IMG/VR virus record: IMGVR_UViG_3300027977_000027
Location: 9,021-73,020 of that record
Origin: a virus
DNA length: 64,000 bases
Direction: 5' to 3' (one strand)
In this document: piece after piece, positions 1 to 64,000 of the stretch
Position numbering within the stretch: the first letter of the stretch is position 1
Layout of the letters: every line of letters starts with the position of its first letter
Translations under genes and position numbers: made by a program
The notes under the pieces: generated by a model
Databases searched by the model: none
Told to the model about the DNA's origin: nothing
The model's input: only the letters and a program-made list of their open reading frames with translations

Positions 1-2
1 GT

Positions 3-980
3 GAAAAGAAAAGATGGGCTGCTGCCGTAAGACAATACATGGGTCTTTCTCCAAAAGAATACCGTAAGTTGTTGGTTGAAAACTCTAACACCGTTGAGCA
101 ATTGATGTGTGCTAATGAGTGGTCAGCTATTCAATACTCTAAGTTGCCTTCTAAGGCTATGAGCGACTTGATGAAAGCGTTCACAAAACATGACAAAGAA
201 AGATTTGCTGCTTACTTAGAAAGAGTAAACAAAGGGGAAGCCAAGATTAATGCTGGTGCTGTATATCCATACGACATTGTGAAAAACTTAAGATTTGGTG
301 ACAAGTCTGGGGCTAACGCACAATGGAATGCTCTTCCTAATTACCTTGAAGGTAGCAAGGAAAGATTTCTACCAGTAGTTGACGTGTCTGGTTCCATGTC
401 ATGCCCAGCTGGTAACAACCCTAACGTTACTTGTATGGATGTTGCAATCTCTTTGGGATTGTATATTTCAGAAAGAAACGTTGGTCCCTTCAAGGATGCG
501 TTTGTTACCTTCTCAAGCGACCCTAAATTGCAAGTACTTAGCGGTAATTTGCAAGAGAGATTTAACCAACTTGCTAGAGCTGACTGGGGCATGTCAACCA
601 ATGTTGAATCGGTATTCCGTTTGATACTTGACAAAGCGAAAGCTTCTAATGTATCAGAAGAAGAAATGCCAACCATGATTCTGATTATGTCAGACATGGA
701 GTTCAACGCTGGAACTCGTGGTAACTGGAGCCTTAGCGCTCAGCAAATGTTCGAAAGAATGTACGCTGAAGCTGGCTACAAAATGCCTAAAGTTGTTTAC
801 TGGAACATTCACTCTAAAAGTGATAACTTCCCAGTACACTTTGACAAGAGTGGCAGTGCGCTTGTGTCTGGTTTCAGCCCAGCGTTGTTAACCAACTTGT
901 TGGGTGGTAAAGATTTGACACCAGTATCTATGATGCTGGATGTTATCAACTCAGCACGTTACTCTGCGGTAACAGTCTAA
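3..980 (+). CDS. DUF2828-type TROVE/Ro60-related vWA protein (5' end outside the window)
   Basis: Frame is open from position 3 (EKKRWAAAVRQYM...); MIDAS-like VVDVSGSM, ILIMSDMEF and C-terminal SGFSP motifs. Confidence 0.75.
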   Translation, partial: EKKRWAAAVRQYMGLSPKEYRKLLVENSNTVEQLMCANEWSAIQYSKLPSKAMSDLMKAFTKHDKERFAAYLERVNKGEAKINAGAVYPYDIVKNLRFGDKSGANAQWNALPNYLEGSKERFLPVVDVSGSMSCPAGNNPNVTCMDVAISLGLYISERNVGPFKDAFVTFSSDPKLQVLSGNLQERFNQLARADWGMSTNVESVFRLILDKAKASNVSEEEMPTMILIMSDMEFNAGTRGNWSLSAQQMFERMYAEAGYKMPKVVYWNIHSKSDNFPVHFDKSGSALVSGFSPALLTNLLGGKDLTPVSMMLDVINSARYSAVTV

Positions 981-984
981 TTTC

Positions 985-1023
985 AAAGGGGTTTGAGTCG
1001 CATAGCGTCTCAGCCCCTTTTTT
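985..1023 (+). terminator. Intrinsic terminator
   Basis: aaaggggtttgag...ctcagccccttt hairpin followed by a T run. Confidence 0.7.
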
Positions 1024-1035
1024 GTGTTCATAATA

Positions 1036-1164
1036 AAGGTGTATTCTGCAAAAAGAAAACCACAATTATTAATGTTCAACTATCAATGTAGGAGCCGCTT
1101 CCTCTATTTTTTTTAAGCGGTAAAACTTCAAAACAGGGTTAGAAGTAAAAGCCCCAACACTTTG
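1036..1164 (+). ncRNA. Candidate Y-RNA-like ncRNA, copy 1
   Basis: Terminal stem aaggtgt/acacttt, TTCTGCAA after the 5' strand, internal ccgctt/aagcgg hairpin; lies directly after the Ro-like gene. Confidence 0.5.
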
Positions 1165-1180
1165 ATTGAGCACAAAAAGG

Positions 1181-1202
1181 AAGCCCCAGAAATGGGGTTT
1201 TC
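1181..1202 (+). terminator. Intrinsic terminator
   Basis: aagcccca-gaaa-tggggtttt. Confidence 0.7.
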
Positions 1203-1248
1203 TTATTTTTACTATTTACACTTATTTTTAAAATACTTAAATTTGGGT

Positions 1249-1503
1249 ATGAAAAAAATAGTAATAAAAGAAATCGACAGACTTAATAGCACTGTCCACA
1301 AACCAAAATCAATATCTGAGTATTTAATCTATGTTATGTTAGATGATGTAAAGTTAAAAGCGTATACTGAGATAGGTGAAGCTGCTAAAAAAGAAAGAGT
1401 AAACGAACTGTTGCTTACTCATTTTATAACAGAACAAAATAACAAAATAAATACTCAAGACATGATACAAGAAATGTCTTTGGAAGAAATTAAAAAAATG
1501 TAA
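1249..1503 (+). CDS. Hypothetical protein
   Basis: ORF; ATG at 1249 preferred because the upstream part overlaps a terminator. Confidence 0.55.
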   Translation: MKKIVIKEIDRLNSTVHKPKSISEYLIYVMLDDVKLKAYTEIGEAAKKERVNELLLTHFITEQNNKINTQDMIQEMSLEEIKKM

Positions 1504-1505
1504 TT

Positions 1506-1550
1506 ATGGAAAACAATTATCCTTTGGTTCTAGTGTTTTATTTACTCTAA
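1506..1550 (+). pseudogene. Orphan 5' fragment of the 2740..3105 gene
   Basis: MENNYPLVLVFYLL* versus MENCKFPLVIVFYLD at 2740. Confidence 0.7.
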
Positions 1551-2327
1551 TTTGTTACGTTTAATATCCCTATTTATTTTGCTACACAATGGTTGTAAAT
1601 TAGTATAATGATTTAATCTAATGACATCTTCTTCAGTGATTGCTGTTGAAGTTGGAATTATGTGGTCAATATCCCAACCATAATTAAATTCACCATTATA
1701 TTTACCATGATTATCCCAGTTCATCCATGGCTCAAAGTTTGATTCCAAATGAGTTTTTAATACTTCAAACGAACAACCTAAAATATCTATCGTTTTACAT
1801 TCTTTAACGAAACCATTTCGCTTAATCATAGACCTAAAAGCATTTCTAATATTGACTTTTAGTTTAAATAGTGGGTCTGAAGAATATTTTTTAGTAAACC
1901 AAGTGTTAATTTTTTCTCTATTTTCTTGTCTATATTTATTTGCATAATCTAATGTGTATTTTTTATTTTCCGCCCTCCATTTTTTCTGTTGCTCACTAAT
2001 TAACTCTTTATTTTCTTCTCTGTATTTCTTTAATCTTTCTTTTTCTTTAGCTAAAAACTCATCATTATTTCTATAGTTTTTACTATAAGTTTTTCTATAC
2101 TCAATATTATTTTCTAACCAAATTTTATGTTTTTTATTTATCTCTTCTTTGTTTAAAAAATAATATTTTTTATTGTAGTTTCTTTTTTGTTCTATATTTT
2201 CTAAATAGTTTTCTTTAACACATAATTTACAATAGTTTTTATAACCATCTTTCTGTGCCTTATTTCTACCAAATTCTGTCAATGGTTTAGTAAGTTTACA
2301 TCTACTACAACGCTTATTTTCCATCAT
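1542..2327 (-). CDS. HNH homing endonuclease
   Basis: N-terminal CxxC..CxxC; C-terminal WDIDHIIP...NHYTNLQPLCSKIN. Confidence 0.85.
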   Translation of the reverse strand: MMENKRCSRCKLTKPLTEFGRNKAQKDGYKNYCKLCVKENYLENIEQKRNYNKKYYFLNKEEINKKHKIWLENNIEYRKTYSKNYRNNDEFLAKEKERLKKYREENKELISEQQKKWRAENKKYTLDYANKYRQENREKINTWFTKKYSSDPLFKLKVNIRNAFRSMIKRNGFVKECKTIDILGCSFEVLKTHLESNFEPWMNWDNHGKYNGEFNYGWDIDHIIPTSTAITEEDVIRLNHYTNLQPLCSKINRDIKRNKLE

Positions 2328-2475
2328 TTAAAGAATTAAAACGCTGCTCCAACAACCAGTTGATTAATTTGGATTTATTAACATCTTCTATAACCATCTT
2401 ATCGTAATTTTCGATGGATATGGTAACACTGAGTTTACCTTTCTTTTCTTCTAGTGATTTTGATTTTCTTCCCAT
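2314..2475 (-). CDS. Small ribbon-helix-helix-like protein (53 aa, not in ORF track)
   Basis: MGRKSKSLEEKKGKLSVTISIENYDKMVIEDVNKSKLINWLLEQRF; overlaps the HNH start. Confidence 0.65.
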   Translation of the reverse strand: MGRKSKSLEEKKGKLSVTISIENYDKMVIEDVNKSKLINWLLEQRFNSLNDGK

Positions 2476-2532
2476 ATTAGTATGTATTTATACTAATAAA
2501 TATCTGTAAATAATAAAAAAGTAATAATTTTA

Positions 2533-2658
2533 TTACTTTTTTGAAAAATATTTTGTTAGCAATAAATCAATTAGTTTAGATTTATTGAAATTACCGTCAT
2601 CCAGTTTTTTGATTATTTCTGGTGATAAAGCGATTGTGATAATTTTATATTCTTTCAT
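2533..2658 (-). CDS. Small ribbon-helix-helix-like protein (41 aa, not in ORF track)
   Basis: MKEYKIITIALSPEIIKKLDDGNFNKSKLIDLLLTKYFSKK; shares NKSKLIxxLL with its neighbour. Confidence 0.6.
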   Translation of the reverse strand: MKEYKIITIALSPEIIKKLDDGNFNKSKLIDLLLTKYFSKK

Positions 2659-2739
2659 AGTTATAAATATAGATTAAAAATAAATACAAGTCAATACTTG
2701 ACTTTATAAAGGAGTTTTAGTATTATTGTGGTAAAAAAT

Positions 2740-3105
2740 ATGGAAAACTGTAAATTCCCTCTCGTTATTGTCTTTTACCTAGACAGCGAACTTATGAAAA
2801 ACCCACAAATCATAAAACCTTTTGCTGAATCTATTGATAAGATGTTAGCTTTTAAAAAAGCTAATGCGTTGGCTTTCTTTTTACCAACAAATGGTGAAGA
2901 ACGTGTTGAATGTATCAATCCAGTTACGGTTAAAGAAGAAGATATGGAAAAAGTAAATAAATTGATTCAAGACATCAAACAAAATTTCTCTATAGGTGTT
3001 GAAATGGATTTACCAGTTGATGAAGTTGTTGTTGAAGATGAAACCGAAGGAGGTAAACCATGTGATTGTGGAAGTAACCCAGATGGAAAATGTAAATGTG
3101 ATTAA
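2740..3105 (+). CDS. Hypothetical protein with Cys-rich C-terminus
   Basis: ORF ending CDCGSNPDGKCKCD. Confidence 0.7.
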   Translation: MENCKFPLVIVFYLDSELMKNPQIIKPFAESIDKMLAFKKANALAFFLPTNGEERVECINPVTVKEEDMEKVNKLIQDIKQNFSIGVEMDLPVDEVVVEDETEGGKPCDCGSNPDGKCKCD

Positions 3106-3106
3106 T

Positions 3107-3295
3107 ATGAACCATCAAGAAAAAGCAATTTTATATGATAATTGCATTCGTGAAAGCGATAGACTTCAGAGAGAAAACTCTAAATTAAAATCAGAATATG
3201 TCGCTAATATACCGCCACATATAGAGAAACAAATAAAAAACAATGATGCTAGAATTGCCGTACTTGTTGCTAGACTAGAAAGTCTTTTTAAGTAA
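3107..3295 (+). CDS. Hypothetical coiled-coil protein
   Basis: ATG directly after the previous stop codon. Confidence 0.6.
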   Translation: MNHQEKAILYDNCIRESDRLQRENSKLKSEYVANIPPHIEKQIKNNDARIAVLVARLESLFK

Positions 3296-3298
3296 ACA

Positions 3299-3976
3299 AT
3301 GGATAAATCTAATATTTTAGCTTTCTTAAATAGACATTACAGAATCGAAAACGATTCTTTTTTTGATATTACGTTAGATAAAAAAGTTTATGGTTCTGAC
3401 ATATTGGAACATTTGAATGTGGTGTTTTCAATAGACGAAAACATAAACAAAGAATTAATAAAGGAATGGGCGTTAAAAACAATAACATTAGAAACCTTTC
3501 AAGAAAATTGGGAATTCAATAGACCTATTCCAGAGGTTGGTAGATATGAATTAAAAAGAATGAATAGATTTATAATAACATTTCCAGAACACTTCAACAT
3601 ACCACAATGGGTTGCTCTTGAAACATCTAGACCATCAGCTAGATTAATAACGAAAGATATTTTAGGTTTTAAATTGTTTAAGAAATTTGTTTGGGATGAT
3701 ATGATTATAAAAATGAGAGACCCAATTGGCCCATCAACATCACAATCTCTTATGGATTTAATTCATAAAAGTTTATATGAAAAAAAACAAATAATCAAAG
3801 ATAAATTTGATTTAAAATTAGAAATGCTTGACCCAGTAGGTCATGTTGTTGAAAAGTGGGCTCTTTCTAATTGTGAATTTAAATCTATCCATTTTGGTGA
3901 ACTATCTTACCAAATAGACGACCCAGTTGTTTGCTCTTTAGTAATTAAATTAGGTGATGTAGTACTTGAATATTAA
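3299..3976 (+). CDS. Protein with C-terminal T4 gp19-like tail-tube domain
   Basis: NRFIITFP...RPS...RDPIGPSTSQ...LEMLDPVGHVVEKW...FGELSY resembles myovirus tube proteins. Confidence 0.6.
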   Translation: MDKSNILAFLNRHYRIENDSFFDITLDKKVYGSDILEHLNVVFSIDENINKELIKEWALKTITLETFQENWEFNRPIPEVGRYELKRMNRFIITFPEHFNIPQWVALETSRPSARLITKDILGFKLFKKFVWDDMIIKMRDPIGPSTSQSLMDLIHKSLYEKKQIIKDKFDLKLEMLDPVGHVVEKWALSNCEFKSIHFGELSYQIDDPVVCSLVIKLGDVVLEY

Positions 3977-4629
3977 GGTCTAGTGCTACGTCTTCTTATT
4001 TTGGTATAAGGCCAATTTGTCTTATTGTGTATCAAGTCGTACATTCTACCTATATTAGCTTTACTGGCGGTACCCATAAACATAAGGCTTTTTATCTTTT
4101 GTTTTTTCGCTATTTTTGCTAATGTATGATGTAGCCTTTGAGCGTCTTCCATATTTTTACATAAAACCATATCAAATTGGTCTTCATTGTATATGATTAA
4201 TTTATTGTATACAACAATAATTTGCTTTACCATTTTTTTAGCGTGGGCCCCAGCAACCAACCTCTTAACAACTTCTTTTATTGTTGGTCTTTCTTTTTTT
4301 GGGTTAAAACCGTATATCCAAAATGTTTCCTCTATTTGATATTCATCTGAATGTAGGATGGTCCAATCACCCAAAGGTGGTTCTATATATGTTCTTCCAA
4401 AGTCATCCCTAAGAGTTCTAAATGTGTCTGTTTCTTCAGTTGGTTTTGTTACACATATTTGATACTTAACTGGTTTTATACCTTTTGTATTAATAAACTT
4501 TTGTGGAAACATCACTATATTTTCACCTTTTATTCTATGAAAATTAATGAATGCGGTTTCCCTAGTTCTACATCTATGTAGAGTTTTCTTGTAAATACCG
4601 TTTGCTATTAAAACTACTCTATATTCCAC
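3973..4629 (-). CDS. Hypothetical protein
   Basis: 218 aa ORF. Confidence 0.7.
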
Positions 4630-4686
4630 GATTTATTTGGATTGTTAAATAAATTTACGTATCTTTACAAAAAAATAAATACCAAT

Positions 4687-5667
4687 ATGTTTAGAAAAGA
4701 CTATTACGAAATACTTGGCGTAACAAAAGAAGCTTCAGCTGAAGAAATAAAGAAAGCTTATAGGGATTTGGCAAAGAAATGGCACCCTGACAAAAACCAT
4801 AACAATGCAGAAGCTGAAGAAAAGTTTAAAGAAATATCTGAAGCGTATGAAACATTATCAGATACGGTTAAAAAACACAAATACGATAATAATGACCGTT
4901 TTTCTGGTTTTAATTTTGATTTCTCAAGCATGGGTCGTCAAAGACCTATGAGAGTTGGGGAAAATATTAAGTTAAATTTAAAACTTACATTGGAAGAAAT
5001 ATTTTCTGGTGTTAAAAAATCATACAAATATAAAAGAAAAGATAGTTGTTCCTCATGCGATGGTCATGGCGGTAGTGATTCTCAAACTTGTCCAAGCTGT
5101 AACGGCACTGGAGCCGTTGTTCAAATATTTAACACACCTATAGGTCAAATTAGACAAGCCATGGAGTGTCCAACTTGCAATGGCTCTGGTCAAACGTATA
5201 AGGATAAATGTAACGTATGTAATGGTGAAAGTGTAAAATTGGTTGAAGAAACGATTGAGCTAGAGATACCATATGGCGTTGCTGATGGGGCTACATTTGT
5301 CATGGGTGGCAAAGGTAATGCAATTAAAAGTGGTAGACACGGTGATTTATATTTTGTGGTAAATGAGTTGCCACACCATAGGTTTGTTAGAGATGGAAAC
5401 AATTTAAAAATTAATTTAAAGCTATCGTACCCACAACTAGTATTGGGTGATAAGGTTGCAGTTGAAACAATTGATGGTAACAAAATTAGAGTTAATATAC
5501 CAGAGTACAGCCAATTAGATTCTAATTTAAAAGTTGTTGGTAAAGGAATGACTGAATTTAGAAGTGGTAATCGTGGTGATATGATAATAAATTTAGGGAT
5601 AACAATACCTAAGAAGATTGATGATGAGACTAAAGAACTCTTGGAAAAATTAAAGACTAAAATTTAA
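4687..5667 (+). CDS. dnaJ: DnaJ chaperone
   Basis: J domain with HPD, four CxxCxGxG-type repeats, C-terminal substrate-binding domain. Confidence 0.95.
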
Positions 5668-5742
5668 TATGCTACTTGCATGTCTCAAAATTATGCAGTA
5701 GATTTGCAACAAGAATAACAAAAAAAATTAAAAACAAAATTT

Positions 5743-6177
5743 ATGGCTAAGTACGAAGAACCTTTTGAGGACACACAATCACTATTTAACGAAGTTATTG
5801 AAACAACTGGGTTAAACAACTACATGAACATTAATGTTCTTGCTGATAACAAAGCAAAAGACATTTTTAAAGTTAACAAATCTAATGAACTTCTTAAGTA
5901 CAGAACTGGTGACGATGTTAACATTATTTTAAATGAAAGTATTTTTGACAAATTAACTAACGAACAGAAACGAATCGTTGTTGAGGAAGCGATTGCTTAT
6001 ATCTCTTTTGATAGTGAAAAGGATAAAGTAATCATCACCAAACCAGACTTTATAGCTCACAGCGGTATTTTGCGTAAACACACCTTCAACACTGTTGAGG
6101 TTGTAAGAGAATCTGTTAAAACTCTTTATCAAGCTCAAGAACAAGAAGAAGAAGAAAACGTACAAACAACAAATTAA
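5743..6177 (+). CDS. Hypothetical phage protein (possible metallopeptidase-like fold)
   Basis: ORF with IILNE..FD.L...Q...KPDF pattern; no HExxH. Confidence 0.45.
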   Translation: MAKYEEPFEDTQSLFNEVIETTGLNNYMNINVLADNKAKDIFKVNKSNELLKYRTGDDVNIILNESIFDKLTNEQKRIVVEEAIAYISFDSEKDKVIITKPDFIAHSGILRKHTFNTVEVVRESVKTLYQAQEQEEEENVQTTN

Positions 6178-6178
6178 A

Positions 6179-6436
6179 ATGACTGTAGAAGAAATACAAG
6201 AAATAAATCCAGAAGCATTAATTTGTGATGGATTTGATGAAGCAATAATAGGCATGGCTGAGAGAATTAATCTCGGCCCTGTCGTTGCTTACAGTTTTGA
6301 AAAAATACTAGACATACTAATCAATAGAGATGGAATGACATATGAAGAAGCTATTGAATATTATGAATATAATATTGTTGGTGCTTGGATGGGTGAATTC
6401 ACACCTGTATTTATAACAAATTATCAAAATTATTAA
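6179..6436 (+). CDS. Conserved hypothetical phage protein
   Basis: DGFDEAIIG...EEAIEYYEYNIVGAW.G..TP. Confidence 0.7.
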   Translation: MTVEEIQEINPEALICDGFDEAIIGMAERINLGPVVAYSFEKILDILINRDGMTYEEAIEYYEYNIVGAWMGEFTPVFITNYQNY

Positions 6437-6673
6437 ATGAAAGGATTATTATTTAACATGTTGAGGACTCAATTAGAATCTCAACGAAGCAAAGCTTTGC
6501 TAACACTACATTTACTAGCCAATCATTCAGTTGGAATTGGTGACCATTCAACTGGGGATTATTATAAAAATGCTGATGAAGCATTAACCATGTTGGCTGA
6601 AGCTAATGATAAACTTGAAACACTAGCTAAGTATGTAGAATCAGAAAGTGCAAAGTATTCAACAGAATGTTAA
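6437..6673 (+). CDS. Hypothetical phage protein
   Basis: VGIGDH motif; packed against neighbours. Confidence 0.65.
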   Translation: MKGLLFNMLRTQLESQRSKALLTLHLLANHSVGIGDHSTGDYYKNADEALTMLAEANDKLETLAKYVESESAKYSTEC

Positions 6674-6704
6674 CTAACTAAAGAACAATAAAAATATAAT
6701 ACAA

Positions 6705-7400
6705 ATGAATATCGCAAACGAGTTTAAAGATTATGCTATAAAGCATATGGGTGTTTCATCGCTGAATTTTTACCATTGGGAACAGCTTCAAGAAAAGCTG
6801 TATGGTTCCAGTGCTTCGCTGACACCATATATTTTGGAAGAAAGAGAAATGCGTGTAACACAGATGGATATTTTTTCCAGAATGATGATTGACCGCATTA
6901 TATGGTTAGCTGGACCAGTTAATGATAGAATGAGTACCGTTGTTCAAGCACAACTTATGTTTTTGGATAACTTAGAAACAAAAGATATTACTTTGCATGT
7001 TGATAGTCCAGGTGGTTCTGTAAAGTCTGGCTTGTCTATCGTAGATGTTATGGATTATGTTGCGTCTGATATTGTAACTATAAACACTGGTATGGCTGCA
7101 AGCATGGGTAGTGTTTTGCTAGGTTCTGGAACCAAAGGAAAGCGCTATAGCTTACGTTTCAGTAGAGTTATGTTACATCAAGTATCTGGAGGTGCTGAAG
7201 GGAACATTCAAGATATTCGTATTAGTTTAGCTGAAGCTGAAAAATACAATGAACTTCTTTTTGGTCTTCTTGGTAAATATACAGATAAAGACCCAAAACA
7301 AGTTATGGATGACGCTAGCCGTGATAAATGGCTAAATTCAGATGAAGCTCTTGCTTATGGAATAATAGACAATGTTATAACGAATAAAAAGAAAAAATAA
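6705..7400 (+). CDS. clpP: Clp protease proteolytic subunit
   Basis: DIFSRM..DRII, SPGGSV, AASMGS (catalytic Ser), MLHQ, YGIID. Confidence 0.95.
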   Translation: MNIANEFKDYAIKHMGVSSLNFYHWEQLQEKLYGSSASLTPYILEEREMRVTQMDIFSRMMIDRIIWLAGPVNDRMSTVVQAQLMFLDNLETKDITLHVDSPGGSVKSGLSIVDVMDYVASDIVTINTGMAASMGSVLLGSGTKGKRYSLRFSRVMLHQVSGGAEGNIQDIRISLAEAEKYNELLFGLLGKYTDKDPKQVMDDASRDKWLNSDEALAYGIIDNVITNKKKK

Positions 7401-7513
7401 TTTCTAAACGTACTTGCATTTTTAAAAATGATTTAGTACCTTTGCAATAGAGATAGAGATATGTGGTCTTTTTTAATAGGCCACATATTTATATCATACG
7501 TTCTTTAACTTAT

Positions 7514-7870
7514 GGGGATATAAAGGTATTGACTGAATATAGTCGTAATTGGTAAGCATGTAGTGCTAGATGGAAGCACTTTAATCTCGCTATTAACACT
7601 TTTAGATGGCAACGATTTTGTTGTATCCGAAAATTTCCTTACCGAAGCTGCTTGCAGTTTCGCTGGAGAGCTTGCTGTAGCCTAATATAGCTGATAGTGA
7701 TAATTCACTTCATCGTGGTATGTTCCACGGCATGATGGTAGACCATTAGGGTCTCTTGATTTCCTTCACAAATAATCAAGATATTTTGTTTCGTTAGAAA
7801 ATGAGACTAAACATGTAGAAAGTCTTTCAAGAGTATTCAACACATGGGTTCGATTCCCATTATCTCCACC
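7514..7870 (+). ncRNA. ssrA: tmRNA
   Basis: 5' GGGGATA...GGTATTGAC; 3' GGTTCGATTCCC-ATTATCTCCACC with G3:U70; tag frame 7608..7685 GNDFVVSENFLTEAACSFAGELAVA*. Confidence 0.9.
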
Positions 7871-7917
7871 GTTGACTTTTTTGTACCTTGCCGTATATTT
7901 ATAATAAAAATAGATAT

Positions 7918-8745
7918 ATGGCAAGAAAAGAAAAAACGATACATTACTTATATAAAACAACTTGTTTAATAACTGGTAGGTGGTATGTAGGGATGCACAG
8001 TACATGTAACATGGATGATGGTTATATGGGTAGTGGAAAACGATTACGACATAGTATACGTAAGTATGGTGTTGATAATCATGTTAAAGAAATATTAGAG
8101 TTCTTTGATAATAGAGAAGACTTAGCAAAACGTGAAACAGAAGTTGTTAATTACAAGTTGATTAAAGAAGAGTTTTGTATGAATTTAACAACTGGTGGTT
8201 TAGGTGCTGGTTTTATGGATGAAGAACATATGTTAAAATGTTCTAAAGCTGGTAATAAAGCTTTTAAAGAAAAATTATTAAATGATGAAGTTTTTCGAGA
8301 TAAGTTTATAAAAACAAAAAGCGATTTTTCAAAAAAAGCTATGATTGATGGAAGACTTAAATCAATTAATAAATCTTATGATTGGACTGGTAAAAAACAT
8401 TCAGACCAAACTAAGCAAAGAATCTCTGAATTAAAAATAGGGACTGGAACTGGTGAAACAAATAGTCAATACGGTACATGTTGGATTACAAAAGATGGTG
8501 TAAATAAAAAAATAAAAAAAGAAGATATTGAGACCTATCTAAACGAAGGGTGGGTTAAAGGAAGATACGCTAATATAAAAGGTGAGTTAGTTAAAAATAG
8601 TAAATTATCAAATGATGATGTTATTAAAATAAAAGAAATGTTAGATAAGAAAGAATTATCACAAAGTAAAATTAGTAAAATTTTTAACGTTCACCAAGAA
8701 ACTATAAGTAAAATTAAAAGATGTTTAATATATAAAGATATTTAA
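7918..8745 (+). CDS. GIY-YIG (Seg-like) homing endonuclease with NUMOD3 and HTH
   Basis: YLYKTT...WYVGMH...YMGSG; GKKHSDQTKQRIS; C-terminal HTH. Confidence 0.85.
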   Translation: MARKEKTIHYLYKTTCLITGRWYVGMHSTCNMDDGYMGSGKRLRHSIRKYGVDNHVKEILEFFDNREDLAKRETEVVNYKLIKEEFCMNLTTGGLGAGFMDEEHMLKCSKAGNKAFKEKLLNDEVFRDKFIKTKSDFSKKAMIDGRLKSINKSYDWTGKKHSDQTKQRISELKIGTGTGETNSQYGTCWITKDGVNKKIKKEDIETYLNEGWVKGRYANIKGELVKNSKLSNDDVIKIKEMLDKKELSQSKISKIFNVHQETISKIKRCLIYKDI

Positions 8746-8874
8746 TATTCTATAAACGATTCATTTATTAAACAAATATCACCAGATTTACATCCGATAC
8801 TTTATGCCACTGGGTGTAAAATAAAAACCCCCAGTAAATCGCTTTATTGGGGGTAATTTTGGTGTCCTTAACAC

Positions 8875-8973
8875 TTATTTACTAGGTGTTGGAGGAGTAG
8901 TTGTGGTTGTTGTTGTTGTTGTTTGGGTTGGGTTCGGCTTACCACATCCGCATCCGTTACTAACTGAGTTCAT
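8875..8973 (-). CDS. 32-aa GCGCG / Thr-rich peptide
   Basis: MNSVSNGCGCGKPNPTQTTTTTTTTTPPTPSK; upstream TATTTATA motif and downstream hairpin. Confidence 0.45.
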   Translation of the reverse strand: MNSVSNGCGCGKPNPTQTTTTTTTTTPPTPSK

Positions 8974-9049
8974 GTTCTTTGAATTTTATTGTGTGTTATT
9001 GTTGTATATAAATACTTGACTTAATAAAAATAAGACCTTATATTTTATT

Positions 9050-9265
9050 ATGTTTAAAACAAAGTATACGGTATCATTATTAGATAGTAAATGGAGTGTT
9101 GTTAAAAATAATGTGAAACTTTATGCACTACCAAGAAAAGATGAATATATTTTCTTTGATGGGTTGTATTATGAGGTTTTAAATGTTGTTCATTCTGTTG
9201 ATAATAAACATATAATTTATGTCATTATCAATGAAGTGCCTTACCAACATAAAACAAAAAATTAA
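9050..9265 (+). CDS. Hypothetical protein
   Basis: 71 aa ORF. Confidence 0.6.
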   Translation: MFKTKYTVSLLDSKWSVVKNNVKLYALPRKDEYIFFDGLYYEVLNVVHSVDNKHIIYVIINEVPYQHKTKN

Positions 9266-9357
9266 AATTTTTTTTTGATTTTACTTGACAACTGATGATT
9301 TTTTTCGTACCTTTGCATATATATTACTAAAGCGTTCATTAACATAAATTATCCAAA

Positions 9358-9593
9358 AAGATGGGTTCTGCAAACGAACTTAAAACTACAAATTGAGCAC
9401 AAAAAGTATGTAGGTCTTTTTAAAGTTCAGCTACTACAATAGGCTTGGCAACAGGACTAGTTTGTAGGAGTAACTTTAAGCTAAAACTACCATGGCGTAA
9501 GTCCATGTAAAAAAATACTTCATGACGGAGGTCATGTCAAAAAACTGCCAGGTAAACGGGAGTCCTGTAAAATAAATACGAACAGCCATCTTG
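9358..9593 (+). ncRNA. Candidate Y-RNA-like ncRNA, copy 2 (long)
   Basis: Terminal stem aagatgg/ccatctt with TTCTGCAA; inner helix acaggact(9451)/agtcctgt(9561); hairpins catgg/ccatg and catgac/gtcatg. Confidence 0.55.
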
Positions 9594-9601
9594 GGATAAA
9601 T

Positions 9602-9671
9602 AGAGGAATCGTCTAAGGAAAGACACCACCCGAATGGGGTGTTGATATGAGTGCAAGGCTCATTTCCCCTA
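9602..9671 (+). ncRNA. tRNA-like cloverleaf with non-canonical loops
   Basis: Acceptor agaggaa/ttcccct, D stem gtct/agac, T stem atgag/ctcat with loop TGCAAGG, anticodon loop CGAATGG. Confidence 0.55.
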
Positions 9672-9730
9672 CTAAAAAGAATCGAAACGTAATCCTTGAA
9701 ACACAAGTTGTTTCTTTTCTTAACTTATAT

Positions 9731-9805
9731 TGCGGGGTAGAGCAGTGGTAGCTCGCTAGGCTCATAACCTAGAGGTAGGTGGTTCGATTCCATCCCCCGC
9801 TACCA
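9731..9805 (+). tRNA. tRNA-Met(CAT), initiator-like
   Basis: Cloverleaf, loop CTCATAA, 1:72 mismatch, encoded CCA. Confidence 0.92.
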
Positions 9806-9809
9806 AAAA

Positions 9810-9867
9810 AGAATGGATTCAGCAATTTAAAAAAATTTTTTATGGAAAAAAAAACAAAACCATTCTG
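9810..9867 (+). ncRNA. Candidate Y-RNA-like ncRNA, copy 3 (minimal)
   Basis: Terminal stem agaatgg/ccattct with TTCAGCAA and an A/T-rich loop. Confidence 0.5.
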
Positions 9868-9877
9868 TAACTAACAC

Positions 9878-9907
9878 AAACCCCACTTATGTGGGGTTTT
9901 CTTTTTT
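9878..9907 (+). terminator. Intrinsic terminator closing the ncRNA operon
   Basis: aaaccccac-ttat-gtggggtttt. Confidence 0.8.
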
Positions 9908-10034
9908 ATACAAATTTTAAATTAATTTTTTTTAATGTTTTTATTAATTTTACTATACAATGGTTGTAAGTTAAAAATAAGTTCGTGCCAATAGTTGTTT
10001 ATTTCTGATTTTATTAGTATTTTTGTATAAAAAC

Positions 10035-10658
10035 ATGAGAAAAAAAATAATTGGTTTATCTGGAAAAATAGGTAGTGGAAAAGATACCTTTGCTGAATTA
10101 TTATCTAAACAATTACAAGATAAAGTTGAAAGACATGCTTTGGCTGACAAGTTAAGATTGATAACTGAGATTGTTAGTGGTGTTAGAATGACAACAACAC
10201 ATGAAGTGAATAAACCGTTTTGTAATGAAATACGTAACTACACACAAGACCAAAAAAACATAGTTATTAAACAATTTAATAAGACTATTGGGGAAACATT
10301 ACAACTAGTCGGTACCGAATTATTTAGAGATAATTACGATACTGATATTTGGGTTAAATCTTTATTCAATCATGAGTTAGAAAAAAAATTAAGTGATGGT
10401 AAAATAATTGTTATTCCAGATGTAAGATTTATAAATGAGGCTGATTATATAAGTAAAGAAGGTGGGTATTTAATCAGGTTAGAAGGTGACCCAATGGATG
10501 TTAGAAAAAATAGTTTACGTGATTTAAACCACGTTTCTGAAACAAATTTAGATATATATACAAATTTTGACAAAATCATTTACAATGATAAAAAAGATAT
10601 TAATCATTTAAAAAATATTGTTAATGATTTAATAATTGAATTATCGTTAAATATTTAA
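10035..10658 (+). CDS. Deoxynucleoside monophosphate kinase
   Basis: GLSGKIGSGKDT P-loop, LQLVGTE, IPDVRF.NE, H.SE. Confidence 0.85.
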   Translation: MRKKIIGLSGKIGSGKDTFAELLSKQLQDKVERHALADKLRLITEIVSGVRMTTTHEVNKPFCNEIRNYTQDQKNIVIKQFNKTIGETLQLVGTELFRDNYDTDIWVKSLFNHELEKKLSDGKIIVIPDVRFINEADYISKEGGYLIRLEGDPMDVRKNSLRDLNHVSETNLDIYTNFDKIIYNDKKDINHLKNIVNDLIIELSLNI

Positions 10659-10702
10659 AAATTAAAATATTTTTAATACCTTTGTAAAAATATTTATTGA
10701 TT

Positions 10703-11281
10703 ATGAAAGATAATATCAAACAAATTCTTAGAGAAGGACTTATTCGTGAAGAACGTATCAAGTTTGATTTACGCATACCTAGTGATATACAAGAAATAAA
10801 AGACGTGTTTAAAAAGAACGGATTTAAATTGTATGTTGTTGGTGGTGCTGTACGTGATGCACTTTTAAATAAGACACCCAAAGACTTTGATTTGGCTACT
10901 GATGCAGTTCCAGATAAGGTTGAAGAAATAATGGCCAAGGCTGGATTCAAAACCCTTCCAACAGGCAAGGCGTTTGGGGTTATAAACGTATTTACCAGTG
11001 AAGGTGAATACGAAATTGCAACTTTTAGGTCTGATGAAACTTCTGGTAGAAATCCAGAAGTTAAATTAGGAGCAACAATAGAATCGGATGCTGCTAGAAG
11101 AGATTTACGAATTAATGCATTATATTATGATTTAGATACTAATGAAATAATTGATTTAGTTGGTGGGCTTGATGATTTAAAGAATGGTGAAATTAATATG
11201 GTTGGAAACGCACAAAAACGTTTTGAAGAAGACCCACTTAGAATTTTACGTTTTTTTAGGTTTTTTTCTAGATTTAACTAA
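10703..11281 (+). CDS. cca: CCA-adding / poly(A) polymerase family nucleotidyltransferase, N-terminal fragment
   Basis: VGGAVRD, DFDLAT, EIATFR, DAARRDLRINAL, RFEEDPLRILR; stops right after this motif. Confidence 0.9.
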   Translation: MKDNIKQILREGLIREERIKFDLRIPSDIQEIKDVFKKNGFKLYVVGGAVRDALLNKTPKDFDLATDAVPDKVEEIMAKAGFKTLPTGKAFGVINVFTSEGEYEIATFRSDETSGRNPEVKLGATIESDAARRDLRINALYYDLDTNEIIDLVGGLDDLKNGEINMVGNAQKRFEEDPLRILRFFRFFSRFN

Positions 11282-11330
11282 CTGAAGATACGTTTAGGGT
11301 TTTTCGTTATATTTATAGTAAAAGAATATT

Positions 11331-12200
11331 ATGCAAAAACTATGGAAAAAAGAAGAAATTGATTTATTGGTAAGATTATATGAAATTGATGGTTTATCTG
11401 TTACTGAATTATTTCCACTTTTCAACGAAAAATATAATAGGCCAATTATTGGTTTACAAGTTAAAATTGGTAGACTCAAACTAAGACATAGTAAAGAACA
11501 AATTAAAGCTATAAAGTCAAGATTAAATAGTGGTGAATTAAATGGTATGTTTGGTAAGAAATCACCTATGAAAGGGTTAACTTCAGAAACATCGGAAATA
11601 GTTAGAATTAAATCAGATAAAACATCTAAAACCAGAAAAGAAATGTTTAAAAATGGTGAGCTACAACCATTAACTGGTTCAACAAACCCTATGTATGGTT
11701 CTATATCTTGGAACAATGGTTTAAATAAATACATGGATAAACGTATATTTAATTATGGTGAAAAGATATCTAAAATTAAAAAAAAAGAGTGGGAAAATAA
11801 AACTGAGAATGAAAAAAGGGAAACAATACTTAGGTTAAATAACGCTATGATTCAAACAAAAAAACCGACTAAAATTGAAGATAAAATAGAAAACTTTTTA
11901 AAAGAAAATGAGGTAAAATATATTAAGAATAAACGTTACGATTTATTTATATTTGATTTCTACTTATTAGAATTTAATTTTGTGATTGAATGTGATGGTG
12001 ATTATTGGCACGCAAACCCTTTATTTTATAATGGTAAAAAATTAACTGATGCACAAATAAAAAATATAGAAAGAGATAAAAGAAAAAATTTGTTATTAGA
12101 ATCAAACTTAATTGATTTTGTTAGGTTTTGGGAGTTTGATATTAAAAATAATTTTGAAATAATAAAAAAAACAATATGGGAGAAATTACAAAAGAAATAG
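11331..12200 (+). CDS. Vsr-like/DUF559 endonuclease splitting the cca gene
   Basis: NGMFGK and NPMYG repeats; FDFY...IECDGDYWHANP...VRFWE. Confidence 0.8.
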   Translation: MQKLWKKEEIDLLVRLYEIDGLSVTELFPLFNEKYNRPIIGLQVKIGRLKLRHSKEQIKAIKSRLNSGELNGMFGKKSPMKGLTSETSEIVRIKSDKTSKTRKEMFKNGELQPLTGSTNPMYGSISWNNGLNKYMDKRIFNYGEKISKIKKKEWENKTENEKRETILRLNNAMIQTKKPTKIEDKIENFLKENEVKYIKNKRYDLFIFDFYLLEFNFVIECDGDYWHANPLFYNGKKLTDAQIKNIERDKRKNLLLESNLIDFVRFWEFDIKNNFEIIKKTIWEKLQKK

Positions 12201-12778
12201 ATATTGCTTTGAAAAACACTGTTCATTTATTAAGTGGTATATCTAGTGAACGTATCCGTGATGAATTTATTAAAGGTATTGTTTCAGCAAAGTCACAAAA
12301 AGACTTTTTGGGGATGTTGGATAAGTACAAGTTATTTGATTGGATATTCAAAGGTTTGGATGTGGATATGGGATTTGTTAACAGACTTGGTGGTTATAAT
12401 CATGATGATTATATTGTATTGTTAGCAAGACTTCTTAAGAAAAACAACTTAGATTTATTGAAGAAAAAATTGAATGAATTAAAATATTCAGTTGAAGAAG
12501 TAAAAACCATAACTTTCCTTATTGCTATGTTAAAGCTAGATGTTGATACTGCTGTAACACTTAAAAGAGCTGAAAAAAATTCTGGTGTAACTCCAGACCA
12601 AATTAGGGATTTTTGTGGTAAGGAAAATGTAAGTAGTCAATTACTAGATGCTTTTGAGGAATTTAGACTAACAGTTAGTGGTCCAGAAGTTATGGATGAC
12701 TTGGGGTTAAAACCAGGACCAGAACTTGGAAAAGCAATTCAAAAGATTGAAACGGATAATTTCAAAAAACTTTTATAG
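12176..12778 (+). CDS. cca: CCA-adding enzyme, C-terminal fragment
   Basis: ISSERIRDEF.K and C-terminal G.EVM..LGLKPGPELG motifs. Confidence 0.85.
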   Translation: MGEITKEIDIALKNTVHLLSGISSERIRDEFIKGIVSAKSQKDFLGMLDKYKLFDWIFKGLDVDMGFVNRLGGYNHDDYIVLLARLLKKNNLDLLKKKLNELKYSVEEVKTITFLIAMLKLDVDTAVTLKRAEKNSGVTPDQIRDFCGKENVSSQLLDAFEEFRLTVSGPEVMDDLGLKPGPELGKAIQKIETDNFKKLL

Positions 12779-12826
12779 TGTTTATTTTTTAATAAACCAA
12801 GATATTTATATCTATAAACAAATACT

Positions 12827-13444
12827 ATGAAAAAAAGAGAAATTATAACTGAGACCAAAAGAAAATCTTTATTAGCAGATAGAGAAAAAGCCATCGTTGA
12901 GTCATTTGCAAAAACTTTTAACAAAATAAAAAGATTGGACGAAGCTTATGGAATGTCCTTTGAGGATGCCAAAGCCGAAGCAAAAAGAATTTCTGATGAA
13001 GAAGGTGGTGTAGCTCAACACGTAAATCAAGTTGGCGAAGATAAATTTATTGTTTCTGATTTTTTTGACGCTGACACAACAGTGGCTAGCTTTGGAATTG
13101 GAATTGATGAAGCCGAATATTATGACGGTGACGATTATGAACAAGCTTCTAGAAGCATTGAATATGGTATTGACCCATATGCTGAAAGACCATCATTGTT
13201 TGATGGTGTAGATAGAATATCGGTTGCTAGACCAGAATACAATGGCGCAGTAATGAATAGCATATACGGTATATATATCATTTACAAAGATGGTAAACAA
13301 GAAAAAATACATTCAGTAGAAGAGTTTAATGATAAATTTGGTACTGATATACCATTAACAAAAGACCCAAGAGAAGTTGTTTCTTACATTGAAACAAATT
13401 ACCCAGAAGTTACTGTTTATTTGGATGAATTTGATGTATCATAA
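12827..13444 (+). CDS. Hypothetical acidic protein, possibly virion-associated
   Basis: 205 aa ORF preceded by ATATTTATA. Confidence 0.65.
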   Translation: MKKREIITETKRKSLLADREKAIVESFAKTFNKIKRLDEAYGMSFEDAKAEAKRISDEEGGVAQHVNQVGEDKFIVSDFFDADTTVASFGIGIDEAEYYDGDDYEQASRSIEYGIDPYAERPSLFDGVDRISVARPEYNGAVMNSIYGIYIIYKDGKQEKIHSVEEFNDKFGTDIPLTKDPREVVSYIETNYPEVTVYLDEFDVS

Positions 13445-13458
13445 TTTTTTTCAAAAAG

Positions 13459-13553
13459 ACTTGCTTTTTTAAAAAAAGTTTAGTACCTTTGCATAACTTT
13501 TATAAACAAAGACATATTTAATAGAAACAGGGGGAACCCAAAAAAGAAAAACA
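13459..13553 (+). promoter_or_regulatory. Bacteroidota-type promoter and conserved 5' UTR of tRNA array 1
   Basis: acttgc...TACCTTTG; about 75 nt nearly identical to 33148..33224. Confidence 0.75.
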
Positions 13554-13655
13554 ATGAGAAACATTAACATACATATTAATTCGATTAGCATGTGGAGACG
13601 CAATAGTAATCCACTTGAATCGGCTATGTCTGTAAGTTTCTTTAGTGACTTTTAA
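13554..13655 (+). CDS. Putative attenuator leader peptide 1 (33 aa)
   Basis: MRNINIHINSISMWRRNSNPLESAMSVSFFSDF*; codons match the downstream anticodons. Confidence 0.75.
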   Translation: MRNINIHINSISMWRRNSNPLESAMSVSFFSDF

Positions 13656-13680
13656 AAATCACAAACAAACAATAAAGAAG

Positions 13681-13722
13681 AACCCGATTCAGAATAAAAT
13701 CTAAATCGGGTTTTTTGTTTTT
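13681..13722 (+). terminator. Attenuator terminator upstream of tRNA array 1
   Basis: aacccgatt...aatcgggtt with T run; 5' arm also complementary to tgaatcgg at 13616-13623. Confidence 0.8.
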
Positions 13723-13749
13723 TGGTTCATTGACATATTGGTTAAATAC

Positions 13750-13820
13750 ACAGGACACAGGCTTGGTGTCGGTGGGCTCCCCAAAAGCTTCACGAGTTGC
13801 TTCGATTGCAACGTCCTGTG
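13750..13820 (+). tRNA. tRNA-Trp(CCA), atypical
   Basis: Acceptor acaggac/gtcctgt, loop CCCCAAA (C33), weak D arm. Confidence 0.6.
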
Positions 13821-13825
13821 CACAT

Positions 13826-13908
13826 ACACTAGCTCATGGGCGTGACCAACAGACTCCAAATCTGTTCTTAGGATTAAATGGTTGTAGATTCGACTTCTAC
13901 CTAGTGTG
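13826..13908 (+). tRNA. tRNA-Trp(CCA) with long variable region
   Basis: Acceptor acactag/ctagtgt, acaga-CTCCAAA-tctgt, T arm gtaga-TTCGACT-tctac. Confidence 0.75.
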
Positions 13909-13913
13909 CATAT

Positions 13914-14000
13914 GGAAGGTGCCTCGCATGGAGCGAAACTAGTCTTGAAAACTAGGGTGGCGGTGATGAGCCGTCAGGGGGTCGGGTCCTCCACCTTCCT
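13914..14000 (+). tRNA. tRNA-Ser(TGA), divergent T loop
   Basis: ggaaggt/accttcc, ctagt-CTTGAAA-actag, long variable arm. Confidence 0.8.
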
Positions 14001-14007
14001 CTTACAT

Positions 14008-14080
14008 GGTGTTAGTAGCTCAGAGGCAGAGCGCTGGTTTGTGAAGCCAGAGGTCGGGATTTCGAAATTCCTCTAACACC
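14008..14080 (+). tRNA. tRNA-His(GTG)
   Basis: G-1, loop TTGTGAA, C73. Confidence 0.9.
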
Positions 14081-14205
14081 CTCTTAAAATTTAACCGTCA
14101 CCAAACAATGGTTTGGACTCCATGAGTGGGATGCCAGTGAATATGATAATAAACTGGGGCGGTTTAGGGATTGGGAAAATTAAAATAACATTGCGCCATA
14201 CCGAG

Positions 14206-14271
14206 CGAACCTGATAAATTCGATATTCGTAGCTGGTGTTGAAAACGTGAGTTCGAGTCTCACCGTGCCTA
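14206..14271 (+). pseudogene. tRNA-Ile(GAT)-like 3' two-thirds; no 5' acceptor strand found
   Basis: cgaac-CTGATAA-attcg, variable-arm hairpin, canonical T arm gtgag-TTCGAGT-ctcac. Confidence 0.55.
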
Positions 14272-14279
14272 CTAAACAT

Positions 14280-14361
14280 TCATAGGTAGCCTAGAGGCCA
14301 GGCAGCAGACTGTTAATCTGCGGAAGCAATTCCTACGTGGGTTCGATTCCCACCCTGTGAG
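14280..14361 (+). tRNA. tRNA-Asn(GTT) with long variable arm
   Basis: gcaga-CTGTTAA-tctgc, variable arm ggaa-gcaa-ttcc, G73. Confidence 0.85.
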
Positions 14362-14371
14362 CAAATAATAT

Positions 14372-14458
14372 GGTGTGGTGGCAGAGAGGTCGATTTCGAT
14401 AGACTCATATTCTCTTTCCTTACCAAAGGACACACAGATTCGAATCCTGTCCACGTTA
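14372..14458 (+). tRNA. tRNA with CAT anticodon (Met or Ile2), long variable arm, degenerate
   Basis: Loop CTCATAT, variable arm tcctt/aagga, several G:U pairs and mismatches. Confidence 0.6.
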
Positions 14459-14464
14459 TAACAT

Positions 14465-14537
14465 GGTTCCATAGTGTAACGGAAACACACTTCGCTACGA
14501 ACGAAGAGATTTGGGGGTTCGAATCCCTCTGGAACTA
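14465..14537 (+). tRNA. tRNA-Arg(ACG)
   Basis: cttcg-CTACGAA-cgaag cloverleaf. Confidence 0.92.
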
Positions 14538-14545
14538 CAAAATAT

Positions 14546-14617
14546 GGTCTCGGAGCATGATGGATATGCGACATCGTTCTAAGGTGTTCTATGTGGGTTC
14601 GACTCCCATCGAGACTA
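14546..14617 (+). tRNA. tRNA-Arg(TCT)
   Basis: acatc-GTTCTAA-ggtgt; acceptor ggtctcg/cgagact. Confidence 0.8.
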
Positions 14618-14621
14618 CAAT

Positions 14622-14710
14622 GGAGAATTAACTGGGCAGGGTCCCAGACTTATTTGCTAAATAATGTGTGCGTTTAAAAAACGCATGGTTTTCAATTAAC
14701 CAGTTCTCCG
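14622..14710 (+). tRNA. tRNA-Ser(GCT)
   Basis: Loop TTGCTAA, variable arm tgcgttt/aaacgca, G73. Confidence 0.8.
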
Positions 14711-14779
14711 CTTTAAATAACCAATATGTTTTAATTTTTTATAAACATCTTTATATTTATGTATAAAAAGATAAAAGAA

Positions 14780-15166
14780 ATGTTTATACCAAACCACCTA
14801 CATTTGATAGTTAAGGGTAACTTTAAAAACCCACCAACAGAAGTTGATGTTTTAAATAAATGGTTTATCAATTTAGTTGAAAAAGTTAGAATGGTTGTAG
14901 TAGCTGGACCTACTTCAGTTTATGTACATGAAGAAGGCAATGAAGGCTTAACAGGAACCGTAACATTAGCAACTTCTCATGGAAGTTTTCATTGTTGGGA
15001 CAATACAAATCCACCAATGTTTCAATTTGATTTATATTCATGTTCTTGTTTTACTGCTGAAGAGGTTTTAGCGCACTTGGATGAATTTGGTTTAATCAAA
15101 TACGAATATATTTTAATAGATAGAAACGGAGACAAAATGGTTATCATTGAAGATGGCTCAAAATGA
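14780..15166 (+). CDS. speD: S-adenosylmethionine decarboxylase proenzyme
   Basis: GLTGTVTLATSH (self-cleavage Ser), H.W, FDLYSC. Confidence 0.8.
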   Translation: MFIPNHLHLIVKGNFKNPPTEVDVLNKWFINLVEKVRMVVVAGPTSVYVHEEGNEGLTGTVTLATSHGSFHCWDNTNPPMFQFDLYSCSCFTAEEVLAHLDEFGLIKYEYILIDRNGDKMVIIEDGSK

Positions 15167-15476
15167 CGACAAAGTAGATTTTTTCCAATTTAGTTTTTGG
15201 CTTTTAAAAGATGTTTTTTGGCTTTTAAAATGGAAAATATTAGCCATGTCGATGGCTATTCCAACAGTAATCTTAACAATCTATTTGTTGGTTAAAACAA
15301 AAAGATTAATATCTACAAATACCATATTTTCATCATGGGTAATGACAAATGTTTTTTGGATGTTACATGAATTATATGGTACACCATTAGGCTTAGCCAA
15401 GATATTTATAGTAACAGGAATAACAACACTGGTTTTATATGTAATCAAAAACTATAAAACCCTATTAAAAAAATAG
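15153..15476 (+). CDS. Small multi-pass membrane protein
   Basis: Three to four hydrophobic segments; directly upstream of the endolysin. Confidence 0.6.
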   Translation: MAQNDDKVDFFQFSFWLLKDVFWLLKWKILAMSMAIPTVILTIYLLVKTKRLISTNTIFSSWVMTNVFWMLHELYGTPLGLAKIFIVTGITTLVLYVIKNYKTLLKK

Positions 15477-15478
15477 TT

Positions 15479-15994
15479 ATGGATAACATTACGCTTCAAA
15501 GGATTCAGGTTTTACACCCTAAAGTTAGAACTGAAGTTGAAAACATTTACAAAAATCAAATAGTACCAGCTTTAACTGGAAGAGCAATATGCAGATTTGC
15601 ATACACTCTTAGAACATTTGCTGAACAAGATGCTTTATATGCTCAAGGCAGAACAAGATTATTTGATGCCAATGGAAATAGATTAGGTGTGGTTACAAAA
15701 GCCAAAGGTGGTCAGTCTATTCATAATTTCGGTTTGGCTTTGGATATCGTTTTAATTAAAGATAATAAAACCGCTAGTTGGGAAGACAATGTTGATTTTG
15801 ATAAAGATGGAAAAGCCGACTGGATGGAAGTGGTTGATATATTGAAAGCCAATGGTTGGTCATGGGGTGGTGATTGGAAATCATTTAAAGATAAACCACA
15901 TTTTGAAAAAACATTTGGTTATACTTGGCAACAATTATTGGCAAAACACAACGCTCGTGATTTCATTGCTGGCACCAACTATGTGAATATTTGA
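15479..15994 (+). CDS. M15 family L-Ala-D-Glu peptidase (endolysin)
   Basis: RTFAEQDALYAQGRT, SIHNFGLALD, WGGDW...DKPHFE. Confidence 0.9.
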   Translation: MDNITLQRIQVLHPKVRTEVENIYKNQIVPALTGRAICRFAYTLRTFAEQDALYAQGRTRLFDANGNRLGVVTKAKGGQSIHNFGLALDIVLIKDNKTASWEDNVDFDKDGKADWMEVVDILKANGWSWGGDWKSFKDKPHFEKTFGYTWQQLLAKHNARDFIAGTNYVNI

Positions 15995-15995
15995 T

Positions 15996-16571
15996 ATGAA
16001 ACAGTTAATTAAAAAATTATTAAGAGAATCTTTAAATGAAATTGTTTCTGGTGGAGAATACATTGTGTACCATGGAACAAATTCTGACATCCAAAAATTC
16101 TCTGATGAGTTTGTTGGTAAAGAAGAAGCCACAGACCAAGAGGGACCAGGAATATATTTTACCACTTTAAAAGAAGAATCTGAAATGTATGGTAAAAATC
16201 TTTATAGTGTTAAACTAACACCAAGAAAATTAATGGATATGACACCCATTAATAAAAATAAATGGCGTTCTTTTACAACAAAAATGTTACAGTCTGCACC
16301 AGATTGGGAAGATACAGCGCAAAATTTTAATCAGAATCCTAGAAAAGGTCTTATTTTAGCTGTTGAAAGTATGATGGATTACAACGACACAGAAAAAGAC
16401 CTTGCACAACAAATTTGGTATGACTTTTATCGCTATACACCAGTCGATTTTGTTAGAAACATGGTAGATATGGGTATTGATGGAATAATAGTGCCTAGAG
16501 AAAAGAGTAACCATATAATTGTGTACAACCCAAACATTATAGATGTTTTAGAGGTGGAAAACAAAGATTAA
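15996..16571 (+). CDS. ADP-ribosyltransferase-fold protein
   Basis: VYHGT...GPGIYFT...YG...GIDGII pattern. Confidence 0.55.
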   Translation: MKQLIKKLLRESLNEIVSGGEYIVYHGTNSDIQKFSDEFVGKEEATDQEGPGIYFTTLKEESEMYGKNLYSVKLTPRKLMDMTPINKNKWRSFTTKMLQSAPDWEDTAQNFNQNPRKGLILAVESMMDYNDTEKDLAQQIWYDFYRYTPVDFVRNMVDMGIDGIIVPREKSNHIIVYNPNIIDVLEVENKD

Positions 16572-16625
16572 AAAAATTCAGTTATTTATTTGGAAAGATA
16601 AAATATTTTTTGTACCTTTGCACTT

Positions 16626-17555
16626 ATGAAAGAAAGAATTAAAGAAATATTGCGTGAAAGTGTTGATAAAAACATACTTGGTGTTACGATTACAAGACCT
16701 AACCAAGAATTAATTGTGATGAGGGGCGTATCTGGTGCTGGAAAGAGTACCAAAGCTAAATCTTTGGTTGGTCAAGGTAAAATCCATTCAACTGATGACG
16801 TTATTGAAGCTGGCGGTGATTACCGTGAATTTTTTGCTAAGATGATTGCGTCTGGAGATTTTAGCCCACTCAGCAAGGTACATTCTCAAAACTTAAAAGA
16901 CGCTATTGAGTCAATGAAAGCTGGTATCACACCAGTTATTATTGATAACACCAATATAAAACAAAATGAGCCAAAAGCTTATGTTAAAGCCGCTTTGGAA
17001 TTAGGGTTTGCTGACAATAATATAAAATTCGTAGATGTTGGTACTGCTGGTATTGAAGCTGCACAATTAGCCGCAAGAAACACACATGGTGTACCATTGG
17101 AGAAGATTGAGGCTATGATAGCAAGTCATACAGCGCAGGGCCCATTAACATTAAAAAGTGTGTTAGATTCAAAAGATATGTACAAATCATCAAACGTTTT
17201 ATACTCGGCTGTTGTTTTAGACAAAGCTTCACATAATAAATTGCTTGACAAATTTGCATTAGAAATGCCAGAAGGTTGGAAAACGTATGCCCATCATATG
17301 ACAATAACCATGGGTGAATTGAAGGATAAAACTGACATTGGTAAAGAAGTTATCCTTAAAGTAACAAAGGTTGGATTGTCTGATATGGCTATGGCTGTTC
17401 AAGTTGAAGGTTATCAGTCAAAAAATGCTATTCCTCACGTTACTTTAGCGGTAAACCCAGATGGTGGTAAGCCAGTTATGTCCAATGATATTACTACTTG
17501 GCAAGATATCAAACCATTTTTTATCACAGGGTTTGTAACAGAAGTTAAAAAATAG
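16626..17555 (+). CDS. Polynucleotide kinase-like P-loop fused to 2H cyclic phosphodiesterase
   Basis: MRGVSGAGKST, IIDNTN, RNTHGVP; two HxT motifs (HMTI, HVTL). Confidence 0.85.
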   Translation: MKERIKEILRESVDKNILGVTITRPNQELIVMRGVSGAGKSTKAKSLVGQGKIHSTDDVIEAGGDYREFFAKMIASGDFSPLSKVHSQNLKDAIESMKAGITPVIIDNTNIKQNEPKAYVKAALELGFADNNIKFVDVGTAGIEAAQLAARNTHGVPLEKIEAMIASHTAQGPLTLKSVLDSKDMYKSSNVLYSAVVLDKASHNKLLDKFALEMPEGWKTYAHHMTITMGELKDKTDIGKEVILKVTKVGLSDMAMAVQVEGYQSKNAIPHVTLAVNPDGGKPVMSNDITTWQDIKPFFITGFVTEVKK

Positions 17556-17601
17556 TTTGCGTAAACTTGGTTATTCAAAATTAATTTAGTACCTTTGCTT
17601 T

Positions 17602-17910
17602 ATGGGTAAAAAAAATGAAAAAATAGACAGACGCATGGAGCTTAGTTCTAAGTTTTTAGAAATGGGTTGTTCACTAATTAAAGAAGGTGATGAATTAAAT
17701 GATTATTCGATAACACAATCTGGTAACGTCATGATTTTGTTAGCGGGTATTATTTTGGAAGAAAAAGATAGTTTTGAATTTGCGAATTTGTGTAGTATGT
17801 TTTCGGCAAAAAAACTAATGGAAAGCATGGGTGGTTTTGGGTCAGATATTAGCAATAAAGAAATGATTAGGAAAATACTAGGGTTGGATGGTGAAGACCT
17901 AGGAATTTAA
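17602..17910 (+). CDS. Hypothetical protein
   Basis: ORF after a TACCTTTG promoter. Confidence 0.65.
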   Translation: MGKKNEKIDRRMELSSKFLEMGCSLIKEGDELNDYSITQSGNVMILLAGIILEEKDSFEFANLCSMFSAKKLMESMGGFGSDISNKEMIRKILGLDGEDLGI

Positions 17911-17926
17911 ACCTACTTGAAAGTAT

Positions 17927-18000
17927 GGTCCCGTAGCTTAGTTGGATAGAGCAACAGATTTCTAATCTGTGGGTCAGGGGCCCGAATCCCTTCAGGTTAC
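17927..18000 (+). pseudogene. tRNA-Arg(TCT) pseudogene
   Basis: Intact D and anticodon arms; T loop CCCGAAT and three acceptor-stem mismatches. Confidence 0.7.
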
Positions 18001-18068
18001 AATTTTTTTTATAAAGTATTTGGAATTGTCAAAAATTTTTTATACCTTTGCGTACTAAATAAAAGGTT

Positions 18069-19193
18069 ATGTTAGCAATACAAAAATTTATTATTGAAAA
18101 TGGTTTAGCAAAAGCCATAACTGAGTTCAACCTTAAATCTAGGGTTTATGAACATAAGATTCTTTTAAAATACGACCAATTATCAGCGCCATCATTGATG
18201 GCATTACCAGAGGTTCAAGAATGTCGTGGTCTTATCTTAGAAAGAAACTCTTGGAAAGTTATGTCGTTAGCATTTACCAAGTTCTTCAATTCCGAAGAAG
18301 GCAACGCACATAAAGTTGATTGGAACACTGCACATGTCTTAGAAAAACTTGATGGTACATGTATTCAAGTCTATTATGACTGGAACAACATGACTTGGTA
18401 TGCTGGAACAACAGGAACTGCCGATGGTGAAGGTGAGGTTAACAATAAAACTGGCACAACGTTTAACCAATTATTTTGGAAAACTATTAAAGAAAAATAT
18501 AATTTAGAAGCGTCAAAATTTAACGCTGGTTACACTTATGTATTTGAATTAACAACACCTTATAATATCGTGGTTAAACCTCATGGTGAATCATCAGCCA
18601 CATTATTGACTGTTAGGAATCTAGAAACTTTGGAAGAAGTTTCATTTGAAGAACTAACAACAATAGCTGAAGAATTGGGAGTACCACGTGTTAAATCTTA
18701 CGATTTAAACGCTAAGAATGTTGGTGCTTTGATAAAAACGTTCGTTGGTATGGTATGGCATGACGAAGGTTATGTTGTGGTTGATGCTAACCATAACCGA
18801 GTAAAGATAAAGAACCCAGCTTATGTACATGCACATCACCTTAAAGGTAAGATGGGTAACCATCATATAATGGGGATAATCAAGACCAACGAAATTGAAG
18901 AATTTGCTTCTACATTCCCAGAAAGAAAGAATGAATTGTATAAGTTAAAAACAAACTATGATGCGTTAATCACAAAGCTAAACTTTGTTTGGGATGAACT
19001 TAAAACTTTGCGCCCAAAGAATATAACACCAGAAGAAAAGAAAAAATATGCGCAAGCAGTATTTGAAGTTTGTGATAAAAGAGAAGTTAAAAACTTCACT
19101 GGTTTGTTTTTTGGGTTAAACGATGGAAAAGTATCTTCTGTTGAAGACTTCATGTTAAAATATGATGATAAAGCCTTGTACAAAATCCTCTAA
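18069..19193 (+). CDS. RNA ligase, T4 Rnl1 family
   Basis: ECRGLIL, AFTKFFN, EKLDGT, FEL, EGYVV, RVKIK. Confidence 0.88.
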   Translation: MLAIQKFIIENGLAKAITEFNLKSRVYEHKILLKYDQLSAPSLMALPEVQECRGLILERNSWKVMSLAFTKFFNSEEGNAHKVDWNTAHVLEKLDGTCIQVYYDWNNMTWYAGTTGTADGEGEVNNKTGTTFNQLFWKTIKEKYNLEASKFNAGYTYVFELTTPYNIVVKPHGESSATLLTVRNLETLEEVSFEELTTIAEELGVPRVKSYDLNAKNVGALIKTFVGMVWHDEGYVVVDANHNRVKIKNPAYVHAHHLKGKMGNHHIMGIIKTNEIEEFASTFPERKNELYKLKTNYDALITKLNFVWDELKTLRPKNITPEEKKKYAQAVFEVCDKREVKNFTGLFFGLNDGKVSSVEDFMLKYDDKALYKIL

Positions 19194-19247
19194 GCTTTCT
19201 TAGAGGGTTCTTGCTTCTTTAAAATTAATTTGGTAAATTTGTAAATT

Positions 19248-19574
19248 ATGAATATAAATGAAATCCTTAGAGCCAATGGTTTGTTTATGGGTAGGATGAT
19301 GTCCTTCTCAAAGAGTGATTACAGGGACAGAAACCCTAACAGCGTTTGCTACTTTAATGCAAACATCGTAACTGCCAAAGAAGGTAAGATTTGGTATGGT
19401 GATTTAGACTTAACCAAAGATGGTGAAACTATTAAAGCTATTGCTGAAGAATATGGTGTCACATTGTATGTTTTGCGTGAAATGGATGCTCGATTTGAAT
19501 ATGAAAGTGAAGATGGGGTAAAATTAATCCAAAAAGCTGTATGGGACACAACACAAGAAATTCCGTTTATATGA
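19248..19574 (+). CDS. Hypothetical protein
   Basis: 108 aa ORF. Confidence 0.7.
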   Translation: MNINEILRANGLFMGRMMSFSKSDYRDRNPNSVCYFNANIVTAKEGKIWYGDLDLTKDGETIKAIAEEYGVTLYVLREMDARFEYESEDGVKLIQKAVWDTTQEIPFI

Positions 19575-19957
19575 CAAAAGAAGAGTTTAATAAGTATTTA
19601 GAATCTATAGGTGGGTTGGAAAGGTCATGGAGGCCAGAAAGGGGGAAGATATTAACTAGTGATTTCTTTGACATAGAAGAAGGTTGGTATGATTTGGTTA
19701 AATGTTTAATTGATGAACTTATTGCAATAGGTTGGGACAGACAAGTTAATCAAGTAAAAGAGAAATTTGGGGGTTTAAGATTTTATGTCGAAAATTTGTC
19801 AGATGAAGGTTATAAAGTGATAGATAAATATGAAAATTTATCATATAAAACATGTGAGATATGCGGTAAAGAAGGTGTTTTAAGAAAAGGTTCTTGGTTA
19901 AAAACACTTTGTGATGAACATGCAAATGGTAGCGAACCTTTTAAATTTCCAAAATAA
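19571..19957 (+). CDS. Conserved phage protein
   Basis: QVKEKFGGLRFY...CEICG...W..TLC motif. Confidence 0.75.
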   Translation: MTKEEFNKYLESIGGLERSWRPERGKILTSDFFDIEEGWYDLVKCLIDELIAIGWDRQVNQVKEKFGGLRFYVENLSDEGYKVIDKYENLSYKTCEICGKEGVLRKGSWLKTLCDEHANGSEPFKFPK

Positions 19958-20009
19958 ATTTGGTATTATCAATTTAATTCATTACCTTTGTATGACTAAA
20001 TAAAAATAC

Positions 20010-21419
20010 ATGACAATTAAAGAAATCTTCGATGAAATTGCTGCTGAATCAAGCACCAACCAAAAAATGGAAATCCTTAAAAAATATAAGGATAATGAAT
20101 TGCTTAAACGTGTGCTTTATTTGGCCAATTCAAAGCGAGTTAAATTCTTCATCAAACAAATCCCAGCGTACACTCACAATACAATTGGTTGGACTCTAGA
20201 AGAAGCGTTGAATATGCTTATGACTATAGCTAATCGTGAGTTTACAGGTCAAAATGCTATAGATAAATTAACTATTTGGTTAGAGAATGTATCAACTGAT
20301 GATGCATATATCATTGAGCGTATCATTGAAAAAGATTGCAAAATTGGTATGGGAACAACCTTCATGAACAAGGTATTCAAAGACCTTATCGAAGACACAC
20401 CATACATGGGTGCAATATCGTTTGATGAGAAAAAAGCTCGTTCTATCTTTGATAATGGTGGTCGTGGTATATCTCAAATAAAAATGGATGGTCGTTATTG
20501 TAACGCTATCATTCGTTCTGGTGAAGTTGAATTGGAGAGTCGTAGTGGTGAAGCGACAATAGTAACTGGTGCCAAATTCTTGAGTGAATTAGCATCATTT
20601 CAAGATTGTGTGTTGAATGGAGAATTGACAATGGATGGCGTACCACGTTACGAATCTAATGGTATTATTGCTTCAGTTATTGACATACAAAGCAAACGTG
20701 GTGAACGCACAGAAAAAGAAACAGCTAAGAAGCTTGAAGCTTTTGAAAAGAAACATGGTAGCTTTGAAAAAGCTTTGAACTCTATTCGTTATACTGTATG
20801 GGATGTTATTAGTATTGATGAATATTTTAACAAACTTTCAAAAATACCTTATTTGGTACGTTTGGCTAAAGTTGAGCGTTTGATTTCCGAGTCTAACACC
20901 ACTATGGTTAAGATGATTGAAAGTCGTATTGTACATTCATACAAAGAAGCTATGGACCACTTTCAAGAAGTCCTTGCAACTGAAGTTGATGGTGTCCCAC
21001 AAGAAGGGACGATTCTTAAATCTGATGCTGGGACTTGGAAAGATGGCAAACCAAACTGGCAAATCAAACTAAAAATCGAGATGAATGTTGATTTAAAGAT
21101 AGTTGGGTTTAATTATGGAACCAAAGGTACTAAAAATGAAAATGTTATTTCGTCTTTAGTATGTGAATCCTCTGACGGAAAATTGGTTACTCAACCACAA
21201 GGTTTGAAAGAATCTTATATGAAACACATAACTGAAAATCAAGATAAACTTTTAGGGTCTATAATTGAAGTTAAGTGTTCTGGTCTTTCTAATGACGTAA
21301 CAGGTGCATATTCACTTATGTACCCAGCATTTAAAAGTTTTAGAGACGATAAAAATGTTGCCGATTCATTAGATGATATTATTGCTAATGAGAAAATGAT
21401 AAAGGGTGTTACTGTTTAA
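20010..21419 (+). CDS. ATP-dependent DNA ligase
   Basis: KMDGRY, LNGEL, VWD, EGTILK, IKLK, OB fold. Confidence 0.92.
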   Translation: MTIKEIFDEIAAESSTNQKMEILKKYKDNELLKRVLYLANSKRVKFFIKQIPAYTHNTIGWTLEEALNMLMTIANREFTGQNAIDKLTIWLENVSTDDAYIIERIIEKDCKIGMGTTFMNKVFKDLIEDTPYMGAISFDEKKARSIFDNGGRGISQIKMDGRYCNAIIRSGEVELESRSGEATIVTGAKFLSELASFQDCVLNGELTMDGVPRYESNGIIASVIDIQSKRGERTEKETAKKLEAFEKKHGSFEKALNSIRYTVWDVISIDEYFNKLSKIPYLVRLAKVERLISESNTTMVKMIESRIVHSYKEAMDHFQEVLATEVDGVPQEGTILKSDAGTWKDGKPNWQIKLKIEMNVDLKIVGFNYGTKGTKNENVISSLVCESSDGKLVTQPQGLKESYMKHITENQDKLLGSIIEVKCSGLSNDVTGAYSLMYPAFKSFRDDKNVADSLDDIIANEKMIKGVTV

Positions 21420-22176
21420 TGGCAAACCATTTAACATAATCTTTATATTGATTTAACACCTCTTTTTTTATAGTTTTACCAGTATAAATTGGTTTACCAT
21501 TATTGTAGTATGATTTTCGTAATGCTTTAGTTGGTAAACCATTTTCTTTACATATAGTTTCAAAATCACCATTACAAATAAATTTTAGGTTGTTATTTGA
21601 ATCGTAAATGTTTATTTTTATAGCAGCTGGGTTTTTATCTTTAACCATTTTACCTTTCATTCTATTAGACATTTTTATTTTCTCTTCATCAGAACGTTTA
21701 AGACCAGTGATAGCCTTAATAACATTTAATCTATGTGTTTCTGATTTTTTAATACCAGACATTTTTTTAGATTGTTTTTCTTTAGATTCATGAGTGCGTT
21801 TAGTACCTAATTTAGCTTGTCTCATTCGTTCTTTTGCTATTTCTGAAAAATAGTAATCTTCACGACCGCCACCACCTTTTGTCATATTATAGCCATTTAC
21901 ATAAGAATCAAACTTATTAATATATTTTATTTCTAATTCATTGGCTTGTTTAATATTTGTAATACCAGTTTCTAATATCTCCCAAGTAAAATTATCAATT
22001 GTGTATTTCCTAATAGCTTGATGAAACTTAAATTTACTTTCTATTTGGCTTTCATATATGTGTTCATATTTGCGGACGTTAAAATCACGGCTGGTAAGAC
22101 CAATATAAGTTTTATTGTTAATTTTATTGGTAATTTTATAAATGATATATGTTTTATTTTTCACGTTTAAGTTCAT
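21409..22176 (-). CDS. GIY-YIG homing endonuclease with NUMOD3 repeats
   Basis: IIYKITNKINNKTYIGLT...GYNMTKGG. Confidence 0.9.
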   Translation of the reverse strand: MNLNVKNKTYIIYKITNKINNKTYIGLTSRDFNVRKYEHIYESQIESKFKFHQAIRKYTIDNFTWEILETGITNIKQANELEIKYINKFDSYVNGYNMTKGGGGREDYYFSEIAKERMRQAKLGTKRTHESKEKQSKKMSGIKKSETHRLNVIKAITGLKRSDEEKIKMSNRMKGKMVKDKNPAAIKINIYDSNNNLKFICNGDFETICKENGLPTKALRKSYYNNGKPIYTGKTIKKEVLNQYKDYVKWFAIKQ

Positions 22177-22306
22177 TTTCTATTAGTATTTTAATCAATT
22201 TGTTCATTGAATAACCGTGTCTATCACAATGTGATTTAAACATGTTTTTAAGTTCTTGTGACATTCTGATTGGCCAGATAACATCTTTTTGTTTTTCTTT
22301 CTGCAT
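22154..22306 (-). CDS. Arc-like ribbon-helix-helix protein (50 aa, not in ORF track)
   Basis: MQKEKQKDVIWPIRMSQELKNMFKSHCDRHGYSMNKLIKILIENELKREK; overlaps the GIY-YIG start. Confidence 0.7.
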   Translation of the reverse strand: MQKEKQKDVIWPIRMSQELKNMFKSHCDRHGYSMNKLIKILIENELKREK

Positions 22307-22522
22307 AGTGTATTTCATTTGTTATACATATAAATATACCAATAAATTAGAAAAGTTAAATATTTTGTAAAATAAATTTGCAAGATTCAAAAACATTTTG
22401 TACCTTTGTATTAAAATAAACCAGTAACCCGAAAATAGTATTATAGAGTAGGGGTTTTAATTATAAATAATATGAGTTTAGTTAATTCAATGATTAATCA
22501 AATTAGACGTTAAAAAAGCATT

Positions 22523-22987
22523 ATGAAAAAACATATTTCATTCCCATCTATTGAGCAATTTAGAAATGTTGTTGGCACCGTAAATCGCCAATACAATTTT
22601 GTTGGTTTGGATGAAAATGGTGAAGCTATTTATGATTCTTCACTACCTAAACCAGTTCTAACATTTAAAGGTACCGTCAAAATTCACGGTTGTTTTGACA
22701 AGGATAGTTTAGTTATGTTAGCTAATGGCGAAGAAATACCAATATCTGAAATTAATGTTGGTGACCAAGTTTTATCTTATGATATTGAAAATGGTAAGTT
22801 TATAGAAAAAGAAGTTTTACATACTGAAAATAAAGAGTCTGATAAAAAATGGTTAAAATTAATTTTTGATAATGATTCTTTTATTGAATGTACTGAAGAC
22901 CATAAATTTTATACAATCAATAGAGGCTGGGTTGAAGCTAAAAATTTAACAGAAAATGATATTTTTTTGGAATCAATGATGATTTAG
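22523..22987 (+). CDS. Rnl2-family RNA ligase N-extein fused to split intein N half
   Basis: ...TVKIHG then CFDKDSLV (block A) and IECTEDHKF (block B TxxH). Confidence 0.9.
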   Translation: MKKHISFPSIEQFRNVVGTVNRQYNFVGLDENGEAIYDSSLPKPVLTFKGTVKIHGCFDKDSLVMLANGEEIPISEINVGDQVLSYDIENGKFIEKEVLHTENKESDKKWLKLIFDNDSFIECTEDHKFYTINRGWVEAKNLTENDIFLESMMI

Positions 22988-23047
22988 CATTAGTTTCGTG
23001 AATACCTACATATTTATATTAAATAATAAAATATAAATAAAGGTAAA

Positions 23048-23884
23048 ATGATTCTAAAGACTTGGTGTAAATTAGTTAATGGTCGGTTTGGTTATGTTAA
23101 GAAAATATCTATGAAAACTGAACCTATAAACGAGGTTTGTTGTGATATATGTTGTAAAATATTTGAAGAAAGAGTTAAAGACACGTTAGAAAATGAAAAT
23201 AAATGGGGTAAACAACTTTGTGGTCGGTGTCGTAAAATTGAAAATGGGAAAAATTTTGGTAAAATTGGTGGTAAAATTTTAAAATCTTTTACTAAAGAAG
23301 AAAAAAGTAAAATATCTAGTGATGCTGGTAAAATTTCACATAAGAAAAATCCAAATAATAAAGGTAAATTTAGTACTGAAAGGTGGAATAATATGAGTGA
23401 ACTCCAACAAAAACAGCAAGTAACTAAAGCTAATAAAGCATTACATGATAAACTTAATAGTGATGAAAATTTAAAACGTGAACATTTTTTAAAGGTTTTT
23501 AAAAATAGTAAAATAGGTTTTACAAGTAAAGGTCATAACGAATTACATTTATTTTTAAAGGAGTTTGGTTTTAAGCAACATGAACAAATTTTAAATATGG
23601 AAGTTGATGAATGTAATTTAAACTTAAAAATAATTATAGAATTTAATGGTGATATGTACCATTGTAATCCTAGGAAATGGAAACCTAACGATTATAATAA
23701 AGTAATTAAAATGACGGCTAGTGAAAAATGGGGAAAAGATAGAAACAGGTATTATAAATTAAAATCATTAGGTTATATTACATTTGTCGTTTGGGAAGAA
23801 GATTGGGGTTTAAATCGTGAAAAAACTAAAGAAAAAATACTTAAATTTATAAATAAAAGAAAATATGAAATTAAAAAAAATTGA
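23048..23884 (+). CDS. Free-standing Vsr-like endonuclease between the intein halves
   Basis: CxxC pairs; IIEFNGDMYHCNP...GY...VVWE. Confidence 0.8.
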   Translation: MILKTWCKLVNGRFGYVKKISMKTEPINEVCCDICCKIFEERVKDTLENENKWGKQLCGRCRKIENGKNFGKIGGKILKSFTKEEKSKISSDAGKISHKKNPNNKGKFSTERWNNMSELQQKQQVTKANKALHDKLNSDENLKREHFLKVFKNSKIGFTSKGHNELHLFLKEFGFKQHEQILNMEVDECNLNLKIIIEFNGDMYHCNPRKWKPNDYNKVIKMTASEKWGKDRNRYYKLKSLGYITFVVWEEDWGLNREKTKEKILKFINKRKYEIKKN

Positions 23885-24860
23885 AAAAATTGAAAATAAA
23901 AAATCATATGATATATCTGTTAAAGATACTAATTGTTTTTTTGTTAATGGTATATTGGTCCACAACTCCAACGCTGGAGTTTGTTTTAACAAGTCAGATG
24001 GTATTTGGGTTCAATCACGTGAAAACATTATCACACCATTATCAGATAATGCTGGATTTGCTTTCTTTGTTGAAACAAATAAAACTGCTTTTTTGGAAAT
24101 TTTAAATCAAATTGCTGAAAAATTTGAAATTAATTTAGATGAAAACACTATTTCGCTTTATGGTGAATGGGCTGGTTCGTCAATTCAAAAAGGTGTTGCT
24201 ATCACAAACATCCCAAAATCATTTTTTATTTTTGGTATTAAAATAACACCACATGTTGAAACAGATGAAGAAAGAAAAGAAAAACCAGCATATTGGGTAG
24301 ACTACACCACTTTTAAAAATGTTGAAGCGAAAATTTTCAATGTAAACGATTTTAAAACATTTGAAATCGAGATTGATTTTAAACATCCAGAATTGGTTCA
24401 AAATAAAATAGTAGAAATGACATTATCGGTTGAAGAAGAATGTCCTATTGCTAAAGAATTTGGTTTTTCTGGTGTTGGTGAGGGTATTGTCTTTACTTAT
24501 GTAAATGATAAAGGTCAAAGAGTTTCTTTCAAGTCTAAAGGTGAAAAACATGCAACTGGTTCTAAAGTAAAAACAGTAAAACCAGTTGATGATGTTAGGA
24601 TTGCAAAACTTCAAGAATTAGCTGATAAAGTAACACCAGAATGGAGATTGGACCAAATGTTAACTAATACATTTAATCTTATTAACGGTGGTGAATTAGA
24701 TATTAAACGTTTAGGTGAATATATTAAAAATGTTTCGTTTGATGTTCTTAAAGAAGACGCTGATATTATTTCGGACGCTGGTTTTGAATTCAAAGATATT
24801 GTTAAGTATGTGTCAGAAATAGCTAAAAAATATTTTTTAGTTAAATATAATAATATTTAA
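23865..24860 (+). CDS. Split intein C half fused to Rnl2-family RNA ligase C-extein
   Basis: YDISVKDTNCFFVNGILVHN then SNAG...QSR...LYGEW...GEGIV...FKSK. Confidence 0.9.
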   Translation: MKLKKIEKIENKKSYDISVKDTNCFFVNGILVHNSNAGVCFNKSDGIWVQSRENIITPLSDNAGFAFFVETNKTAFLEILNQIAEKFEINLDENTISLYGEWAGSSIQKGVAITNIPKSFFIFGIKITPHVETDEERKEKPAYWVDYTTFKNVEAKIFNVNDFKTFEIEIDFKHPELVQNKIVEMTLSVEEECPIAKEFGFSGVGEGIVFTYVNDKGQRVSFKSKGEKHATGSKVKTVKPVDDVRIAKLQELADKVTPEWRLDQMLTNTFNLINGGELDIKRLGEYIKNVSFDVLKEDADIISDAGFEFKDIVKYVSEIAKKYFLVKYNNI

Positions 24861-24865
24861 TAGTT

Positions 24866-25069
24866 ATGATTAAGAACAGAGTATATAAATTAAAAAAAAC
24901 GGTTGAGGTGGCGAGAGGATTGACTCTTCAAGCTGGTCAAGAAATTGAGATTGTGATGAATGTTGTTTATATGGGTGGTTTTATGCTACCTCCAGAAATG
25001 CAACCATTATTTTTAGAATGGATAAAAAATAACCCAGCGTTATTTGAAGACGACACACGTAATTGGTAA
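24866..25069 (+). CDS. Hypothetical protein
   Basis: 67 aa ORF. Confidence 0.6.
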   Translation: MIKNRVYKLKKTVEVARGLTLQAGQEIEIVMNVVYMGGFMLPPEMQPLFLEWIKNNPALFEDDTRNW

Positions 25070-25530
25070 TGGAACTAGTAACAACAAATATTTGCACCGC
25101 TAATCAGTTGGGTGTTCATTCAAATATGTTTGGTGGGGAAATGATGTCTATAATTGATTTGGCATCAGCAGCATACGCTGCCCAAATATGTGATTCGCCA
25201 AGAATGGTCACGGTAAAAATTGACGAATTAGTGTTTAAAAATCCTGTAAAAGTTGGTAATATTATTAAATGTTATGCAACGGTAAAAGAGTTTGGTAATA
25301 CATCAATAACTCTTTATGTTGAAGTGCGTAAACACAATGTTTATACTGGAAAACAAGATGTTGTTGTGCATACAAATATTAAATTTGTTCATATAGACGA
25401 AGAAGGCAACCCAATACCTATTTCACAAAGAGTAAAAAATAGGTACGCTGACAGAATGGAGAAGTACGGAAAAGGTCTTTTAAGTTTTGAAGAATTACAA
25501 ACTGAAAAACAAAACAATGGCAAAACATAA
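25069..25530 (+). CDS. Hotdog-fold acyl-CoA thioesterase
   Basis: MFGG.MMS.ID..., VTV.ID...FKNPVKVG, FVHIDEEGNP. Confidence 0.85.
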   Translation: MELVTTNICTANQLGVHSNMFGGEMMSIIDLASAAYAAQICDSPRMVTVKIDELVFKNPVKVGNIIKCYATVKEFGNTSITLYVEVRKHNVYTGKQDVVVHTNIKFVHIDEEGNPIPISQRVKNRYADRMEKYGKGLLSFEELQTEKQNNGKT

Positions 25531-25948
25531 ATGTGAATGTGGGAAAATGGCCGTGTGGGTCTATTTACCAGGATATTCAAACGATTCAAACCCTTACTCT
25601 TGTGATGATTGTGTGATACACCCAGATAATAAAATTGGTTGTTCTTGTAATTGGAATTATGGGTTAGAGCAAGAAGGGTTACCAACTGATAAACCAGAGG
25701 GTATTGAAAATAAAGATTGGAGATGGATTGAATATGAAGGTGATGAATATATAGGGCCGATTACAAAAGAAGATGGGTATTGGGTATACTTAGATGAACG
25801 TGGTAGACCACAGCCATGTGTAGAATATCATTACAGTGAAGACGGGTTTAAAAAAGAGACTTTCATTGATAAAATGATATTTGAAATTAGACATTATTGG
25901 TGTCTGTTAAAATACAAAGCTAGAAAATTTTTTAGAAAGATTTGGTAG
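25517..25948 (+). CDS. Cys-rich hypothetical protein
   Basis: CECG...CDDC...GCSC. Confidence 0.65.
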   Translation: MAKHKCECGKMAVWVYLPGYSNDSNPYSCDDCVIHPDNKIGCSCNWNYGLEQEGLPTDKPEGIENKDWRWIEYEGDEYIGPITKEDGYWVYLDERGRPQPCVEYHYSEDGFKKETFIDKMIFEIRHYWCLLKYKARKFFRKIW

Positions 25949-25976
25949 TTTTGATTTTTTTTAGTACCTTTGTCAA

Positions 25977-26705
25977 ATGAATACTAATATTTTAAAAACA
26001 GGTTATGAATGGTGTTTAGAAGCTAACATCAGACTTCTTAAATTATCAGATTGGGATACAGATAGCAATGATTACCCATTTTACGAAGAAGCTTATTATG
26101 AAGAAAAAATAGACGCTGAAACCTTCAAGTCTAGAATAAGCAATTGCACGGTTAAACCTAACTCACAACCTAGAAAAACAGAGATGTTCTTAGAATATCG
26201 TATGTATGGCTTGGTAAATTATCAATTAACTGGTACTATACATGCTGGAATACAATACGGTCATGCTGTTGTTGAATATGGTCAAAATGTAAAAGGCGCT
26301 GGTAAAATAGAAAAAATTTACGATAAGTGGGCCAATAAAGATAAAACATTTATTATTCTAAATGGTGGGACGACCAACAATAGTGAAACATATGTTGGTA
26401 CGTTAAATAAACATCTAAAAGCTTTTTATGATACTGGTGTGCTTGTTTCTGCTTTTTATGAACCAGACTTAGGCAATCAATTGACTGCATTTGTATTTTT
26501 GGTTGATGAACGAGTTTTTAATAGAACTTTGTACCCAGATTTTGTTCCTGAGACTTTACCATATAGTAGAAAAAAACCTAGTGAAAAACAATTATTAGAA
26601 TTAGAAGAAAGAAATGCTAATAACTACAAACATTGGGTGGAAAAGATAGGTGGGGAAAAGAACGTTTTCTTGAGAGAATATTTAAAACCTTTGAGGTTGG
26701 CTTAA
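25977..26705 (+). CDS. Peptidyl-tRNA hydrolase 2-like protein
   Basis: GIQYGHAVVE...W...KTFIIL...FYEPDLGNQLTA. Confidence 0.6.
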   Translation: MNTNILKTGYEWCLEANIRLLKLSDWDTDSNDYPFYEEAYYEEKIDAETFKSRISNCTVKPNSQPRKTEMFLEYRMYGLVNYQLTGTIHAGIQYGHAVVEYGQNVKGAGKIEKIYDKWANKDKTFIILNGGTTNNSETYVGTLNKHLKAFYDTGVLVSAFYEPDLGNQLTAFVFLVDERVFNRTLYPDFVPETLPYSRKKPSEKQLLELEERNANNYKHWVEKIGGEKNVFLREYLKPLRLA

Positions 26706-27226
26706 TGCAAGACAGAATTACTATAGATGGTAAAATAAAGTTCGAACCAATAGATAGAACCAATAAGCACCGTGAACAAGCTTCGTGGAAAAGAATTGCT
26801 ATGGTTATATTTGATGGTGATGTTACAGACTATTATACTTGGTTTATAAAGAAACGTTATAGTTTAGAATTAAACAAACCTTTGAGAGGCGCACACATAT
26901 CCTTTATTAACGATAGCATACGTGACTTGTCACAAAATGGTAAAAAACATATTACTGAAGTTGATGCTTTATGGAACTCATCAAAAACAAAGTGGGATAA
27001 TCAAACGGTCTCGATAACTTTGTTACTAACACCATCTTTTAAAAAAGAATATTGGTGGTTAAATTTGGATGAAGAAAGCACCAGAAATTTATTAGGGATT
27101 AGAGCTGAATTAGGTTTGGGTAAACCATTTTTTGATTTGCACATGACAATTGGTTATGCAAATGAAAAGAATTCTTTTCACAACGAATATATCAAAAATG
27201 GAATTATTAATGGTTTTATTTGGTAA
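26705..27226 (+). CDS. 2H phosphoesterase family protein
   Basis: AHISF and LHMTIG motifs. Confidence 0.7.
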   Translation: MQDRITIDGKIKFEPIDRTNKHREQASWKRIAMVIFDGDVTDYYTWFIKKRYSLELNKPLRGAHISFINDSIRDLSQNGKKHITEVDALWNSSKTKWDNQTVSITLLLTPSFKKEYWWLNLDEESTRNLLGIRAELGLGKPFFDLHMTIGYANEKNSFHNEYIKNGIINGFIW

Positions 27227-27254
27227 TTAGAAAAATTTTTAGTAGATTTGTATT

Positions 27255-27494
27255 ATGAAAAAATCAGAAATTTTAAAAAGACTAAGTAACGATGAAAAAA
27301 ATAAATTATCTAAATTAGGTAATCGAATCATTGATGAATTTGATTCGCCACATAGTTTTATAAATAATGAAGAATCTAAAATTGCGTCACATATTTTTGT
27401 GATGTCAAAGTGGATAAATGAATTTGAGAGTCTTGGTTTAGATTGGGAGATAAATGTATCTGATGGTTTACCATTTATATGCATGGTTGATTAG
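27255..27494 (+). CDS. Hypothetical protein
   Basis: 79 aa ORF. Confidence 0.55.
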   Translation: MKKSEILKRLSNDEKNKLSKLGNRIIDEFDSPHSFINNEESKIASHIFVMSKWINEFESLGLDWEINVSDGLPFICMVD

Positions 27495-27515
27495 TAAAAA
27501 TTGTTGGTTGAGTAA

Positions 27516-27802
27516 ATCGCAAAAGGTAAAAAAGTAAATTTTGAATTCATAGTTAAACGTAAATAAAATGGGATGGTTTGCCAGTACCAATAATTCTAGG
27601 ATTAACCCCAAAAATATCAAAACAATATTGGTGGTTAACTTTGTCTGAAGAATCAAAAAATGATTTACAAGGTATCAGAGCTGAATTAGGATTAGGTAAA
27701 CCATTTTTTGACTTACATATGACAATTGGCTATGCAAATGAAAAAAATATTCTTCATTCAAAATATATAGAACATTTATTTAAAATTAATTTTTTAACAT
27801 GA
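27516..27802 (+). pseudogene. Chimeric relic: 3' end of a 28911-like gene joined to the 3' half of a 2H gene copy
   Basis: IAKGKKVNFEFIVKRK* then KWDG...WWLTL...GIRAELGLGKPFFDLHMTIGYANEKN. Confidence 0.7.
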
Positions 27803-28857
27803 CAACAACAACAATCCTTTCAATTTTTGGTATCGTAGCTTCAAGTATAATATCAATTTGGGCTATATTAAAATTTATCGTATCTCAAAATTATAGATTA
27901 GATGATAATGTTAGTAAAATTCTAATTAAAAAATTTCAAAATGAAGCTACTTTTAAGTTTGAACTAAATAATGAGTTTAGTGTAAATAAAAAATATCCAT
28001 CGATTTATGAAATTTTTTGTTATATTGATGGTTGTTTTTTTTTATTTAAAAGAAATGAAAGGTTATTAAATGCTGGATGGCAAAGCAAAGATACTGTTTC
28101 TGAAATATATTTCTTTAGATGGCAAAAAGATAAAGTTATAAATTACATCAAAACTATTTCTAGTGTAAAAGATAGTATAAATGTAATGCTATTAGGACCT
28201 CATGGTTCAGATAAATTAGGTGAATTACAAATATCTGAACCAACAATATCCATAGACAAAGATTTATATGAAGATATTGAAGCTGACATAAAAGATATGT
28301 TAGAAAATAAAAAATCAAAAACTGGATGTTTATTATATGGAAAACCTGGTACGGGAAAAACAAGGTTGGTAAAATATTTATCGCAAAAATATCTATTACC
28401 AATATATACAGTATATTTAAACCCAGATTTTAGCAATTTGGACGTATTAATGATGTTTAGTTCTATACCAGAAAAATGTATTGTTCTATTTGAAGATTTT
28501 GACAATTATTTTAATAAAAGAGATTGTACATTAAAGAATGAAAACATAAAGTTTACTTTTGATGCTATCATAAATGCTTTAGATGGAATATATAATGACT
28601 ACAACCAAGTTGTTTTTATAATGACAGCTAATGATATTGACAAAATAGATGACTCAATAAAACTACGTTCATCTAGATTCAAATTTGTAAGAGAAATCAC
28701 GTCACCATCATATGAAACTAGGTTAAAAATATTAGGAGATAAAACACTTGCTGAAAAAACAGAAGGTATGACAATAGACAAAATCTATTTTGTGGAATCT
28801 CTTATTGGTAAATATACTGACGACCAAATCATTGAAAAAGCAAATTTAAACGTTTAA
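27799..28857 (+). CDS. Membrane-anchored AAA+ ATPase (BCS1-like)
   Basis: N-terminal TM helix, GKPGTGKT, LFEDFD, NALDG, MTAN. Confidence 0.85.
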   Translation: MTTTTILSIFGIVASSIISIWAILKFIVSQNYRLDDNVSKILIKKFQNEATFKFELNNEFSVNKKYPSIYEIFCYIDGCFFLFKRNERLLNAGWQSKDTVSEIYFFRWQKDKVINYIKTISSVKDSINVMLLGPHGSDKLGELQISEPTISIDKDLYEDIEADIKDMLENKKSKTGCLLYGKPGTGKTRLVKYLSQKYLLPIYTVYLNPDFSNLDVLMMFSSIPEKCIVLFEDFDNYFNKRDCTLKNENIKFTFDAIINALDGIYNDYNQVVFIMTANDIDKIDDSIKLRSSRFKFVREITSPSYETRLKILGDKTLAEKTEGMTIDKIYFVESLIGKYTDDQIIEKANLNV

Positions 28858-28910
28858 ATTTGGAATAATCAATTTAATTATGTACCTTTGTATTCACAAA
28901 ATAAAATAAT

Positions 28911-29306
28911 ATGTTTTTTACACGTAAACACCTTTTAGAATACGGTTATAAAGTAATGGGGTTCGACTTTGGTAGAAATGATACATGTAATAACTATGTA
29001 AAATATTTTCCCGAACATAACTCAATGGTTGTATTTTCAACAGTATTCAATAATAGCGTATTGGTATACCGATTGACCAAACAACAATACGATGATTTCC
29101 AAGAAGGAAAATTTGCCTTGTCACACGATGGTAAAGGTTGGGGAAACACAGCATCTGGTTATCCAATAAAAAATTATGGTTTAACAATTGTATTTGCTGG
29201 CGGTGAAATAAGCAGAAGAAAATACTTGAAAGAAATGCTAGATGTGGCAGAAGAAATGGCACAAGGCAAAGAAATAGAATTTGAATTCGTAATTAAAAGA
29301 AAATAA
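28911..29306 (+). CDS. Hypothetical protein
   Basis: ORF after a promoter. Confidence 0.7.
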   Translation: MFFTRKHLLEYGYKVMGFDFGRNDTCNNYVKYFPEHNSMVVFSTVFNNSVLVYRLTKQQYDDFQEGKFALSHDGKGWGNTASGYPIKNYGLTIVFAGGEISRRKYLKEMLDVAEEMAQGKEIEFEFVIKRK

Positions 29307-29307
29307 A

Positions 29308-30324
29308 ATGGGTGGAAGGGCGCTTAAAAATACAATTACTCGTAGATACGAGATAGCAGAATTTGACAGTATCAGTATTGAACTTATGGACATATTAAGG
29401 CCAGACTTTAAACGTGTGGTCATGCCTCTATTCTATAAAAACAAACCATCATTTGGTGATGCCGACATCATCCTATCAATGGAAGGTTTTAATGATAACA
29501 TGCGTGATTATATCACTGATAAATTCAATCCAAATGAAATATTTCATAATGGGAACTGCTGGTCATTTGATTACAAAGAACTTCAAGTAGACCTCATTAC
29601 AGTTTCAGCTGAAGACTTTGACACCAATGAAATGTATCTGTCATATAATGACCTTGGTAACTTTATAGGTCGTATAGCACAGGGATTTGGATTGAAGTAC
29701 GGACAAGAAGGACTATGGTATGAACATTACTTTAAAGGTATGAACATCGCTCGTATTCCAATATCAAAGAACTATCAAGATATATTTAAATTTCTAGGTC
29801 TTTCTTATGAAAGGTATCTTGAAGGTTTTGATGAACTGGAGGACATCTTTGAATATATTGCAACTTGTCGTTTTTTCAACTGGAAGATGTTTCAACTGAA
29901 CCAGTTGAATAAAATCAATCGTGATAGAAATGTAAAACGAAAATCATACATGACATTCCTTGAGTGGATGGATGCAAATGTTGCTGATGAGAATCACGAA
30001 TACCAGTTTGATAAAACTCAAGAAGAATATAATAAAATGATTGCTGAAGCATTTCCATATGCCAATCTAGAATTAGAAATTCGTAAAGTTGAATATGAGT
30101 ACTGCAAATCTTTTTATATCAAAGCTAAATTTAATGGTGGTGATGTAATGCGTAAGTATGGTCTAGAAGGAAAAGAATTGGGTGATGCTATGTCTGGTTT
30201 CAAAATATTCATCACTAATTTAATTGGTGCTGAAACATATGAAGATTATATCATAAACAGTTCAGTTGAAAGCATATACGAAGATTTTGAATCATATAAG
30301 ATTATTATTAAACATATTAAATGA
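29308..30324 (+). CDS. Pol-beta-like nucleotidyltransferase
   Basis: K.SFGDADI...QVDLI. Confidence 0.65.
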   Translation: MGGRALKNTITRRYEIAEFDSISIELMDILRPDFKRVVMPLFYKNKPSFGDADIILSMEGFNDNMRDYITDKFNPNEIFHNGNCWSFDYKELQVDLITVSAEDFDTNEMYLSYNDLGNFIGRIAQGFGLKYGQEGLWYEHYFKGMNIARIPISKNYQDIFKFLGLSYERYLEGFDELEDIFEYIATCRFFNWKMFQLNQLNKINRDRNVKRKSYMTFLEWMDANVADENHEYQFDKTQEEYNKMIAEAFPYANLELEIRKVEYEYCKSFYIKAKFNGGDVMRKYGLEGKELGDAMSGFKIFITNLIGAETYEDYIINSSVESIYEDFESYKIIIKHIK

Positions 30325-30842
30325 AAAAAATTAACAGCACTAACATTGATGAGGCCCCAACTGGCAGCATTAGAACAAATTCTGGAACATTTGTTAATGT
30401 TTTTGACACCAACCCAGATTCAATTAAAATTGAAGATATTGCTCATGCCTTATCTCGCTTACCAAGATTTGGTGGTCATCTAAACAGACATTATTCTGTT
30501 GCTCAACATAGCGTATTATGTGCTGAAATGGCCAAAACCAAAAAGGACAAAAAAGCTGCGTTATTGCATGATGGAAGTGAAGCGTATCTGTTGGATATGC
30601 CGTCACCAATCAAAGTAAGAATGGGTGAATATAAGCAATATGAAGATAAGCTTATGGGAATTATCTTTAAAAAGTATGATTTGGAATGGCCATTGAGTAA
30701 TAACATAAAGAAAATAGATAGAAAGATGTTATTGATTGAGTGGGCTAACTTAGCAGTAATTGACAACAAAGAATTCAAATGTTGGACTCCCAATAAAGCT
30801 AAAAAAGAGTTCATGAAACTATACAAACAGTTGTTCAAGTAA
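30321..30842 (+). CDS. HD-domain 5'-deoxynucleotidase-like protein
   Basis: DIAHALS..PRFGGH...YSVAQHS...LLHDGSEAY..D. Confidence 0.85.
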   Translation: MKKINSTNIDEAPTGSIRTNSGTFVNVFDTNPDSIKIEDIAHALSRLPRFGGHLNRHYSVAQHSVLCAEMAKTKKDKKAALLHDGSEAYLLDMPSPIKVRMGEYKQYEDKLMGIIFKKYDLEWPLSNNIKKIDRKMLLIEWANLAVIDNKEFKCWTPNKAKKEFMKLYKQLFK

Positions 30843-31169
30843 TTATTTAAAAAAAGGGTTGTTTTCTTTCATAAAGGTAATTATTTCATCTGCTTTTTTA
30901 CATTCTGCAATGAAGTTGGTAACTTGGTCGTCAGTCAATGTAAACCATTCGTTATCAGCTTCAGTTTTTTGTGGATGAAAATTACCATGTAACCATTTTT
31001 CTAATTTTATATAGTTATTGGTTTCATAAGTTTTTAATAAACTAATTACGTTAGAATTCCCAGTTTGCAACTCTTTACACCTAATATCAACATTTCTTTT
31101 GGTGATACCAATTTTATGACGTTCATTTCCGTCTTTGTCAACTTCCAATAAAAGGTATAAATAACCCAT
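30843..31169 (-). CDS. T5orf172 / GIY-YIG-like protein
   Basis: YLYL...KIGIT...R..ELQTGN...EWF. Confidence 0.8.
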   Translation of the reverse strand: MGYLYLLLEVDKDGNERHKIGITKRNVDIRCKELQTGNSNVISLLKTYETNNYIKLEKWLHGNFHPQKTEADNEWFTLTDDQVTNFIAECKKADEIITFMKENNPFFK

Positions 31170-31206
31170 AGAATAACATTAATTAAATAAGATAGATAAG
31201 TAAATA

Positions 31207-31950
31207 TTAAAGCTCACTAATTGCTTTATTGATTAAACGTATTAATAAGATGCTTTTGTAAGTTAAAAACACATCAACGTGGTCATTAAACTTTGCTATT
31301 ACATTTATAGGTTTGTTGTCAATTCTAATCACCTCATCTTCATGATATGCTCTAGATAGAATTTTAAAATACTTAGATTTAAAAATGAATTCGTTTGGGT
31401 TTGTCGTATATTCTAAAACAAAAGCCATTCTTAAATCTTTCGCAATAATTTCTTTTAATAGTTCTTTTCTTGCTTCTGGTGTTTGATAATCATTAAAATT
31501 AATACTACTTGCTACTTCATTTAAAATATCATGATTACCAAATATTGAAGCGGAATCAAAATTTGTTGACCAACTTTGAACTTTGTTTCTAGCTTTATAA
31601 ACATAAGGAAATGGTTTCTGAAGACTTATTGGTTGTTTTGACCTTATGAAATACTCAGCTGGTAATGTTAAACCACGGTATACCTTTGTTTTTTCTGGTA
31701 TAAGCACTTCAGGATATTGTTGCATACAACCTTTAAGATTCTTAACCACTTTTATAAAATCTGACTCAGTTGCTTCACCGTACTTGTTATCAGTAAAATC
31801 TTTTATATCATCAACATATTTGTTTTCGATTCCAGTGTTTCTTTCTTTTCCACCTAATTCATCAGCAAAAAGTTCGTTACCAAACTTTTTAACACACGCT
31901 TCAATTTCAATCTCATTTATAAGGTTATTATATACTTCTAGGATTTTCAT
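31207..31950 (-). CDS. Possible R-S-E type ADP-ribosyltransferase
   Basis: VYRGL...SWST...EDEV. Confidence 0.5.
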   Translation of the reverse strand: MKILEVYNNLINEIEIEACVKKFGNELFADELGGKERNTGIENKYVDDIKDFTDNKYGEATESDFIKVVKNLKGCMQQYPEVLIPEKTKVYRGLTLPAEYFIRSKQPISLQKPFPYVYKARNKVQSWSTNFDSASIFGNHDILNEVASSINFNDYQTPEARKELLKEIIAKDLRMAFVLEYTTNPNEFIFKSKYFKILSRAYHEDEVIRIDNKPINVIAKFNDHVDVFLTYKSILLIRLINKAISEL

Positions 31951-32030
31951 TATATATAAATATTAATTTTTTGTAAAAAACTTGATAAATTCACAAATGT
32001 TCTTTATATTTATAAATATTTATTAAAAAC

Positions 32031-32507
32031 ATGGGAAGACCATTTAACAAAAAAGCATACGATTCTTTTGATTTAAAAAATAAAAAGGAATTGGTTAATA
32101 TGATGTTAGCTAAAGGATACTCTTTGGTTGGAGCTATAGAGACTGAACATTTTAAAAAATATGATATTAAGTTTACAAAAGATGGGGGTGAGATTTCATT
32201 TGAAAATGAAACTAGAATGAATTTCGTAACCATTAGAGATGTATATTCAACCATTCATATTCCAATAAGGAAAAAAAATACACAAGCCGATTATTATATT
32301 GTTTGGAAACCAGAACTTGATGAATTTTTTATGATTGATAAAAAAACCATAGAAAAATACAAGAAAAAAGTCGTTACAATATCGTGTAATGAATCACATG
32401 TGGATGATAGTTATATTGATTCTTTTATAGATATACCAAAAATAGAAGCTGTTTTATATTATAAAAAAGGTAGTAAATGGAAAATAAAAAACAAACCCCA
32501 ACAATAG
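32031..32507 (+). CDS. Hypothetical protein (possible PD-(D/E)XK fold)
   Basis: YDI...FENETR. Confidence 0.45.
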   Translation: MGRPFNKKAYDSFDLKNKKELVNMMLAKGYSLVGAIETEHFKKYDIKFTKDGGEISFENETRMNFVTIRDVYSTIHIPIRKKNTQADYYIVWKPELDEFFMIDKKTIEKYKKKVVTISCNESHVDDSYIDSFIDIPKIEAVLYYKKGSKWKIKNKPQQ

Positions 32508-32812
32508 TGGTTAACTTAAACAAAGAACCTTATGATGTTTACATAGGTAGAGGTTCAAAATGGGGAAACCCATATACAACCATAAAAGATAAAGAAACTT
32601 TAGCTTGTGAAATAGTCGATTCTTCTGAAGAAGCTATTTCAAAATATAAAGAACACATCCTATCAACACCAGAACTATATGATTCACTTCATGAATTGGA
32701 AGGGAAAACACTTGGGTGTTTTTGCAAACCAAAACCATGTCATGGGGATGTGTTATTGGAATTAATCAGTCAAAAAAACTTAAAAAATTTTTTTGTTAAA
32801 AACGTTAAATAA
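32477..32812 (+). CDS. DUF4326 family protein
   Basis: YDVYIGRGSKWGNP...LGCFCKPKPCHGDVL. Confidence 0.85.
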   Translation: MENKKQTPTIVVNLNKEPYDVYIGRGSKWGNPYTTIKDKETLACEIVDSSEEAISKYKEHILSTPELYDSLHELEGKTLGCFCKPKPCHGDVLLELISQKNLKNFFVKNVK

Positions 32813-32876
32813 CTTGCAACTATAATATCTTTTATGTACATTTGCATTATTAATAACAATTCATAAAAAAAAAATT

Positions 32877-33101
32877 ATGAGTAATACTAGAACAGAACAA
32901 AGCGTTAAAAATGGTATCAAAATTTTGAAAATCGCTATCAGACGCAACATTTCACTTTCAGAAGCATCACGCCAAGCCAATTATGGCCGTAACTATGTTT
33001 CTGATATCAAACTTCGTTTGAGAGAAAATTATCGCAGCAAAAACGTAACGAAAGAGACTTATGCTCAGTTCAATGCGTTGATGAAAGAATACGCTGGGTA
33101 A
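32877..33101 (+). CDS. Small basic HTH-like protein
   Basis: ISLSEASRQANYGRNYVSDIK. Confidence 0.55.
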   Translation: MSNTRTEQSVKNGIKILKIAIRRNISLSEASRQANYGRNYVSDIKLRLRENYRSKNVTKETYAQFNALMKEYAG

Positions 33102-33123
33102 TTAAAAAAAAAGTTTGAAAAAA

Positions 33124-33218
33124 ACTTGACAATATCAAAAAAAGTTTGTACCTTTGCATAACTTTTAAAAACAAAGACATATTTAATTAAAACGGGGAAA
33201 CCCAAAAACAAAAAAAAA
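33124..33218 (+). promoter_or_regulatory. Promoter and conserved 5' UTR of tRNA array 2
   Basis: TACCTTTGCATAACTTTT...ACAAAGACATATTTAAT...GGGGAAACCC; homologous to 13484..13560. Confidence 0.75.
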
Positions 33219-33311
33219 ATGAGAACTTTTGCTAACATATTCGATTTTGCGTTTGAATTCGCAGCCGAGGCCGATAAAAGCCTAGGGGTCAAGTATATTG
33301 TCAAAAGTTAA
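33219..33311 (+). CDS. Putative attenuator leader peptide 2 (30 aa)
   Basis: MRTFANIFDFAFEFAAEADKSLGVKYIVKS*. Confidence 0.75.
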   Translation: MRTFANIFDFAFEFAAEADKSLGVKYIVKS

Positions 33312-33335
33312 CATAAAAGTTAAGTGTGTGATAAG

Positions 33336-33370
33336 AAGCCTGACCATAAAAAGTCAGGCTTTTTTGTTTT
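33336..33370 (+). terminator. Attenuator terminator upstream of tRNA array 2
   Basis: aagcctgac-cataaaaa-gtcaggctt with T run. Confidence 0.8.
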
Positions 33371-33379
33371 AAAACATAT

Positions 33380-33452
33380 GGGACGGTAGCTCAGTTGGTA
33401 GAGCAGTGGCCTGAAGAGCCACGTGTCGCTGGTTCGATTCCAGCCCGTCCCA
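33380..33452 (+). tRNA. tRNA-Phe(GAA)
   Basis: gtggc-CTGAAGA-gccac cloverleaf. Confidence 0.95.
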
Positions 33453-33457
33453 CGCAT

Positions 33458-33529
33458 GGCACCATCGAATAGTGGTTAGTTCGTCTGGTTTTCAACCAGA
33501 AAACAGGGGTTCAATTCCCCTTGGTGCTA
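33458..33529 (+). tRNA. tRNA-Glu(TTC)
   Basis: tctgg-TTTTCAA-ccaga. Confidence 0.92.
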
Positions 33530-33577
33530 CAAAATGTTACGGTAGACTAGCCTCTAGTCAACGTTGGGTCCTTATAT

Positions 33578-33654
33578 GGAATATTAGTAGAGTTGGTTAC
33601 AATATCGCACTGTCACTGCGAAGGTCACGGGTTCGAATCCCGTATATTCCGCCA
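33578..33654 (+). tRNA. tRNA-Asp(GTC)
   Basis: tcgca-CTGTCAC-tgcga, G73, encoded CCA. Confidence 0.93.
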
Positions 33655-33746
33655 AAAATGGTAATCGTTATTTTTGTGGTGGCCACCACGAATAATGAAA
33701 ATCCATACTAAGTAACGAATGATGGCCATCAATAGTTATTTAGTTA

Positions 33747-33817
33747 GAGGATGTAGTTTAATTGGTAAAACTCTGGCGTGGAGCCAGAAGTTGTGGGTTC
33801 GAACCCCATCATCTTCC
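33747..33817 (+). tRNA. tRNA-like gene with shortened anticodon loop (His-like, or Pro TGG)
   Basis: gaggatg/catcttc, ctggc-GTGGA-gccag, C73. Confidence 0.6.
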
Positions 33818-33823
33818 AAATAT

Positions 33824-33896
33824 GGGGTGCCATGTACCAAGGCTGGCGAGAGACCTTTGCAAGGTTTCTGGTAGGATTCGATTTCCTAGCGCTCCA
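33824..33896 (+). tRNA. tRNA-Ala(TGC)
   Basis: agacc-TTTGCAA-ggttt, G3:U70, A73; atypical D arm. Confidence 0.8.
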
Positions 33897-33897
33897 C

Positions 33898-33921
33898 AAA
33901 GCTCCGAAAGGGGCTTTTTTT
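33898..33921 (+). terminator. Terminator of tRNA array 2
   Basis: aaagctcc-gaaa-ggggcttttttt. Confidence 0.8.
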
Positions 33922-33956
33922 ATTTGTTTGGATATTTATGAAAAAGCAACTTTAAG

Positions 33957-36260
33957 ATGAAAATTTCAAATATATTTAAAGAAATCATTAATGAAGATTT
34001 CAAGTCGCAGACAGCTAATTTTATTAAACAAGGTTTCGATGCTAATATTGTTAAAACATATATTGATAAGTTTAAGTATATTAGAGATAACAAGTTCAAA
34101 GAAATGTTTGATGATAAGTTAGACATTCCAGTGCCACCTCAAAAACGTAACGATATTGATGCTTATAAAGATTTCCATGATTTGGAAAGGTTGGTTGATT
34201 ATGTTGGTGGTAGAAGACAAGGTGTTTCAACACTAGGTAAGAAAGAAGATATAGAATTGGACGCAAAACCAGTATATGAAGATGACAATTTTATTGTTTA
34301 CTATGCCGATACTCCAAGAGCTTGTATAAAGTATAAGGGTAGTTTTCCTTATTCATGGTGTGTAGCTAGAAGTGATTCTTCTAATATGTTTTACACATAT
34401 CGTTTTAAACCTTATGAGCCAGCTTTTTATTTTGTTAAAAACAAAAAATTGACCGAAAAAGAATTTGGTGTTTGGAATATGACTAAGAATGTTTTTAAAG
34501 GACAGTTTAAATATCCATATCACTTTTTTGTTATTCAAGTACCAAAAAACATAGACATTGAAAGTGATGAAAATGAACAATATATTGTTACTTCAGCAAA
34601 TAATGATGGTGACAAACAGATGAGTTGGAAAGATATATTAAAACTAAGTCCGAATATTGCACAAATAAAAGAAGTACTTAAACCAAAACCTTTTACAGAT
34701 GAAGAAAGGGAAAAGAATAATAGATTTAAGAATGGTATAAATGACCAAGAATTTGCTAAACTAAGTTATGAAGATAAAAGAAGTTATTTGGACATTTATC
34801 CAACAATATCTAGACCAATTACAACAAAACAATTGATTGAACTTCCAGATGATTTATTAAACCTTTATGTTTCTTTTGGTATAGGTTTAAATGACGAACA
34901 ATTCGCACACATAAAACCAAAAAAAGATGTTTTAAAAAGATACACGCAAATAAGTAAAAGAAAGTTAGAAGAGTATTTAAAAAATTCTACATATGACCGT
35001 AGAAGATTAAGAATGGCATACACTGAACTTATTGTTTTGTCTGATGAAGAAATTAAGAGTTATTTAGAAACATTAGATAAAAAAGAGTTAAATAGATTTA
35101 TTAAAGACAATGGTGAAGATAAAATAGAAATGTTGGAGAAACATGTTTCAGATAAATTTACCAGTGAATTTAAAGATTTAAAAACTATTGTTTTAAAAGC
35201 TAAAGACGATGACGAGGAAGCCTTGAATAAATTATATTCAATGGTACCAGAAAATGTTGATATAACTTTTTCTAACTCTGGTAATTTTATAATCATAGAC
35301 ACCAGCAATTACGGAAGCATATTACAAAAAAGAATGAGTAGTAACGTTTATGAATTATTAGAAAGAGTTGAAGAAGATAGACAATGGGGTGGTAGTTATT
35401 ACGATGATTATTTTTATGATGACCCAGAAAGGTTGGATGAAGAATATAAACATTATCTTACAGAATTTATAAATAACAATAAAGATTTAAAACAAGAATT
35501 CGATTCATTTGGTTTAGAGTTTAATTTTGAAACTGTTGATGATTTATTAGAAACTTACAAAGAAAAAGATGGTATCAGAGAAACGATTAGTAGTGAATAT
35601 ACTTACGCTAAAGAAAAATCCGAACAAAAAGCTTGGGATAAAGTAAAAAATGAGATTAAATCTATTGTTTATTTGTATGATGATGCTTTATACATGAAAG
35701 TTGGTCCGTTCATAATGAATTTGCTTTCTTATAAATTATTTACAACAGATGCTGAACAGTTTATAGATAATTTAGGTGATTTTATTGATAATATGTTAAA
35801 TGATAATGATTTACCTGATAATATGGATACAGTTTGGGAGGAAGTTAATGAAGCTGGTTGGAATTTTATGGATGTTGATAATGATGAAATATATAGGACA
35901 ATAAAGAGTAATATTTCAGATGCTATAGATAAGTTTTCTAACGATGAAGGTGCTCAGGATGATACTGAAGAACAACCAAATACGGTAAAATTAAAATCAG
36001 AAATTATTACCCTTTTAAAGAATACTTTAAAAGGTTTGGGTCAAAGTCCAGATGCAAAGACGATAGAAAATGATATTGCAAGGATAGATATTGACCGCCA
36101 AAGATTTAAGTTAGATGGTAAGGTTTACATAAAAATATATGATAAACAGCAAAAAAAAGAACATGAAGGTTATGTGTTTATCAATGATTTACCATCATAT
36201 TTTAGAAACTACAAACTTTTTGAACAAGTTAGTAGAATTAAAAATTTAATGAGGTATTAA
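33957..36260 (+). CDS. Large acidic hypothetical protein, probably virion-associated
   Basis: 767 aa; WCVA...FYTYR motif; upstream ATATTTAT. Confidence 0.75.
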   Translation: MKISNIFKEIINEDFKSQTANFIKQGFDANIVKTYIDKFKYIRDNKFKEMFDDKLDIPVPPQKRNDIDAYKDFHDLERLVDYVGGRRQGVSTLGKKEDIELDAKPVYEDDNFIVYYADTPRACIKYKGSFPYSWCVARSDSSNMFYTYRFKPYEPAFYFVKNKKLTEKEFGVWNMTKNVFKGQFKYPYHFFVIQVPKNIDIESDENEQYIVTSANNDGDKQMSWKDILKLSPNIAQIKEVLKPKPFTDEEREKNNRFKNGINDQEFAKLSYEDKRSYLDIYPTISRPITTKQLIELPDDLLNLYVSFGIGLNDEQFAHIKPKKDVLKRYTQISKRKLEEYLKNSTYDRRRLRMAYTELIVLSDEEIKSYLETLDKKELNRFIKDNGEDKIEMLEKHVSDKFTSEFKDLKTIVLKAKDDDEEALNKLYSMVPENVDITFSNSGNFIIIDTSNYGSILQKRMSSNVYELLERVEEDRQWGGSYYDDYFYDDPERLDEEYKHYLTEFINNNKDLKQEFDSFGLEFNFETVDDLLETYKEKDGIRETISSEYTYAKEKSEQKAWDKVKNEIKSIVYLYDDALYMKVGPFIMNLLSYKLFTTDAEQFIDNLGDFIDNMLNDNDLPDNMDTVWEEVNEAGWNFMDVDNDEIYRTIKSNISDAIDKFSNDEGAQDDTEEQPNTVKLKSEIITLLKNTLKGLGQSPDAKTIENDIARIDIDRQRFKLDGKVYIKIYDKQQKKEHEGYVFINDLPSYFRNYKLFEQVSRIKNLMRY

Positions 36261-36590
36261 TTGTAAAAACCAATTTTTTTTAGTAGTTTTATTTTATGAA
36301 AAAGAAAATATTACAGTACTTTGCTAATCTCATACTAGATTTAGCTAAAAAAGTTATGGATGATAATGAATCTAAAGCTTTTCAGAATATTTATAATTTT
36401 GGTATTTGGTATGATACCATGTGTGTCTATTATTTTGATGTTGAATTACAATAATTTTTTAAAAACACTTGCATGGTATGAATTTATTTAGTACCTTTGC
36501 GTTATCGAAATAAGTTGTTTGACCAAACAATGAGTAGGGTGGTGGATTGGAGAGGCGTTTCTCTAGGTACGCACTAAGGTAAAAGCATAT

Positions 36591-36714
36591 TGGGAGGTGG
36601 CCAAATTGGTAAAGGCAGCGGTAATGCAAAAAGTTTAATCTGTATAAGATTAAGTTCAGCAAAAAAAAAGCTAATGGAAACCGCCATTTGTAGGTTCGAG
36701 TCCTACTCTCCCAA
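36591..36714 (+). ncRNA. tRNA-like RNA with 57 nt in place of the anticodon loop
   Basis: Acceptor tgggagg/tctccca, D arm gcc/ggc, stem gcggt/accgc, T arm gtagg-TTCGAGT-cctac. Confidence 0.7.
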
Positions 36715-36903
36715 CAAAAAAGGACATACTTGTGTAACACTAGGTTGGCTCCCTTTCCCACATTTGGGATATAACCAAAAAGAGCTATGGCTGACCATGG
36801 GCAACCGATGAATTTAAAATGATTCATATACAGGGGGTGAGATAGTGTGAACGATTTCTAGGGTCTAGGTAAAATCCCCACAAGTCCCTGTTCTTATTAA
36901 AAT

Positions 36904-37146
36904 ATGAAAAACTTTATAGAATTTTATTTTTACGGTGAAATGCTTGAAAAAACTTATTGGGAGGTACAATTGTTAGCACCCATAAGGTCTTTTAAAGATG
37001 GTATAACCTTTTTTAAATTTGATATAAATTTGGATAGATATAAAAGCGAACACACCCCAGCTTTTCAAATTGAATTCACTTTATTTAACCTATACAACCA
37101 TCTGTTGATATATCAAAACAATTTTGAAGATGAACTTGACGATTAA
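36904..37146 (+). CDS. Hypothetical protein
   Basis: 80 aa ORF. Confidence 0.6.
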   Translation: MKNFIEFYFYGEMLEKTYWEVQLLAPIRSFKDGITFFKFDINLDRYKSEHTPAFQIEFTLFNLYNHLLIYQNNFEDELDD

Positions 37147-37238
37147 GTCTTTTATTAGTATATTTGTATAACGAATATATTTATAAAGGCCGTGGTCCTT
37201 ACACCAACAAATAACGATTAAATTTAAAAAAACATAGA

Positions 37239-37400
37239 ATGAAAAAAATGTTTATAGGTTTGAGTCTAGTGGTTCTTTTAGCTTCTTGTGGTAGCAATAG
37301 CACTAATGTCGAAGTTCCAGCTCCAGCTTCAGATTCAACAGCAACTAGTGTTTATACTGGTGTAGCACCATCTGTTGATACAACAAAAGTTGTAAAATAG
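37239..37400 (+). CDS. Small lipoprotein (53 aa, not in ORF track)
   Basis: MKKMFIGLSLVVLLASC lipobox followed by a Ser/Thr-rich tail. Confidence 0.7.
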   Translation: MKKMFIGLSLVVLLASCGSNSTNVEVPAPASDSTATSVYTGVAPSVDTTKVVK

Positions 37401-37546
37401 TTTTCAATTAACGAGATGTTGATTCGTCTCGTTTATTCTAGGTAAAACCATAAGAACATTGTTATATGATAACTATGTTGTGACTAAATGTAAAATAATG
37501 GACAGTGGTGAATGTAATAAACAGGAAAATACTGGGGACAGTATGT

Positions 37547-38464
37547 CTAGCGTAAAATAACACCTAATAGTTCATCAATCTTATTTAATTCATTAAATTT
37601 AACCCTAATTAAGTTAGGGTTTTCTTTTTGGTCACAATACAATGTTTTAATTTTATCTCGTTTCTTTATTAATGCCAAATTATTGTTCTTATTATTAAAA
37701 ACACTAACCTCTTTAAAATGTTGTTCTCCATCATATTCTATACATACATTATATTCTGGTAAATAAAAATCAAACGGTAATGGTCGAATATCACGACAGT
37801 CTGAGAATTTATGTTGTCTATTGTAGTGAATCTTATGTGTATCCAACCATTTAGCTATTTCACGTTCACCCTTAGATTCACGACATATTGGACAACCATT
37901 TTTATTTGATATATGGTCATTTGGTGTCTGCTCAAACTCACCATGTTCTGGACATATAATGGTAACTTTTTTATTTATTTTTTCATAAACTACCTTAGAG
38001 TAATCATAAAAATTACCATGTACCTCAATTGATTTTTTTATGAAATATTCATTATTTTTAGTTCTATTATTAGACCTAGTTAGTAACCCACATGCTTGAC
38101 ATCCATAACCAAATAAATGATTGGATACCGTTTGCTCAAACTCACCGTGTTCTGGACAACCTATTTTTATTTTCTCACTAGTTTTGTCAAACGTGACTTT
38201 AGAGTAGTCATACTTGTTATTATGTTTTTTATTTGCTTTTAATAGGAATGCTGCTAAATTTATTTTTACACCACCGTTACATTTAGGGCAACCGTGATTT
38301 CTAACATGACTATCTGGTGTCTGCTCAAACTCACCATGCTCTGGACATATTATGGTAACTTTAACGTGTGGTCCTAGATAGACTACTTTAGAATAATCGT
38401 ATTTAGTACCATGACTTTTTATTGCTCTAGCGATAAAATTCTTTTGTTTAGTTTCTTGATTCAT
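37547..38464 (-). CDS. Endonuclease with three Zn-ribbon repeats (DUF723-like) and Vsr-like C-terminus
   Basis: 3x YDYSKV...CPEHGEFEQT...GC..C; PFDFYLP...IEYDGEQHF. Confidence 0.85.
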   Translation of the reverse strand: MNQETKQKNFIARAIKSHGTKYDYSKVVYLGPHVKVTIICPEHGEFEQTPDSHVRNHGCPKCNGGVKINLAAFLLKANKKHNNKYDYSKVTFDKTSEKIKIGCPEHGEFEQTVSNHLFGYGCQACGLLTRSNNRTKNNEYFIKKSIEVHGNFYDYSKVVYEKINKKVTIICPEHGEFEQTPNDHISNKNGCPICRESKGEREIAKWLDTHKIHYNRQHKFSDCRDIRPLPFDFYLPEYNVCIEYDGEQHFKEVSVFNNKNNNLALIKKRDKIKTLYCDQKENPNLIRVKFNELNKIDELLGVILR

Positions 38465-38930
38465 ATATTATAAATATCTGTCATTTTATTAAAAAACATT
38501 TTTTTAACAAAATACTTTCGAATTTTTAAAAACACTTGCATAATAGAAAAAAAATTTGTACCTTTGTGTGTAATTTAAGAATAGAAAAATTTATGGATGT
38601 GATTGAATATATTGTAACTGATATTTTTGAAGGAAAATATAATAACGTTTATGATTTGGAAAACAAATTTTATGATGACATTAAACTTCGTCTAAGAAAT
38701 GAGTCTGAAAAAAATATTTTTTTTTAGAAAGATTAAGAACTTCTATTATTTCAGAAGGTGAAAATTATATAAGAAAATGCAATTGTGGTAAGGCCAGCTG
38801 TGGGTATGTATCTATGAAAAATAGTTCAATAAAAATTATAGATGCTTTAATTATGGAATTAAAAGAATAGTCGGTGATATTGAAAGAAGAGGTAAATTTA
38901 TTTACATAACAGGAACAAAAGAATAAAAAC

Positions 38931-39257
38931 ATGACAGAAATTAAATTTAATTTAACGCTTAATTTTAACCCAGATGCATCTGGGTCACCTAGACCAACAA
39001 TAATTAACTTACCAGAAAACACTGATGGTGGTTTGACATATATCTTTGATGAAGTAATCATACCACACTCAAAAGAGTATTTAAAAGAAATAGAAAAAAA
39101 TGATTTTACTGATTTTTATTACTACATACTAGAAAATATTACATTTAGGGATAGTAACGGTAAATTTCAACATTTTAAAGGTATTGATTACGAAGCTATT
39201 ATTGAATCAACAGAGGAAAAGACCGTATACAAAAATTTTAAAATTATTTATGAATAA
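38931..39257 (+). CDS. Hypothetical protein
   Basis: 108 aa ORF. Confidence 0.6.
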   Translation: MTEIKFNLTLNFNPDASGSPRPTIINLPENTDGGLTYIFDEVIIPHSKEYLKEIEKNDFTDFYYYILENITFRDSNGKFQHFKGIDYEAIIESTEEKTVYKNFKIIYE

Positions 39258-39307
39258 GTAATATTTACTTATAAATAAAAGTGTATTATAATTAATTATG
39301 GATAAAG

Positions 39308-39742
39308 GTGAGAGTACCAACAAGGAAGAAGATAGGTACCATTTGTTTGGCCGTGGCCAGTTTCCTAAACCCTTTTGGGTTCGATATTTTAGTTTACAAA
39401 TTAATGTCATTAACCAACGACTATTGGACCACAATGCATATATTATATGTATCTGCGGCCCTATTCTTTGGGGTCTCTTATATTTCATTTAAGTTAGGTA
39501 AAAAAATACTGGCAAATGTTACCATGACTATGGCTTTATTTTTAAATCCTTTTGGTTACGATTTGATAGTTTTCTTTATAAATGAAATGACTCATAGTTA
39601 TTGGGTTACCATGTCTGTTATGTATTTAATGTCTGGGTTGTTTTTTTCTGGTTTTATGTTTTTTTACAATATAAACCTAATAAACGTTTTAAAAAACAAT
39701 ATTTATCAATATATAAAAAAAAAATTAATCAAAAATGGATAA
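39308..39742 (+). CDS. Four-TM membrane protein with internal duplication
   Basis: FLNPFGFD...YWTTM and FLNPFGYD...YWVTM. Confidence 0.7.
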   Translation: MRVPTRKKIGTICLAVASFLNPFGFDILVYKLMSLTNDYWTTMHILYVSAALFFGVSYISFKLGKKILANVTMTMALFLNPFGYDLIVFFINEMTHSYWVTMSVMYLMSGLFFSGFMFFYNINLINVLKNNIYQYIKKKLIKNG

Positions 39743-40214
39743 AACATTTGATGACTTGTTCAATGAGTTCTTAAAAAGAAACAAAGAAACAATGGGTGGC
39801 GACCCTATGAGTGCTTTTAAAAATGAAGCAAAAAAGTTAATTGACATGATTAAGAATTTTGAGAGCGTTGATGATGTAGGTGATGAATTAGAGAAAAAAA
39901 TGGATGTAACATTAGGTAAACCAGATAGAATAGAAACATACTTAGATGGTATTTTCTTCTTTGAAAAAAGAATCTGGTACACACCAAATGGTGAGATAGT
40001 AAAGATAACTGCATCTGATAACCCAAATAAAATCAAACCCCAAGAAACTGAAAAAAGTCTGGAAGAACAATTAAAATATGCTATTTCAGAAGAAAATTAT
40101 GAAAAAGCCGCTGAAATAAGAGACAAAATAAAAATGCTTGAAGCCAAGCCAGACAAGGCTTCTGGACAAAAAATCAAAAAAAGTAAAAAAAAATCTAAAG
40201 CCAAACATGTCTAA
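39735..40214 (+). CDS. UVR (UvrB/UvrC motif) domain protein
   Basis: LKYAISEENYEKAAEIRDKIK. Confidence 0.75.
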   Translation: MDKTFDDLFNEFLKRNKETMGGDPMSAFKNEAKKLIDMIKNFESVDDVGDELEKKMDVTLGKPDRIETYLDGIFFFEKRIWYTPNGEIVKITASDNPNKIKPQETEKSLEEQLKYAISEENYEKAAEIRDKIKMLEAKPDKASGQKIKKSKKKSKAKHV

Positions 40215-40353
40215 AAAATATATCAAAAAGTTTAATAATTTGGCTGAACTTGAACCAAAAGTCAGTCACATGGTATATTCCAAAGTTGATGGGTCAAAAA
40301 ATAAATATCGTTTTGACTAAACGCTAAACGTTGAATATTTATAGTAAAAAAAC

Positions 40354-41478
40354 ATGAAACAGTTTATCAAAAAAATATTAACAGAAAATCTTAACACTAT
40401 ATATGAGATTGACCTTCAAGGGGCGTTTAAAGATGTATCTTTTAAACAGTTAACTGTTGATGAAGCCAGAGAATATTTGGAGAGAGTAATCGCAAATTGC
40501 GAGAAAAAACCAGCTGAAAGAGAAAAACTAGCGACAAATAAACCTTATATACATGGAAAAACAATTCCAAAAGGTGTTGAAGGAGAAATAGATATGGATG
40601 CGTTCATTAAGAATATAACTTCTATGCCAAAAGAAATTTTGAGCGTAAACGCTAAAATGGAAAAATCGACTGCTGATAATTCTCTTACTGTTAATATTGG
40701 TATACCAGCTTTAAGAGGTTTGGTTTATGATTTGGAAGCTGGTGTTTTTTATATCGTTAATACGTGTCCAGGGGCTGGAGCCTGTGCTTTATTTTGTTAT
40801 GCAAGACAAGGTAGTTACGTAATGTTTCCAGGGGTTTTTGTTAAACAAACCAGAATCTTAAATTTGCTTCTTAATTTCCCAGAGAGATTTGAGAAATTAC
40901 TATTAAGAGAATTAGAAGCTGTTGCGTTGAAGAATCCAGACAAATCAATAAAGATGAGGTGGAATGATGCTGGTGATTTTTTCAGCCAAGAATATTTTAA
41001 CATAGCTTATAGAATAACCAAACAATTAAAAACTGATGGTTATGATGTAACTTCATATGCATATAGCAAGATGGCCAATGTAGCCAACTTAGAAGACGAA
41101 GATTTTGTTGTCAATGTATCTGGAGATATCAATGTAAAACAGTCTACGCAGATAAAAGACATTGAAAGCAAAAAGAATCAAGTTACGGTACCTAAAGTTT
41201 TATTTGATGATTTATTGGTAAAAGACAAAAAAGAATATGCGGTAGATGAAAAAGGCAAAGTTATATTTAAACAAGGAAAAGATGGTGTTGATACTTTGAA
41301 GAAAAGAATTTCTTTAAAATATGACGTTCCAGATGAAACACTTTTGACTTATGATGAAATGTTGAAGACACCAAAAGGTGAAAAGAACCAGTATAACGTA
41401 GTGATAATGCCAAAAGGTGATGGGGATGTAGCGGCACAAAGAACAGATGTAAAAACCAGTTTCTTATTAATCCACTAA
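40354..41478 (+). CDS. Phage gp88-like protein
   Basis: TCPGAGACALFCYA, RWNDAGDF, YAYSK. Confidence 0.7.
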   Translation: MKQFIKKILTENLNTIYEIDLQGAFKDVSFKQLTVDEAREYLERVIANCEKKPAEREKLATNKPYIHGKTIPKGVEGEIDMDAFIKNITSMPKEILSVNAKMEKSTADNSLTVNIGIPALRGLVYDLEAGVFYIVNTCPGAGACALFCYARQGSYVMFPGVFVKQTRILNLLLNFPERFEKLLLRELEAVALKNPDKSIKMRWNDAGDFFSQEYFNIAYRITKQLKTDGYDVTSYAYSKMANVANLEDEDFVVNVSGDINVKQSTQIKDIESKKNQVTVPKVLFDDLLVKDKKEYAVDEKGKVIFKQGKDGVDTLKKRISLKYDVPDETLLTYDEMLKTPKGEKNQYNVVIMPKGDGDVAAQRTDVKTSFLLIH

Positions 41479-41545
41479 TGATAACGATAGCTTTAATCAC
41501 ATTACTAATTAAAATATTGAAAAAGCGTAGTATCTCTTGTGTACG

Positions 41546-41680
41546 TTATCTACCTTGACCTCTGTACTTTTTTGGTTTTTCGGCTTTAGGTCCGAATTTT
41601 TTTTTAGCTTTACCTTTGCATTTCTTTTTACCAAATGTGATAACTGATGAAACAGACGATTTTAAATCTTTTTTTGCCAT
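41546..41680 (-). CDS. 44-aa very basic peptide
   Basis: MAKKDLKSSVSSVITFGKKKCKGKAKKKFGPKAEKPKKYRGQGR. Confidence 0.65.
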   Translation of the reverse strand: MAKKDLKSSVSSVITFGKKKCKGKAKKKFGPKAEKPKKYRGQGR

Positions 41681-41745
41681 TTTGTGTTTTTATTAATAAA
41701 TAGTTGCTTTTTTAAAAAAATTATAGTACCTTTGGGAAAACCAAT

Positions 41746-41997
41746 ATGAAAAATTTAATTATTATAGACATCGACACTGAAAGAGAACAGGTGGTCAAAA
41801 TAAACAAACCAACTGATTTTGTAATGCCCACCACACCAGATGAGGCTAAAAAGATGATAACTGATGATATATCTTGCACACTTGAGGCGTTGTGTACGTT
41901 GATTTATGTTTGTGAACAAAACAATTACGGAAACAAAAAAGACTTGGTTAACACATGTATAAAATATTTAAATGACTTGTCAAACCAAAATAAATAA
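41746..41997 (+). CDS. Hypothetical protein
   Basis: ORF after a promoter. Confidence 0.6.
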   Translation: MKNLIIIDIDTEREQVVKINKPTDFVMPTTPDEAKKMITDDISCTLEALCTLIYVCEQNNYGNKKDLVNTCIKYLNDLSNQNK

Positions 41998-42566
41998 ATC
42001 AAATAATTTGCTAAATCGATATTAATTTTGTACCTTTGCTTGAAACAAAAAAAAATATGGTTGAAAAATGCGTTGCAGTTATAGATTCTTGTTCAACACA
42101 AGAGCAGTTGAAAAGTGCTGTAAACTATGTGTGGTTGGCTTATAACTATATAAAGGATAGTTGTATTCATGATGAGTTAATTAAATTGATAAAATTAAAA
42201 GAGAGAGTGTTAAATTATGAGCAAATTAAGAAAGGAAATAATAGGTGATGAGCTTTATCTTTTTAACGAAAAAAACGAATTAATATTTAAACGTTGGTTA
42301 AAGTGGGGATATTCTAAAGTGTTTGATGTTATGACATATGGTAAAAACGATACCTATGTTTCTGTTACTGATAACGGTTTAAAATACAAAGATAAACAAG
42401 TTATCAATAGTCGTAGCGACATCAAATAATCTTGTTATTAACAAGGACAAAAAGTTTCTTAAATACTTGTTAGTTTTAAAATAATTTAGTACCTTTGTGA
42501 TTCAATCAATGAGTAGCAAAAGAAAAAAATATCATATCATTATTATTTGGTAATTAAAAAATTAAT

Positions 42567-42998
42567 ATGACATTAAAAGAAAAAATTAACAATGATTTCA
42601 TGGAAGCTTACAAAGCTAAAGACATGGAACGGAAAAATTTTTTGGGTCTTATAAAAGGCACGATTCAAACGCAAGAAGGTAAGATGGTGGAATCGACAGA
42701 TGAAAACGTTTTAAAGGTTCTAAAAGCTTTAGAAAAAGGTTTGGTTGACACATTAGAAGCTAAAGAAAAATTAGGTCAAGATTTAACCAAAGTTAAAAAA
42801 GAACTATCTTATTTAACACCATATCTACCAGTTCTAATGAGCGAAGAAGAAATTAATTCTATAGTGAGTGAATTGATGACTAGAAATAACGTTAATAAAA
42901 ACCAAGGCTTCCTAATGGGGTTGTTTAACAAAGAACAAAAAGGAAAAGCTTTTGACAATAAAACGGTGAGTAAAATTATATCTGAAAAATTAGTTTAA
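42567..42998 (+). CDS. GatB/YqeY domain protein
   Basis: LKEKINND...A.KAKD...E...L..YLP..MSEEEI. Confidence 0.8.
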   Translation: MTLKEKINNDFMEAYKAKDMERKNFLGLIKGTIQTQEGKMVESTDENVLKVLKALEKGLVDTLEAKEKLGQDLTKVKKELSYLTPYLPVLMSEEEINSIVSELMTRNNVNKNQGFLMGLFNKEQKGKAFDNKTVSKIISEKLV

Positions 42999-43076
42999 TG
43001 AGTTTAACGTTAATATTTTCTATATTTTTCATGCATTGATTTTTAACTTTTTATTTGCTAACTTAATTAATAATAT

Positions 43077-43661
43077 ATGACAACAGAACAAATCCATGCG
43101 AGCTTGGACAATATGCTTGGCAATCCAAAATCTAAAAACTTTTTAAACCACTTGGTTAGGTCTTATGTACCTGTGAGCAATGTTGATAAAGTTTGGAAAA
43201 AACCAGAGGGTGATTTTAAATGTTCAATAACAAAAGAGCCGTTGATTTCTGCACAAGAAATTATGGATGGTATCCAAACTGAAGAGTTCAAAACAGATTT
43301 CATGAATAATGTTAAATCTATATTTGACGAAAACTATTATAAGACATCACCATTTGCCAAACTTATAGGTGATAAAAAGTTAGGTGTCACTGGAAAGGAT
43401 ACGACAACATTTATGTCATATTCTGTGTATCAAGAATTTTTTAATTGGGTGATTACCAAGTCACTTAAGGGTGATAAACATATCAATTGGTTATTGGGTT
43501 CAATAAAACGTGAGACTTTTGTTGAACGTGCCTCAGAGATAGAGGATAAAGAAGTGAAAGAAAAAGCGCAAAAACTGAAAAAAAATAGTGGTAGTGCAAC
43601 CTATACAATAGGAGATGCTAGCGATGTTCTATTAAAATTAAAAGAAAAATTTAATAAATAA
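43077..43661 (+). CDS. Hypothetical protein
   Basis: 194 aa ORF. Confidence 0.7.
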   Translation: MTTEQIHASLDNMLGNPKSKNFLNHLVRSYVPVSNVDKVWKKPEGDFKCSITKEPLISAQEIMDGIQTEEFKTDFMNNVKSIFDENYYKTSPFAKLIGDKKLGVTGKDTTTFMSYSVYQEFFNWVITKSLKGDKHINWLLGSIKRETFVERASEIEDKEVKEKAQKLKKNSGSATYTIGDASDVLLKLKEKFNK

Positions 43662-43666
43662 GCAAA

Positions 43667-44968
43667 ATGGGTAGAGGAAAAACAATTAAGTCAGAAATAA
43701 TCACTAAAATACTTGAAGATTTAGAAGATGAAGCTATTCAACCGATTGATATTGAAATTGATGATTTTGGTATCATAGTACGAGAACCAGAAATAGAAGA
43801 AGACGAGGATTATTTGTCAAATTCGTTGACTGATGACATTACCTTCATTGAGTTTGCAATAGTAAATGCATTTTTGCATTCTTCATATAAGAACAAACAA
43901 AAAAGTATTGAAATTACGTCATATGGGAATGTTGATAATGTTGGTAGAGTTAGTTTTGGTGGTATATATGAAGTTACTGGTTCTTATTGGTATGCTGCTA
44001 AATTAAAAAATGATGAGGATGAGTACATCATTCAAACTAGAATGTTCCAAGACAACAGAAATGATGTCTGCACTCAATTGACTATTAGTAGCAAAAAGGG
44101 TAATACACATAGTAACTTTGAAAAATTATTTAAAGATATTATTTCACTGGCGTTTAACAATTCCGAGTACAAAGGTAAGTGTATAAAAGTTAAACTTAGA
44201 GAAGGTCGTTTTACAAGTATTGAAATCATCAATATTGAAGAATCAAAAAATGAACTAATACTAAATGATGTTCAGAAAAAATTTATTGAACATTTTATAA
44301 CACGTGTGTCTAAAGGTGGTTATGCACGTTACTTGTTGAATGGTGAACCAGGAACTGGTAAAACTGAAAGTATACGTGAAATTGCGAGAAGACTTATTCC
44401 ACAAGTTACTTTTATTATACCAGAGTTTGTCGATACTAACGACCTTACTCTTATCTTGGAAGCTTGTGAAATTTTTGAAAACGGAGTTATCATAATGGAT
44501 GATATAGATTTATATCTGGGTTCACGTGACAATGGGAGTTACACTCGCTTATTAGGTCAATTCTTATCATTCTTTGATGGTGTCAAGAAAAGAAAAATAA
44601 GTTTGTTGGCTTCAACAAATGATAAGGGATTGGTTGATAAAGCAGCTGAAAGGCCAGGTCGCTTTAATTTCACTTTGGACTATAGTTTCTTAAACGAAGA
44701 ACAAATTGTTAAAGTTTGTGATATCCACTTATCGGAAAAATGGAGAATAAAAGAAGTTTATGATGCATTAACTGGTACAATAAATGGTAAAAAAGTAAAT
44801 ATAACTGGTGCCTTCATCGCTAACTTGGCCGATAACTTGAAAGAAATGTCTGATGGTGATGATAACTGGGGTATTGATGATACAGTTTCTTTAATAAAAG
44901 AATCGTACAAGGGATTCTACGCCAGTCAATTAGAAAAAGAAAAACAAACCTTGGGGTTCAAAGTATAA
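43667..44968 (+). CDS. AAA+ ATPase
   Basis: GEPGTGKT, IMDDID, ASTN, RPGRF. Confidence 0.88.
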   Translation: MGRGKTIKSEIITKILEDLEDEAIQPIDIEIDDFGIIVREPEIEEDEDYLSNSLTDDITFIEFAIVNAFLHSSYKNKQKSIEITSYGNVDNVGRVSFGGIYEVTGSYWYAAKLKNDEDEYIIQTRMFQDNRNDVCTQLTISSKKGNTHSNFEKLFKDIISLAFNNSEYKGKCIKVKLREGRFTSIEIINIEESKNELILNDVQKKFIEHFITRVSKGGYARYLLNGEPGTGKTESIREIARRLIPQVTFIIPEFVDTNDLTLILEACEIFENGVIIMDDIDLYLGSRDNGSYTRLLGQFLSFFDGVKKRKISLLASTNDKGLVDKAAERPGRFNFTLDYSFLNEEQIVKVCDIHLSEKWRIKEVYDALTGTINGKKVNITGAFIANLADNLKEMSDGDDNWGIDDTVSLIKESYKGFYASQLEKEKQTLGFKV

Positions 44969-44979
44969 AATACTAATGT

Positions 44980-45321
44980 ATGAATGTAGCGGTTATTGGT
45001 AGCCGAAGTTTTAAAAACTTCGAATTGTTAAAGAATACATTATCCAAAATTGAGATTAGTTTGATTATTTCTGGTGGTGCTGATGGTGCTGACTCTATGG
45101 CAGCGCTTTATGCAAAAGAACATTCCATACCAACAAAAATATTTTTACCTGATTGGAAAAAATATGGTAAATCAGCTGGCATGATAAGGAACACAGATAT
45201 AATAAATGAGTCTGATATTGTTGTTGCTTTTTGGGACAATCAGTCAAGAGGAACGTTTGACGGTATAGAAAAAGCGAAAAAATTAAACAAAAAATTAATT
45301 TTGATAACCTTTGAAAATTGA
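44980..45321 (+). CDS. SLOG family (DUF2493/YspA-like) protein
   Basis: VIGSRSF...ISGGADGAD...AGMIRN...AFWD..SRGT. Confidence 0.85.
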   Translation: MNVAVIGSRSFKNFELLKNTLSKIEISLIISGGADGADSMAALYAKEHSIPTKIFLPDWKKYGKSAGMIRNTDIINESDIVVAFWDNQSRGTFDGIEKAKKLNKKLILITFEN

Positions 45322-45554
45322 AATAAAAACAGTATATTTGCAATTATAAATTATAAGTATGAGTAAACAAACGATTAGTGTTGGCGTAGCCAATGAAAAA
45401 GAAAAGAACATTGAAGTTGAAGAACTAAAAACATGGACACCTAAAAACATCAGTTATTTTAGTGACACCGTGTACTTTAAACATGATGGCACTTATTTTT
45501 CCATGAAAAGATTAGATTACGACAAAATATTTAACCAAAAAATGGATAAGTGAT

Positions 45555-45860
45555 ATGAAAAAACTAAATTTATTTTTAATTTTTGGTATGTTGGTTGTTT
45601 TATCAATGTCTGGCTGTGCAGATGCTATTAATGTTAAAGATTGTATTGAACCATCTGAACATGTTTATGGTTTTTGGGGTGGTACATGGCATGGGGTCAT
45701 TAGTGGGTTTTCATTCATTGGTAGTTTGTTTAGTGATGATATTGCTGTATATGCTATTAACAATAACGGTAGCTGGTATAACTTTGGTTTTGTGGGTGGT
45801 TTGTTTCTTATTTTAAGAATATTTGCACAGATAATAAAAAGCTTAAGTAAAATAAAATAA
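45555..45860 (+). CDS. Membrane lipoprotein-like protein
   Basis: MSGC lipobox-like; GFWGGTWHG...NNGSWYNFGF. Confidence 0.7.
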   Translation: MKKLNLFLIFGMLVVLSMSGCADAINVKDCIEPSEHVYGFWGGTWHGVISGFSFIGSLFSDDIAVYAINNNGSWYNFGFVGGLFLILRIFAQIIKSLSKIK

Positions 45861-45867
45861 TATTAAT

Positions 45868-46227
45868 ATGAGTGTAATTAAGTTTGATTTAAAAAAAGAG
45901 CATGTGCTTTTACTAAAAAATTTACGTTGGAGCGTAAATCATCAAGGCATAATTAGTGGTGTTGCCGATGAGGGTGATGAAACTGCGCCACCATTTGGTG
46001 AATATAATATTCACGATGCTATCAATTTAATATTGAATGGTAAACCTAAAGATATTGATTTGTTGACACACGATTCTTTTTTTACATATAAGGATGAAGA
46101 AATTGCTGAATGGGATAAGTTATATTCAGAACTACCAACGGCTTTAGAAATAATTTTATTCAATGGTAATTTTGAGTTAGGTACATATAAAACAAAATTC
46201 CATCTTCGTGATTGGAAAAAACTATAA
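45868..46227 (+). CDS. Hypothetical protein
   Basis: 119 aa ORF. Confidence 0.65.
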   Translation: MSVIKFDLKKEHVLLLKNLRWSVNHQGIISGVADEGDETAPPFGEYNIHDAINLILNGKPKDIDLLTHDSFFTYKDEEIAEWDKLYSELPTALEIILFNGNFELGTYKTKFHLRDWKKL

Positions 46228-46521
46228 AAAAAAACTTTTATGAGTGAAAATAAAAAATCATATGCTATCGTAAAAACTTTCAATCTAGTTGATAAATTAG
46301 ATACTGTTTTGCTGGTTGATATACATTCTGAAATTTGGGAATTTGATAATTTTGATGAAGCACAAGCGATAGCTGACATATTAACAAAAAACTCTGATTA
46401 TGGTTGTGTTTATTTTGTAAGGTCTATAAATAATATTGAACAATAAAATATACCGTTTAGATTTGCTATATATAATTTTTTAGTATATTTGCAAAATAAC
46501 ATTTTATAAATAAAATTATTG

Positions 46522-48102
46522 ATGAAATTTAAAGAATTAACTAATGAAACAATTGATAAAGCTAGATTGATTTATCTAGACAAATCATTATCGTGGGATA
46601 ACAGAATGAAATTATTGATGGATTTGTTTGACCGCTCTGAGCGAACTGTCCGTAAATGGTGTAGTGAAAAACTTTCATTCAAAGAAAAAGTTGATGTTGA
46701 ACCAGAACAATATGTTAAAGCACAACAAAGACAATTCAACCCAAATAAATCTAGATTTATTATAACATGGGCTCAAAATGATACGCATATTCATAAAGGG
46801 TTTTTAAAGAACATAGAAGCGTATGCTAATGAGATTGATGCTGATATTCATATAATACTTGGTCGATACAAGAATCCGACATCTGTTTTTACTGACAAAG
46901 ACCATGAGACATGGGACCCAGATGTTATAAAATATTCTGATGCCAACAGACACAACATTCACAAATATGTGTCAATAATGTCCGATATTAAAATTCAACC
47001 AACTGCAACCAACCCAATGAGTGGTATGCAAGGCATGAGTGGTGTTAACTCTTCTATTTTTGGTTCACCAAAGGTTCAGTTAGAAATGATACCAGTTCTT
47101 GATGAGAGTAAGCCAAAAATGATGCTAACAACTGGCGCTGTTACTCTTAAAAACTATACTGACTCAAAAGCTGGCAAGAAAGGTGAATTTCACCACACAT
47201 TTGGTTTTGTTATCGTTGAGATAAAAGATAAAGATGTTTTCTTTGTCAGACAAGTAACCGCTGATGACAAAACTGGTTCTTTTAGTGATTTGTATTACAG
47301 AGTTGAAAATGGTTCCGTTAACAGAAATGAATCAATTGAAGCGTTGATTCTAGGAGATGTTCATTTCGGTCATCATGACCAAGAAGTGATGAATAAAACA
47401 TTTGAGCTAACCAGTGTTTTATCACCAAAACATGTTGTGTTGCATGACGTATTTGATGGCGATTCAATCTCGCACCACCAATTAAAAGACCCATTCGTTC
47501 AATACGGTAAAGAGGTAAACGGCACAAACGATTTAAACAAGGAAATTGGTGTGTTGCTAGAATGTTTAAAACCATTCGAGAATTTTGAGAATGTGGTTAT
47601 AGTGAGAAGCAACCATGATGACTTTTTAGATAGATGGTTAAAAAATGAGGATTGGAAGAAACAACCTACTTTTAAAAACTCTAGATTGTATATGCAATTA
47701 TCCGATATATTGTTGGAACAATACGCTAACAATCATCAAAACGTTAAAGGTGTGATACCAGCTTTAATAAATAAAACATATCCTAATTTTATAACATTGG
47801 ATAGACGTTCATCTTATAAAGTTAAAGGTGGGTGGGAATTAGGTCAGCATGGTGATATTGGTTCTAATGGTAGTAGAGGTTCTTTGCTTCAATTCAGAAG
47901 ATTAAACACAAAAATAGTTGTTGGCCACTATCACACTCCAGGTCGTAAAGATGGAGCGATTGCTGTTGGTACATCCACTAGTCTACGTGTAGGTTATAAT
48001 TTAGGCCCAAGCACTTGGTTACAATCACATGTTATAATCCACAATGATGGTAGAGCTCAACATGTTAATTTTATAAATGGAGAATATACAACTTTTAAAT
48101 AA
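46522..48102 (+). CDS. Metallophosphoesterase-fold protein with N-terminal HTH
   Basis: GDVH, HDVFD, SNHDD, QHGD, GHYH. Confidence 0.75.
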   Translation: MKFKELTNETIDKARLIYLDKSLSWDNRMKLLMDLFDRSERTVRKWCSEKLSFKEKVDVEPEQYVKAQQRQFNPNKSRFIITWAQNDTHIHKGFLKNIEAYANEIDADIHIILGRYKNPTSVFTDKDHETWDPDVIKYSDANRHNIHKYVSIMSDIKIQPTATNPMSGMQGMSGVNSSIFGSPKVQLEMIPVLDESKPKMMLTTGAVTLKNYTDSKAGKKGEFHHTFGFVIVEIKDKDVFFVRQVTADDKTGSFSDLYYRVENGSVNRNESIEALILGDVHFGHHDQEVMNKTFELTSVLSPKHVVLHDVFDGDSISHHQLKDPFVQYGKEVNGTNDLNKEIGVLLECLKPFENFENVVIVRSNHDDFLDRWLKNEDWKKQPTFKNSRLYMQLSDILLEQYANNHQNVKGVIPALINKTYPNFITLDRRSSYKVKGGWELGQHGDIGSNGSRGSLLQFRRLNTKIVVGHYHTPGRKDGAIAVGTSTSLRVGYNLGPSTWLQSHVIIHNDGRAQHVNFINGEYTTFK

Positions 48103-48103
48103 T

Positions 48104-48130
48104 ATGTTTATTTGTGTAGATTTTGACGGA
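48104..48130 (+). pseudogene. Orphan 5' fragment of the HAD gene
   Basis: MFICVDFDG; 16 of 17 nt identical to 48863-48879. Confidence 0.7.
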
Positions 48131-48177
48131 AAGCGGATTTTTTATAAAAATGATGATATTTATAATAAAATATCATT

Positions 48178-48846
48178 ATGGAAACAAAATCAGGGGTCTA
48201 TTGTATAGAAAACAAAATCAACGGAAAAAAGTATATTGGCTCATCTCAAGATGTTTATAAAAGAAGAAATAGACATTTTAGTGAGTTAAAAAACAGAAAA
48301 CACAAAAACATTAAACTTCAAAACTCATATAATAAACATGGTAAAGGTGCCTTTCAATTTTATGTTTTAGAATTTGTTGAAGTAAAAGATTTATTAATAG
48401 ACCGAGAACAATATTATATCAATAAAGAAAAACCTCGATATAATATTAATATGATAGCTAACTCATCTTTAGGTGTTAAACGTAGTGAAGAGACTAAAGA
48501 AAAAATTAGACAAGCAAATTTAGGTTTAAAACATCCAGAATGGCGTAATGAAATAAAAAGCGAAGCACAAGGTGGTGATAATCATTGGACTAAGAAAAAA
48601 GAATTTAGTGATGACGCTAAGAAAAAAATGAGTGAAACACATAAAAAATTGTTTGAGAATGGATATAAAAACCCAGTTGGTAAAGAGGTTATAGAACTTG
48701 ATAATGAAGGTAATGAAATAAATAGATGGCCAAGCTTAATACAAGCTGGTAAATATTATAAAGTTGATGCTATGACAATTTTTAATATTATTAAAGGTAA
48801 AAAAAGTCGTAAGTTAAAAGAAAAAATTTTTAAACATGTCGAATAA
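48178..48846 (+). CDS. GIY-YIG homing endonuclease (I-TevI-like)
   Basis: SGVYCIENKINGKKYIGSS...REQYYI...YNI; NUMOD3. Confidence 0.9.
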   Translation: METKSGVYCIENKINGKKYIGSSQDVYKRRNRHFSELKNRKHKNIKLQNSYNKHGKGAFQFYVLEFVEVKDLLIDREQYYINKEKPRYNINMIANSSLGVKRSEETKEKIRQANLGLKHPEWRNEIKSEAQGGDNHWTKKKEFSDDAKKKMSETHKKLFENGYKNPVGKEVIELDNEGNEINRWPSLIQAGKYYKVDAMTIFNIIKGKKSRKLKEKIFKHVE

Positions 48847-49282
48847 AAATAGTATTGTTGTGTGTGTGGATTTTGACGGCACGTGTGTTACGCACGATTA
48901 CCCAAATGTTGGTCATGATATAGGTGCAGCACCTATATTAAGGAGATTGGTTGCCGAAGGACATCAATTAATACTTTGGACAATGAGATGTGATAGTGGT
49001 GTGGAGTCTGGTAAATTTAAAAGTGGTTTAACAGATGCGGTTAATTGGTTTAAAGAAAATAATATTCCACTTTATGGCATACAAAGAAACCCAACCCAAG
49101 ATAATTGGACAAAATCACCTAAAGCCTATGCTCAATTATATATTGATGATGCTGCTCTAGGGGCACCGCTTAAGTATGACAACAGCATTTCAGATAGACC
49201 TTTTATAGATTGGGTAATTGTTGAAAAATTAATGTTAAGAATGGGGTTTTTAACATATGAAAATAATCAACCCCAAAATTAA
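48836..49282 (+). CDS. HAD-superfamily phosphatase
   Basis: VDFDGT, LILWTMR, K.YA..YIDD. Confidence 0.85.
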   Translation: MSNKNSIVVCVDFDGTCVTHDYPNVGHDIGAAPILRRLVAEGHQLILWTMRCDSGVESGKFKSGLTDAVNWFKENNIPLYGIQRNPTQDNWTKSPKAYAQLYIDDAALGAPLKYDNSISDRPFIDWVIVEKLMLRMGFLTYENNQPQN

Positions 49283-49511
49283 AACACTCAGTTAATTTAG
49301 ATATTTATAATAAAAAATTATGGAAGTCACAAAAAAAATAGACTTTGGTGAATATTTGATTATTGCGGTGTATGATGATGTCAGTGGGTCTTTAGAGATT
49401 AGTGTTTTAGATGAATTAGAAGAATTGATAGAAAGCATTCAAGTCACAAACGATGACGAAGACAATTCTGAAGAAAACGATACTTTTACCAAACCTAGTT
49501 TAAATTAATTT

Positions 49512-49900
49512 ATGGATAAACAAATAGAGGTAAAAAATCATGGTGGGATGGTAAAAAACATTCTGAGGAAACTAAACAAAAGATAAGTAAGTCAAATAAA
49601 GGTAAAACTTTATCTGACGAAACTAAAAGAAAAATGTCTGAATCTCATAAAAATAATGAATCATGGTGGAAAGGTAAGGTCCGTTCTAACAATACAAAAT
49701 CAAAAATCAGTAATTCATTAAAAAAAGTAATTTATCAAATTATTGATGGTGAGGTTTTTAATAGTTGGAAATCTAGCGAAGAAGCGTTAAATGAATTAAA
49801 AATATCTAGTAAAACAATTGGTAATTATTGTAGACAAAAAGACCATACAAAAAATAAATTAGGTTTGATTTATAAAATAGATTATGAAAAAACAAAATAG
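49512..49900 (+). pseudogene. Truncated NUMOD3 homing endonuclease remnant
   Basis: GKKHSEETKQKISKSNKGKTLSDETKRKMSESHK in frame upstream of 49634; no catalytic domain. Confidence 0.65.
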
Positions 49901-50393
49901 GAAAGAAAAATTAAATAAAGAAATTAAAATTCAAAAAATAAGATTAGTTGGGGCTTTTAATGGTGAAATAGTTACTTTAAAAGATGCTTTAATTAAGTCA
50001 GAAGAAATGGGTTTGGATTTAGTTTTGATTTCTGAAAATAATGATATAGGCGTTTGTAAAATAATGAGCTATGAAAAGTTCTTATATGAGCAAATGAAGA
50101 AGGAAAAAGAAAAACAAAAATTCTTGGATGTAAAAGAAATAAAAGTAGGACCAAACACCTCTGAAAACGACTTAGATTACAGAGTAAAACATATGTGTGA
50201 ATTCTTACAAAAAGGCCATAAAGTAAAAATAACCATGCAGTTTAAAGGTCGTGAAATGGCTTTTGTTAGCAAAGGAGAACAACTTATGTTAAACCTTATT
50301 TTAAAACTTACAGATTTTGGTACAGCTGAAGCTATGCCAAAACTTGAAGGTAAAAAAATGTTCGTTAATATCAAACCAAAAATCAAAAACTAA
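49884..50393 (+). CDS. infC: Translation initiation factor IF-3
   Basis: IRLV...GLDLVLIS...VCKIM.Y.KF.YE...KEIK...GHKVK....FKGRE. Confidence 0.92.
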   Translation: MKKQNRKEKLNKEIKIQKIRLVGAFNGEIVTLKDALIKSEEMGLDLVLISENNDIGVCKIMSYEKFLYEQMKKEKEKQKFLDVKEIKVGPNTSENDLDYRVKHMCEFLQKGHKVKITMQFKGREMAFVSKGEQLMLNLILKLTDFGTAEAMPKLEGKKMFVNIKPKIKN

Positions 50394-50431
50394 TTTGGAA
50401 TTATGAAAAGAAAATTGTACCTTTGTATAAT

Positions 50432-50770
50432 ATGAAATTTAACATTCTTGCTAATAAACATGAAAAATTAAAAAATACGCTTAAAGATAAACTTTTACAC
50501 AGAGTTGTCGGTGACAGTGAGATTGATAAAATAATAGATTTGTTTGAACAATATGAAAGTGAAAACTTACAGACTATTGAAAAATTAACTAGGAATAAAA
50601 CGGTAGTAGTCAGAAAAATAAGTGGTGCATTAAAACAAACAATAAATGTTCATGGGCCGATAACAAAAGTGTTGATTGGTTCTGCGACAAAAAGAATATA
50701 TGGTGCTTTGCTTGAACCAAAAGTTAAGTTAGGTTTTTGGCAAAGTATTTTAAAATGGTTTAAATTATGA
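50432..50770 (+). CDS. Hypothetical protein
   Basis: ORF after a promoter. Confidence 0.6.
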   Translation: MKFNILANKHEKLKNTLKDKLLHRVVGDSEIDKIIDLFEQYESENLQTIEKLTRNKTVVVRKISGALKQTINVHGPITKVLIGSATKRIYGALLEPKVKLGFWQSILKWFKL

Positions 50771-51288
50771 AAAACGTTACAAAACTATCTGTCTTCGATT
50801 TTGATGGTACTTTGATAGACACACCACTACCAGACTCTGGAAGAAAACTATACCAAGAGAAAACTGGTAAACCTTGGCCTTATCAAGGTTGGTGGGGTAG
50901 AGAAGAGTCTTTGGATTCATCAATATTTGATATGAAACCAATTGCTAGTGTTATGGCTGATTACAAAGCTGAGAAAGCTAAAGAAAATACAGCTGTTATC
51001 ATGTTAACTGGTAGAATTTCAAGATTGGCCAATAAAGTTGAATCGATTTTGAGTGAAAAAGGTTATTCATTTGATGGTTACTATTACAACAGAGGTGGTA
51101 GCACAGACGTTGAAAAGATAAAGACGTTGAATGAGATTTTAGAAAAATACCCGTTTATAAAAATTGTGGAACAATGGGATGACCGTTTAGAACACATCCC
51201 AACATTCGAACGATGGGGAAAAACAAAAGTAGAAGAAGGGCGTTTAAAAGACTTTCAAGTAAATGTAGTGTTGTCAAATCATCACTAA
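50767..51288 (+). CDS. HAD phosphatase, Swiss-Army-Knife RNA-repair-like
   Basis: FDFDGTL..TP...WW...MLTGR...K...WDDR..H. Confidence 0.8.
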   Translation: MKNVTKLSVFDFDGTLIDTPLPDSGRKLYQEKTGKPWPYQGWWGREESLDSSIFDMKPIASVMADYKAEKAKENTAVIMLTGRISRLANKVESILSEKGYSFDGYYYNRGGSTDVEKIKTLNEILEKYPFIKIVEQWDDRLEHIPTFERWGKTKVEEGRLKDFQVNVVLSNHH

Positions 51289-51356
51289 TCAGAAACCCAC
51301 AAAAATTTGTGGGTTTTTTGTTGTATAATAACATAAAAAATAGTATATTTGTGAAA

Positions 51357-53279
51357 ATGATAAAATTAAACAATATTATAGAAGGACGCATGAGCATGAA
51401 TGCTAGTGGTTCTGCGTACCTAGTAAACAATGACTTACCAAAAGACATATACATTAGCAAGAATAATACAAATAAAGCATTACACTTAGACACCGTAAAG
51501 GTTAAAATAATTCAAGGCACTGGCCGTTCAATTGAAGGTGAAGTAATAGAGATAATAGAACGTTTTAGGACGGAGTTTGTAGGAACAATTCAAATATCTC
51601 CACGCTATGCTTTTTTCATCCCAGATAGCAATAAACTACCAATAGATTTTTTTATTCCGATATCAAAATCAATGGGGGTAAAAGATGGGCAAAAAGTTGT
51701 TGCCAGACTGGTAGAATGGAAAGATGATGCCAAGAACCCTAATGGTGAAATCATTCGTGTTATAGGTGACGCTGGTGAGCATGAAACAGAGATTCACTCA
51801 ATCCTTGAAGAGTATGGGTTACCATATGATTTTGATTCTGATGTAATCGCTGAATCAGAAGCCATCCCAGAAATTATTCCGCAATCAGAAATTGATAAGC
51901 GTAGAGATATGCGTAATGTTCTTACCTTTACCATTGACCCAGCCGATGCCAAAGACTTTGATGATGCCTTGAGTGTTGAATGGGTAAATGGAGAATTATA
52001 TGTTGGTGTTCATATCGCTGATGTAAGCCATTATTTGCGTCCTGACACTGAATTAGACAAAGAAGCGTATAATAGGGGTACCAGCGTTTATCTTGTGGAT
52101 AGATGCGTTCCTATGCTTCCAGAGAGGCTTTCTAATGGCTTATGTAGTCTTAGACCACACGAAGATAAGCTTTGCTTCTCAGCGGTGTTTAAATTGGACC
52201 ATAATGGTCATGTATTGGAAGAATGGTATGGAAGAACTGTAATTAATTCAAATCACCGATTTACTTATGAGGAAGCACAAGAGGTTATAGAACTTGAAAA
52301 GCTACCAGAACCTAATAATGGTCCTTTTAGTGAGTTATTCAACGCTATCATTCATTTGGATAAGATAGCCAAGAAGATGCGTAAAACACGTTTATCGAAG
52401 GGTAGTATATCTTTTGATAAACAAGAGGTTCGTTTCAAATTGGATTCCAATAATAAACCAACCGATATTATATTCAAAGTTGGTAAGGATTCAAATAAAT
52501 TGATTGAGGAATATATGTTGTTGGCAAACAGACACGTTGCTCAATTCCTTAATTCCAAAGCCATAGCAAGTGTTAACCGTGCACATGATAAACCTAACGA
52601 AGAAAAATTAAACAACTTAAAAGAGTTTATCAAGCAATTTGGTTATGATATCAAAACACAAGACCCAGTTGAAATCACAAAAACTCTTAATAAATTGTTT
52701 GAGGATGTGAAAGGCAAACCAGAAGAAAACATGATTGACAATCTTGTTGTTCGTACCATGCAAAAAGCAGATTACAGAACCAAGAACATTGGTCATTATG
52801 GTTTAGGATTCAAAGACTACACACATTTCACCAGTCCAATAAGACGTTATCCAGACGTAATGGTTCACAGATTATTGGCTAGAGTATTGGAAGGAAAGGC
52901 AGCGCCTAAACTGGAGAAGCTTGAAGCCAAGTGTGTTTATTTATCAGAAAGAGAAAAGAAAGCACAAAAAGCCGAACGTGATTCTATAAAGTACATGCAA
53001 TGCATTTACATGTCAAAAAATGTTGGTAAAATATATAAAGGAATCGTAACATCAGTTGCTGAATATGGTTTGTTTGTTGAAATACAAGAGAACAAATGTG
53101 AGGGGTTGATTAGATTGTCAGATATTGGTGGAGATACTTATGTTGCAGATGTTAATAACTATTGTGTTAAAGGATTTAATACAGGTCAAACAATAAAACT
53201 TGGGGACGAAGTAATGATTGTTGTTAAGTCAGTAGACGTTGAAAAGAAAAATATAAATCTAACATTATTAAGACTATGA
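51357..53279 (+). CDS. rnr: Ribonuclease R
   Basis: FTIDPADAKDFDDA, VHIADV, HFTSPIRRYPD, C-terminal S1 domain. Confidence 0.95.
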   Translation: MIKLNNIIEGRMSMNASGSAYLVNNDLPKDIYISKNNTNKALHLDTVKVKIIQGTGRSIEGEVIEIIERFRTEFVGTIQISPRYAFFIPDSNKLPIDFFIPISKSMGVKDGQKVVARLVEWKDDAKNPNGEIIRVIGDAGEHETEIHSILEEYGLPYDFDSDVIAESEAIPEIIPQSEIDKRRDMRNVLTFTIDPADAKDFDDALSVEWVNGELYVGVHIADVSHYLRPDTELDKEAYNRGTSVYLVDRCVPMLPERLSNGLCSLRPHEDKLCFSAVFKLDHNGHVLEEWYGRTVINSNHRFTYEEAQEVIELEKLPEPNNGPFSELFNAIIHLDKIAKKMRKTRLSKGSISFDKQEVRFKLDSNNKPTDIIFKVGKDSNKLIEEYMLLANRHVAQFLNSKAIASVNRAHDKPNEEKLNNLKEFIKQFGYDIKTQDPVEITKTLNKLFEDVKGKPEENMIDNLVVRTMQKADYRTKNIGHYGLGFKDYTHFTSPIRRYPDVMVHRLLARVLEGKAAPKLEKLEAKCVYLSEREKKAQKAERDSIKYMQCIYMSKNVGKIYKGIVTSVAEYGLFVEIQENKCEGLIRLSDIGGDTYVADVNNYCVKGFNTGQTIKLGDEVMIVVKSVDVEKKNINLTLLRL

Positions 53280-54074
53280 CAGACGAGTATTTGGTAAAAT
53301 CTTTCTTGGATAAAAATTATTTTTTAAAAGCTTCATATGTAAATTATTATGTTGTTGAAAAACAAACAGAGAAACAATTTAGTGAAAAGTTTTTCGATGA
53401 TGAAATATCTAGTATCTTTGGTCATATAAGCGGATTAAAAATCTATTTTGAAGAATGGTTTTATAATAAAAAAGCTGAATTATTAAAAGAAATTTATGAT
53501 GAGTTTGGTTCTTTAGAATTTAATAAAAAGAGTATCGAACTGATGACTTTTTTATGTGAATTAGAGGTGTCCAAAAAATATGATAAACCATTCACTGTAC
53601 AGACTTTTGAAGATTACTATTTTAACTATGTTTTAAAAGATAAAGTTAAAACGTTCATAGATGAAACTTATGAGGAAAAAAAAAACGAGTAGTTCTGATT
53701 TAATTAGATTGTCTTCAGTTATGTTTAGCGGAGAAACACCAAGTATAATTGAAAAGGGTGAGGCGATAATTAATGAGTGGTATTTTGACAATGTGTTTTC
53801 AAAAAAAATAGATTCGTTCTTCAAAGAAGCTAAGCTAATTTTAGGACCATACAATTGGATAGTAATACATCCATATTATGGAAAAATAAATACATATAAA
53901 TTAAGTAAAAATTTTCCAGAAGAAACTCCTTATCAAACATCTGTTTTAAATAAACAGTATGATGATTGGTATAACGAAAAAATTTTGGAAGTGTCTGAGA
54001 AAATGATGAAAGAATTCTAATCAGAAACTTGTTTATATCGATTTATTTTTGTACCTTTGCTCAAAACATTTAAC

Positions 54075-54497
54075 ATGACAGAAGAAAATAATTACCCAGT
54101 TGAAGAATTTCAAAACCTGCTTTCAACATTTATTAGAAGGAACATAAAAGGTTATCATTTCATTGCCGATGCAATTGACAACGCTGAAGCAACTGAACGT
54201 TCAATCTTATCTGAATTAAAATGGAATGCTGATGATTTGCATGAAGCCTTGGGTGGCGATGCGCCTAACGTTTCAGATTTAGAAGACGAAGTTTCAGAAC
54301 TAGAATATGAGATACGTAATTTAGAGGAAGAAAATGACAGACTAGAACAAGAGTTGAAAGGAGCAAAACTAACTTTTGGTGGGACTTTAAATGACGAATA
54401 CAAAATTCAATTCTTTACTGAACACCATGAAAAATACACACCGTGGGAAATTGAAGAACTTTTAATAAATGGTAGAGAATTACTTAAGAGAAAATGA
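54075..54497 (+). CDS. Hypothetical coiled-coil protein
   Basis: Acidic heptad repeats. Confidence 0.6.
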   Translation: MTEENNYPVEEFQNLLSTFIRRNIKGYHFIADAIDNAEATERSILSELKWNADDLHEALGGDAPNVSDLEDEVSELEYEIRNLEEENDRLEQELKGAKLTFGGTLNDEYKIQFFTEHHEKYTPWEIEELLINGRELLKRK

Positions 54498-55150
54498 AAA
54501 TAATCTGTATATCCGATACCCACACAAAGCACAATCAAATACCTAGTCAGTATATTGATAACGCAGATGGAAGCATTGACATGATTATACATGCTGGTGA
54601 TGTTTCTAGTCGTGGATATAAAACTGAAGTTATAAATTTTTTGAATTGGTATAATGATTTAAATTTTAAATACAAAATACTAATTGCTGGAAATCATGAC
54701 TTTTATTTCGAAGAAGCTAAACCAGAAGAGATAAAAGAAACGTTATTGGAATTTCCGAATATTATTTATCTTAATGATAGTGGTGTTGAGATAGAAGGTT
54801 TTAAAATTTGGGGTAGTCCAGTTCAACCATGGTTTTACAATTGGGCTTTTAACAGGACTTCATCAATGATTAATGAACACTGGGAAAAGATACCCATAGA
54901 TACCAACATACTTATTACACACGGACCTATGAGAGGCTATCTAGACTTAACAGATAGAGGTGAACCAGTTGGTTGTCCTCTTCTAAGAAATAAAATATCT
55001 GATTTGAAAAACTTGAAACTTCATGTTTGTGGTCACATTCACGAGGCTTACGGTAGAGTTGATGTGCCAGATGGCCCAACATTGGTTAATGCTAGCCTTT
55101 TGGATTTGAGATATATTATGAACCACACACCAATAATTGTTGAACTTTAA
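54494..55150 (+). CDS. Metallophosphoesterase
   Basis: SDTH, HAGD, AGNHD, THGP, GHIHE. Confidence 0.9.
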   Translation: MKIICISDTHTKHNQIPSQYIDNADGSIDMIIHAGDVSSRGYKTEVINFLNWYNDLNFKYKILIAGNHDFYFEEAKPEEIKETLLEFPNIIYLNDSGVEIEGFKIWGSPVQPWFYNWAFNRTSSMINEHWEKIPIDTNILITHGPMRGYLDLTDRGEPVGCPLLRNKISDLKNLKLHVCGHIHEAYGRVDVPDGPTLVNASLLDLRYIMNHTPIIVEL

Positions 55151-55335
55151 AAAAAAATACAAATGAATTTATATAACTACATTTTCTGGTATAATGAATA
55201 TGAGGCTCTTTGGTATGCTGTACCTAGAGACAGTCAAATCTTGTTCTTCAGTGGAAGAAAAAAAGAATTAAAAAACATATTGTCTGATAAAGACGTAAAT
55301 GTTTTGATTATAAAAATTAATAGATTAATTAAAAA

Positions 55336-56064
55336 ATGAGCAGAATAATAGCTGTTGGTGACACGCATGGTCGCTCAACTTGGAAAAGAATTCTAGAAAA
55401 AGAAACTGAATTTGACAAGTTTATTTTTATTGGTGATTATTTTGATTCACATAATAAAGGTTATAGTGGTAATAAGCAAATAGTAAACTTTAATGAGATT
55501 GTTGAATTTAAAAAAACAAATCCAGATAAAGTAATTTTATTGTTTGGAAATCATGATTATCATTACATAAAAGGTATTGGTGAAACATACTCTGGTTATC
55601 AAGGTAGCTATGCTTTGGATATTGGAGAAGTCGTTGAGAAAGCAATTAACGATGGTTTGGTTCAAATGTGTTATCTACATGATAATTTCTTTTTTAGTCA
55701 CGCTGGGTTGACCAAAACTTGGGTTAAAACTGTTTTGGCGCCAAATAACATAAACCCACTGGTTAATGACATTATGGTTAATTTAATAAATGAATTTTTA
55801 AAATATCAACCTAGAGTATTTGGTTTTACCATGGGTAATAATTTTAGTCAAACTGGTGATGATATAACACAAGGTCCAATATGGGTAAGACCACAGTCTT
55901 TGGTTAAAGATATGGTTGAAAACATAACGTGCATAGTGGGTCACACTCAAGTTAGAGAACTAACTTACTTACCAGAAAATAAGTTGATTTTAATTGATTG
56001 TTTAAGTAGTGTGGATGAATATCTTATAATTGAAGATGGTCAAACAAAAATCGGGAGACTTTAA
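55336..56064 (+). CDS. Metallophosphoesterase
   Basis: GDTHG, GDYFD, GNHD, SHAG, VGHT. Confidence 0.9.
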   Translation: MSRIIAVGDTHGRSTWKRILEKETEFDKFIFIGDYFDSHNKGYSGNKQIVNFNEIVEFKKTNPDKVILLFGNHDYHYIKGIGETYSGYQGSYALDIGEVVEKAINDGLVQMCYLHDNFFFSHAGLTKTWVKTVLAPNNINPLVNDIMVNLINEFLKYQPRVFGFTMGNNFSQTGDDITQGPIWVRPQSLVKDMVENITCIVGHTQVRELTYLPENKLILIDCLSSVDEYLIIEDGQTKIGRL

Positions 56065-56326
56065 ATATGATAAAAGAAAAAACAGTAACAATTTTTTTAG
56101 TATTATTTTTTTTATTCATTTTTTTGGCGGTTTTTTTTTACAAACCTTATATCGGCCAATACTATGTTGAAAAAGTTAGGGTTGATTCTATATCGTATAG
56201 AAATAGATACGAATTTTTGCCTGATAAAATGTGGTTCTATTATACTAAATATGGTACGATATATGGCTCAACCAAAAAGTATAATGTTGGGGATTCAATT
56301 GAGGTTAGATACTTAAAGATAAAAAA

Positions 56327-56833
56327 ATGACACATAAAGAATTTAGTGAAGGTAAAATAACAGAAAAACAAATGGCTAAGTTATTTCTCAAAGTAACTGA
56401 GTCATCCAAGGAACAGGATATAAAAGAACACTGGGATTTAGAAGTTTTATATAAAGATGCCCTCAAAAAAATAGATGTAAAAGGGTTAAAAAAACAAAAC
56501 AGATACGACCCTTTTCCTAATGAAAATTTTCATTGGGTTGAATTAGAAAACGTTTTGGGTGGTAAAAATTCTGGATGGGTATACGGTAAAGCAGATTATA
56601 TTGCGTTCGAGACAAATGACTATTGGATTATGGTTGATAGATTGGTTTTGGTAAATTTTATTGAAAAAAAAGTAGTCGGAAAAATAATTGAAAAAACTAA
56701 AGACCCATATACATTATACCAGCGCAGTGGTAGAAAAGATGTTGTCGTAAAGGTAAAAACAATTGATTTGATTCGCATATGTGATGACATATTAAATAAA
56801 CCAGAGAATGAGCAAGCTAATAATCAACAATAA
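56327..56833 (+). CDS. PD-(D/E)XK-like protein
   Basis: EHWD...IDVK...WVEL.N. Confidence 0.55.
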   Translation: MTHKEFSEGKITEKQMAKLFLKVTESSKEQDIKEHWDLEVLYKDALKKIDVKGLKKQNRYDPFPNENFHWVELENVLGGKNSGWVYGKADYIAFETNDYWIMVDRLVLVNFIEKKVVGKIIEKTKDPYTLYQRSGRKDVVVKVKTIDLIRICDDILNKPENEQANNQQ

Positions 56834-57251
56834 GAAAGCGTACTACGAATATAACATTTTAGAAAAAGTTGTCGCTGGTATTCAACTAAAAGGTTCTGAA
56901 GTTAAGTCAGTTAAAATGAGTAACGTAACCATAAATGAAGCTTATTGTTTTATTCAAAATAACGAAATATTTATAAAAAACATGTACATATCTGAACATA
57001 AGCAAGGTGGTGTGCATAATAATCACGAACCGTTGCGTGATAGAAAACTTTTATTAAAAAAGAAAGAAATATTGTCTTTATCTGAAAAAGTAAAACAAAA
57101 GGGTTTGACTATTATACCTTTGGAAGTTATATTGTCCAAAACTGGTTTTGTTAAAATTGAAATCGGTTTGGCAAAGGGTAAAAACCTGTATGACAAATCT
57201 AAAACAATTAAACTTCGTGATTTGGATAGAGAGTTGGAAAAAAATTATTAA
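56808..57251 (+). CDS. smpB: SsrA-binding protein
   Basis: NKKAYYEY...AGIQLKGSEVKS...R.RKLLLKKKEI...LAKGK..YDK. Confidence 0.95.
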   Translation: MSKLIINNKKAYYEYNILEKVVAGIQLKGSEVKSVKMSNVTINEAYCFIQNNEIFIKNMYISEHKQGGVHNNHEPLRDRKLLLKKKEILSLSEKVKQKGLTIIPLEVILSKTGFVKIEIGLAKGKNLYDKSKTIKLRDLDRELEKNY

Positions 57252-57322
57252 TTTTTCTTACAAAATACAAAAAAATTTAGTACCTTTGCATTTCATCTTT
57301 ATTCTAATCGTAAAACTAATAA

Positions 57323-58219
57323 ATGAAAAATCTAGTAATTAACAACAGAGTTACCAATCGTGAAAACGTTTCCTTCAACCAATATCTTAAGGATATTGCC
57401 TCAATTGATGTGCTTACTCCTGAACAAGAGACTCTTTTAGCAGAGAAAGCTAGCAAAGGAGATAAAAAAGCTATTGATGAATTGGTGAGTAGAAATCTTA
57501 GGTTTGTTGTTAGTGTTGCGAAACAATACGCCACACCACAAAATCCTCTAGAAGATTTGGTTAATGAAGGCAACATAGGCCTTATCATAGCTGCTGAAAA
57601 ATTTAACCCAAGTATGGGCTTTAAATTCATTTCTTATGCTGTGTGGTGGGTTCGTAAAATAATAATGGAACACCTTTCCAAACATGGTCGTCTGGTTAGG
57701 TTACCATCCAATAAGATAAATAGCTTATCTAAATTAGATAAGGAAATATCTATTTTGGAACAAAAATTTGGGCGCACTGTAACAGTACAAGAAGCTATTG
57801 ATATGATGGGTGATGCTGAAAAATTTGATACAACTTCTTTCAAAAAGAAAGTAGAAGAATATAAATTTTTGGATATTTTATCATCTTATCATATGGACTC
57901 ATTAGACCGTGATATTAGCGGTGATGATGGTAATGGCACCATATTATCGGACACGATTTCTGATGAAAGTATCTTTAAGTCCGCTGACCATGACATTAAC
58001 CATGCCGATATTAAAAATGAGTTGAATAAGGTATTAGACACTCTTAAACCTAGAGATAAGCGTGTTATGGTAGCTTTGTTCGGTCTAGATGGTGATTTCC
58101 CAAGAACGCTAAAAGATGTTGGTGAAGAAATGGGTGTAACACGTGAAATGGTTAGGCAGATAAAAGAAAAATGTTTAGGTAAAATTCGTGTGCAAATGGA
58201 AAACTATGAAATAATTTAA
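57323..58219 (+). CDS. Sigma70-family (RpoD-like) sigma factor
   Basis: NLRFVVSVAKQY, DLVNEGNIGL, FKFISYAVWW, region 4 HTH. Confidence 0.92.
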   Translation: MKNLVINNRVTNRENVSFNQYLKDIASIDVLTPEQETLLAEKASKGDKKAIDELVSRNLRFVVSVAKQYATPQNPLEDLVNEGNIGLIIAAEKFNPSMGFKFISYAVWWVRKIIMEHLSKHGRLVRLPSNKINSLSKLDKEISILEQKFGRTVTVQEAIDMMGDAEKFDTTSFKKKVEEYKFLDILSSYHMDSLDRDISGDDGNGTILSDTISDESIFKSADHDINHADIKNELNKVLDTLKPRDKRVMVALFGLDGDFPRTLKDVGEEMGVTREMVRQIKEKCLGKIRVQMENYEII

Positions 58220-58627
58220 TTATGGATGACTTGATTTTCAAGTATTTAAATAAAAACTACAGGTTTACATTAAATACGTATGAAGATTTTTTGGTTAAAA
58301 ACAAAAGAACAAGTGAAGAAGAAAAATTATCAGAGGTTATTTCATCACTTTCGGTTATCTTTAATGAGGAAGAAAATGAAATTATGAGGATATTTGATAG
58401 ATGGGCTAATTTCCAAAATGCCATGTTATATAATATAATAACGGAAATAAGAGAGGAAGGATTAAAAGGTGGTAGTGAAATAAACCTAACCGTTGATGAA
58501 ATAGTTGAGATTATCTCATATCTACCATATGATGAAAATCAAGGATAGTTTAAGTACACATTTGAGTACATAAACAATTTTAGATGTTTTATACCTTTCC
58601 AGATATTTATTATTAAGAGTAAAAACT

Positions 58628-58969
58628 ATGGAAAAGACTAAAATAAAAGAATTATTGAGAGAAACCTTTGTCGCACCTATTGTAGAAAAGGAAGAAAAAG
58701 AGGAGAACGACAAAAAAAATAAAAATACTGAAAAAGATTATGGTGAAGTAACCAGAAAATTAGATGGTACCATGCTTAAAGCCAGTCAAGTTATGGCGGC
58801 AGCAGGTCTTGGTAATCCAAAAAACGCCACTGACAGGTCTCTTTTCAGCAAAAAGGTAAGACGTGAAAAGAACGATGAAGGCGGTTTGTACCAGTTCAAT
58901 GATGAGGAATTGGCCAAGATTATGAAAATCATAAACAACCCAGCCGCTTACCTAAACGTAAAAGCATAA
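58628..58969 (+). CDS. Hypothetical protein with IKELLRE N-terminus
   Basis: Upstream ATATTTAT motif; downstream terminator. Confidence 0.65.
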   Translation: MEKTKIKELLRETFVAPIVEKEEKEENDKKNKNTEKDYGEVTRKLDGTMLKASQVMAAAGLGNPKNATDRSLFSKKVRREKNDEGGLYQFNDEELAKIMKIINNPAAYLNVKA

Positions 58970-59157
58970 CATCAAACCCCAGATTAGCTGGGGTTTTTCA
59001 TTTTATATATGTGTTACACTTGGTTATGTCATAAGACACGCTTTTAGTTTAACACAAAGGTATAAAATATTTTCTAGAAAAAAAAATATTTTTTTGACAA
59101 AAAGATTTGGTAGTTCCAAAAAATTTTACTACCTTTGCCCTATCTAAACCAATTAAT

Positions 59158-59745
59158 ATGGCAACAGAAATACAAAAACTTTACGAATTAGAATACAATG
59201 AGGTTGTAGCTATCTCTGTAATTGAATCAGATGAAGATTTGCGTTTAATATTCTCTGATGAAGTAAAATTACCTTTTAATATGGTAAGAACTTTATCTCT
59301 AGATAACAGACTTAGCGAAGAAACTAAAAGTTTGATAAAACAGCTATTTGATAAAATAATATTGACAAAGGAACCTCTTTGTGAAAAATATAAAAGGTTA
59401 TCCAACCAAAATGGTATCCAAGTAACACAAGTTGAAGAACCAAAAGAAGCGGTTGTTGAAGTTAAAAAAGATACCCCAAAAAAGACCAAACTATTACCAA
59501 GACGATATGGTAAAGCACAAATAAACAAAGACATTCAAAATCAAAGTGGTAAAGCAACTAACGCCCAATTAACAGCTTTGGCAGTAAATGATTTGAAGAA
59601 TTTGTATGTTAATCTTAGCAACAGAATGGTACACGATATGTTAAGTGGTGCACCTATATTGACTGATGTAGAATATAGAGAAATTAGGTCGACTATTACC
59701 ATATTGAAAAATAAAATGAAACCAATTTTAAAAAAGACAAAATAA
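59158..59745 (+). CDS. Hypothetical protein
   Basis: ORF after a promoter. Confidence 0.65.
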   Translation: MATEIQKLYELEYNEVVAISVIESDEDLRLIFSDEVKLPFNMVRTLSLDNRLSEETKSLIKQLFDKIILTKEPLCEKYKRLSNQNGIQVTQVEEPKEAVVEVKKDTPKKTKLLPRRYGKAQINKDIQNQSGKATNAQLTALAVNDLKNLYVNLSNRMVHDMLSGAPILTDVEYREIRSTITILKNKMKPILKKTK

Positions 59746-59796
59746 TTTTTGGAGATATCAAATTAATTATGTACCTTTGTATTAAATTTAAACAAA

Positions 59797-60093
59797 ATGA
59801 CAAAAACTAAAAAAACAAAATCGTCTGTTGAGACAACTGGAAACAAAGAACTGGATAAAATGTTAGCTGTTATGGCTGAAGCAAAAAAATCTGGTAAAAA
59901 GAATGTTGTTGTGTTTACAACAGCTAGAAAACACCACAAAAAAGAAATGGCCAGTGAAATAGGCTTTTCAGCTAGTGACCTTAAACCAAAATTCTACGAA
60001 GCGTATAAATACTTTTTGTGCAAACATGATGCGACTACACGTCTTTTAAACCCAGAAGAATTAGCTGTTGAGTGGATTGTAAACCTTAAGTAA
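59797..60093 (+). CDS. Hypothetical protein
   Basis: ORF after a promoter. Confidence 0.65.
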   Translation: MTKTKKTKSSVETTGNKELDKMLAVMAEAKKSGKKNVVVFTTARKHHKKEMASEIGFSASDLKPKFYEAYKYFLCKHDATTRLLNPEELAVEWIVNLK

Positions 60094-60109
60094 TCAAACC
60101 TAATCTATA

Positions 60110-60484
60110 ATGGCTAGTATCAAAGTTCGTTTTAATCTTGGAAGAGGAGTTAACTACATGAAGTGGAAAGTAATTTTCCCCGATGGTAATACTGAGTATT
60201 ATTCACCAACTGATGTTCAATTGGTTTTAAATAAGTGTCAAGTTAAAAATAACAAGTCAGCAGCCAAAAAGATTTTTGAAGGTGGTACAAAGATTGTTTG
60301 TGCATGGATATTGTGTGAAGATATGGCAATAAAAACACATGGTTTTAATCAATCTGATGCAAAAGGACAAAGATTACGTTATAATCCACGTATTGAACCT
60401 AATTGGGTCGCTAATGGAATGAATGTGGATAGTATGAAATTCAATAGAATTGAAAGTGTTGATTATGGTTTGTATATTATGTAA
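60110..60484 (+). CDS. Hypothetical phage protein
   Basis: VRFNL...W...YNP pattern. Confidence 0.65.
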   Translation: MASIKVRFNLGRGVNYMKWKVIFPDGNTEYYSPTDVQLVLNKCQVKNNKSAAKKIFEGGTKIVCAWILCEDMAIKTHGFNQSDAKGQRLRYNPRIEPNWVANGMNVDSMKFNRIESVDYGLYIM

Positions 60485-60500
60485 TAAAAACTAAAAAAAA

Positions 60501-60974
60501 ATGAAATTTTATAACACACGAAAGACATCAAGTGGTCAGTATTGGACAACTGAGTTCTCAGCCAATGAGATGACCAACATAAATGTTGTAACACTTGTTA
60601 TTGTATGTGCTATACTGGCTCCTTTGGCCGCTATTGCATCAGCGATACTAGTTCTTGTAACAATTCACGACTTGGAAGATGAAGGCATTGTCCCAAGTAT
60701 ATTTGGGGCGCTCATAAGCATTATATTCTTGTTGGATATATATTATCACTTTATTATAAGGGTTGTGCTTTACATAATGTTTGGTGAAGAATGGATACAA
60801 ACGTTTTTCCATTTGAACGTTGCTTATCTTGCTATCCATGCCTTTTTGATTTTATTTGGTCATTACACATATAGAAGCACACGTGACAAATATACTTTGT
60901 TCTATATATGTGCTGCGATTGGAGTTATTGCATATTTTGTATCTAGTGCGATGATAACAATTAGACCTTACTAA
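60501..60974 (+). CDS. Membrane protein
   Basis: About four hydrophobic segments. Confidence 0.65.
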   Translation: MKFYNTRKTSSGQYWTTEFSANEMTNINVVTLVIVCAILAPLAAIASAILVLVTIHDLEDEGIVPSIFGALISIIFLLDIYYHFIIRVVLYIMFGEEWIQTFFHLNVAYLAIHAFLILFGHYTYRSTRDKYTLFYICAAIGVIAYFVSSAMITIRPY

Positions 60975-60998
60975 TTATTTGATTGATAAAGAGTCGAT

Positions 60999-61346
60999 AT
61001 GAAAAGATTAAGATTTTACAAAGAATGTGATAACAGATGGTATATTGATTTACCTGAATGGACTGGAAGCAAAGCCGAACTTGAAATGGTTGCTGGTGCA
61101 GATAGTATGCTCGAATATGTGGCAGAAGGTGAAGGGCAAGTTTGGTTAATATTATCAGTAGATGAATTTGAAAATGCTGATAAGTTGGAATATATAAGAC
61201 TTGCTACGGAAATTGAAAATGGAGCGTTTTACAAACTTGATAAATACAGAGGAGTTGAAGTAGGGGCTGAAATGTGGCTTTGTGATGTAACAAAGTTTGT
61301 ATTTGGTGACTTTCCGAAGACGATATTTTTATCAACCACAATTTGA
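60999..61346 (+). CDS. Hypothetical protein (DUF6717-like)
   Basis: WYIDLP...LEMVAGAD...WLCDVT.FVFG.FP. Confidence 0.65.
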   Translation: MKRLRFYKECDNRWYIDLPEWTGSKAELEMVAGADSMLEYVAEGEGQVWLILSVDEFENADKLEYIRLATEIENGAFYKLDKYRGVEVGAEMWLCDVTKFVFGDFPKTIFLSTTI

Positions 61347-61884
61347 AGCTAATGTACAATGATAAATCAAATAAATATCACGATTGGATGTACATCTAGT
61401 TTTTTTATTTGGAAATGTCAAAACTTATTCGTACCTTTGTAAAAAAATAAATTATGGAATTTATTAAACATATATTCGGTTTCTGTGGTGAAACCCATCC
61501 ATCATTAATTAATTTGTTAATTTTTGGTGGACTACCTTTTGTATCATTTTTTTATTTTTTAAAAAACAATATTATAAATTTGTTTTTTAAATTAAAAACG
61601 GTTATATTTGAATTAATCAAATAATTTCACTATGAAAAAAAAATTGTTTTTGTTGGGATTAATGACCTACACTACAGGAATTTCAATTTTGGTAATTTAC
61701 TTTTTAATGACAAATTGCACAAGACCTGTCTGTAATGATATAAATGCTGTAGGTTGTATTTGTAAAAATCAAAAAACAATATTTCTTCCTGGAGTACCAA
61801 GACAAACTTCATTAGAACCTTATTGTATTGATTCTTGTAAAAATGAAGGTGGATTTTTAAATTATATTTGTACAAAATAAACAA

Positions 61885-62412
61885 ATGAGTTACATTGTAG
61901 TAGATGTGGAAGCCGATGGAGCAATACCACACAAGTATTCGATGGTTTGTTTCGGTGCCGTAATAGTTGAACCGACACTTACCAAAACATTTTATGGAAA
62001 AACAAAACCAATTTCAAATGAATGGGTTGCTGATGCTTTAGCTGTATCAGGTTTTAGCCGTGAAGAACACGAAAAGTTTGACGACCCTAAAAAGGTTATG
62101 GAAAACTTTGCCGAATGGATTGCTAAAAATTCAAACGGTAAACCAATTTTTATAAGTGATAACCCTGCTTTTGATTGGCAATGGATTAATTACTATTTCC
62201 ATAGCTATTTAGGGAAAAACCCATTTGGTTTTTCTGCGAGGCGTATAGGTGATTTGTATTGCGGAATGAAAATGGATACTGGATTAAATTCAGAGTGGAA
62301 AAGATTGTACCGAAAAACAACACACGACCACAACCCTGTTAATGATGCAAAAGGTAACGCAGAAGCATTATTAGCAATGAAGAAAATGGGTTTGAAATTA
62401 CCAACGTATTAA
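61885..62412 (+). CDS. DEDDh 3'-5' exonuclease-like protein
   Basis: VDVEADG, FDW, H.P..DA. Confidence 0.85.
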   Translation: MSYIVVDVEADGAIPHKYSMVCFGAVIVEPTLTKTFYGKTKPISNEWVADALAVSGFSREEHEKFDDPKKVMENFAEWIAKNSNGKPIFISDNPAFDWQWINYYFHSYLGKNPFGFSARRIGDLYCGMKMDTGLNSEWKRLYRKTTHDHNPVNDAKGNAEALLAMKKMGLKLPTY

Positions 62413-62481
62413 AAGAGCGTGGGCAGATTGTTTCTTTTTCGTTCTCATAAAAGTTCAATCGAAGCACGTCTACCCACTTTC

Positions 62482-62573
62482 ATATAACGGTTGCGTATAT
62501 GAGAGGTACGCCACCTAAAAACTAAAATAAATGTGAACCCGCTTATTGGCGTATCTCATATACGTTGTTAGGC
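62482..62573 (+). repeat. attC-like site 1
   Basis: ATATAAC...cgtatatgaga/tctcatatacg inverted repeat...GTTAGGC. Confidence 0.7.
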
Positions 62574-62588
62574 ACAGTACGGTAAATT

Positions 62589-62792
62589 ATGAAAATATCT
62601 GAATTAATTGCAAAACTTAAAGACATCAAAAACAAAGAGGGTGATTTGAATGTATGTGTTTCAGAATCACACGAATATTGGGGTAGCGTAGAGTCGCATC
62701 TTAGTGAGTATAACATGTATGTTAGTGAACACGCACAACCCGATGGCCCAAAATCAGGTAAGTCTGAAAAGTCTGTTGTTTTTCAGTACTAG
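62589..62792 (+). CDS. Cassette gene, hypothetical
   Basis: Single ORF between attC-like sites. Confidence 0.65.
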   Translation: MKISELIAKLKDIKNKEGDLNVCVSESHEYWGSVESHLSEYNMYVSEHAQPDGPKSGKSEKSVVFQY

Positions 62793-62803
62793 TGTAGTAT
62801 TGT

Positions 62804-62920
62804 ACATAACGTTTCTCAGCTTTTCGAACACAAAACTTCATTAGAATTACAAATTTTAAAATTTAGATAAAAATGTCAATAGAAGAACAAAACGGCAATT
62901 TTGCCAAACCCGTGTTAGCG
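62804..62920 (+). repeat. attC-like site 2 (degenerate)
   Basis: ACATAAC...GTTAGCG; weak internal symmetry. Confidence 0.55.
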
Positions 62921-63466
62921 GTTCGTTTTATTTCGGAGAACATAATCGTAGACAGATTTCCTGTTTCAAAAGAGATAAAAGAGGGTGGCAAACATAATGA
63001 ATGCCAAGTAATAATTAATGTATCAGATGAATTTTACTTGGGTAATTCAGAAGAAATAATGAAAGAAGGAAAACTTAACTACTATTTCCCAATGGGTGAA
63101 AGTGGTGACTTGATGGGTTTAAATTCAATGTTTGGAGTATTACAAGTATTGCACCAAATCTATACTTGGAATCCTGAATGGAAAGTATTACTTCATTGTC
63201 AAGCAGGTAAAAATAGAAGTCCAACGATAAAAGCCTGTTTCTACTATATGATGTTAGGTGAGCATGAGCCTGATGTACTTGACAATAATAATGAAGTAAA
63301 ATATCGTAATAGACTTTTAGTAAACTGTGAAAGAAACCATTTACCACCATTAAAACAGACTGAATTGTTTTTGTCAAAATGCAAAGAAGCGTTTGATAAC
63401 CCCGAAAAGTTTTTCGGTGGGATGTTTGACTGGGTAATGTCGGAGTCTGGATGCTCTTTAAAATGA
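62873..63466 (+). CDS. Cassette gene, dual-specificity/PTP-like phosphatase
   Basis: HCQAGKNRS (CX5R). Confidence 0.75.
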   Translation: MSIEEQNGNFAKPVLAVRFISENIIVDRFPVSKEIKEGGKHNECQVIINVSDEFYLGNSEEIMKEGKLNYYFPMGESGDLMGLNSMFGVLQVLHQIYTWNPEWKVLLHCQAGKNRSPTIKACFYYMMLGEHEPDVLDNNNEVKYRNRLLVNCERNHLPPLKQTELFLSKCKEAFDNPEKFFGGMFDWVMSESGCSLK

Positions 63467-63467
63467 C

Positions 63468-63561
63468 CGATAACGGTTGGGTGTATGAGAAGGTTTGCTT
63501 GTAGAATCTTTCAAATTAGCACAACTGTTAATAGCAAACTTTCTTATACACCTTGTTAGCA
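63468..63561 (+). repeat. attC-like site 3
   Basis: CGATAAC...ggtgtatgagaaggtttgct/agcaaacttttcttatacacc...GTTAGCA. Confidence 0.7.
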
Positions 63562-63630
63562 CCAGTACGGTTTATTTAAGGTAAACTTGATTAATTGAAT
63601 AATTATTAGTATATTTGTAAAAAAATGATT

Positions 63631-63879
63631 ATGGAAAAATATATAAACAAAATGATTGAAGATGGGTTTAAATTAGCCCAAAAACACGAACAAATTAGAG
63701 AAGAAATGTTTGATGATGGTTATTTACCACAAGAAATGAAAGAAGAATTGGTTAAACTAAAACAAGATTTTGAAGAACAACGTTTAAAGGATGAAAAATA
63801 TATAGAGGATAATAAACATAGAAAAATTGTCGGGTATAATCCAGAAAACTTTATGCCTATCTTCGAAGACGAAAAGTAG
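63631..63879 (+). CDS. Cassette gene, hypothetical
   Basis: Single ORF between attC-like sites. Confidence 0.6.
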   Translation: MEKYINKMIEDGFKLAQKHEQIREEMFDDGYLPQEMKEELVKLKQDFEEQRLKDEKYIEDNKHRKIVGYNPENFMPIFEDEK

Positions 63880-63885
63880 TATTGG

Positions 63886-63939
63886 TGCTAACGTCTAATG
63901 ATAAACAATCGTTTTAATGTTGTTTATCATTTGTTAGGT
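63886..63939 (+). repeat. attC-like site 4
   Basis: TGCTAAC...aatgataaacaa/ttgtttatcatt...GTTAGGT. Confidence 0.7.
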
Positions 63940-64000
63940 TTTGTTAAATTATTGTTTTACAAATTAAAAATAAAAAATATGGAAGATATAAATTGGAATA

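Follow-up and report, generated by a model that had tools for sequence, protein, structure and literature searches.

Genes split by mobile endonucleases

Gene splitting by mobile endonucleases, which leaves "genes in pieces," is already known, and the CCA-adding enzyme described here is a new instance of it. In Aeromonas phage Aeh1, an enzyme gene is split by an endonuclease gene into the arrangement nrdA-a / mobE / nrdA-b, and the two polypeptides reassemble (Edgell et al. 2010, PMC2988022). Both fragments bear insertion-derived tails, without which the enzyme is inactive (Crona et al. 2010, PMC3045599). An SbcD-like locus without an intein was fractured by a Vsr-like endonuclease, and the same report describes "fractured genes" whose halves carry the Int-N and Int-C parts of a split intein and are presumably trans-spliced (Dassa et al. 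2009, PMC2677866). A group I intron of recA houses the gene for I-Bth0305I (PDB 3r3p), the prototype of the EDxHD endonuclease family (Taylor et al. 2011, PMC3239194).

In the lake phage represented by the 64,000-nt stretch of DNA analyzed here (the "window"), the tRNA CCA-adding enzyme is encoded by two separate genes with a mobile, selfish endonuclease gene between them. One-piece homologues match the two halves collinearly, and the endonuclease gene sits between the halves without an intron or intein, which is the pattern of genes in pieces. Insertion-derived tails are absent, but such tails belong to the Aeh1 case and need not be general to this kind. As in Aeh1, a free-standing homing endonuclease splits a gene at a functionally critical region with neither intron nor intein, and two polypeptides stand for one enzyme, the function of which is shown for Aeh1 and predicted for cca. 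The two systems differ in the enzyme and its oligomeric state, in the endonuclease, which is of the HNH type in Aeh1 and Vsr-like/EDxHD here, and in the ends of the fragments: those of Aeh1 need their tails, whereas the cca halves gained one residue each and have none, which leaves the native head-neck contact as the only basis for an assembly. The SbcD-like locus shares with cca the endonuclease family, the layout of N-half, endonuclease, and C-half, and the lack of an intein, but a different host gene was hit, the break carries inserted ends of 25 and 9 residues that cca does not have, and it is a single case compared to the many diverged alleles and the defined moving cassette of cca. I-Bth0305I possesses a related C-terminal nuclease domain (E 2e-4) with conserved E, D, H, and D, but the cca endonuclease is free-standing and not located in an intron.

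In the split-intein type of fractured gene (Dassa et al. 2009), this endonuclease family is likewise found between the halves and the downstream half overlaps the end of the endonuclease gene, whereas the cca halves are without intein parts. An RNA ligase gene in the window is of the split-intein type: its parts (22523-22987, 23048-23884, and 23865-24860) include split-intein halves, and it is fractured by a DUF559/Vsr-like open reading frame (ORF) within 22523-24860, in agreement with the initial annotation, which had ascribed this second fracture to the same endonuclease family. Split-intein and intein-less fractures by one endonuclease family occur in one genome. No report of endonuclease splitting of a CCA-adding enzyme was found in the literature surveyed; the family lists in PMC2677866 and PMC3239194 may include a cca locus.

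Organization of the cca locus

All three genes are located on the plus strand. The N-half, which is the head domain of a class II tRNA nucleotidyltransferase (PF01743, phrog_2244), is encoded at positions 10703 to 11281; its ORF starts at 10697 or 10703, yielding a product of 194 or 192 amino acids, respectively, with the C-terminal end EDPLRILRFFRFFSRFN followed by the stop codon, i.e., RFFSRFN-TAA. A spacer of 49 nt (11282 to 11330) separates this stop codon from the ATG of a free-standing homing endonuclease gene (11331 to 12200, 289 amino acids) with a Vsr-like/EDxHD C-terminal domain. The C-half with neck, body, and tail (12176 to 12778, 200 amino acids, PF12627) begins with a new ATG and the sequence MGEITKEID. 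The ORFs of the endonuclease and of the C-half overlap by 25 nt (12176 to 12200), which means that the last 22 nt of the endonuclease gene before its stop codon are within the C-half coding sequence in a different frame, while N-half and C-half share one reading frame. The gap of 49 nt and the overlap of 25 nt had been named in the initial annotation, and both were confirmed from the ORFs. The cca gene is interrupted at the boundary of head and neck, directly downstream of the motif-D helix.

No Shine-Dalgarno-like sequence was found ahead of the C-half ATG, and the other genes inspected here were likewise without one. The 3' part of the endonuclease gene contained 19 promoter-like sites versus 14.8 ± 3.6 in shuffled sequences, which was no excess, and both terminator-like sites in the scan of the locus were on the minus strand. 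Among 50,697 phage records, blastn matched the locus in a single stretch of 155 nt and nothing else. Among the RNA data, no run contained the locus, and the two metatranscriptome runs that came up shared next to no sequence words with it.

Assignment of the two halves and of the endonuclease

The N-half matched the PolyA_pol head domain PF01743 with an E value of 3.3e-37; the C-half matched PF12627 above the cutoff (E 4e-9) and PF13735 below it. In PHROGs, both halves were assigned to phrog_2244 (tRNA nucleotidyltransferase), the N-half covering positions 2-149 and the C-half positions 156-387 of 392. The N-half contains GGAVRD, DFD, RRD, and EDPLR, which we take to be the motifs GGxVRD, DxD, RRD, and EDxxR of the PolyA_pol head domain, and the residues G47, G48, R51, D52, D61, D63, R132, R133, D134, E176, D177, and R180 are invariant across 30 split N-halves. 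The top matches of the N-half in the PDB were CCA enzymes, among them human TRNT1 (4x4w, E 1.3e-31), while a profile of the C-half gave no match in the PDB. The sequences place both halves in the class II tRNA nucleotidyltransferases (CCA-adding enzyme / poly(A) polymerase superfamily), and this holds at the family level, at which CCA-adding, CC-adding, A-adding, and poly(A) activities are indistinguishable by sequence. According to ARAGORN, the CCA end is encoded in 2 of the 11 phage tRNA genes (9731-9805 and 33578-33654) and not in the other 9, which lends indirect support to CCA addition; the earlier statement that most of them do not encode it was correct.

The Vsr-like/EDxHD domain forms the C-terminal part of the endonuclease, about residues 174-289. 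Pfam yielded weak matches to DUF559 (E 0.0012, 19.1 bits at a cutoff of 20.6) and DUF6831, and phmmer with the single sequence gave no match in the PDB. A profile built from this sequence and five relatives matched Escherichia coli Vsr (1cw0, E 1.3e-6; 1vsr, E 1.1e-5) and I-Bth0305I (3r3p, E 2e-4), in support of the initial description of the protein as Vsr-like. Residues E183, D209, E220, H227, and D249 are invariant in the six sequences and were aligned by HMMER with E25, D51, F62, H69, and D97 of Vsr; the roles of the EDxHD residues, including the glutamate at the position of Vsr Phe62, are taken from PMC2677866 and PMC3239194. An assignment to the EDxHD/Vsr-like homing endonuclease family is supported by these alignments. 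Among its relatives, the dN/dS of the endonuclease was 0.23-0.54. The protein probably cuts endonuclease-free cca alleles near the split site.

Collinearity with one-piece enzymes and absence of splicing elements

Ten one-piece relatives (L003 to L012) are collinear with N-half and C-half and align across the junction. The head-domain motifs and their order are identical in the one-piece class II enzymes, including human TRNT1 (4x4w/1ou5), the Geobacillus enzyme (1miv), L003 to L012, and P0293, but these are single polypeptides whereas cca is encoded here as two. Residues 1-191 of the N-half align to residues 1-191 of one-piece P0293, and residues 2-199 of the C-half align to its residues 193-385. 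A single Gly codon has given way to AAC-TAA ... ATG (Asn-stop ... Met) and no residues are missing, so that each half gained one residue, N192 in the N-half and M1 in the C-half. The P0293 junction, ...LRFFRFLSRFGGEITKEID..., agrees with both ends at the split. Relative to a P0293-type one-piece cca, protein collinearity would place the boundaries of a net insertion of 903 nt at 11276 and 12178 on the plus strand.

A cryptic self-splicing intron that holds the endonuclease ORF, or some other recoding event, could restore a one-piece mRNA or protein; the frames of N-half and C-half are identical, and the same endonuclease family occurs in group I introns, as in recA of Bacillus phage 0305phi8-36 (PMC2677866 and PMC3239194). 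This is very improbable, however. The Rfam search of 10600-12900 yielded no intron family at E ≤ 10, the sole match being a snoRNA (E = 5), although a ribozyme core may still hide under the endonuclease ORF, and the fold of the 49-nt spacer was no better than that of shuffled sequences (z −1.18); a group I/II intron was rejected on these two results. Moreover, just 49 nt are present ahead of the endonuclease ORF, which extends 22 nt into the downstream coding sequence, the ATG-initiated N terminus is conserved in 29 of 29 C-halves, and the in-frame TAA belongs to a conserved cassette. Bypass of the 49-nt gap as in T4 gene 60 was also rejected, for it would lead into the endonuclease ORF in another frame, with the C-half 900 nt away.

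Protein trans-splicing by a split intein, of the kind that Dassa et al. (2009, PMC2677866) described for fractured genes, has a next to negligible probability. The RNA ligase gene in the same window has that arrangement with the same endonuclease family, but neither cca half matched a Hint or intein family of Pfam, on which ground an intein was excluded, and there is no room for intein halves because the cca halves are collinear with the one-piece enzymes with one residue added per side. The initial reading of cca as split into two ORFs by a free-standing endonuclease without an intron or intein was supported by the collinearity, the absence of Hint domains, and the absence of intron matches.

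Mobility of the endonuclease cassette

A tract of about 1.3 kb on the plus strand (10945 to 12244) differs by 3 mismatches in 1,300 nt from L002, another phage contig, which is 99.8% identity, whereas the flanking cca sequence is 77-88% identical. This cassette contains the 3' part of the N-half with its stop codon, the spacer, the endonuclease gene, the new ATG, and the first ~23 codons of the C-half; the two endonucleases are identical in 288 of 289 amino acids. In the comparison with L009, the closest syntenic one-piece relative, the blastn alignments break off at 11023 and begin again at 12236, leaving a plus-strand tract (11024 to 12235) without similarity, and sliding identity agrees with a foreign tract. 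Contigs of three other runs from lake and sediment contain the cassette, with flanks that diverge at the same borders. L028 carries a 57%-identical endonuclease gene upstream of a one-piece cca; compared to L008, the first ~600 nt of its cca are 52-77% identical, the upstream gene 97.6%, and the remainder 88-100%, which indicates a recombination border at the same codon region. Together with ~260-330 nt of cca sequence on its upstream side and ~60-70 nt on its downstream side, the endonuclease gene moves as a single cassette, which was transferred recently. The near-identical cassette in diverged flanks and the co-conversion borders lend indirect support to homing, and this would be a clean case of it in which donor exon sequence remodels the host gene in one step, with borders defined within tens of bases. 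The co-travel of cca sequence and the wide spread of the split had both gone unseen in the initial annotation.

The three columns at the junction are A (41/46), I (32/46), and A (42/46) in one-piece enzymes versus F (27/30), F (24/30), and F or L (28/30) in split alleles, that is, aromatic or hydrophobic residues. An interpretation of these residues as compensation after the split was unsupported; since the junction of one-piece P0293 is identical and the sequence in human TRNT1 reads LRYFRFYGR, they are traits of the donor lineage instead. Accelerated divergence of the N-half 3' part was likewise considered, but import from a P0293-like lineage is the better explanation.

Recurrence, conservation, and selection

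The cca split is widespread and not unique to this phage. Six other contigs with DNA have it at the same site (L002, L030, L031, L032, L162, and L145), all with the same overlapping ATG except for L145, which is truncated by the contig end, and the overlap of the endonuclease gene with the C-half is conserved at 25-28 nt among split loci. Apart from that of L002, the endonucleases at this site are 43-57% identical to the one described here, and in the loci with these diverged endonucleases, both halves are always open and the ATG overlap is always kept. Among metagenomic protein clusters, 40 of the 120 near-length matches listed for the N-part end at this site, and 29 of the 120 matches listed for the C-part start MGEITKEID-like, with M-x-x-x-T/N-K/R-E-I-D common to all 29 aligned stand-alone C-halves. 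Equal sizes of the longest contig suggest that 12 pairs of N-half and C-half proteins come from the same contigs. A metagenome scan of 80 loci found mostly one-piece genes, with two split at this site and one at another site.

Among the 67 columns with at least 95% conservation in 46 one-piece relatives, the split halves kept the conserved residue in 1,603 of 1,671 cells (96%) for the N-half and 317 of 319 (99%) for the C-half, numbers that mix residues diverged before and after arrival of the cassette. The dN/dS of both halves, proposed as a check in the initial annotation, was 0.15 for the N-half and 0.10 for the C-half between the window and L002, but these values may mostly reflect evolution before the split because the cassette arrived recently (3 differences in 1,300 nt). 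In deep pairs, in which dS is saturated, pN was 0.29-0.52 and pS 0.65-0.79, with pN far below pS in all pairs.

These data bear on a dead gene, i.e., the halves being a young, undecayed pair of pseudogenes in a phage that relies on the CCA-adding enzyme of its host. The recent arrival of the cassette in this genome would fit, and this copy, even if dead, had little time for decay thereafter; 2 of the 11 tRNA genes encode their own CCA, and the modeled interface described below is expected for any one-piece enzyme that has been cut. A dead gene is nevertheless unlikely: the split was kept with open halves and a preserved ATG overlap in lineages with endonucleases of 43-57% identity, 40 N-half and 29 C-half protein clusters among the matches listed share the same ends, 96% and 99% of the conserved positions were retained, and pN stayed far below pS throughout.

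Predicted assembly of a two-subunit enzyme

Structure prediction of the pair, which had been suggested at the outset, passed its controls: the binding model of N-half plus C-half scored 0.82 in three runs compared to 0.00 for the best of three controls, although the predictor may have reproduced the solved structures of one-piece CCA enzymes. Among solved complexes, 58 of 80 attained the mark for a binding model, as did 2 of 110 mismatched pairs. The runs agreed in at least 92% of the contacts, with a pLDDT of the partner of at least 90, and the residues of the head-neck interface are conserved and were modeled with low error. What the model demonstrates is a resemblance to the intramolecular head-neck contact rather than binding of the two chains.

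Alternatively, the halves may work apart, the head as a minimal nucleotidyltransferase and the C-half as a factor of its own, for tRNA binding or another role, without the two forming a stable complex. A short CCA-like protein of 249 amino acids adjoins a related endonuclease in L029, and the gene calls P0242 to P0244 fuse N-halves to an unrelated upstream protein. This is quite unlikely, however, as the C-terminal part of class II enzymes is required for tRNA binding, N-half and C-half are adjacent in all six loci split at this site and complete enough for judging (the window and five contigs), and the interface residues are conserved and, in the model, of low error.

A heterodimeric tRNA nucleotidyltransferase, as proposed in the initial annotation, is predicted from the recurrence of the split, the conservation of residues, pN below pS, and the binding model. 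The whole explanation, that a homing endonuclease split cca and that the halves form a tail-less two-subunit tRNA nucleotidyltransferase without splicing, is probably correct. A free-standing Vsr-like (EDxHD) endonuclease gene was inserted into a phage class II cca. As seen for relatives of this family, a single homing event would convert a one-piece cca into two genes because the cassette brings the donor cca flanks, the N-half stop codon, and the C-half ATG. The head of 192 amino acids and the neck/body part of 200 amino acids would be made as separate polypeptides with no RNA or protein splicing, the C-half probably being started by re-initiation or coupling at its ATG, which lies within the last 25 nt of the endonuclease gene. 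According to the model, the halves may re-associate non-covalently by the native helix packing, residues 165-192 of the N-half with residues 1-53 of the C-half. An active enzyme of two subunits would result and serve the tRNAs of the phage, most of which have no encoded CCA.

Three further proposals are, taken jointly, doubtful. First, the cassette may act as a "split-ready" module, complete in itself, that imports the donor junction with P0293-type exon ends, stop, and start; one homing event would then be enough to turn any resident one-piece cca into a two-subunit enzyme that is chimeric and tail-less. Second, synthesis of the tRNA-binding subunit may be coupled to translation of the endonuclease via the 25-28-nt overlap, which would tie the capacity for tRNA 3'-end repair to the expression of a selfish gene. 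Third, as this enzyme family has a second, independent break site, located in the catalytic loop, phage cca could be an endonuclease hotspot, so that a monomeric enzyme would have been made an obligate heterodimer repeatedly, with two different solutions for assembly.

The class II CCA-adding enzyme is naturally and recurrently cut at the exact boundary of its catalytic head and its tRNA-binding part. Should the halves cooperate without added peptides, the head-neck contact would suffice for assembly, unlike in the Aeh1 reductase with its dependence on tails, and split CCA enzymes could be designed on a ready-made pattern. The halves are called as two "tRNA nucleotidyltransferase" genes, which may mislead annotation and pangenome counts.

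Anatomy of the split cca locus

The gene for the tRNA CCA-adding enzyme (cca) is divided into two ORFs on either side of an endonuclease gene, all three on the same strand. The N-half (10697/10703-11281) contains the PolyA_pol head (PF01743, E 3.3e-37), the C-half (12176-12778) matches PF12627 (E 4e-9), and the two consecutively cover positions 2-149 and 156-387 of the 392 positions of phrog_2244, a tRNA nucleotidyltransferase family. The endonuclease ORF (11331-12200), which matches homing-endonuclease PHROGs and, weakly, DUF559 and DUF6831, follows the N-half after a gap of 49 nt, overlaps the C-half by 25 nt and extends 22 nt into the C-half coding sequence. An encoded CCA is absent from 9 of the 11 tRNA genes that ARAGORN identified in the window in addition to one tmRNA. 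The three-ORF layout, the gap, the overlap and the majority of CCA-less tRNA genes described in the initial annotation are thus all present.

One-piece enzymes of 374 to 418 aa, measured as stop-to-stop frames, occur in ten related viral contigs (L003-L012) and align across the junction, which reads ...EDRLRILRAIRFAGRFG-NELDPATDAALQKDASLEGISGERIRDEF in these and ...EDPLRILRFFRFFSRFN-stop and MGEITKEIDIALKNTVHLLSGISSERIRDEF in the split halves. P0293, a one-piece metagenomic protein, carries the exact junction ...LRFFRFLSRFGGEITKEID..., with its residues 1-191 aligning with the N-half and 193-385 with residues 2-199 of the C-half. Compared to P0293, a single Gly was changed into Asn-stop ... 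Met and no residues were otherwise lost or gained, which leaves no space for intein halves. No match to the Hint family was found in the cca halves (Pfam), no match to intron families in window positions 10600-12900 even at E<=10 (Rfam), and the 49-nt spacer folded no better than shuffled sequence. Collinearity with the one-piece relatives and the lack of Hint and intron-family matches support the claimed split without intron or intein.

The split cca locus is real, and the evidence supports how it was first read. Gene splitting by a free-standing endonuclease is of a known kind, which the cca locus joins: PMC2988022 describes Aeh1 nrdA/mobE, T4 39/60 with mobA, and Aeromonas phage gene 43, and PMC2677866 describes an SbcD-like locus without intein, fractured by a Vsr-like endonuclease. 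Full-text searches of the literature, covering main texts, returned no report of a split CCA-adding enzyme. In Aeh1, tails derived from the insertion are essential (PMC3045599), whereas the cca halves are tail-less. Added here are the resolved cassette, a one-piece donor-type allele and this tail-less geometry.

A moving cassette

The cassette of endonuclease, donor cca ends, stop and new ATG (10945-12244) shows 3 differences in 1,300 bases to L002, a viral contig with the same split, against an identity of 77-88% in the cca flanks of the cassette; 288 of 289 aa of the endonuclease are identical. Compared to L009, a syntenic contig with a one-piece cca, similarity ends at 11023 and returns at 12236. 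The cassette was also present in contigs from three other runs, one of which appears L002-type, and mismatches or unlike sequence begin at the same borders. It is young in the window genome, which weakens the case for a functional split enzyme. The imported N-half flank is similar to the P0293 lineage, indicating that the odd flanks are donor sequence carried in with the endonuclease; accelerated evolution of the flanks was rejected because of this resemblance.

The viral contig L028 (362 kb; locus at 2998-5066) encodes an endonuclease 57% identical to that of the window upstream of a one-piece cca. In a comparison with the near-identical phage L008, identity is 97.6% over the upstream gene, falls to 52-77% in the first ~600 nt of cca, which are foreign relative to L008, and rises to 88-100% in the remainder. 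This drop and recovery indicates a recombination border at the same codon region as the break in the window, which would fit a cleavage site there. The L028 locus represents a second cassette architecture of the same endonuclease family.

Over residues ~174-289, a profile built from the endonuclease and five full-length relatives matches I-Bth0305I (3r3p, E 2e-4) and, more strongly, Vsr of E. coli (1cw0, E 1.3e-6), which supports the designation "Vsr-like". Residues E183, D209, E220, H227 and D249 are invariant in the alignment and coincide with the Vsr positions by which the EDxHD family is defined (PMC2677866, PMC3239194). Relatives spanning at least the nuclease domain numbered 106 in viral contigs, and dN/dS among relatives was 0.23-0.54.

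Recurrence, conservation and association of the halves

The same break with a C-half ATG overlapping the endonuclease end was found in L002, L030, L031, L032 and L162; L145 has the same break but is truncated by the contig end. Except for L002, the endonucleases of the other split contigs are 43-57% identical to that of the window. Forty of the best 120 near-length N-part matches end at this site, and 29 of the best 120 C-part matches start with a MGEITKEID-type head. At 67 columns at least 95% conserved in 46 one-piece relatives, the conserved residue was retained in 1,603 of 1,671 cells for the split N-halves and in 317 of 319 for the C-halves. Systematic changes were limited to two: a T-to-R exchange in RRDLxIN and a change of the last residue.

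The initial annotation had proposed a two-polypeptide enzyme and suggested dN/dS and structure prediction as checks. Compared to L002, dN/dS was 0.15 for the N-half and 0.10 for the C-half; in deep pairs, where dS is saturated, pS was well above pN. The binding model of the pair scored 0.82 in three runs, compared to 0.00 for the best of 3 controls. Among solved complexes, 58 of 80 reached the pass mark of the model, as did 2 of 110 mismatched pairs. The runs share at least 92% of contacts, with a partner pLDDT of at least 90, and place residues 165-192 of the N-half against 1-53 of the C-half. The model thus supports association of the halves, albeit this result may be a memory of the intramolecular contact, because one-piece CCA enzymes have solved structures.

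In L032 (358-6365) and the metagenomic clusters P0242-P0244, the N-half shares an open frame with a long upstream protein, and in L032 the C-half, too, is part of a longer open frame, of 838 aa, that holds further domains; these long frames are either fusions or gene-call artefacts.

A second break site

A second, independent break in the same cca family is located in the catalytic loop of the head after EYEIATFR (contigs L013 and L149; clusters P0064-P0118 and P0137-P0229). Among the matches listed, 43 of 120 N-parts end there, as assigned by a regex that misassigns at least P0070. The insert in L013 (1866-4183), with no intron-family match, contains a 91-aa ORF and a 232-aa ORF that by eye looks GIY-YIG-like. 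Both fragments have conserved extra peptides, such as the tail DLEGFKNYLKSLNNGKYEEFL and the head MEKWEQIAKEFF.KEFEGFK. The one-piece protein P0335 has a ~75-aa insert at this site.

Source and other elements of the window

The window comprises bases 9021 to 73020 of a viral record of 73 kb, the completeness of which is estimated at 21%, and has a GC content of ~30%. The cca locus was present in lake-water and freshwater metagenome runs, and none of the runs listed for it was an RNA run. The phage-encoded tmRNA at 7514-7871 scored 76.5 bits in Rfam, and the tag peptide given by ARAGORN is GNDFVVSENFLTEAACSFAGELAVA. A tRNA match at 36591-36714 (Rfam, 43.6 bits), without an ARAGORN call, has 57 nt in place of the 7-nt anticodon loop of the model, suggesting a tRNA gene with an insert or intron of ~50 nt.

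An RNA ligase gene (22523-24860) is fractured in the classic way. Its upstream part (22523-22987) ends with the N-terminal part of an intein, matched by Hint (E 1.6e-10) and by Intein_splicing (E 8e-10), followed by a DUF559/Vsr-like ORF (23048-23884) and a downstream part (23865-24860) that starts with the intein C-part and continues into PF09414 RNA_ligase. This endonuclease is weakly similar to that of cca (BLASTP E 0.002) and of the same family, which had correctly been said to fracture the ligase gene as well. A 305-aa ORF at 37547-38464 (-) contains treble-clef zinc fingers as repeated modules (DUF4379, DUF723). It may be another homing endonuclease, as its C terminus has weak similarity (tblastn E 0.002) to the nuclease domain of the endonuclease in cca. 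A T4 Rnl1-type RNA ligase (PF09511, E 1.8e-17) and a GIY-YIG ORF (PF01541, E 2.4e-5) are located at 18069-19193 and 21409-22176 (-). With these two ORFs, cca, the tRNAs and the second ligase, the region looks like a module for tRNA repair and maturation with many selfish endonucleases.

What the first reader, a model, noticed from the sequence alone, without database searches (positions are those of the whole stretch)
13459..14710. Codon-matched leader-peptide attenuator in front of phage tRNA array 1
Seen: the order is promoter, 33-codon ORF (13554-13655), intrinsic terminator (13681-13722), tRNA array. Codons 2-19 (AGA AAC ATT AAC ATA CAT ATT AAT TCG ATT AGC ATG TGG AGA CGC AAT AGT AAT) encode only Arg, Asn, Ile, His, Ser, Met and Trp. 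The array carries Trp(CCA) x2, Ser(UGA), His(GUG), an Ile(GAU) remnant, Asn(GUU), a CAU tRNA, Arg(ACG), Arg(UCU) and Ser(GCU). The match reaches isoacceptor level: AGA and CGC for the two Arg tRNAs, TCG and AGY for the two Ser tRNAs. TGAATCGG (13616-23) is complementary to the terminator 5' arm CCGATTCA (13684-91). With ttcttta/taaagaa and gtga/tcac it can close a long alternative hairpin spanning the stop codon. Established: this is the layout of trp/his/thr ribosome-mediated attenuators. Inference: when any of these tRNAs is scarce (starvation, or cleavage by host anticodon nucleases), the ribosome stalls, the antiterminator forms and the phage transcribes replacements. I know of no described attenuator whose output is the sensed tRNAs themselves.
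Basis: partly seen in the sequence, partly recalled or inferred. Interest (0 to 1): 0.95.

Follow-up and report, generated by a model that had tools for sequence, protein, structure and literature searches.

The report
Leader-peptide attenuators gating phage tRNA arrays
In this giant freshwater phage, each block of tRNA genes sits behind a tiny test gene spelled in the codons those tRNAs read and wired to a switchable transcription stop, so the phage probably makes a tRNA block only when ribosomes read those codons slowly.

Summary
At 13461-13723 there is a promoter, a 33-codon ORF and an intrinsic terminator, directly followed by tRNA array 1. Codons 2-19 are all readable by the array's tRNAs (0 of 2027 control ORFs match this).

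A second cassette (33126-33370) shares the promoter and 5'UTR. Its peptide is Phe/Ala/Glu/Asp-rich and heads the Phe-Glu-Asp-Pro-Ala array.

Related giant-phage contigs carry four such cassette classes whose arrays together cover all 20 amino acids. In a complete 368-kb relative, 4 of 4 leaders match their own array best. A complete 288-kb relative has only two of the arrays and only those two leaders.

In 21 of 21 leaders the terminator's 5' arm can pair with an ORF segment just after the sensing codons. Antiterminator and terminator helices both covary across 34 distinct leaders.

Nothing here shows translation or regulated read-through. All evidence is computational.

Ten literature searches found no published leader-peptide attenuator on tRNA genes. 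Earlier unchecked notes of this scan describe the same system on other phage DNA.

Verdict: a new variant of ribosome-mediated attenuation. Confidence 0.8.

The parts
13461..13491 (+). Promoter of cassette 1: TTG (13461-63), 20-nt spacer, TAccTTTG (13484-91)
   Evidence: The same TTG-N-GTAYMTTTG motif occurs 27 times on + and 3 times on - in the window. Calling it a Bacteroidota-type -33/-7 promoter is recalled, not tested.
13492..13553 (+). A-rich 5' leader shared with cassette 2
   Evidence: A 39-nt stretch (13484-13522) recurs at 33149-33187, with 0 matches expected in 100 shuffles. The alignment is near-identical up to codon 2 and then diverges.
13554..13655 (+). Leader ORF 1, 33 codons plus stop
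   Evidence: Conserved in 34 distinct versions from 42 viral contigs.
13557..13610 (+). Sensing block, codons 2-19 (R N I N I H I N S I S M W R R N S N)
   Evidence: 18 of 18 codons are readable by array-1 anticodons; 0 of 2027 control ORFs reach this. Across relatives 545 of 576 block codons stay in the set.
13615..13623 (+). Region 2: 5' strand of the antiterminator (TTGAATCGG)
   Evidence: Pairs with 13684-13692. Covaries with the terminator arm.
13615..13692 (+). Antiterminator hairpin with the stop codon (13653-55) in its apical loop
   Evidence: -17.6 kcal/mol, z -3.0. The 5' arm is predicted paired at P about 0.6 while a ribosome sits at codons 1-17, and about 0.2 beyond.
13681..13723 (+). 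Intrinsic terminator (9-bp stem plus inner 3 bp, then T6-G-T6)
   Evidence: 8 of 8 stem pairs show changes on both sides across 34 leaders.
13750..14711 (+). tRNA array 1: Trp CCA, Trp-like CCA, Ser UGA, His GUG, (Ile-like remnant?), Asn GUU, CAU tRNA, Arg ACG, Arg UCU, Ser GCU
   Evidence: No promoter motif lies between 13491 and 16612 on the + strand.
33126..33156 (+). Promoter of cassette 2 (TTG 33126-28, TAccTTTG 33149-56)
33219..33311 (+). Leader ORF 2, MRTFANIFDFAFEFAAEADKSLGVKYIVKS
   Evidence: Best 12-codon window is 10 of 12 readable by the Phe/Glu/Asp/Ala tRNAs; 0 of 2027 controls reach this.
33287..33345 (+). Antiterminator 2 (GGTCA.GT with GC.TGACC), stop codon inside its upper stem
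   Evidence: -17.3 kcal/mol, z -3.4, 0 of 200 shuffles.
33336..33370 (+). Intrinsic terminator 2
   Evidence: -13.6 kcal/mol, z -5.2. tRNA-Phe starts at 33380.
33380..33897 (+). tRNA array 2: Phe GAA, Glu UUC, Asp GUC, Pro UGG, Ala UGC

Best explanation
Each cassette is a ribosome-mediated (leader-peptide) transcription attenuator whose cargo is the tRNA set that its own sensing codons need.

Transcription starts at the strong phage promoter and a ribosome loads on the A-rich leader.
- Fast decoding: if the codons of the sensing block (codons 2-19 in cassette 1) are read quickly, the ribosome covers region 2 and then the stop codon inside the antiterminator. The terminator hairpin forms and transcription stops just before the first tRNA gene.
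- Slow decoding: if any tRNA of the set is scarce or uncharged, the ribosome stalls inside the block and region 2 stays free. It pairs with the terminator's 5' arm before the 3' arm is made, and RNA polymerase reads into the array.
- No translation: region 2 is predicted to be held by upstream sequence, so the default state is off.

Because the output is the sensed tRNAs, the loop is a negative-feedback homeostat. The lineage has four channels that together cover all 20 amino acids.

Shown from sequence: the layout, the codon matching, the competing helices and their covariation, and the co-occurrence of leaders with arrays.

Inferred: translation of the leader, coupling to RNA polymerase, conditional read-through, and the physiological trigger.
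For: 1. Internal replicate. Two cassettes in the window share promoter and 5'UTR (2 matches, 0 expected). Their peptides differ and each fits its own array.

2. Four classes in relatives.
- His/Trp/Ser/Ile/Asn/Met/Arg behind MRTINIHMISISNWRRNS...
- Phe/Glu/Asp/Ala behind ..NIFEFDFFAAEADF..
- Cys/Val/Leu behind ..ALLLCLLVV..VGYVC
- Pro/Gln/Tyr/Thr/Gly/Lys behind MKTTYMTYQPKQYTKGGQPQ...

3. Complete 368-kb genome G005. 4 of 4 leaders score highest on their own array: 16, 9, 9 and 15 of 19 codons. Control ORFs scoring at least as high, the leader itself included, number 1, 35, 32 and 1 of 1550.

4. Complete 288-kb genome G007. It has only class-1 and class-4 arrays. Among 90 ORF+terminator units only those two leaders are present.

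5. Codon-set constraint. 545 of 576 sensing-block codons stay in the class-1 set, against 181 of 491 in the rest of the ORF. Variable positions swap among Ser(AGY), Ser(TCG), Asn, Ile, Met and His.

6. Antiterminator.
- Before the 3' arm exists, the terminator 5' arm is predicted paired (P 0.6-0.9) in 21 of 21 leaders while the ribosome sits at codons 1-17. It falls to 0-0.5 beyond that.
- Region 2 starts at codon 21 or 22 in 33 of 34 class-1 leaders.
- Cognate region-2/arm duplexes average -10.63 kcal/mol against -6.82 for 742 non-cognate pairs. Permuting terminators reaches the observed mean in 0 of 5000 trials.
- For classes 2-4 the figures are -11.34 against -7.63, and 0 of 5000.

7. Covariation on 34 sequences.
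- Antiterminator helix: 79.7% of cells paired against 64.8% shuffled; 34 cells changed on both sides against 13.6; 0 of 500 shuffles reach it. Slid controls pair 23-51%.
- Terminator helix: 92.9% paired, 8 of 8 pairs changed on both sides.
- The same columns, 141-146, serve both helices.

8. No room for another promoter. The first tRNA starts 2-15 nt after the T-run in 5 cassettes: G005 classes 3 and 4, G008 classes 2 and 3, and window cassette 2. No promoter motif lies inside either window array.

9. Default off. In the unconstrained fold of 13495-13725, region 2 is paired upstream and the terminator is formed (z -5.1). Region 2 is predicted paired upstream in 34 of 34 leaders, mean P 0.82 (no shuffle control).
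Against: - No experimental or expression evidence. No listed run is on record as RNA; three guessed as RNA are probably DNA, and contigs cannot show transcript ends.
- At equilibrium the terminator stays favoured (P at least 0.5) wherever the ribosome is placed in 14 of 21 leaders. The switch therefore has to be kinetic, which I cannot compute.
- The match is not perfect.
  - Codon 3 is Thr (ACA) in 24 of 34 class-1 leaders, although tRNA-Thr lies in another array.
  - Window array 2 has tRNA-Pro but leader 2 has no Pro codon.
  - The conserved GCC codons of class 2 are not read by UGC under strict wobble.
  - Val GAC/AAC tRNAs have no codon in the class-3 leaders.
  - ATA being read by a CAU tRNA is an assumption.
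- In the window itself tRNA-Ile is at best a remnant and one Trp gene has C33, yet the leader keeps Ile and Trp codons.
- One of 34 class-1 leaders (L060) has only a weak region-2 match, -5.3 kcal/mol.
- Some relatives carry a 50-60-aa ORF or a homing endonuclease between terminator and tRNAs: 182-893 nt.
- Much of the invariance in the class-1 block was imposed by my search pattern.
- The sequences are related, so shuffle controls overstate independence.
- Transcription-translation coupling in the unknown host is assumed.
Confidence: 0.8

Rival explanations
1. The attenuator is real but reads general translation capacity or infection timing rather than the supply of its own tRNAs. This could be ribosome availability, global amino-acid starvation, or loss of coupling late in infection. 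The codon bias would only tune its sensitivity.
For: The layout alone would respond to any slowing of the leading ribosome. The N-terminal M-R/K-T codons and several block codons are shared between classes. The Anabaena tRNA array is induced by general translational stress (PMC8421152, passages).
Against: A general sensor needs no class-specific codon sets. Here four classes carry four different sets, each matching its own array. Substitutions stay inside the set. Leaders are absent where the arrays are absent.
Confidence: 0.15
2. A fixed, leaky terminator sets a low constitutive level of array transcription. The small ORF would be an unrelated or untranslated feature and the alternative hairpin would be incidental.
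For: The terminator is the equilibrium favourite in 14 of 21 leaders. No expression data exist.
Against: This reading does not explain several results:
- the codon match (0 of 2027 controls);
- its repetition in four classes;
- the set-preserving substitutions;
- the covariation of region 2 with the terminator arm.
Confidence: 0.05
3. The leader RNA senses tRNAs directly, without translation, in a T-box-like way or through a protein that binds the antiterminator.
For: T-box leaders also choose between terminator and antiterminator according to tRNA status (recalled).
Against: - No T-box or other Rfam family reaches its gathering score here.
- The sensing element is an in-frame ATG-to-stop ORF in all 34 + 20 leaders.
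- Ser switches between AGY and TCG boxes at one position. That keeps the amino acid but not any RNA motif, which points to decoding.
Confidence: 0.04
4. The small ORFs encode functional micropeptides. For example, the hydrophobic class-3 peptide resembles a signal or lipoprotein leader. Their position next to tRNA genes would then be coincidental.
For: The N-terminal halves are conserved as peptides across 42 contigs. Class 3 is Leu/Val/Cys-rich.
Against: - The C-terminal halves are not conserved as peptides but keep complementarity to their own terminator.
- The order of residues in the block is shuffled while the set is kept, for example INSISMW against MISINSW.
- Composition tracks the array in four classes.
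Confidence: 0.03

Closest known systems
Multivalent leader-peptide attenuators of enterobacterial amino-acid operons (thr leader with Thr+Ile codons; ilvGMEDA and ilvBN leaders with Ile/Leu/Val; trpL, hisL, pheL). Recalled; general logic also in the abstract of PMC1183508 as listed.
   Same: A short ORF with a run of regulatory codons, an intrinsic terminator, a competing antiterminator whose 5' strand is masked by a ribosome that reaches the end of the ORF, an upstream segment that holds region 2 when nothing is translated, and several amino acids sensed by one leader.
   Different: - The cargo is tRNA genes, not biosynthetic enzymes, so the sensed molecules are themselves the product.
- Up to 7 amino acids (9-10 anticodons) are sensed by one leader.
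- Four parallel channels cover all 20 amino acids.
- The system is carried by a virus.
- There is no sequence similarity: Rfam Thr_leader scores 18.2 bits against a gathering score of 55.
Leader-peptide control of translation-apparatus genes: the histidine leader peptide upstream of hisS/hisZ paralogues in bacilli (PMC2965389, passages); E. coli pheST attenuation (recalled).
   Same: A leader peptide rich in one amino acid gates a gene of the decoding machinery for that amino acid.
   Different: Those cases regulate aminoacyl-tRNA synthetases and sense a single amino acid in cellular genomes. Here the tRNAs themselves are gated, in sets.
T-box riboswitches (recalled)
   Same: A choice between terminator and antiterminator reports tRNA charging status and controls genes of the same amino-acid pathway.
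   Different: A T-box binds the tRNA directly with one specifier codon and needs no ribosome. Here there is no T-box motif, and the sensor is a translated multi-codon ORF.
Anabaena sp. PCC 7120 trn operon, a long tRNA array induced under translational stress (PMC8421152, passages; PMC10272220, abstract)
   Same: An accessory tRNA array that is normally off and is switched on when translation is impaired.
   Different: Control there is at the promoter, through direct repeats bound by the repressor TrcR. The words 'leader', 'attenuat' and 'terminator' occur 0 times in PMC8421152. It has no codon-matched ORF and it is a cellular megaplasmid, not a phage.

Membership tests
Ribosome-mediated (leader-peptide) transcription attenuator | Short ORF in the 5' leader carrying a run of regulatory codons | tested here: met
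   Window leaders 13554-13655 and 33219-33311. The run of 18 set codons compares with a control maximum of 10 in 2027 ORFs.
Ribosome-mediated (leader-peptide) transcription attenuator | Intrinsic terminator between the ORF and the regulated genes | tested here: met
   92.9% of cells paired and 8 of 8 pairs covarying in 34 sequences.
Ribosome-mediated (leader-peptide) transcription attenuator | Antiterminator that uses the terminator's 5' arm and a segment the ribosome masks once past the regulatory codons | tested here: met
   21 of 21 leaders. Covariation 0 of 500 shuffles. Permutations 0 of 5000. The stop codon lies inside the antiterminator.
Ribosome-mediated (leader-peptide) transcription attenuator | Upstream segment that sequesters region 2 when the leader is not translated (1:2 hairpin) | tested here: inconclusive
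   Predicted in the fold and in 34 of 34 leaders (mean P 0.82). There was no shuffle control and no covariation test.
Ribosome-mediated (leader-peptide) transcription attenuator | Regulatory codons correspond to the product of the regulated genes | tested here: met
   The codons match the downstream anticodons in four classes. The products are tRNAs rather than biosynthetic enzymes.
Ribosome-mediated (leader-peptide) transcription attenuator | Leader is translated and read-through rises when cognate charged tRNA is limiting | not testable with these tools
   No RNA or ribosome-profiling data.
Rfam Thr_leader (RF00506) and other curated leader families | Match at or above the family's gathering score | tested here: not met
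   18.2 bits against 55 at 13639-13720. At gathering threshold the window matches only tRNA and tmRNA.
T-box riboswitch | Conserved T-box sequence and specifier loop detectable by the Rfam model | tested here: not met
   No T-box match, even at E up to 10, in 13400-14800.
TrcR-type repressor control of tRNA L-arrays (Anabaena) | Tandem 9-nt direct repeats over the -10 box and start site, plus an RHH repressor | not tested
   Only the papers were read. I made no repeat search at the two promoters.

The most novel reading that the evidence does not exclude
A widespread clade of freshwater giant phages (42 viral contigs, up to 368 kb) runs a four-channel closed-loop tRNA homeostat. Its tRNA genes are sorted into four operons that together cover all 20 amino acids. 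Each operon is gated by its own multivalent leader peptide, which measures in real time how fast the infected cell decodes exactly that codon set. This would let the phage replace tRNAs that the host lacks, stops charging, or destroys with anticodon nucleases, and stop making them once supply is restored. It would be the first attenuator whose output is the sensed tRNA itself.
Probability: 0.6. Interest if true: 0.92.

Novelty: new variant of a known kind. Interest (0 to 1): 0.88.

Why it matters
How phages control their own tRNA genes is largely unknown, and the arrays are usually treated as constitutive cargo. A codon-matched attenuator would mean the phage measures decoding speed codon set by codon set and tops up only what is short.

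That bears on three questions:
- why giant phages carry near-complete tRNA sets;
- how phages answer tRNA-targeting host defences;
- how far leader-peptide attenuation extends. It would now reach a virus, probably a Bacteroidota host, and RNA genes as cargo.

The cassettes are compact (about 260 nt) and modular, with four natural specificities. They could therefore serve as sensors of the decoding rate of chosen codons. The finding also gives an annotation rule: a small ORF plus terminator in front of a phage tRNA array should not be called a hypothetical protein.

Tried and rejected
Expression.
- The look-up of sequencing runs listed no holder on record as RNA. Three runs guessed as RNA held small shares.
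- Read laying on X18, X19, X20 and X9 gave contigs only, marked 'probably DNA', so nothing can be said on transcripts or ends.

Equilibrium folding with a ribosome footprint. The terminator stays favoured in 14 of 21 leaders. I therefore did not use equilibrium occupancy as support, and used the state before the 3' arm is transcribed instead.

RNAalifold on a MAFFT alignment of the 34 truncated leaders predicted 0 pairs. The subfamilies are out of structural register. I then named the helices myself on alignment A2. The +1 slide (51% paired, score 0.234) reflects that register shift.

Known families. Rfam at gathering score finds only tRNAs and tmRNA. The weak E-value matches (Thr_leader, miRNAs and others) were rejected as terminator-like chance hits.

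Named phages. blastn against 50,697 phage records matched only single tRNA genes, at most 4% of the query.

Host. The genome-contig scan found the class-1 leader on two short contigs of metagenome bins labelled Saccharibacteria and Gammaproteobacteria. I take these as mis-binned phage DNA and draw no host from them. The Bacteroidota host is inferred only from the promoter motif, which is recalled.

Smaller items.
- The Ile(GAU) remnant was not confirmed.
- The 246-kb record behind L010 is not held as a genome, so it was not searched whole.
- My patterns for classes 2-4 were too narrow and returned only 8, 5 and 9 contigs.
- I built no covariance model.
- A recount gives 21 (20 distinct).
- Supplementary files of the papers were not opened.
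Full report
WHAT IS IN THE WINDOW

The window is part of a 73-kb viral contig estimated at 21% complete.

Cassette 1, upstream of array 1:
- a promoter-like site, TTG at 13461-63 and TAccTTTG at 13484-91;
- an A-rich leader;
- an ATG ORF of 33 codons at 13554-13655;
- a strong intrinsic terminator at 13681-13723, -13.6 kcal/mol, z -3.7.

The TTG-N-GTAYMTTTG motif occurs 27 times on the + strand and 3 times on the - strand, so it is the genome's regular promoter. Calling it a Bacteroidota -33/-7 promoter rests on recall.

tRNA calls for array 1:
- Default ARAGORN finds five tRNAs downstream: His, Asn, CAU, Arg ACG and Arg UCU.
- Relaxed thresholds add Trp CCA at 13750, Ser UGA at 13914 and Ser GCU at 14622.
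- Rfam gives a further sub-threshold tRNA-like match with a CCA anticodon at 13825-13908.

Codons 2-19 are all readable by these anticodons if ATA is granted to a CAU tRNA. Among 2027 ATG ORFs of 20-45 codons from five related records, none has a 12-of-12 window. The longest run there is 10, against 18 here.

AN INTERNAL REPLICATE

A 39-nt stretch of the promoter and 5' leader recurs once, at 33149-33187, with 0 matches expected in shuffles. It heads a second cassette:
- ORF 33219-33311, MRTFANIFDFAFEFAAEADKSLGVKYIVKS;
- terminator 33336-33370;
- tRNA-Phe at 33380, followed by Glu, Asp, Pro and Ala.

The two cassettes are nearly identical up to codon 2 and then diverge. Leader 2 scores 10 of 12 on the Phe/Glu/Asp/Ala codon set, reached by 0 of 2027 controls. 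It scores only 3 of 12 on set 1.

RELATIVES

The flanking protein and DNA patterns retrieved related viral contigs. I fetched nine records through handles. Six were read whole (G001-G005, G007) and G008 in part. G005 (368 kb) and G007 (288 kb, terminal repeats) are rated 100% complete.

Four array classes recur, each behind a small ORF and terminator:
- class 1: His/Trp/Ser/Ile/Asn/Met/Arg/Arg/Ser;
- class 2: Phe/Glu/Asp/Ala;
- class 3: Cys/Val/Leu;
- class 4: Pro/Gln/Tyr/Thr/Gly/Lys.

Together the four sets contain each of the 20 amino acids once. The window's array 2, which also holds Pro, is an exception.

In G005 I used only that genome's own ARAGORN calls and strict wobble. Each of the 4 leaders scores highest on its own array: 16, 9, 9 and 15 of 19 codons. 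Control ORFs scoring at least as high, the leader itself included, number 1, 35, 32 and 1 of 1550.

Among all ORF+terminator units of G005 (97), the leaders are top for sets 1, 3 and 4 and tie for top on set 2. G007 has only class-1 and class-4 arrays. Among its 90 units only those two leaders appear, and nothing leader-like scores on sets 2 or 3. So leaders and arrays come and go together.

HOW THE LEADERS EVOLVE

The class-1 pattern occurs in 42 viral contigs and gives 34 distinct leaders.

In the sensing block 545 of 576 codons lie in the class-1 set. In the rest of the ORF the figure is 181 of 491.

Variable positions exchange members of the set. One position reads AGC, AGT, TCG, AAT or ATT. 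Another reads ATG, AAT, AGC or ATT. The window's I-N-S-I-S-M-W is M-I-S-I-N-S-W in a close relative.

Serine changing between the AGY and TCG boxes keeps the amino acid and the array (both Ser tRNAs are there) but not the RNA sequence. That argues for decoding.

The C-terminal halves are not conserved as peptides: PLESAMSVSFF.., HHNGQGML.., HQVSGMSNCEGGTEV, PGGSGMSNTVQGVI.

Caveat: the pattern I searched with fixes part of the block.

THE SWITCH

For the window, the RNA available to a ribosome stalled in the block folds into a long hairpin. In it 13615-13623 pairs with 13684-13692, the terminator's 5' arm. The stop codon sits in the apical loop. The hairpin scores -17.6 kcal/mol, z -3.0. Cassette 2 gives -17.3, z -3.4.

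I modelled the moment before the 3' arm is made.
- The 5' arm is predicted paired with P 0.6-0.9 in 21 of 21 leaders of all four classes while the ribosome is at codons 1-17.
- P falls to 0-0.5 once the ribosome moves on.

Region 2 starts at codon 21 or 22 in 33 of 34 class-1 leaders. It changes together with the terminator. Observed pairs include:
- TGAATCGG with CCGATTCA;
- TGAGTCGG with CCGACTCA;
- TGTCGGG with CCCGAC;
- GGTCAAGG with CCTTGAC;
- GAATTCGG with CCGAATT;
- GAGACG with CGTCTC.

Duplex energies:
- Class 1: cognate duplexes average -10.63 kcal/mol, against -6.82 for 742 non-cognate pairs. Permuting terminators among leaders reaches the observed mean in 0 of 5000 trials.
- Classes 2-4 (20 leaders): -11.34 against -7.63, and 0 of 5000.

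On the 34-sequence alignment:
- The antiterminator helix has 79.7% of cells paired (64.8% in shuffles) and 34 cells changed on both sides (13.6 in shuffles). Its covariation score is 0.380 against 0.169. No shuffle in 500 reaches it, and slid controls pair 23-51%.
- The terminator helix has 92.9% paired and 8 of 8 pairs changed on both sides.
- Columns 141-146 belong to both helices, which marks two mutually exclusive structures.

Without a ribosome, the whole leader folds with region 2 held by upstream sequence and the terminator formed (z -5.1). Region 2 is predicted paired upstream in 34 of 34 leaders (uncontrolled).

WHY READ-THROUGH MUST BE THE ROUTE TO THE tRNAs

The first tRNA begins 2-15 nt after the T-run in five cassettes. 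No promoter motif lies in either window array. A strong terminator placed between the only promoter and its only cargo makes sense only if it is conditional.

WHAT IS AGAINST OR MISSING

- No RNA or ribosome data could be had.
- At equilibrium the terminator remains favoured in 14 of 21 leaders, as is also said of the trp attenuator (recalled). The switch must therefore be kinetic and depend on coupling, which is untested in the unknown host.
- Mismatches exist: Thr at codon 3, no Pro codon in leader 2, GCC codons under strict wobble, no Val GAC/AAC codon in class 3, and one weak region 2 (L060).
- The window's own array looks partly decayed.
- Some relatives have an ORF or a homing endonuclease between terminator and tRNAs.
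- The sequences are related, so shuffles overstate independence. However, about ten different region-2/arm combinations are seen.

COMPARISON WITH WHAT IS KNOWN

The logic is that of leader-peptide attenuators. It is closest to the multivalent thr and ilv leaders (recalled) and to leader peptides upstream of hisS paralogues (PMC2965389, passages).

No curated RNA family matches.

The nearest case of a conditionally expressed tRNA array in print is the Anabaena trn operon. It is controlled at its promoter by the repressor TrcR (PMC8421152, passages; PMC10272220, abstract).

Ten full-text searches found no leader-peptide attenuator acting on tRNA genes, in phages or cells. The library lacks most subscription journals, and supplements were not opened.

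Earlier notes of this scan report the same design on other phage genomes and on cassette 2 of this genome. They are unchecked AI notes. Of them I tested only the cassette-2 claim and followed the lead to the Anabaena papers.

VERDICT

- Best explanation: a family of ribosome-mediated attenuators that gate phage tRNA operons by the decoding speed of their own codon sets (confidence 0.8).
- Novelty: a new variant of a known kind.
- Interest: 0.88.

Noticed in passing
window 7514-7871: The phage encodes a tmRNA (tag GNDFVVSENFLTEAACSFAGELAVA) behind the same promoter motif (7436). Relatives carry it too.
   Followed up: partly
window 14280-14459, 13750-13908: Several array-1 tRNAs are unusual. 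Asn GUU is 82-83 nt and the CAU tRNA is 87-89 nt with long extra arms. One Trp gene has C at position 33, and a second CCA tRNA-like gene is found only below threshold.
   Followed up: partly
window 36591-36714: A tRNA match of 124 nt with a large insertion in the anticodon region (Rfam 43.6 bits). ARAGORN does not call it.
   Followed up: no
window 17930-17996: A lone tRNA with anticodon UCU (read by eye), found by Rfam only. It follows a 100-aa ORF rather than a leader cassette. L013 has the same arrangement.
   Followed up: no
G001 100009, G002 103137, G005 228804 (record coordinates): Relatives carry a tRNA with anticodon CUA (an amber suppressor, labelled Pyl by ARAGORN). This raises the question of stop-codon recoding in this clade.
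   Followed up: no
L007/L008/L009 upstream of tRNA-His; G003 45437-46107: Homing-endonuclease-like ORFs (HNH-like and GIY-YIG-like by motif, read by eye) sit inside or in front of the arrays. A tRNA fragment precedes the one in class 1.
   Followed up: no
L003 (- strand) 534-363; L010 4722-4890; G001 class 1: A conserved ORF of about 55 aa (MAEQRLKKLG.. / MEEELVRTLG..) lies between the class-1 terminator and the first tRNA in relatives. It is deleted in the window.
   Followed up: no
G004 - strand, about 12798-12911 in reverse-complement coordinates: A small ORF made of tandem MKKVC repeats followed by a terminator. It is not near any tRNA.
   Followed up: no
alignment A2 columns 73-75 (window 13626-13628): An ATG codon just after region 2 is invariant in all 34 class-1 leaders, although the surrounding peptide is not conserved. 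The reason is unknown.
   Followed up: no
L145, L146: The class-1 leader occurs on short contigs of metagenome bins labelled Saccharibacteria and Gammaproteobacteria. These are probably mis-binned phage DNA.
   Followed up: no

What the first reader, a model, noticed from the sequence alone, without database searches (positions are those of the whole stretch)
33124..33921. Second attenuator with a different codon set matching tRNA array 2
Seen: about 75 nt of promoter and UTR are nearly identical to those of array 1 (GTACCTTTGCATAACTTTT..ACAAAGACATATTTAAT..GGGG(A)AACCC..ATGAGAA), but the peptide is entirely different: MRTFANIFDFAFEFAAEADKSLGVKYIVKS*. Codons 8-19 are twelve consecutive Phe/Asp/Ala/Glu codons, and the canonical tRNAs downstream are Phe(GAA), Glu(UUC), Asp(GUC) and Ala(UGC). 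A 9-bp terminator sits at 33336-33365. A possible antiterminator is GGTCA(33287)/TGACC(33341) plus TTGTCA/TGATAA and TTAAC/GTTAA across the stop codon. Inference: a conserved scaffold with a reprogrammed sensing tract is an internal replicate, which argues strongly against chance and suggests a modular tRNA sense-and-replenish system.
Basis: partly seen in the sequence, partly recalled or inferred. Interest (0 to 1): 0.93.

Follow-up and report, generated by a model that had tools for sequence, protein, structure and literature searches.

The report
Leader-peptide attenuator gating phage tRNA genes
A giant freshwater phage puts each block of its tRNA genes behind a tiny test gene written in the amino acids those tRNAs carry and joined to a switchable transcription stop, so it probably makes a block of tRNAs only when ribosomes read those codons slowly.

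Summary
At 33126-33917 a Bacteroidota-type promoter and a 5' UTR (71 of 80 positions identical to the copy at 13461-13560) precede a 30-codon ORF. Its codons 8-19 are all Phe/Asp/Ala/Glu. An intrinsic terminator follows, and 15 nt later come tRNAs Phe, Glu, Asp, a Pro-like tRNA and Ala. In relatives from virus and metagenome collections I found 28 distinct leaders of four types. Their codon tracts split the 20 amino acids into four sets: R,N,I,H,S,M,W; F,D,A,E; T,Y,G,K,Q,P; V,L,C. Each type sits in front of tRNAs for its own set. Two large phage fragments carry all four types. The 3' part of each ORF pairs with the 5' arm of its own terminator better than with foreign ones (0 of 20,000 permutations). 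It is conserved as RNA, not as peptide. Best reading is a trp-style ribosome-mediated attenuator that senses decoding of the codons its own tRNAs read. Weak points: no direct expression data, a weak core helix in this copy, two relatives without arrays, and no Pro codon. I found no published case for tRNA genes. This scan has noted the same kind on other phage DNA before.

The parts
33126..33156 (+). Promoter of tRNA operon 2: -33 element (33126-33128) and -7 box (33149-33156). Predicted start of transcription is near 33161.
   Evidence: It matches the Bacteroidota -33/-7 consensus quoted in PMC6847099 (passages read). The window holds 39 full matches on the + strand against 3 on the - strand. 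It is near-identical to the promoter at 13461-13491.
33161..33218 (+). 5' UTR shared with operon 1. It is A-rich before the start codon and has a small G/C mini-hairpin element at 33194-33203.
   Evidence: A stands at -3, -6, -12 and -13, the positive determinants of initiation in Flavobacterium (PMC6847099). The mini-hairpin is missing in some relatives, so it is dispensable.
33219..33311 (+). Leader ORF of 30 codons. The sensing tract is codons 8-19 (33240-33275), all Phe/Asp/Ala/Glu.
   Evidence: Homologous type B leaders in 5 other phage contigs keep the tract's amino-acid set with synonymous and within-set changes.
33287..33345 (+). Antiterminator. Helices: 33287-33291 with 33341-33345, 33293-33294 with 33338-33339, 33298-33303 with 33329-33334, and 33308-33312 with 33319-33323 (this last one holds the stop codon).
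   Evidence: It folds at -17.3 kcal/mol, z -4.65, 0 of 200 shuffles as good. It forms in the truncated transcript only when a ribosome is placed on codons 1-13. Family-level co-variation is shown.
33333..33365 (+). Intrinsic terminator (the attenuator): 12-pair stem, 8-nt loop, U run.
   Evidence: Energy -16.8 kcal/mol, z -6.0. A terminator stands 21-28 nt after the stop codon in 25 of 25 leaders measured.
33380..33897 (+). tRNA array 2: Phe(GAA) 33380-33453, Glu(UUC) 33458-33530, Asp(GUC) 33578-33654, Pro-like (UGG, G33) 33747-33817, Ala(UGC) 33824-33897.
   Evidence: ARAGORN. Rfam tRNA matches for the first four. The Ala gene is not matched by Rfam but has G3:U70.
33898..33917 (+). Terminator that closes operon 2.
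13461..14618 (+). Paralogous unit (operon 1): promoter 13461-13491, leader ORF 13554-13655, antiterminator 13615-13623 with 13684-13692, terminator 13677-13716, then the tRNA array (Trp-like, Ser, His, Asn, a CAU tRNA, two Arg).
   Evidence: Antiterminator -17.6 and terminator -18.1 kcal/mol.

Best explanation
This is a ribosome-mediated (leader-peptide) transcription attenuator that controls a phage tRNA operon.

Proposed steps:
1. Host RNA polymerase starts at the Bacteroidota-type promoter.
2. A ribosome loads on the A-rich UTR and translates the 30-codon leader while the polymerase moves on.
3. If Phe-, Asp-, Ala- and Glu-tRNAs are plentiful, the ribosome runs into the 3' third of the ORF. 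There it unwinds or covers the antiterminator strand (33287-33312). The terminator (33333-33364) forms and transcription stops 15 nt before tRNA-Phe.
4. If any of these aminoacyl-tRNAs is scarce, the ribosome stalls in the tract. The free 3' part of the ORF pairs with the terminator's 5' arm, and the polymerase reads through into the tRNA genes.

The operon would thus feed back on its own product. Four paralogous units in this phage clade do the same for four disjoint amino-acid sets that together make all 20.

Shown here: the architecture, the codon/tRNA match, the mutually exclusive folds and their co-variation. Inferred: translation of the ORF, the kinetic switch, and the signal (host tRNA depletion or cleavage during infection is my guess).
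For: 1. Codon/tRNA match, replicated. Three more type A leaders were seen.
- Type B: 6 of 6 are followed by Phe, Glu and Asp tRNAs, and 5 of 6 by a called Ala tRNA.
- Type D: 5 of 5 are followed by Cys, Val and Leu tRNAs.
- Type C: 3 of 5 are followed by Pro, Gln, Tyr, Thr, Gly and Lys tRNAs (one contig ends after the first tRNA, one has none).
- Type A: 7 of the 9 leaders are followed by tRNAs from the set Trp, Ser, His, Ile, Asn, Met, Arg; several of those loci end after only two or three of them.
The fraction of codons 3-18 readable by strict wobble by the type's own array is 0.88, 0.57, 0.95 and 0.71. For other types' arrays it is at most 0.24. Two phage fragments, G001 and G002, each carry all four units.

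2. On the whole 73-kb record, the generic finder gives only the two leaders as hits with a -7 box, and both head the two arrays.

3. Terminator. It is present 21-28 nt after the stop in 25 of 25 leaders. The first tRNA starts 6-20 nt after it in 11 of 11 type B and D units, which leaves no room for a promoter. No full promoter consensus lies inside either array of the window.

4. Antiterminator. Among 16 representatives with less than 70% identical terminator arms, the mean cognate duplex energy between the ORF 3' part and the terminator 5' arm is -13.0. Permuted partners give -9.78 (sd 0.63), and 0 of 20,000 permutations reach the observed value. The control with the codon tract in place of the 3' part gives p 0.94. 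In the close type A group the helix pairs in 63 of 63 cells, with one A-U to G-C compensatory pair (3 sequences, plus 1 G-U) at a column that also co-varies within the terminator.

5. For this copy, the antiterminator (-17.3 kcal/mol) and terminator (-16.8 kcal/mol) are mutually exclusive and balanced.

6. Ribosome-mask folding of the truncated transcript pairs the terminator arm only with a ribosome on codons 1-13, and not without a ribosome or with one further 3'. The same script gives the same pattern for E. coli thrL and hisL.

7. The 3' part of the type B ORF is conserved as nucleotides but is read in different frames in the window and in L066/L080. The constraint there is on RNA, not on peptide.

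8. One RNA-library contig (233 nt, 0 differences) spans 33226-33458, that is leader, terminator and tRNA-Phe. This is a weak hint only, because DNA can be present in such libraries.
Against: - No experiment or strand-resolved RNA data. The bridging contig may be DNA, and another RNA-library contig of a relative spans the promoter itself.
- For this very copy, the best simple duplex between ORF 3' part and terminator arm (-9.1) is no better than with foreign terminators: rank 13 of 24, z about 0. Its support comes from the multi-helix fold and from the family.
- At equilibrium the full-length leader keeps the terminator at nearly every ribosome position in most of the 19 leaders. The switch must therefore be kinetic, which I cannot test.
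- In the mask model, a ribosome on codons 14-19 no longer preserves the antiterminator. Only the first half of the 12-codon run would then act.
- Pairing of the tract with the ORF 3' part (the classical 1:2 helix) shows no cognate preference across the family, p 0.26. In 4 of the 5 type B leaders shown (of the 6 found), the untranslated truncated RNA already forms the antiterminator.
- Codons 3-7 include Thr, Asn and Ile, which the array does not serve, and the Pro-like tRNA has no codon in the leader.
- Strict wobble covers only 10 of 16 tract codons in this copy. Two Ala codons need expanded wobble by U34.
- Two relatives keep a leader without tRNAs behind it: L007/L053 has none in 8.4 kb, and L064 has none in about 2.5 kb.
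Confidence: 0.74

Rival explanations
1. The hairpin is a constitutive leaky terminator or processing signal, and read-through is set by a phage or host factor (an antitermination protein, or timing of infection). The short ORF would play no sensing role.
For: The terminator always wins at equilibrium. The simple cognate duplex of this copy is unremarkable. The 1:2 helix lacks co-variation. Some type A units also carry a 56-codon protein gene behind the terminator, so the unit is not only about tRNAs.
Against: It does not explain why four tract types match four arrays. It does not explain why the ORF's 3' part co-varies with its own terminator arm. It does not explain why the stop codon is held 21-28 nt from the stem in 25 of 25 leaders.
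Confidence: 0.1
2. The short ORFs encode functional micro-proteins (the Val/Leu/Cys-rich type would be a membrane peptide). They merely share a strong promoter and their own terminator, and the tRNAs are expressed by read-through.
For: In the type A group many differences between copies are synonymous. The type D peptides are hydrophobic.
Against: The conserved 3' nucleotides are read in different frames in close type B relatives. Within a type the tract keeps its amino-acid set but not its order. Four unrelated 'proteins' would have to match four tRNA sets by chance: binomial P 3.8e-8 for this tract alone.
Confidence: 0.04
3. The architecture and switch are the same, but the physiological signal is amino-acid starvation or general translation stress (charging level), not the size of the tRNA pool. 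The unit would then be a stress or timing switch rather than a replenishing loop.
For: A stalled ribosome cannot tell a missing tRNA from an uncharged one. That is how the classical amino-acid attenuators work (established knowledge). An inducible tRNA array that answers to translation stress is known in Anabaena (PMC8421152, passages read).
Against: Making more tRNA does not relieve amino-acid starvation. The one-to-one partition of tracts and arrays fits a supply loop better. The phage also carries tRNA/RNA repair genes: a tmRNA, an RNA ligase and a DNA ligase (PHROG matches).
Confidence: 0.1

Closest known systems
Multivalent leader-peptide attenuators of enterobacterial amino-acid operons (thr leader: Thr and Ile; ilvGMEDA leader: Ile, Leu, Val; also his, trp, phe, leu). 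The features are recalled from established knowledge; thrL and hisL were read here.
   Same: Promoter-proximal short ORF with a run of codons for several amino acids, an intrinsic terminator, and an antiterminator whose 5' strand lies in or near the end of the ORF. The same folding script gives the same ribosome-position pattern for thrL, hisL and the phage leaders.
   Different: The controlled genes are tRNA genes, not biosynthetic enzymes. The product sensed is the product made. Four paralogues share one promoter/UTR scaffold and divide all 20 amino acids. The host type is Bacteroidota, with no Shine-Dalgarno sequence. The 1:2 helix is not supported by co-variation.
pheST (pheM leader) attenuator of E. 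coli phenylalanyl-tRNA synthetase (recalled, not read here)
   Same: Leader-peptide attenuation applied to a gene of the translation apparatus, with Phe codons as the sensor.
   Different: It controls a synthetase, not tRNAs, and senses a single amino acid. E. coli's own tRNA-Phe gene pheV has no leader ORF or attenuator in its roughly 105-nt upstream region.
T-box riboswitches
   Same: Transcription attenuation that reads the state of a specific tRNA through codon-anticodon pairing.
   Different: T-boxes bind uncharged tRNA directly, without a ribosome, and have a conserved specifier loop and T-box sequence. No Rfam family other than tRNA reached its gathering score in the leader. The sub-threshold matches there were all far below their gathering scores.
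Inducible long tRNA array of Anabaena sp. PCC 7120 (PMC8421152)
   Same: A supernumerary tRNA operon that is silent until translation is impaired, with an RNA repair ligase co-regulated.
   Different: Regulation there is by direct repeats overlapping the promoter (a presumed repressor). The main text holds 0 occurrences of 'leader peptide', 'attenuat' or 'terminator'. Its supplements, including the promoter mapping, were not seen.
Phage tRNA gene clusters in general (T4-like and other large phages; recalled)
   Same: Clusters of tRNA genes thought to compensate for codon usage or for host tRNA loss.
   Different: My searches found no described translation-coupled control.

Membership tests
Ribosome-mediated (leader-peptide) transcription attenuators | Short ORF with a start codon and a usable initiation context directly behind a promoter | tested here: met
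   ORF 33219-33311 lies 58 nt behind the predicted start of transcription. A stands at -3, -6, -12 and -13, as favoured in Flavobacterium. The ORF is intact in all 28 leaders found.
Ribosome-mediated (leader-peptide) transcription attenuators | Run of codons for the amino acid(s) to which the operon relates | tested here: met
   12 of 12 codons are Phe/Asp/Ala/Glu. The leader-type by array-type matrix is diagonal.
Ribosome-mediated (leader-peptide) transcription attenuators | Intrinsic terminator between the leader ORF and the structural genes | tested here: met
   Present in 25 of 25 leaders, 21-28 nt after the stop.
Ribosome-mediated (leader-peptide) transcription attenuators | Mutually exclusive antiterminator that uses the terminator's 5' arm and a strand a terminating ribosome would cover | tested here: met
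   (-17.3 against -16.8 kcal/mol).. Cognate preference, 0 of 20,000 permutations. One compensatory pair. For this copy alone the core duplex is not exceptional.
Ribosome-mediated (leader-peptide) transcription attenuators | Anti-antiterminator (1:2) helix that includes the regulatory codons | tested here: inconclusive
   It is present in the window's two leaders: -24.7 kcal/mol, z -2.3, and -22.6 kcal/mol, z -2.1. There is no cognate preference across the family, p 0.26.
Ribosome-mediated (leader-peptide) transcription attenuators | Read-through rises when the cognate aminoacyl-tRNA is limiting and depends on leader translation | not testable with these tools
   Only contigs of RNA libraries were on hand.
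Ribosome-mediated (leader-peptide) transcription attenuators | Controlled genes are amino-acid biosynthesis or aminoacyl-tRNA synthetase genes (all described members, as far as I recall) | tested here: not met
   The controlled genes are tRNAs. I therefore file it as a new variant, not as a further member.
T-box riboswitch | Match to the T-box covariance model (specifier loop, T-box sequence) | tested here: not met
   No match at the gathering threshold, or at E up to 1, in 33100-33960 or 13440-14760.

The most novel reading that the evidence does not exclude
A clade of freshwater Bacteroidota jumbo phages runs a complete four-channel tRNA supply controller. Four paralogous attenuators on one promoter/UTR scaffold divide all 20 amino acids among them. 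Each measures, through a ribosome on its own test ORF, how fast its codons are decoded, and it switches on exactly the tRNA genes that read them. Together with the phage's tmRNA, RNA ligases and CCA enzyme, this would be a sensing arm of a counter-defence against host tRNA depletion or cleavage. It would also be the first autogenous, product-sensing control of tRNA genes.
Probability: 0.5. Interest if true: 0.92.

Novelty: new variant of a known kind. Interest (0 to 1): 0.86.

Why it matters
As far as I recall, tRNA genes of cells are controlled at their promoters (growth rate, stringent response). I found no published case of a tRNA operon that measures the decoding of its own codons. If this reading holds, three things follow.

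1. Phages do not merely carry spare tRNAs. They dose them on demand and per amino-acid group, which bears on why large phages carry near-complete tRNA sets and how they cope with host defences that attack tRNAs.

2. The scaffold is a natural, modular sensor. The promoter, UTR and terminator logic are kept while the codon tract and antiterminator strand are rewritten. That makes codon-specific translation-speed reporters directly testable.

3. It gives a clean system for studying transcription-translation coupling in Bacteroidota, which lack Shine-Dalgarno initiation.

Tried and rejected
- A search of the phage GenBank collection with 33000-34000 gave only tRNA-level matches of 14% cover or less, so no annotated relative was found.
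- The search for related loci with the 767-residue protein downstream found no relative. Pfam and PHROGs gave nothing for it.
- Rfam found no cis-regulatory family in either leader.
- Pattern scans returned chance hits, which I dropped after reading them: L001, L002, L004, L008; L048, L049; L050, L052; L057, L063; and 12 of 13 genome-contig hits. The 40 loci were not read, apart from L003 and L031, which other scans also returned.
- Full-length equilibrium folding with a ribosome mask kept the terminator in almost every case and is uninformative for a kinetic switch.
- The generic finder gave one false hit, on the opposite strand of L081. I removed it before the counts. It also missed L059, L076 and L097, which were found by other calls.
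- My recollection that E. coli tRNA-Phe genes have an attenuator-like leader was not borne out for pheV. pheU was not checked.
- Literature searches found no leader-peptide attenuator of tRNA genes. For those I saw listings and abstracts only. I read passages of PMC3082878, PMC8421152 and PMC6847099. No supplements were seen.
- RNA-library runs: the parts of 32800-34300 without cover say nothing. Most laid contigs are other organisms' tRNAs.
- Habitat: 12 further DNA runs in 11 studies, labelled lake water or freshwater (one labelled soil), hold 0.37-0.86 of the sampled words.
- No protein fold, complex or homology search was needed.
Full report
WHAT IS THERE. The window is 64,000 of the 73,020 bases of a virus record with 31% G+C. 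Its genes are phage-like: DNA ligase, RNA ligase, nuclease and polymerase-like PHROG matches. It has a tmRNA and 11 ARAGORN tRNAs in two arrays plus a lone tRNA-Met.

The full Bacteroidota promoter consensus, the -33/-7 elements quoted in PMC6847099 (passages read), occurs 39 times on the + strand and 3 times on the - strand. The host is therefore most likely a member of the Bacteroidota. Related contigs are fragments of jumbo phages. Records of 232,931, 136,575 and 108,004 bases are rated 64%, 39% and 30% complete, so the 73-kb record is probably about a fifth of a genome.

THE OBSERVATION. Each element is at the coordinates given.
- The promoter and UTR of operon 2 (33126-33225) and operon 1 (13460-13560) agree in 89 of 103 aligned columns, and in 71 of 80 from the -7 box to the seventh base of the ORF. 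The remainder of the two ORFs agrees in 52 of 96. The scaffold occurs exactly twice in the record.
- Codons 8-19 of the 30-codon ORF are all Phe, Asp, Ala or Glu. These four make up 24.1% of residues in the record's long ORFs, which gives P 3.8e-8 for one window. No other run of 8 or more exists in any frame of the record.
- The terminator is a 12-pair stem at 33333-33364 with a U run.
- tRNA-Phe starts 15 nt behind the U run. Glu, Asp, a Pro-like tRNA with G at position 33, and Ala (with G3:U70) follow. A second terminator closes the unit at 33898-33917.

Scans of the virus, metagenome and genome collections with parts of the scaffold found true relatives among chance hits (read). Whole-record searches of three large fragments followed.

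Three more type A leaders were seen.

The leaders fall into four types by the amino acids of codons 3-18:
- Type A: R, N, I, H, S, M, W.
- Type B: F, D, A, E.
- Type C: T, Y, G, K, Q, P.
- Type D: V, L, C.
The four sets are disjoint and add up to all 20 amino acids.

The tRNAs behind each leader belong to its own set.
- Type B: 6 of 6 have Phe, Glu and Asp, and 5 of 6 a called Ala.
- Type D: 5 of 5 have Cys, Val and Leu.
- Type C: 3 of 5 have Pro, Gln, Tyr, Thr, Gly and Lys. One contig ends after the first tRNA (Pro). One has none.
- Type A: 7 of the 9 leaders have tRNAs from the set Trp, Ser, His, Ile, Asn, Met, Arg, though several loci end after two or three of them. One contig ends after 178 nt, and one has no tRNA in about 2.5 kb.

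By strict wobble, the fraction of tract codons readable by the own-type array is 0.88, 0.57, 0.95 and 0.71. For the other types it is at most 0.24. The type B figure is low because GCU and GCC need expanded wobble by the UGC anticodon.

G001 and G002 each carry all four units. On the window's own record, the finder returns only the two leaders as hits with a -7 box. The match is therefore real, replicated and specific.

THE SWITCH. For operon 2 the segment 33283-33347 folds into a four-helix structure of -17.3 kcal/mol (z -4.65). It uses 33338-33345 and 33333-33334 of the terminator's 5' arm. The terminator itself is -16.8 kcal/mol (z -6.0). The ORF alone folds on itself at -24.7 kcal/mol (z -2.3). 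Operon 1 gives -17.6, -18.1 and -22.6 kcal/mol.

I folded the transcript cut just before the terminator's 3' arm, with a 28-nt ribosome mask. The terminator arm is about half paired when the ribosome sits on codons 1-13. It is unpaired with the ribosome further 3', and unpaired with no ribosome. The same script applied to E. coli thrL and hisL gives the same pattern.

Across the family, the 3' part of each ORF pairs better with its own terminator arm than with those of others. For 16 representatives the mean is -13.0 against -9.78 (sd 0.63). None of 20,000 permutations reaches it. The control with the codon tract shows nothing, p 0.94.

In seven close type A leaders the 9-pair helix is paired in 63 of 63 cells. 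One position changes A-U to G-C in three sequences (G-U in one). The same terminator column also co-varies with the 3' arm. On its own this is weak: 57 of 500 shuffles reach it.

In type B, the conserved nucleotides of the ORF's 3' third are read in different frames in the window and in L066/L080. The constraint there is on RNA. In the tract it is on the amino-acid set, which persists through synonymous and within-set changes.

The stop codon lies 21-28 nt before the stem in 25 of 25 leaders. In 11 of 11 type B and D units the first tRNA begins 6-20 nt behind the terminator. No full promoter consensus lies between leader and array end in the window.

WHAT SPEAKS AGAINST.
- Nothing here shows translation or regulated termination.
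- The one RNA-library contig that runs without a mismatch from the leader through the terminator to the end of tRNA-Phe (33226-33458) may be DNA carry-over. A contig of a relative also crosses the promoter.
- For this copy, the best single duplex with the terminator arm is no better than with foreign terminators (rank 13 of 24).
- At equilibrium the terminator persists in the large majority of cases.
- The classical 1:2 helix has no family-level support, p 0.26. In 4 of the 5 type B leaders shown (of the 6 found), the untranslated truncated RNA already shows the antiterminator. Occlusion by the terminating ribosome, rather than a four-segment relay, may be what decides.
- Codons 3-7 include Thr, Asn and Ile.
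- The Pro-like tRNA is unmatched by any leader codon.
- L007/L053 and L064 keep leaders without arrays.
- Many type A units carry a 56-codon ORF of unknown function between terminator and tRNAs.

COMPARISON WITH WHAT IS KNOWN. The unit works like the multivalent leader-peptide attenuators of amino-acid operons. It meets their structural features except the 1:2 helix, which is inconclusive. It differs in what it controls. It is not a T-box.

The nearest published case of an inducible tRNA array, in Anabaena, is regulated by promoter repeats. Its main text does not mention attenuation (PMC8421152; supplements not seen). E. coli pheV has no such leader. Seven full-text searches found no description of leader-peptide control of tRNA genes. 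This shows only that none is in the held library.

Earlier agents of this scan reported the same kind of unit on other giant phages, and another reader noted operon 1 of this record. Those are unchecked notes, not independent evidence.

VERDICT. I file it as a new variant of a known kind. Confidence in the attenuator mechanism is 0.74. What this window adds is the demonstration, through relatives, that one scaffold has been rewritten four times to cover all 20 amino acids.

Noticed in passing
window 33747-33817: A tRNA with a Pro anticodon (UGG) but G instead of the universal U at position 33. It sits inside a Phe/Glu/Asp/Ala array whose leader has no Pro codon. ARAGORN calls no Pro tRNA in the type B arrays of the relatives.
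   Followed up: partly
window 33676-33689 and 33720-33731: Two short perfect palindromes lie in the 92-nt spacer between the Asp and Pro-like tRNAs. Similar palindromes stand in spacers of relatives' type A and C units. They may be processing or binding sites.
   Followed up: no
window 13730-13741; L055, L051, L031, L058 spacers: A conserved element of about 12 nt lies between the attenuator terminator and the first tRNA in type A and C units. It does not fit the promoter consensus.
   Followed up: partly
L054 5879-6049 (-), and the same position in L005, L064, L056, L059, L068, L076: A conserved ORF of about 56 codons sits between the type A attenuator and its tRNAs. It has no convincing Pfam or PHROG match. 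It is absent from the window's operon 1.
   Followed up: partly
window 33194-33203 and 13531-13540: A small G/C mini-hairpin element in the shared 5' UTR is conserved in most relatives but missing in several leaders of G001 and G002. Its role is unknown.
   Followed up: no
L007 5339-5500 (same contig as L053): A type C leader, terminator and spacer are intact, but protein genes follow and no tRNA is found within 8.4 kb. The array has been lost or moved.
   Followed up: partly
window 7514-7870, 18069-19193, 20010-21419: A phage tmRNA, an RNA-ligase-like gene and an ATP-dependent DNA ligase lie in the same record. This fits a phage invested in RNA repair and translation rescue. Other readers also note a CCA enzyme and a Ro60-like gene (not checked).
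   Followed up: partly
window 36591-36714 and 17930-17996: Two further Rfam tRNA matches lie outside the arrays. One is 124 nt long and so carries a large insertion.
   Followed up: no
window 13750-14008 and 14082-14279: Array 1 holds tRNA-like genes that ARAGORN misses at default settings. These are a Trp-like and a Ser(UGA) gene with long variable arms, matched only by the tRNA-Sec model below threshold, and about 200 nt that may hold a disrupted Ile gene.
   Followed up: partly
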